A stretch of 12,635 bases of DNA from Nitrospinota bacterium (GCA_030754595.1 JASLZZ010000089.1:1-12635), one strand, 5' to 3'; counted from the stretch's first letter, positions 1 through 12,635 are shown. Notes: generated from the letters alone by a model not told the origin. Numbers and translations are program-made.

Positions 1-90
1 CGCAGGGACGCTCTGGCCCTGGGAAAGCAGCACTTCGGCTTCTCTCAGCCTGGATATGATCTGCTCAGGTGTATGACGCTTCTTGCTCAT
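1..90 (-). CDS. IS3-family transposase OrfA, N-terminus (partial; not in ORF track)
   Basis: Hand translation from ATG at 90 gives MSKKRHTPEQIISRLREAEVLLSQGQSVPA, matching the KR(H/F)TPEQII..LREAE start typical of IS3-family OrfA HTH domains. It runs off the window. Confidence 0.88.
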   Translation of the reverse strand, partial: MSKKRHTPEQIISRLREAEVLLSQGQSVPA

Positions 91-151
91 GCAAATCCCC
101 CCAGATTGGGCAGTCTCACTGAAAGAGTACCGAAAATCCTCTCATTCAGCA

Positions 152-177
152 TGGACCGGTTTTGGGGGGGCAGGTCA
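152..177 (-). repeat. Left terminal inverted repeat of the IS3-family element
   Basis: TGACCTGCCCCCCCAAAACCGGTCCA on the minus strand. The partner repeat lies outside the window, so the inner boundary is approximate. Confidence 0.7.
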
Positions 178-247
178 ATCGCGGAAAGAAATTTAAAAAG
201 GGGATGCATCGCGGGTCCTGCCTCGACGAGAGAAAATCCGGCGTTGG

Positions 248-1396
248 CTAGGATTTTCTCCGGAGGTTGATCCGCTTGTTCGAGAGCCCTTCTTTCGCGG
301 ATTCCTCTCCCTGCCGCCGGAATTGAACGAACTCGGCGACGATTGCAATTCCAATCTCGCCGGGTGAATCGGCGCCGATGTCGAGGCCAATCGGTGCATG
401 GACGCGGCTGATGATCTCGTCCATGTCGAAGCCCTTGTCTCGAAGGTGGCGGTAGGTGAGCAGGACCTTTCCCTTTGAACCAATCATCCCGATGTAGCGG
501 GCCGAGGTTTTGAGGGCCCACTCCAGGGCGACTTCGTCGTTGGCGTGGCCGCGGGTGATGATGGTGATGTAGTTCGATTCATCGACGGGAATCTCGTCGA
601 AAATCGCCGGATGCTCGCCGATATGGAACGACTCGGCCATCGGGAAGCGCTCTTTGTTCGCGAAGGTGGGTCTGTCCTCCACGACGGCGATCCGGAAGCC
701 GGCCATATGGGCGGCTTGGGCCACGCAATAGGAGACATGGCCGCCACCGAAGATGTAGACCAGCGGCTGAGCCGTGATTGGCTCGACGAATATCTCGGTC
801 GCCTCCCCGGGGTCCCGGCGCGGTTTGTCGGAGCCGGCGTCTTCTCCCCAGAAATGCATCAGCTGCGGCTGGCCCTGGCGCATGATCTGTGCGCTCTCGC
901 GCCAAACCTCGGCCGAGAAGGCGGGAATTTCGCCGAACGTATTTCCGTTCCGGGTCACCATTAATTTCTTTTTGGCGGCGGGGGCGGCTTGCCCGCTTCC
1001 GTCCTGAATCATGGTGGCTAGAACCGCGCTCTGCCCCCGGTTCCGGGTGCCGATAATTTCGGTGAGAAGATCCGGATCGTAGGCCTCGAAGGGCTCGATG
1101 AAGATTTCGACCGTTCCGCCGCAGATGTGGCCGCTGTCGCCTGCCTCGTCGGCGGTCAGATCGAAGGCGACTTTCTCCCCCGAGTCGCCGCTCATGACAT
1201 TCATGGCCGTTTCCCAGACTTCGGCCTCCAGGCAACCGCCGCCGATCGTCCCCATGGTGCTTCCGTCCTCGCGGACGAGCATCTTAGCGTCCCCGCTCAT
1301 GGGGGCGGACCCCTTCCTGGAGACGACGGTGGCGATGGCGCCCCGCTCTCCTTTTTCGATTCTCTCGGCCATTTCCTTAAAAACGTCCTTGCTCAT
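248..1396 (-). CDS. xdhC: XdhC/CoxI family molybdenum hydroxylase accessory (Moco insertion) protein, 382 aa
   Basis: N-terminal ATVVSRKGSAP...KMLV..DG...GTIGGGCLE, a CGG motif (GHICGG), a Rossmann-like IFGGGHVS segment, TRGHAND, YIGMIGS and the C-terminal HAPIGLDIGADSPGEIGIAIVAE. Confidence 0.92.
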   Translation of the reverse strand: MSKDVFKEMAERIEKGERGAIATVVSRKGSAPMSGDAKMLVREDGSTMGTIGGGCLEAEVWETAMNVMSGDSGEKVAFDLTADEAGDSGHICGGTVEIFIEPFEAYDPDLLTEIIGTRNRGQSAVLATMIQDGSGQAAPAAKKKLMVTRNGNTFGEIPAFSAEVWRESAQIMRQGQPQLMHFWGEDAGSDKPRRDPGEATEIFVEPITAQPLVYIFGGGHVSYCVAQAAHMAGFRIAVVEDRPTFANKERFPMAESFHIGEHPAIFDEIPVDESNYITIITRGHANDEVALEWALKTSARYIGMIGSKGKVLLTYRHLRDKGFDMDEIISRVHAPIGLDIGADSPGEIGIAIVAEFVQFRRQGEESAKEGLSNKRINLRRKS

Positions 1397-1469
1397 AATT
1401 TCGTTCTCGCCTTTGGTTCCCGCCGCGAGGGCCGCCCTGGGGCGAACTCTCCGGCAATGATTTGAATAA

Positions 1470-2285
1470 TTAAGGAGCCCGGTTCACCACTCTGAGGCCG
1501 GAGGGAAGGCATTCCGTGAAAAGAATTCCATCCGCCGGGCCGCCCGGGCTTAGCGTGGCTTTAGAAATAATATAACCGATTCGCTCAAGATTTTCCATCG
1601 AGTCTATTTTGTCGCATTTGTTCATGATGATGTACCTCCGGGCGCCGCCGGGGGCCCCCCGGAACAGCCCCTCGGGGTGCGCGGCGAGCCGGGCAACCGC
1701 GGCGGCGTCAATGGGCGCGCCAGCGGGAAGCCCGATCAACTCCGAGAGACGCCCGGGGCGGAAAACGTGGTCCTCATCGAGGGGCGAGCCCAGGGCGTCG
1801 AGGCCCACGACCCCGAGGACGATGTCCGTACCGGGCGGGATGACCGGCTCCTCGGGACCCGGTGCCTTGACAGGGAGGCCGCGCGAGCCATCCGCCTCGA
1901 CCAGGAGGGCGCCTTCGCTTCGGCGGAACTGTTCGATCTCCTCCGAGTCGAAACCCCTGAGCTTCATCTTGCGCTCATGGGGAGCGCCCGGAACGACGGT
2001 CTCGCCCACTCGGCGGCGGGCCAGCGTGACCGGCGCCGTCCAGGGTTGGCGGCCGGATATTCGGGCGGCAAGCCGCCCGGCCTCGCCGAGACAAAGATGG
2101 GTTTCCTCCGGAGGGGCGGGCGAGAAAATATGGGTTGTCGTCGAGAGGACGACCGGCCGCGCGCCGGCGGCGAAGCATTCCGCCCCGAGGGCGCGGAGAA
2201 GGCTGGTCTTTCCCCCGCCCCCCACGGCCGCGACCAACAGTCCGGGAGCCAGGCCAATCGCCCCGAATAGTTTTTCTTCGTTCAC
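1470..2285 (-). CDS. yqeC: Selenium-dependent hydroxylase accessory protein YqeC, 271 aa
   Basis: P-loop-like VGGGGKTSL, STTTHI, LVEADGSRGLPVKAP..EEPVIP, GVVGLDALG and NKCD. The GTG start overlaps the upstream TGA (GTGA). yqeB and xdhC are nearby. Confidence 0.9.
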   Translation of the reverse strand: MNEEKLFGAIGLAPGLLVAAVGGGGKTSLLRALGAECFAAGARPVVLSTTTHIFSPAPPEETHLCLGEAGRLAARISGRQPWTAPVTLARRRVGETVVPGAPHERKMKLRGFDSEEIEQFRRSEGALLVEADGSRGLPVKAPGPEEPVIPPGTDIVLGVVGLDALGSPLDEDHVFRPGRLSELIGLPAGAPIDAAAVARLAAHPEGLFRGAPGGARRYIIMNKCDKIDSMENLERIGYIISKATLSPGGPADGILFTECLPSGLRVVNRAP

Positions 2286-4054
2286 CAGGCCCGGGCTTCT
2301 TCGCCGGTCCCGAGCAGCTCGCGCCGGAGAATCTGAACGAGTTCCTCGGCCAACTGATCGAGATGCTTGACGACGATGTAGTTGGGATAGATTTGCTCGA
2401 CAAAGGGATCGACCACGCCGACGCCGACAATTCGGACGCCGAGTTTATCGAGGCGGTGGACCGTCTCCACTAAATGAGAGGCGTCGCCGTTGGGCTGGCC
2501 GTCCGAGGTGATGATGATGACCTTTTCGCTCTCCTCTCGGGCGATGAGGCGGCGGTAGGCGAACTGAAGGTGCTCCTCGTCCCAGTTGTTGAAGCGGGGG
2601 TAGATGTTCACGAGGCGATTCTTCACGCTCTGAAACGGATCGTCGAAAGCCTTGTAGATTCTGTGCTGGAGGGGCGAGTGGCGGATATGGCGGAACTTGA
2701 ACGCCGGCACATGGCCCAGCGAGGCGGCCATCGCCGCTTCCGAGCTCTCCGTCGAGTAGCCGATGACCTCGAAGGGAACTTCCACCCGGCCGAGCACTTC
2801 GGCGAAGAATACGGTCGCCTCCCGCGCGGCCAGGTACTTCGACTCGCGATTCATGCTGCCGCTCTCGTCCACGAGTAGGGTAAAGCAGATGTCGAGCCGA
2901 TCGGGCTCTTCTTTCCTCTGGAAGAGATGATATTTTCCGAGGCGCTGTTTCCAAAGCTTCGGGGCGTTGAGTTTCCCGGAGCGGAACGAGCCGCTATAGC
3001 GGGTGTACTGCCGCTCCTGGATGATTTGCATCAGTTTCCAGGCGAGGACCTTGATCTGGCTGCTCGCGCCGTCGACGATCGCCTGGTACTCCTCGGCCTT
3101 TCCTTCGGGCGGAATGAAAGTCGTCCCCTCGTCCGCGCGGCTCGCGGTGGGATGGACGTCCTTTTTATTTCCCTTCAACTCGAACCAGGGGCTCGCCCAG
3201 TGGCCGAGGGAGGCGAGCTCCTCCTCGCTGAGTTCGAGTTCCTCCTCGTCGAATCCGCCTTCCTCACCGGCGGGGTCGGTGGAGAAGAATTCGTCCACCT
3301 CATCGTCCGCGCCGTCGTTCTCCCGGCTCTCGGATTTTTGCGGCGCCTCCTCGGGGATGTCGGGGATGGGCATATCCTGTAGAGCCTGGGTGAGCATCTC
3401 CTCGGGCAGGCGCTCGCGGATGGCGGCGTAGAGATCCTCGGCGCACTCGAAAGCCTCGGCCGGACTCTCGGCCTGGCTGGCGCGAAGGGCGAACCGTCTG
3501 AAATCATCTAGAAAATCGAGGACGCCGGGTTCCATCCACGTCGTGTCGAAATTCGCGGGCGCCGGCGAGCGCGTTCCCGGTTCGATTCCCTGTCCTATCA
3601 GGTAGAGCCCCCACTGAATATGGAAGAAAAGAGAGAGCTCGCCCCGCGCGCTGAGGCGCTCGGCCTCGCCCAACGCGGGGCGGATGAATTCGATGAAGTT
3701 TTTCCGGGTCCCGGGCAGATCGGCGGCGAGGCGGTTCTCGCACCGGGCGTCCTCGAGGGCGTGCCAGATCTGAAAGAGGCCGGGGCGCTCCCGGCTGGCA
3801 AGGGCGGCCCGCCTCGCCCAGCGCAGGGAGCCCTCGATCCGGTGGGCGACCTCGATAAGCGTCATTCCCTTCTGGTAGCGGACGACATGCTCGTCGTCGA
3901 GACCCCCGCCGAGCCGCTCGAGGGTTCGTTCGGGGTCCTCGATGAGGATGGTGGATTTTTCCTGGTGCGCGATGTCGCCGTAGCGAAGGGAGAGGTCGTA
4001 GTCGTGCGAGGCGACTTGGGCCAGGACCTCGAGCCGGTTGCGGCGGCGCTCCAT
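2282..4054 (-). CDS. CobT/NorD/CbbO-like von Willebrand factor A domain protein (AAA+ adaptor), 590 aa
   Basis: N-terminal WHALEDARCE motif, a long acidic linker, the RSGKLN segment, MIDAS LLVDESGSM (DxSxS) and IITSDGQP. It lies directly downstream of a MoxR-type ATPase. Confidence 0.85.
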   Translation of the reverse strand: MERRRNRLEVLAQVASHDYDLSLRYGDIAHQEKSTILIEDPERTLERLGGGLDDEHVVRYQKGMTLIEVAHRIEGSLRWARRAALASRERPGLFQIWHALEDARCENRLAADLPGTRKNFIEFIRPALGEAERLSARGELSLFFHIQWGLYLIGQGIEPGTRSPAPANFDTTWMEPGVLDFLDDFRRFALRASQAESPAEAFECAEDLYAAIRERLPEEMLTQALQDMPIPDIPEEAPQKSESRENDGADDEVDEFFSTDPAGEEGGFDEEELELSEEELASLGHWASPWFELKGNKKDVHPTASRADEGTTFIPPEGKAEEYQAIVDGASSQIKVLAWKLMQIIQERQYTRYSGSFRSGKLNAPKLWKQRLGKYHLFQRKEEPDRLDICFTLLVDESGSMNRESKYLAAREATVFFAEVLGRVEVPFEVIGYSTESSEAAMAASLGHVPAFKFRHIRHSPLQHRIYKAFDDPFQSVKNRLVNIYPRFNNWDEEHLQFAYRRLIAREESEKVIIITSDGQPNGDASHLVETVHRLDKLGVRIVGVGVVDPFVEQIYPNYIVVKHLDQLAEELVQILRRELLGTGEEARAW

Positions 4055-4066
4055 CGGGGGGGCGCC

Positions 4067-4954
4067 CTAGAAGTGGTTGTCGAAGATGTCCTCGATCACC
4101 TTCGCGTCGAACGAGTTCACCTTGCTGAAGATGGTCGAGGCGGCGGCCTCCATCGGGTCGAACTGAGCCGCCATGCGCGCCCAGTCGATAAGCCGCCGGG
4201 TGCTGAACGTGGAATATATTTTTTCGTTCTTCATCGCCTCGCGCACGTCGTTCGCCACTCGGACCATCCGCTCGACGAGCGCCTGGTCGGTGTTCCCGCT
4301 CTGATGCATGGTCACCTCGACCTCGACCTCGAAGGGGAGGTATTCCATCTGCATGGTGACCGGGAAGCGGTCGAGGAGAGCCTCGTTGAGCGGTTTCGTC
4401 CCTCCGTAGCGCCGATTCTCGTGTGGGTTCATGCTGGCGAAGAGGCGGAAATTCGGATGGGGCCGGACGATTCTGCCGTCATACTCCGAGAGGACGATCA
4501 TCCGGTCGTCGTCGAGCAGGCTGTGGAGGCAAAAAGCGATCTCGGGGAGGCAGGCGTTGATCTCGTCGATGAGGAGCCAGTCGCCCGCCTCCATCGCCTC
4601 AATGAGGATCCCGTTCACCCAGTAGGTCCCTTGCTGGTTGATCATGAGCTTGCCGACGAACTCGTCTACCGTCGTCATGCCGTTGAGGTTGACCCGGCGG
4701 AACCCGTTGTTCGTCATGTGGGCCAAATGGCGCACCGTGAGCGTCTTGCCCACCCCGGTCTCGCCGACCAGGAGGACGGGGAGATTCTCGCTGACCGCCC
4801 AGGAAATCCGCTCCAGCGTGTCTCCGGCCGGAAGATAGAACTGGGGTCCGGGAACGAAGAGATTGTCATCGTTCTCCCGGTTGACTGGGATGGCGCTCCG
4901 CCCGATACGGTAGGCGCCTTTTTCTGTGGATTCGCTGACGATTTGGATGCTCAA
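4067..4954 (-). CDS. MoxR-clade AAA+ ATPase (CbbQ/NirQ/NorQ/CobS-like), 295 aa
   Basis: Walker A GETGVGKT, Walker B LLIDEIN, sensor-I ASMNP, YGGTKPLNEALLDRF with the arginine finger, and FSTRRL in a CbbQ-like C-terminal domain. The TTG start overlaps the yqeB stop (TTGA), with GGAG upstream. Confidence 0.9.
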   Translation of the reverse strand: MSIQIVSESTEKGAYRIGRSAIPVNRENDDNLFVPGPQFYLPAGDTLERISWAVSENLPVLLVGETGVGKTLTVRHLAHMTNNGFRRVNLNGMTTVDEFVGKLMINQQGTYWVNGILIEAMEAGDWLLIDEINACLPEIAFCLHSLLDDDRMIVLSEYDGRIVRPHPNFRLFASMNPHENRRYGGTKPLNEALLDRFPVTMQMEYLPFEVEVEVTMHQSGNTDQALVERMVRVANDVREAMKNEKIYSTFSTRRLIDWARMAAQFDPMEAAASTIFSKVNSFDAKVIEDIFDNHF

Positions 4955-5811
4955 TGCGTTTGCTCCGCGGTGGATTGTACTCCAAAAAGAAACATCATGA
5001 TGGCCTCGAGGACGCCGCCCCCGATGGCGCGCGATTTGTCGGAGATCGTGTGGCAGTGCGAGGGCTCGGCGCGCGGGTCCACATCGCCCACTTTGAAGCC
5101 CTCCGGGACATCGATGCCCTTCCTGAGGAGCCCTCTGAGCACCCCCTTGATCTCGGCCCGGAGTTCGGCGCCGCCGACCGTGGCCACGACCTCGTCCGCC
5201 TCGACCAGGTCGCCGATTGCCGCGCGCGGCTCGAAGACCCCGGCCGCCGGAGAGCGCAGGAGCCGTTCGGTCGTATATCCCCCGATAGGGCCCGGAATCC
5301 CGGTGTTGGGATCGGCCCCGCCCTCGATGATGACCCGGCCGATGTCGTGGCCCCGGGCGGTTTCGATGACGGCGTGGGAGTCCACCCCGGCGGTGAAGCC
5401 GGGTCCGATTCCGACGACGACTTCGGCCTGATCGATCCGGGTGCCGAGGTTGCGCTTGGCCATGATGGCGTCCACCAGCGCGGCCGGCCCGGCGAGCGCG
5501 ACGATCTCCGCCCCCGGATCGACGGCGACGGGAAGAACCCCATCACCCAGCAACGCTTTTGCCGAGGCGAGCATTTCCTCCGGCGATTTTCCTCCGGCCC
5601 GCGCCGCCACCACCCCTTCGACCTCGTGGCGGCCGGTGTAGAGGCATTCGGCGAAGGAGACCGTCCGCCGGACCATGGTCGGGTTTTCCGCCTCGGTGGC
5701 GATCACGGGAAATCCGCTCCGCCATAGGCGGTGGATGATCCCCGTAGCGAGGTCGCCGCCGCCCTTGACGATGACGAGGGTGTCGCTTAGGTTTCTCCCA
5801 GGGGCGTTCAT
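4951..5811 (-). CDS. yqeB: Selenium-dependent molybdenum hydroxylase system protein YqeB (EF2563 family), 286 aa
   Basis: IVKGGGDLATG, RRTVSFAE, DAIMAKRNLGT, GIGPGF, ETARGH, PNTGIPG, ERLLRSP, a lipoyl-like segment, KVGDVDPR and ISDKSRAIGGGVLEA. Confidence 0.92.
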   Translation of the reverse strand: MNAPGRNLSDTLVIVKGGGDLATGIIHRLWRSGFPVIATEAENPTMVRRTVSFAECLYTGRHEVEGVVAARAGGKSPEEMLASAKALLGDGVLPVAVDPGAEIVALAGPAALVDAIMAKRNLGTRIDQAEVVVGIGPGFTAGVDSHAVIETARGHDIGRVIIEGGADPNTGIPGPIGGYTTERLLRSPAAGVFEPRAAIGDLVEADEVVATVGGAELRAEIKGVLRGLLRKGIDVPEGFKVGDVDPRAEPSHCHTISDKSRAIGGGVLEAIMMFLFGVQSTAEQTH

Positions 5812-5817
5812 TGGCCG

Positions 5818-6213
5818 TTATTTATCCTCGATGAAGGCGACGGTGTCGATCTCGACGAGCCATTCGGGCCGGGCGAGACCACTGATGATTAAAAGCGTGC
5901 TCGCGGGGTAGGGCTTGCTCAATAGTCCGCTCCGCACTTTCATGTGTCCCGGAAAATCCCCCCGGTCGGTCAGGTAGACCGTGAGGCGGATGATGTCCTT
6001 CATCCCCCCGCCGGCGGCCTCGAGGGTCTCGCGGATGTTATCGAAGACCTTTTGGGTTTGTGCGCCGATGTCCCCCTCGCCGACCGTGTTGCCGCCGGTG
6101 TCCACCGCGACCATGCCCGCGAGCATGATCAGGCTCCCGCCCGAGACCTTGAAACCCGTGGAGTAGGCCGCGACGGGCTTGACCGTTTCGGGGACGATTT
6201 GCTCCTTGGGCAT
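5818..6213 (-). CDS. Rid (YjgF/YER057c/UK114) family protein, 131 aa
   Basis: AAYS, LAGMV, AQTQKVFDNI...LEAAG, LTVYL, YPAST and LVEIDTVA. AAGGAG RBS upstream. Confidence 0.88.
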   Translation of the reverse strand: MPKEQIVPETVKPVAAYSTGFKVSGGSLIMLAGMVAVDTGGNTVGEGDIGAQTQKVFDNIRETLEAAGGGMKDIIRLTVYLTDRGDFPGHMKVRSGLLSKPYPASTLLIISGLARPEWLVEIDTVAFIEDK

Positions 6214-6242
6214 CGGATATCTCCTTGATTAAAGGCCCTGTG

Positions 6243-6266
6243 AAAGCAAAACCGCCGGTGGGCGGC
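6243..6266 (-). terminator. Possible weak intrinsic terminator between the ACAD pair and the Rid gene
   Basis: Minus strand reads GCCGCC-CACC-GGCGGT followed by TTTGCTTT. The stem is short and the U tract is interrupted. Confidence 0.3.
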
Positions 6267-6333
6267 AGGAGGTGAATCTATCACGCCGGGGAAAGCGGAG
6301 GCAACGCGGGGGGGGGCGGCGTCCCGGTATCTG

Positions 6334-7506
6334 TTATGAGTCCAGCAGGTTGCGGGCGATGACGGAGCGCTGAATCTGGTTGGTTCCCTCGATGATCTGG
6401 AGCTGTTTGGCGTCGCGCATGAACCGCTCGAGCGGGTGATCCTTCATGTATCCGGCCCCGCCGAGAATCTGAACCCCGTCCAGGGCGGCCTTCATGGCGG
6501 CGTCCGAGGCGAAACACTTCGCCGCCGAGAAGTAGTGGACATCCTCCTTGCCGAAGCGGCCCGCGTCCACCAGCGCCGCTGCCCGGTAGACGAGCAGCCG
6601 CGCCGCCTCGATGTCCATGAACATGTCGGCGATCATGAACTGGACCGCCTGGTGCCGGGCGATGGGCGTCCCGAAGGCCTCGCGCTCCTTGGCGTAGGCC
6701 GAGGCGTAATCGAGGCAGCCCTGGGCGAGGCCCACCCCGCGCGCGCCGATCCCGGGCCGGGCCTGGTTGAATCCGAACATGGCGGTCCGGAAGCCCCGGT
6801 TCTCCTCGCCGATGATGTTTTCGGCCGGAATCCGGCAGTCGTCGAAAAAAAGCCCGCAGGTCGGTATTCCGCGCATCCCCATCTTGCGCTCGGGCGGTCC
6901 GATGGTGAGTCCGGGTGAGTCCCCGGGGACAATGAAAAGACTGATCCCCCGGACCCCTGCTCCGGGGTCGGTCTTCGCCGCGAAGACGATGAAATCGGCG
7001 TGGGGCGAACCCGTGCAAAAACTCTTTTGGCCGTTGATGACCCACTCGCCGCCCACGGGGGTGGCCCGCGTCCGCATGGCGGCGATGTCAGAGCCGGCGT
7101 GGGGCTCGGTGGTCGAGAACGACCCGCGTAACTCGCCCGAGGCGACGCCGGAGAGGAGTCTTTGCTTTTGTTCTCTACTGCCGGCGATTACGACCGGACG
7201 GGTGGCGAGCAGGAAGACGGAAAGAAACAGCGGGCTGTTCGAGCAGACCCGCGCGATCTCCTCGATGGCGATGCAGGCGCCGAGAACACCCATCCCCGCG
7301 CCGCCGTATTCCTCGGGCAAATAGATGCCGAGGAGGACCTGGTCTTTCATCAGCGCGAAAATGTCCTCGGGGTACTCTTCGGTCTCGTCGATATCCGCCG
7401 CGCGCGGGGCGATGTGGCGCTCGGCCAGCCCGCGCACGCTCTCCCTCAGCAGATGGTGCGCCCCGGTGAGCGCGAAGGGCATGGCGGCATCGACGGCGAG
7501 GGTCAT
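6334..7506 (-). CDS. Acyl-CoA dehydrogenase (paralog 2), 390 aa
   Basis: Start reassigned to ATG 7506 (MTLAVDAAMPF) because it aligns without gaps to paralog 1. Motifs: PEEYGGAG, TTEPHAGSD, INGQKSF, KMGMRG, REAFG, QILGGAGY, RDAK and IIEGTNQIQR (catalytic Glu position). Confidence 0.92.
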   Translation of the reverse strand: MTLAVDAAMPFALTGAHHLLRESVRGLAERHIAPRAADIDETEEYPEDIFALMKDQVLLGIYLPEEYGGAGMGVLGACIAIEEIARVCSNSPLFLSVFLLATRPVVIAGSREQKQRLLSGVASGELRGSFSTTEPHAGSDIAAMRTRATPVGGEWVINGQKSFCTGSPHADFIVFAAKTDPGAGVRGISLFIVPGDSPGLTIGPPERKMGMRGIPTCGLFFDDCRIPAENIIGEENRGFRTAMFGFNQARPGIGARGVGLAQGCLDYASAYAKEREAFGTPIARHQAVQFMIADMFMDIEAARLLVYRAAALVDAGRFGKEDVHYFSAAKCFASDAAMKAALDGVQILGGAGYMKDHPLERFMRDAKQLQIIEGTNQIQRSVIARNLLDS

Positions 7507-7926
7507 GGCGAAAATTTCCGGGTTTAGAGGTCGAGCAAATTCCGGGCGATGATCATGCGCTGAATCTGGCTGGTGCCCTCGACGATCTGAATCTGCTTGG
7601 CGTCGCGCATGAACCGCTCGAGCGGGTGATCTTTCATGTAGCCCGCCCCGCCGAGAATCTGAACGCCGTCCACGGCGGCCTTCATCGCCATGTCGGCGGC
7701 GAAGGTCTTGGCGGTGGAGAAATAGCGGGCGTTTTCCTTGCCAATCTTCCCGGCGTCCACCAGCGCCGCCGCCCGGTAGACGAGCAGCCGCGCCGCCTCG
7801 ATGTCCATGAACATGTCGGCGAGCATGAACTGGACCGCCTGGTGCTGGGAGATGGGCACCCCGAAGGCCTCGCGCTCCTTGGCGTAGGCCGAGGCGTAAT
7901 CGAGGCAGCCCTGGGCGAGGCCCACC
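6563..7926. repeat. Near-identical direct repeat shared by the ACAD paralogs (6563-6736 and 7753-7926)
   Basis: Hand alignment at offset 1190 gives 174 nt with 6 mismatches, including a 67-nt perfect run (6670-6736). Confidence 0.9.
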
Positions 7927-8696
7927 GCCCGCGCGCCGATGGCCGGGCGCATCTGATTGAAGCCGATCATGGCCGACCGGAAGCCCCGGTTCAGCTCGCC
8001 TATCTGGTTCTCCTTCGGGACGGCTGCGCTCTCGAAGAAAAGCTCGCAGGTGGCCACCCCGCGCATGCCCATCTTGCGCTCGTGGCGGCCGACGCTGAAG
8101 CCGGTCGTGTCGGTGGGAACGATGAAGTAGGTGATTCCCCGGGTGCCGGCCGAGGGATCCGTCTTGGCGGCCACGGTGATGAAATCGGCCTTGTCCGGGC
8201 CCGTGCAGTAACACTTCTGCCCGTTGATGACCCATTCCTCGCCCTCGAGGGAGGCGCGGGTGCGGATGTTCCCGGCGTCAGAGCCGGCGTGGGGCTCGGT
8301 GAGGGCGTAGGAGCCTTTGAGTTCTCCCCGGGCGAGGCCGGTCATGTAGTGTTTTTTCTGCTCCCCGGTGCCGCTCAGGTCGATCACCCGGCTCGAGAGC
8401 ATGTTGAGGACGATGAATATCGGGCTGTTCGAGCAGAAACGCGCGATCTCCTCGATGGCGATGCAGCCGCCCATGAATCCCATCCCCCCGCCCCCATACT
8501 CCTCGGGAAAAAAGATGCCGAGGAGGCCCTGGTCTTTCAAGAGCTGATAAATGTCCTCAGGGTACTCTTCACTCTCGTCGATCTCGGCGGCGCGCGGAGC
8601 GACGTGGCGCTCGGCCATCTCGCGCACCATCTTGCGGAGCATCTGCTGCGGCTCGGTGAGATCGAAGGGCAGGGGGGCATCGGTTCCTTGGTTCAT
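7524..8696 (-). CDS. Acyl-CoA dehydrogenase (paralog 1), 390 aa
   Basis: ATG 8696 is preferred to GTG 8708 because GGAGA precedes it and the length then equals paralog 2. Motifs: PEEYGGGG, LTEPHAGSD, INGQKCY, KMGMRG, QILGGAGY and IVEGTSQIQR. Confidence 0.92.
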   Translation of the reverse strand: MNQGTDAPLPFDLTEPQQMLRKMVREMAERHVAPRAAEIDESEEYPEDIYQLLKDQGLLGIFFPEEYGGGGMGFMGGCIAIEEIARFCSNSPIFIVLNMLSSRVIDLSGTGEQKKHYMTGLARGELKGSYALTEPHAGSDAGNIRTRASLEGEEWVINGQKCYCTGPDKADFITVAAKTDPSAGTRGITYFIVPTDTTGFSVGRHERKMGMRGVATCELFFESAAVPKENQIGELNRGFRSAMIGFNQMRPAIGARAVGLAQGCLDYASAYAKEREAFGVPISQHQAVQFMLADMFMDIEAARLLVYRAAALVDAGKIGKENARYFSTAKTFAADMAMKAAVDGVQILGGAGYMKDHPLERFMRDAKQIQIVEGTSQIQRMIIARNLLDL

Positions 8697-8861
8697 TTCA
8701 GTCTCCACGGGTGAATTTGAGTAGATAGGACATGGTCCGCCCGCGCCCGCCGGGCTGTCAATGCGTCCGAGAATTGGGCGGGGGTGGGAGCTTGCCGGAA
8801 AGGGAAGGGTGCAGTAGGCTCAGCTTGAACCCCGGACTCAATTTCACGTGAAGGAACCACC

Positions 8862-10043
8862 GTGGCCGATCTGATCATTCGCGGCGGCTATGTCGTCGAT
8901 CCCTCGCAGGATCTCGAAGGAACGATGGACATTGAGATTCGCGGCGGGCGCGTCCGCCGCCTCGCGCCTCATATCGAGCCGCGCGGAAGGCCCACCATGA
9001 ATGCCCGGGGCCGGATCGTCACGCCCGGGCTCGTCGATCTTCACTGCCATTTCTTCGAGGGGTTGAGCCATTACGGGGTGAACCTTGAGGCCTCGATGCT
9101 CACGCGCGGGGTGACGGCGGCGGTGGACACGGGGAGCGCGGGTTCCCAGACTTTCTCGACCTTCAGGAGCGGATTCCTTGATCCCGCGCGGATGATCACC
9201 CGCGCTTTCCTGAATATTTCGGCGGGCGGGCTCCTCATCGACGATCTGGGCGAGAACATCGATATGCGGGCGCTCCGGGTGGAGGACGCCGTGGAGTGCT
9301 ACCGGGCGAACAGGGACCTGCTGCTCGGGATGAAGGTGCGCCTCAGCCGGAGGGTGGTCGAACGAAGCGGGGGAAAACCGCTCGACGCGGCCCTCGACGC
9401 CTCTCGCGCCCTGAAGGTCCCGCTCATGGTCCACGTGGGCGACACCCCCGACTCGCTTCCGAAAATCCTCAAAAAGCTCAGGCCGGGCGATGTCCTCACC
9501 CACGCTTTTCACGGCAGTGGAGAGAGCATCCTCGACCGAAGGGGACGGGTGCGCCGGGCGGTTTGGGAGGCCCGGGACCGGGGGATCCTCCTGGACGTGG
9601 CGCACGGGCGGGCAAGTTTCAGCTTCGACACCCTCGAGGCCGCGATGGCCCAGGGGCTCATGCCGGGCAACCTGAGCACTGATCTCCACACCCACTGCAT
9701 CAACGGTCCGGTGTACGACTTCCCGAACCTGTTGAGCAAATTCATCGCCCTGGGGTTTCCGCTCACCGAGGTGATTCGCCTCAGCACGCAGACCGCGGCG
9801 GCCTGGCTGGGGATGGAGGGTGAGATCGGAACCCTGCGGCCCGGCGCGCGGGGAGACGTGGCGGTCTTCCGCTCCCGCGAGGGACGGTTCGTTTTCACCG
9901 ACTCCGAGGGGGCGAGGAGGCGGGGGAGCCGAATGCTCGAAGCGACGCGCGTTGTCCTGGGCGGGGAGCCGCTTCGCCCCTCCGGAAAAGACCGGCGTCG
10001 GCTGACAAGGGTCTCCTCTAAGAAAATTCACTCCCGCGGTTAA
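8862..10043 (+). CDS. Amidohydrolase-superfamily metallohydrolase (dihydroorotase-like/deacetylase family), 393 aa
   Basis: IRGGYVVDP, PGLVDLHCH (HxH), DTGSAG, GMKVR (carboxylated-Lys position), MVH, THAFHG, DVAHG, STDLH and GTLRPGARGD. GTG start with AAGGAA upstream. Substrate unknown. Confidence 0.88.
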   Translation: MADLIIRGGYVVDPSQDLEGTMDIEIRGGRVRRLAPHIEPRGRPTMNARGRIVTPGLVDLHCHFFEGLSHYGVNLEASMLTRGVTAAVDTGSAGSQTFSTFRSGFLDPARMITRAFLNISAGGLLIDDLGENIDMRALRVEDAVECYRANRDLLLGMKVRLSRRVVERSGGKPLDAALDASRALKVPLMVHVGDTPDSLPKILKKLRPGDVLTHAFHGSGESILDRRGRVRRAVWEARDRGILLDVAHGRASFSFDTLEAAMAQGLMPGNLSTDLHTHCINGPVYDFPNLLSKFIALGFPLTEVIRLSTQTAAAWLGMEGEIGTLRPGARGDVAVFRSREGRFVFTDSEGARRRGSRMLEATRVVLGGEPLRPSGKDRRRLTRVSSKKIHSRG

Positions 10044-10102
10044 CGGTTATTTTCTCGAAATTTCACTGCCGCCGCTTCCTGACCTGACTGGCCGCTGTCG
10101 CC

Positions 10103-10131
10103 TTGACGGGCCGCCCCCGCCGGGGTAGTTT
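10103..10131 (+). promoter_or_regulatory. Sigma70-type promoter upstream of the aroF leader
   Basis: TTGACG (10103-10108), a 17-nt spacer and TAGTTT (10126-10131), about 40 nt before the leader ATG. Confidence 0.6.
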
Positions 10132-10171
10132 TCATCGTCTTTTTGAGTGAAATTTGAAGGGGTTTTGGGTC

Positions 10172-10261
10172 ATGCGCGAGAATCCTTTTCAGGCGGGGCT
10201 TTGGAGGGGCCGATATTTCTTCGGCTTTATCCCCGTCCGCCTGCGCGCCGCCTCCGGCTGA
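10172..10261 (+). CDS. Putative aromatic amino acid-sensing leader peptide, 29 aa (not in ORF track)
   Basis: Hand translation gives MRENPFQAGLWRGRYFFGFIPVRLRAASG*. GAAGGGG lies 9 nt upstream. W11, Y15, F16, F17 and F19 are clustered, plus F6. It sits between a promoter and a terminator in front of DAHP synthase. Confidence 0.7.
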   Translation: MRENPFQAGLWRGRYFFGFIPVRLRAASG

Positions 10262-10322
10262 TTGACCCGAAGCGGCGGCGGACGGACATTCCGACCCGCC
10301 CCGGCGATACGAAATATATCTT

Positions 10323-10358
10323 TTGCCACGGGGTACGGCCCGTGGCGATTTTTTTTTT
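10323..10358 (+). terminator. Intrinsic terminator (attenuator) in the aroF leader
   Basis: GCCACGGG (10325-10332), loop GTACGG, CCCGTGGC (10339-10346), then ten T (10349-10358). It ends 45 nt before the aroF start and lies about 280 nt past the upstream gene's stop. Confidence 0.85.
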
Positions 10359-10403
10359 GAGTCAGCGACTCGTCGAGTCAGCGGCTCACCGCAAGGAGAG
10401 AGG

Positions 10404-11423
10404 ATGATGATTGTCGTAATGAAAAAAGGCGCCACCGAGGAGGAGGTCGAGGGGGCCGTCAAGCGCGTTCAGGAACTGGGTTGTACGGAGCACGTCATGC
10501 GCGGGGTCGAGCGCACCGTCATCGCCGCCCTCGGCGACGAGCGGGGCAAGAACATGGAAGAGGCGCTCGGCGTGCTGGCCGGCGTCGAGAACGTGATGCC
10601 CGTCGTCAAGCCCTATCAATTGGCGAGCCTGGAGGGGCGGCCCGAACGCTCCGTGGTGGATGTGCGGGGCGTGAAATTCGGCGGTCCCGAAGTGGTCGTG
10701 GTCGCCGGGCCCTGCTCGGTCGAGAGCAGAGAGCAGATTCTCGAGTCCGCCGAAGCGGTCAAGGCGGGCGGGGGGCACGTTCTTCGCGGCGGAGCCTTCA
10801 AGCCCAGGACCTCTCCCTACAGCTTTCAGGGCATGGCCGAGGAGGGGCTCAAGCTGCTGGCCGAGGCGCGCGAGAAGACCGGCCTGCCCATCCAGACCGA
10901 GGTGATGGACACCGAGGACATCGACCTCATCTCGGACTACGCCGATATCCTCCAGATCGGCGCGCGCAACGTGCAGAACTTCTCATTGCTCAAGAAGGTG
11001 GGAAAGGTGAAGAACGCCGTCTTTTTAAAGCGCGGCCTCTCCACCACGATCGAGGAATATCTCATGTCGGCCGAATACGTCATGAGCCAGGGGAATCCCA
11101 ACGTTATCCTGTGCGAGCGAGGGATCCGCACCTTCGAGACCGCACTCCGGAACACGCTCGACATCAGCGCCGTACCCGTGCTCCAGGAGCAGACCCATCT
11201 TCCGGTGACGGTCGATCCCAGCCACGCCGCCGGGGCCTGGCGGTTCGTGGGAATCCTCGCCAAGGCGTCCGTGGCTGTCGGCGCCGATGGGCTCATGATC
11301 GAGGTCCATCCCGATCCGGCCAACGCCATGTCGGATGGCCCGCAAATGCTCAAGCCCAAGAAATTCGCGCAGCTGATGGAGGAGCTCAAGCCCTTCGCGC
11401 GGGCCGCGGGCCGCACCATTTAA
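10404..11423 (+). CDS. aroF: 3-deoxy-7-phosphoheptulonate (DAHP) synthase, type I-beta, with N-terminal regulatory domain
   Basis: MIVVMK-type N-terminal domain, [47 protein letters not shown] and SDG. AAGGAG at 10393-10398 supports ATG 10404 or 10407 rather than the track's 10323. Confidence 0.95.
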
Positions 11424-11424
11424 A

Positions 11425-12306
11425 TTGTCGGTGCTTTTCGTTTTCGTCGACGGGATGGGGCTCGGCCCCGCCGGCCCCGGCAATCCGTTCTCCGCGCTTG
11501 AGGGCGGGCCGCTGGCCTGCCTTGGCGGCGGCGGTGCGCCGCCGGGGGGCTTTGCCCTGATCGAGGCGGACGCCTGCCTCGGCGTCCCCGGCACCCCGCA
11601 GAGCGCGACCGGGGGCGCCTCGCTTTTCACCGGCGTGAATGCGCCGGCCTTCGCCGGCGGACATCTTCAGGGCTACCCCAACACGAAACTCAAGGAGTTG
11701 ATCGCCCGCGAAGGTCTTCTTCGCAAGGCCCGCGAGCGGGGCGCGCGGGTCGGGTTCGCCAACGCCTACACCTCCCGGTTTTTCGAACGCGGCCGCACAC
11801 GCCACCGCTCGGTCACCACCGTGATGGCGGAGAGCGCCGGGATCTCGCTGCGGCGGGAGGGGGATCTGAAACGAGGGGAGGCCGTCTACCGGGATTTTAC
11901 GAACCGGATTCTCGTGGACTCGGGGCTCGAGATCGATTTGCTCTCGCCCGAGGAGGCGGGCGCCCGGCTCGGCCGATTGGCCGGGGAGAGCGATCTGCTC
12001 TTATACGAGTATTTTCAAACGGATGTCGTCGGCCACCGGGGGAGCTTCGAGGATGCACTCGAGCTAGTCGGGGGAGTTAACCGGTTCCTGGAGGCGGCCA
12101 TCGCGGGGCTTGACCCGGAGCGTGATGCGTTCGTCCTCAGCAGCGATCATGGCAATGTCGAGGACATGTCAACTTCATCCCACACACCAATTAAAGTCCC
12201 TATCTTATTGTGGAGAAAAGCGTTACGGGAATCGAAGTTTTACTCTGATTCTCCCTCGATCCTCGATGTTTCACGGGGAATTCGCGCCCTCCTCGGGTGC
12301 CGTTGA
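11425..12306 (+). CDS. Alkaline phosphatase-superfamily metalloenzyme (iPGM/phosphopentomutase-related), 293 aa
   Basis: FVFVDGMG (metal Asp), PQSATG (nucleophile Ser position), TDVVGH, SSDHGN and a later HT. The TTG start is 1 nt after the aroF stop. Confidence 0.8.
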   Translation: MSVLFVFVDGMGLGPAGPGNPFSALEGGPLACLGGGGAPPGGFALIEADACLGVPGTPQSATGGASLFTGVNAPAFAGGHLQGYPNTKLKELIAREGLLRKARERGARVGFANAYTSRFFERGRTRHRSVTTVMAESAGISLRREGDLKRGEAVYRDFTNRILVDSGLEIDLLSPEEAGARLGRLAGESDLLLYEYFQTDVVGHRGSFEDALELVGGVNRFLEAAIAGLDPERDAFVLSSDHGNVEDMSTSSHTPIKVPILLWRKALRESKFYSDSPSILDVSRGIRALLGCR

Positions 12307-12362
12307 GGGCTTCCAGGTCGTTTTGCCCCATCCGAAAAAAATTTATGCCGATCATTTTAATA

Positions 12363-12391
12363 TTGACTGTTGCTTTAAATGGCTATATATT
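12363..12391 (+). promoter_or_regulatory. Sigma70-type promoter
   Basis: TTGACT (12363-12368), a 17-nt spacer and TATATT (12386-12391), in an AT-rich tract with an A-tract upstream. Confidence 0.6.
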
Positions 12392-12401
12392 TGTTTTCGT
12401 T

Positions 12402-12635
12402 AGAATTTGTCCCAAAATCTGTTTTTCCGCTCTATAGTTACGCCATGTACCGCCCACGAAGAAGGAGCGGAGCACGTGGCATGGCATGGAGTGACCGACG
12501 CGCAATGGGAAGAGATTCGGGTCCACCTGCCCAGGGCGAAGCGCAGCCCGCAGGGAGGACGGCCCCGGGCCGACGACCGCAAGTGCTTCGAGGGCCTGCT
12601 GTGGGTCCTCTGGACCGGCGCACCCTGGAGCGCGC
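12402..12635 (+). mobile_element. IS5-family insertion sequence, left end; truncated by the window edge
   Basis: The transposase N-terminus starts at 12476. A candidate terminal repeat AGAATTTGTCCCAAAA follows T(T)A at about 12400-12402. The exact end is uncertain without the partner repeat. Confidence 0.7.
12476..12635 (+). CDS. IS5-family transposase, N-terminus (DUF4096-like; partial; not in ORF track)
   Basis: AAGGAG followed by GTG 12476. Hand translation gives MAWHGVTDAQWEEIRVHLPRAKRSPQGGRPRADDRKCFEGLLWVLWTGAPWSA, matching the TD.QW...LP...GRP..D.R...GI.WVL.TG.PW signature. Confidence 0.9.
   Translation, partial: MAWHGVTDAQWEEIRVHLPRAKRSPQGGRPRADDRKCFEGLLWVLWTGAPWSA

Follow-up and report, generated by a model that had tools for sequence, protein, structure and literature searches.

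A CobS/CobT-like ATPase and adaptor pair between yqeB and yqeC in Nitrospinota, candidate maturation machinery for molybdenum hydroxylases

Between the selenium-trait genes yqeB and yqeC, a Nitrospinota bacterium encodes an AAA+ ATPase and a VWA protein that resemble the CobS/CobT motor and its adaptor. On balance, this pair appears to have been diverted from tetrapyrrole chelation to the maturation of molybdenum hydroxylases of the xanthine oxidase family. How selenium that is labile and not in selenocysteine form arrives at the buried molybdenum of such enzymes is an open question: recent genetic data show that SelD and YqeB are required, and the accessible portions of the respective reports (PMC11448449, bioRxiv 10.1101/2025.04.24.650524) give no mechanism. 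An ATP-driven motor with its adaptor, encoded between yqeB and yqeC and, in a sister clade, behind a nicotinate-dehydrogenase-like enzyme, provides concrete parts to test, and the operon described here is a testable candidate for the means by which hydroxylases acquire labile selenium or sulfur in the active site.

The operon was analyzed within a 12,635-nt stretch of DNA (GCA_030754595.1 JASLZZ010000089.1:1-12635; hereafter, the window), in which the following features were delineated:

248-1396, minus strand: xdhC (XdhC_C 128.3 bits, XdhC_CoxI 83.2 bits)
1470-2285, minus strand: yqeC (TIGR03172 173.3 bits, cut-off 73)
2282-4054, minus strand: VWA gene (CobT_C 64.5 bits)
4067-4954, minus strand: AAA+ gene (AAA_5 98.3 bits, CbbQ_C 41.2 bits)
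4951-5811, minus strand: yqeB (TIGR03309 345.4 bits, cut-off 220)
5818-6213, minus strand: RidA/YjgF-family gene, ridA (PF01042 81.9 bits)
6251-6268, minus strand: terminator-like hairpin between an upstream acyl-CoA dehydrogenase gene and ridA (pattern match only)

On the minus strand, the genes are thus read in the order ridA, yqeB, AAA+, VWA, yqeC, xdhC. The order of the last five, both 4-nt overlaps and the 12-nt gap that had been reported in a first-pass annotation of this DNA are all present in the sequence: TTGA at 4951-4954 is common to the yqeB stop codon (TGA) and the AAA+ start codon (TTG), GTGA at 2282-2285 is common to the VWA stop codon (TGA) and the yqeC start codon (GTG), and 12 nt separate the TAG of the AAA+ gene from the ATG of the VWA gene. 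Because ridA ends 6 nt before the ATG of yqeB, the unit probably consists of six genes, with ridA first. The hairpin at 6251-6268 is a possible upstream boundary of this unit; in a promoter and terminator scan of the region, the site counts did not exceed those in shuffled sequences (for terminator-like sites, 7 versus a mean of 6.1). Two metatranscriptome runs of two studies contain only six short RNA-library contigs with at least 95% identity, which match portions of xdhC, of the VWA gene, of the junction between the AAA+ and VWA genes (3995-4187), of yqeB, and of ridA. These contigs may represent DNA carry-over; they hint at expression only weakly, if at all, and are silent on co-transcription, and no meaning attaches to the stretches without coverage. 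As the first-pass annotation had it, profile searches detected no nor, cbb, or cobN genes in the window; no hydroxylase structural gene adjoins the operon.

By its sequence, the AAA+ gene product is assigned as a full-length, CobS-like ATPase of the MoxR class. It combines the hallmarks of the remodellers in the CbbQ/GvpN/NorQ group, namely, an AAA_5 core, a CbbQ_C lid, Walker A and B motifs, and an adjoining MIDAS-containing VWA partner, with the Walker A motif GETGVGKT and the Walker B residues D130-E131 invariant in 16 sequences. The best bacterial relatives with solved structures are CobS (96.5 bits), CbbQ (88 bits), and NorQ (81 bits). The VWA protein is predicted to be a full-length CobT-like adaptor consisting of a helical N-domain, an acidic disordered linker, and a VWA domain with an intact MIDAS. 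This architecture was recovered by profile alignment, structural modeling, and residue conservation: the family profile matches solved CobT (9uka; E 1.7e-32, positions 29-570), the AF2 model comprises an N-domain (1-230), a disordered linker (234-297), and a VWA domain (389-581), and 15 sequences show no variation at the MIDAS residues D396, S398, S400, T435, and D518. A fold search with the predicted VWA domain yielded the NorD VWA domains 9qhd_G and 9qh6_G and the MIDAS domains of midasin as the closest structures; no CobT chain was among the hits, so the likeness to CobT rests on sequence profiles.

The first-pass annotation had classified the pair as NorQ/CobS-like and NorD/CobT-like rather than CoxD/CoxE-like, and this classification holds. 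The VWA protein scores 17.8 bits against VWA_CoxE (PF05762), under the cut-off of 26.4, and a canonical CoxD/CoxE-type pair (VWA_CoxE, 202 bits) is encoded elsewhere in the genome, beside coxM-like and coxS-like genes; we therefore rejected a CoxD/CoxE identity. With this separate pair, a maturation motor is already present for at least one enzyme.

That the closest solved relatives of the two proteins are CobS and CobT, that the genome has one cobN and no second CobT_C gene, and that some sources label homologs 'cobaltochelatase CobS' would all fit a genuine CobS/CobT motor of an aerobic cobaltochelatase serving the CobN of this genome. We disfavour this identity as highly improbable and rejected it as an assignment. 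The scores are far under the equivalog cut-offs, at 91.9 bits against 558.55 for the AAA+ protein (TIGR01650, CobS) and 54.4 bits against 759.05 for the VWA protein (TIGR01651, CobT); cobN is located on a different contig (C39), in a cobalamin cluster, where it is directly followed by a fused Mg_chelatase/VWA gene of the ChlI/ChlD type that overlaps the cobN end; in a quick tree, the family of the pair splits from 13 other CobT-like representatives (SH-aLRT 99); and both conserved contexts of the pair, described below, are made up of molybdenum-enzyme genes. Grouping with true CobS/CobT beside cobN, an outcome that the first-pass annotation had recognized as fatal to its proposal, is thus not what was found.

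The genes that flank the pair connect it to molybdenum cofactor (Moco) handling and to the selenium trait. By family assignment, yqeB, present in a single copy in the genome, is a putative marker of selenium-dependent molybdenum cofactor maturation; its product contains an HC.TISDK motif whose residues H252 and C253 do not vary among 14 orthologs. The yqeC product contains a GGGGKT P-loop, shows weak similarity to MobB (E 0.006), and is assigned as the P-loop protein of the selenium cofactor trait. The xdhC gene, likewise by family, would encode a Moco-binding insertion chaperone (312 bits against NF045664, under the cut-off of 350) and is the only XdhC-family gene in the genome, both genomic PF02625 matches falling inside it. 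The genome further encodes selD (345 bits, with an in-frame TGA), so that the gene set of the selenium-dependent molybdenum hydroxylase trait is complete, with yqeB and yqeC above the equivalog cut-offs, selD, and enzymes matching PF02738. There are 11 PF02738 large-subunit matches, all candidate clients, versus the one XdhC-family gene.

The arrangement is not due to chance: of 24 loci in species genomes, 21 retain the five genes in this order and 3 end at contig borders, and of 16 close metagenome loci, 8 retain it, while all others are interrupted by contig ends except L052, which retains yqeB-AAA-VWA without yqeC and xdhC. The coordinates in relatives again show the 4-nt overlap of yqeB and the AAA+ gene, and ridA lies just upstream of yqeB in most, not all, Nitrospinota loci. 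The acyl-CoA dehydrogenase genes upstream of the operon are conserved as well, so the order in Nitrospinota is in part plain synteny. In a survey of 51 Nitrospinota genomes, the VWA family was identified in 48 and yqeB in 49. Two genomes, 95% complete, lack the pair, yqeB, and every PF02738 large subunit and retain selD; this co-loss happened once, within one genus.

More distant homologs of the pair form a sister clade, labelled Chloroflexota or Anaerolineales where named, with about 35% identity to the window proteins for VWA and about 65% for AAA+. In all 23 sister-clade loci with at least 1200 nt of upstream sequence, the pair directly follows the gene for the C-terminal molybdopterin subunit, and all 15 loci that extend 6000 nt or more upstream carry genes for the FAD and 2Fe-2S subunits and for both halves of a split large subunit, that is, a four-gene, split-subunit molybdenum hydroxylase. 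An XdhC gene follows 6-8 kb downstream of the pair in 10 of the 15 loci long enough to show one. The split large subunit is nearest to nicotinate dehydrogenase of Eubacterium barkeri (3hrd_A, 246 bits; next hit, 164 bits), which we take to be a structurally characterised Mo=Se enzyme. Neither yqeB nor yqeC was found within 7 kb of the pair in any of the 41 sister-clade loci, a count that covers the locus flanks.

The sister-clade context and the co-loss within the phylum link the pair to xanthine-oxidase-family enzymes independently of the operon, and thereby bear on the possibility that the pair serves another client and owes its place among molybdenum-enzyme genes to inherited synteny, with no functional link. 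The extension of Nitrospinota synteny to unrelated upstream genes and the lack of a client gene adjoining the operon would fit this explanation, as would the unusable outcome of co-folding VWA residues 300-590 with YqeB and XdhC (score 0.00), which in itself we counted neither for nor against binding. Nevertheless, we consider another client improbable, considering that two conserved contexts in two clades both include xanthine-oxidase-family genes, that the pair was lost along with yqeB and all large subunits, and that start and stop codons overlap at both flanks.

A narrower disagreement concerns selenium. The pair might mature xanthine-oxidase-family enzymes at a step unrelated to this element, such as simple insertion of Moco, sulfuration, the assembly of subunits, or the loading of a different metal, with yqeB and yqeC being mere operon fellows. 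The sister-clade loci, with the enzyme and XdhC in place and yqeB and yqeC missing within 7 kb, favor such a step; the presence in the operon of the sole xdhC of a genome with 11 large subunits suggests a general role; and CoxD and CoxE/CoxF, acting in sulfuration and in copper insertion, respectively, offer precedents (PMC4240915, in its available portions). We nevertheless rate a selenium-unrelated step as unlikely: conserved stop/start overlaps join each gene of the pair to its neighbor, AAA+ to yqeB and VWA to yqeC, L052 holds yqeB-AAA-VWA together even without yqeC and xdhC, and the sister-clade enzyme is nearest to the selenium-dependent nicotinate dehydrogenase. The proposal of the first-pass annotation, that the pair opens a xanthine-oxidase-family enzyme for selenium, accordingly divides into two parts: the link to the enzyme family gained support from the sister-clade context and the co-loss, whereas the selenium step remains conjectural, the sister-clade loci lacking yqeB and yqeC within 7 kb. 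The neighborhood survey of homologs that it had called for was similarly mixed, in that linkage to yqeB, yqeC, and xdhC recurs in Nitrospinota and is absent within 7 kb in the sister clade, and a search of 95 loci detected no selD in their 7-8 kb flanks.

For the maturation of xanthine-oxidase-family enzymes, the reading that we prefer, we infer client, step, and element as follows. By analogy to CobST and NorQD, the AAA+ protein would form a hexameric ring, on which the helical N-domain of the VWA protein would dock, with the VWA finger entering the pore, and ATP hydrolysis would shift the MIDAS face that holds the client. The client, in the place of CobN, might be a folded apo-hydroxylase or a complex of the apo-hydroxylase with XdhC-bound Moco. 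The motor would open the buried molybdenum site, which would allow the cofactor prepared by XdhC, YqeB, and YqeC, with a labile terminal chalcogenide, to be put in place or completed; the terminal ligand in this lineage is probably selenium from the selenophosphate made by SelD. Against the preferred reading count the separate CoxD/CoxE-type pair of the genome, the partly plain synteny in Nitrospinota, the single co-loss event, the lack of a hydroxylase structural gene beside the operon, the lack of yqeB and yqeC within 7 kb in the sister clade, and the E. coli arrangement described below. Selenium specificity of the pair itself may be entertained, tentatively, in a more explicit form: the pair would supply the ATP-driven step that is missing from the third selenium trait. 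An apo-hydroxylase would replace CobN, and the motor would pry the folded enzyme apart, allowing selenium, processed by YqeB and YqeC and carried on Moco held by XdhC, to end up as the Mo=Se ligand.

To our knowledge, the selenium-dependent molybdenum hydroxylase trait has so far been described chiefly in anaerobes that ferment purines and nicotinate, and our analysis flags Nitrospinota as unexpected carriers. If the selenium-step reading is true, aerobic marine nitrite oxidisers run many selenium-dependent molybdenum hydroxylases, with the 11 large subunits found here as an example. With a maturation role, the CobS/CobT motor module would also have gained a use beyond the chemistry of tetrapyrroles. 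Separately, we observed that databases commonly mislabel the AAA+ family of the pair 'cobaltochelatase CobS.'

Among known systems, the SelD/YqeB/YqeC set (Haft and Self 2008, PMC2276186; Johnstone and Self 2024, PMC11448449) matches the operon in yqeB and yqeC, both over the equivalog cut-offs, but the described systems come without an AAA+/VWA pair, and their hosts are anaerobic purine or nicotinate fermenters, whereas the present operon belongs to a marine nitrite oxidiser. In E. coli, yqeC and yqeB are directly adjacent, with no AAA+/VWA pair, and YqeB is fused to XdhC, a link between yqeB and the handling of Moco. Term searches of three YqeB/YqeC papers (PMC2276186, PMC5322559, PMC11448449) returned no mention of the pair, and we found no paper linking such a pair to YqeB/YqeC, in agreement with the first-pass annotation, which knew of no described connection. 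The arrangement in E. coli and the silence of these papers imply that the pair is unneeded for the selenium trait in general; it is not a regular component of the trait, though it travels with yqeB in Nitrospinota.

NorQ/NorD and CbbQ/CbbO share with the pair the AAA_5 and CbbQ_C architecture and the principle that a motor works together with a MIDAS adaptor on a client that is already folded, but the AAA+ sequence is nearer to CobS, the N-domain is CobT-like, and nor and cbb genes are missing from the window. In Oligotropha carboxidovorans, according to the available portions of PMC4240915, AAA+, VWA, and XdhC-like proteins (CoxD, CoxE, and CoxF) are likewise encoded together and complete the molybdenum site in a member of the xanthine oxidase family, a process in which the terminal chalcogenide is installed at the expense of ATP; CoxD is required for the MgATP-dependent sulfuration of Mo within folded CO dehydrogenase, and CoxE and CoxF act in copper insertion. 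The context of the pair resembles this system, with xdhC in the operon and, in the sister clade, hydroxylase genes ahead of the pair in 23 of 23 loci; however, the pair belongs to another branch of both families, with a CobS-like AAA+ protein carrying a CbbQ_C lid, and yqeB and yqeC are added. Among proteins with solved structures, the two are closest in sequence to CobS and CobT of the aerobic cobaltochelatase CobNST (9ujv, 9uka), with which the pair has in common adjoining genes, intact ATPase motifs, and a three-part VWA protein comprising a helical N-domain, a long acidic linker, and a MIDAS VWA domain (bioRxiv 10.64898/2026.10.09.757910, in the part available). In contrast to CobS/CobT, the pair scores far under both equivalog cut-offs, has no CobN partner, and resides in a context of molybdenum-enzyme maturation rather than cobalamin synthesis.

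The CobS-like AAA+ gene and the CobT-like VWA gene are enclosed by yqeB and yqeC in an operon with the following features:

5818-6213, minus strand: RidA/YjgF-family gene (family assignment)
4951-5811, minus strand: yqeB (TIGR03309, 345.4 bits; cut-off 220)
4067-4954, minus strand: AAA+ gene (AAA_5, 98.3 bits; CbbQ_C, 41.2 bits)
2282-4054, minus strand: VWA gene (CobT_C, 64.5 bits)
1470-2285, minus strand: yqeC (TIGR03172, 173.3 bits; cut-off 73)
248-1396, minus strand: xdhC (XdhC_C, 128.3 bits; XdhC_CoxI, 83.2 bits)

The gene junctions described in the first-pass annotation were all recovered: yqeB stops and the AAA+ gene starts within a shared TTGA (4951-4954), the VWA gene and yqeC overlap in the same way at GTGA (2282-2285), and 12 nt separate the AAA+ and VWA genes; the 4-nt yqeB/AAA+ overlap was found again in relatives. 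ridA lies upstream of yqeB across a gap of 6 nt, and a RidA/YjgF gene occurs there in most, not all, Nitrospinota loci (missing in L019, L022, L041, L043, L046, and L049). The remaining window genes encode two acyl-CoA dehydrogenases, an amidohydrolase, a DAHP synthase, and a metalloenzyme-family protein; no hydroxylase structural gene was found among the genes of the window and, as already claimed, no nor, cbb, or cobN gene. The acyl-CoA dehydrogenase genes lie in tandem at 6334-8708, where a 633-aa mechanical ORF (6334-8235) overlaps the second; its true start is probably internal because Pfam domains begin only at residue 259. Near the C-terminus of YqeB, residues 252-259 (HC.TISDK), including Cys253, are invariant in 14 orthologs, and Cys253 is, judging by sequence, a candidate carrier of selenium or sulfur.

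The linkage of the pair to yqeB, yqeC, and xdhC recurs. All 24 species-genome loci are Nitrospinota-type, and the order yqeB, AAA+, VWA, yqeC, xdhC is present in 21, the other 3 being cut by contig ends. Among the 16 close metagenome loci, the set of five is complete in 8, another 7 are truncated at contig ends and fit the order, and in one (L052) yqeB-AAA-VWA is followed by unrelated genes. These (L052:7627-14420) include an ornithine cyclodeaminase-like gene, a DMSO-reductase-family molybdoenzyme gene and, further on, a xanthine-oxidase-family gene with a fused 2Fe-2S domain, apparently split across two frames. Of 51 Nitrospinota genomes, 48 carry the VWA family, 49 carry yqeB, and 47 carry selD. 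One of the three VWA-less genomes is only 67% complete; the other two (95% complete, one genus) lack yqeB and any PF02738 large subunit and keep selD. In the genome from which the window derives (96.9% complete), the operon contains the sole XdhC-family gene, and there are 11 large-subunit matches. Its selD (contig C16:24543-25505) has one in-frame TGA, as do nearly all selD matches of the 51 genomes, suggesting a SelD with selenocysteine.

The Walker A (GETGVGKT) and Walker B (D130-E131) motifs of the AAA+ protein are invariant across 16 family members, and among bacterial proteins of solved structure it is closest to CobS (96.5 bits), followed by CbbQ (88) and NorQ (81). A profile built from 15 VWA-family members matched solved CobT (9uka; E = 1.7e-32, positions 29-570), including the N-terminal domain, with the conserved WHALEDAR.EN motif aligned to the corresponding CobT helix. 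These matches agree with the NorQ/CobS and NorD/CobT likeness proposed earlier from motifs. An AlphaFold2 model of the VWA protein (mean pLDDT 75.8) predicts that residues 1-230 form a helical N-domain and that an acidic, disordered linker (234-297) and a long helix (320-349) precede a VWA domain (389-581), to which the NorD and midasin MIDAS domains are nearest by Foldseek; the MIDAS residues D396, S398, S400, T435, and D518 are invariant in the 15 members.

When the VWA family was compared with 1.84 billion representatives, only 7 end-to-end alignments were obtained at E 1.6e-86 or better, further matches being fragments or covering the VWA half only. Of 22 more distant matches scanned, 21 hit CobT only, far under its cut-off, and the remaining one (P0132) had no family match. 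A quick maximum-likelihood tree of 45 rows (the window protein, 19 of the 95 loci proteins, 12 representatives, and 13 CobT-like outgroups) split the family from the outgroups (SH-aLRT 99) and, inside it, placed all yqeB-context loci in one clade (support 98) and all hydroxylase-context loci in another (support 85). In L024:8001-9769 (complete-chromosome MAG), the VWA gene matches in two frames, reflecting a frameshift or an assembly error.

The sister clade, 41 metagenome loci, encodes proteins with ~35% (VWA) and ~65% (AAA+) identity to those of the window; its few named homologs are labeled Chloroflexota or Anaerolineales. At one locus (L055), the hydroxylase operon is flanked (105-2196 and 8548-14638) by metallo-beta-lactamase-fold, 3-hydroxyisobutyrate-dehydrogenase-like, aldehyde dehydrogenase, 2-hydroxyacid dehydrogenase, TIM-barrel, and transketolase-like genes, surroundings that look like a catabolic pathway, possibly with an N-heterocyclic substrate. 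Wherever a locus extends 1200 nt or more upstream (23 loci), the gene immediately before the AAA+ gene encodes a MoCoBD_2 subunit; wherever it extends 6000 nt or more (15 loci), the order is FAD, 2Fe-2S, N-terminal molybdopterin, and C-terminal molybdopterin subunits, AAA+, VWA. Of the 15 loci that reach 6-8 kb downstream, 10 have an XdhC gene there; neither yqeB nor yqeC was seen within 7 kb in any of the 41. The N-terminal molybdopterin subunit matches, end to end, the large subunit of Eubacterium barkeri nicotinate dehydrogenase (3hrd_A), an enzyme with a Mo=Se ligand, at 246 bits (second-best match, 164 bits). The sister-clade enzyme has the same NdhF/S/L/M four-subunit split (PMC10331938).

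The pair would act as motor and adaptor on an apo-hydroxylase, possibly with XdhC-Moco, opening the Mo site, after which a cofactor with a labile chalcogenide, probably selenium in the Nitrospinota lineage, could be completed. This reading draws on CoxD and on E. coli YqeB. The MgATP-dependent sulfuration of Mo in fully folded CO dehydrogenase needs the AAA+ protein CoxD, which works together with a VWA and an XdhC-like protein (PMC4240915). In E. coli YqeB, an XdhC module (residues 12-252) is fused to a YqeB module (271-526), which ties YqeB to XdhC-type Moco handling. The first-pass proposal that the pair opens a xanthine-oxidase-family enzyme for Se is partly upheld: the sister-clade hydroxylase context and the co-loss within the phylum favor a link to such enzymes, and the sister-clade loci without nearby yqeB or yqeC count against the selenium step. 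Also against this reading, the selenium trait runs without such a pair elsewhere, as in E. coli K-12, where yqeC is directly beside yqeB, mocA is divergent, and no AAA+/VWA pair is present at the locus (3012614-3015057); moreover, Nitrospinota synteny extends to unrelated upstream genes, and the co-loss of VWA, yqeB, and PF02738 is a single event.

A further point against it is that PMC2276186 makes no mention of AAA, VWA, von Willebrand, CobS, CobT, or MoxR, and that PMC5322559 and PMC11448449 likewise lacked the terms sought in them. In searches of a literature collection with few subscription journals, none of the 12 papers listed combined "selenium-dependent molybdenum hydroxylase" with AAA or VWA, and no paper brought together Nitrospina, xanthine dehydrogenase, and selenium. 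CoxD/CoxE are a known case of molybdenum-hydroxylase maturation by an AAA+/VWA pair; what appears to be undescribed is a CobS/CobT-type pair in this role and linked to yqeB and yqeC.

In CobT, the N-domain docks on CobS and the VWA finger enters the ring (bioRxiv 10.64898/2026.10.09.757910); the VWA protein of the window shares the architecture described for CobT. A true cobaltochelatase CobS/CobT was rejected, the equivalog scores (91.9 and 54.4 bits) being below the cut-offs (558.55 and 759.05); the single cobN of the same genome lies in a cobalamin cluster on a different contig, directly followed by a fused ChlI/ChlD-type AAA-VWA gene. CoxD/CoxE identity, already doubted in the first-pass annotation, was rejected as well (VWA_CoxE, 17.8 bits; cut-off 26.4). 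Elsewhere in the genome, at the end of a contig that has no large-subunit gene (C136:7001-10874), coxM-like, coxS-like, AAA+, and CoxE-type (202 bits) genes form a canonical cluster; the genome therefore possesses two different AAA+/VWA systems adjoining molybdenum-hydroxylase genes.
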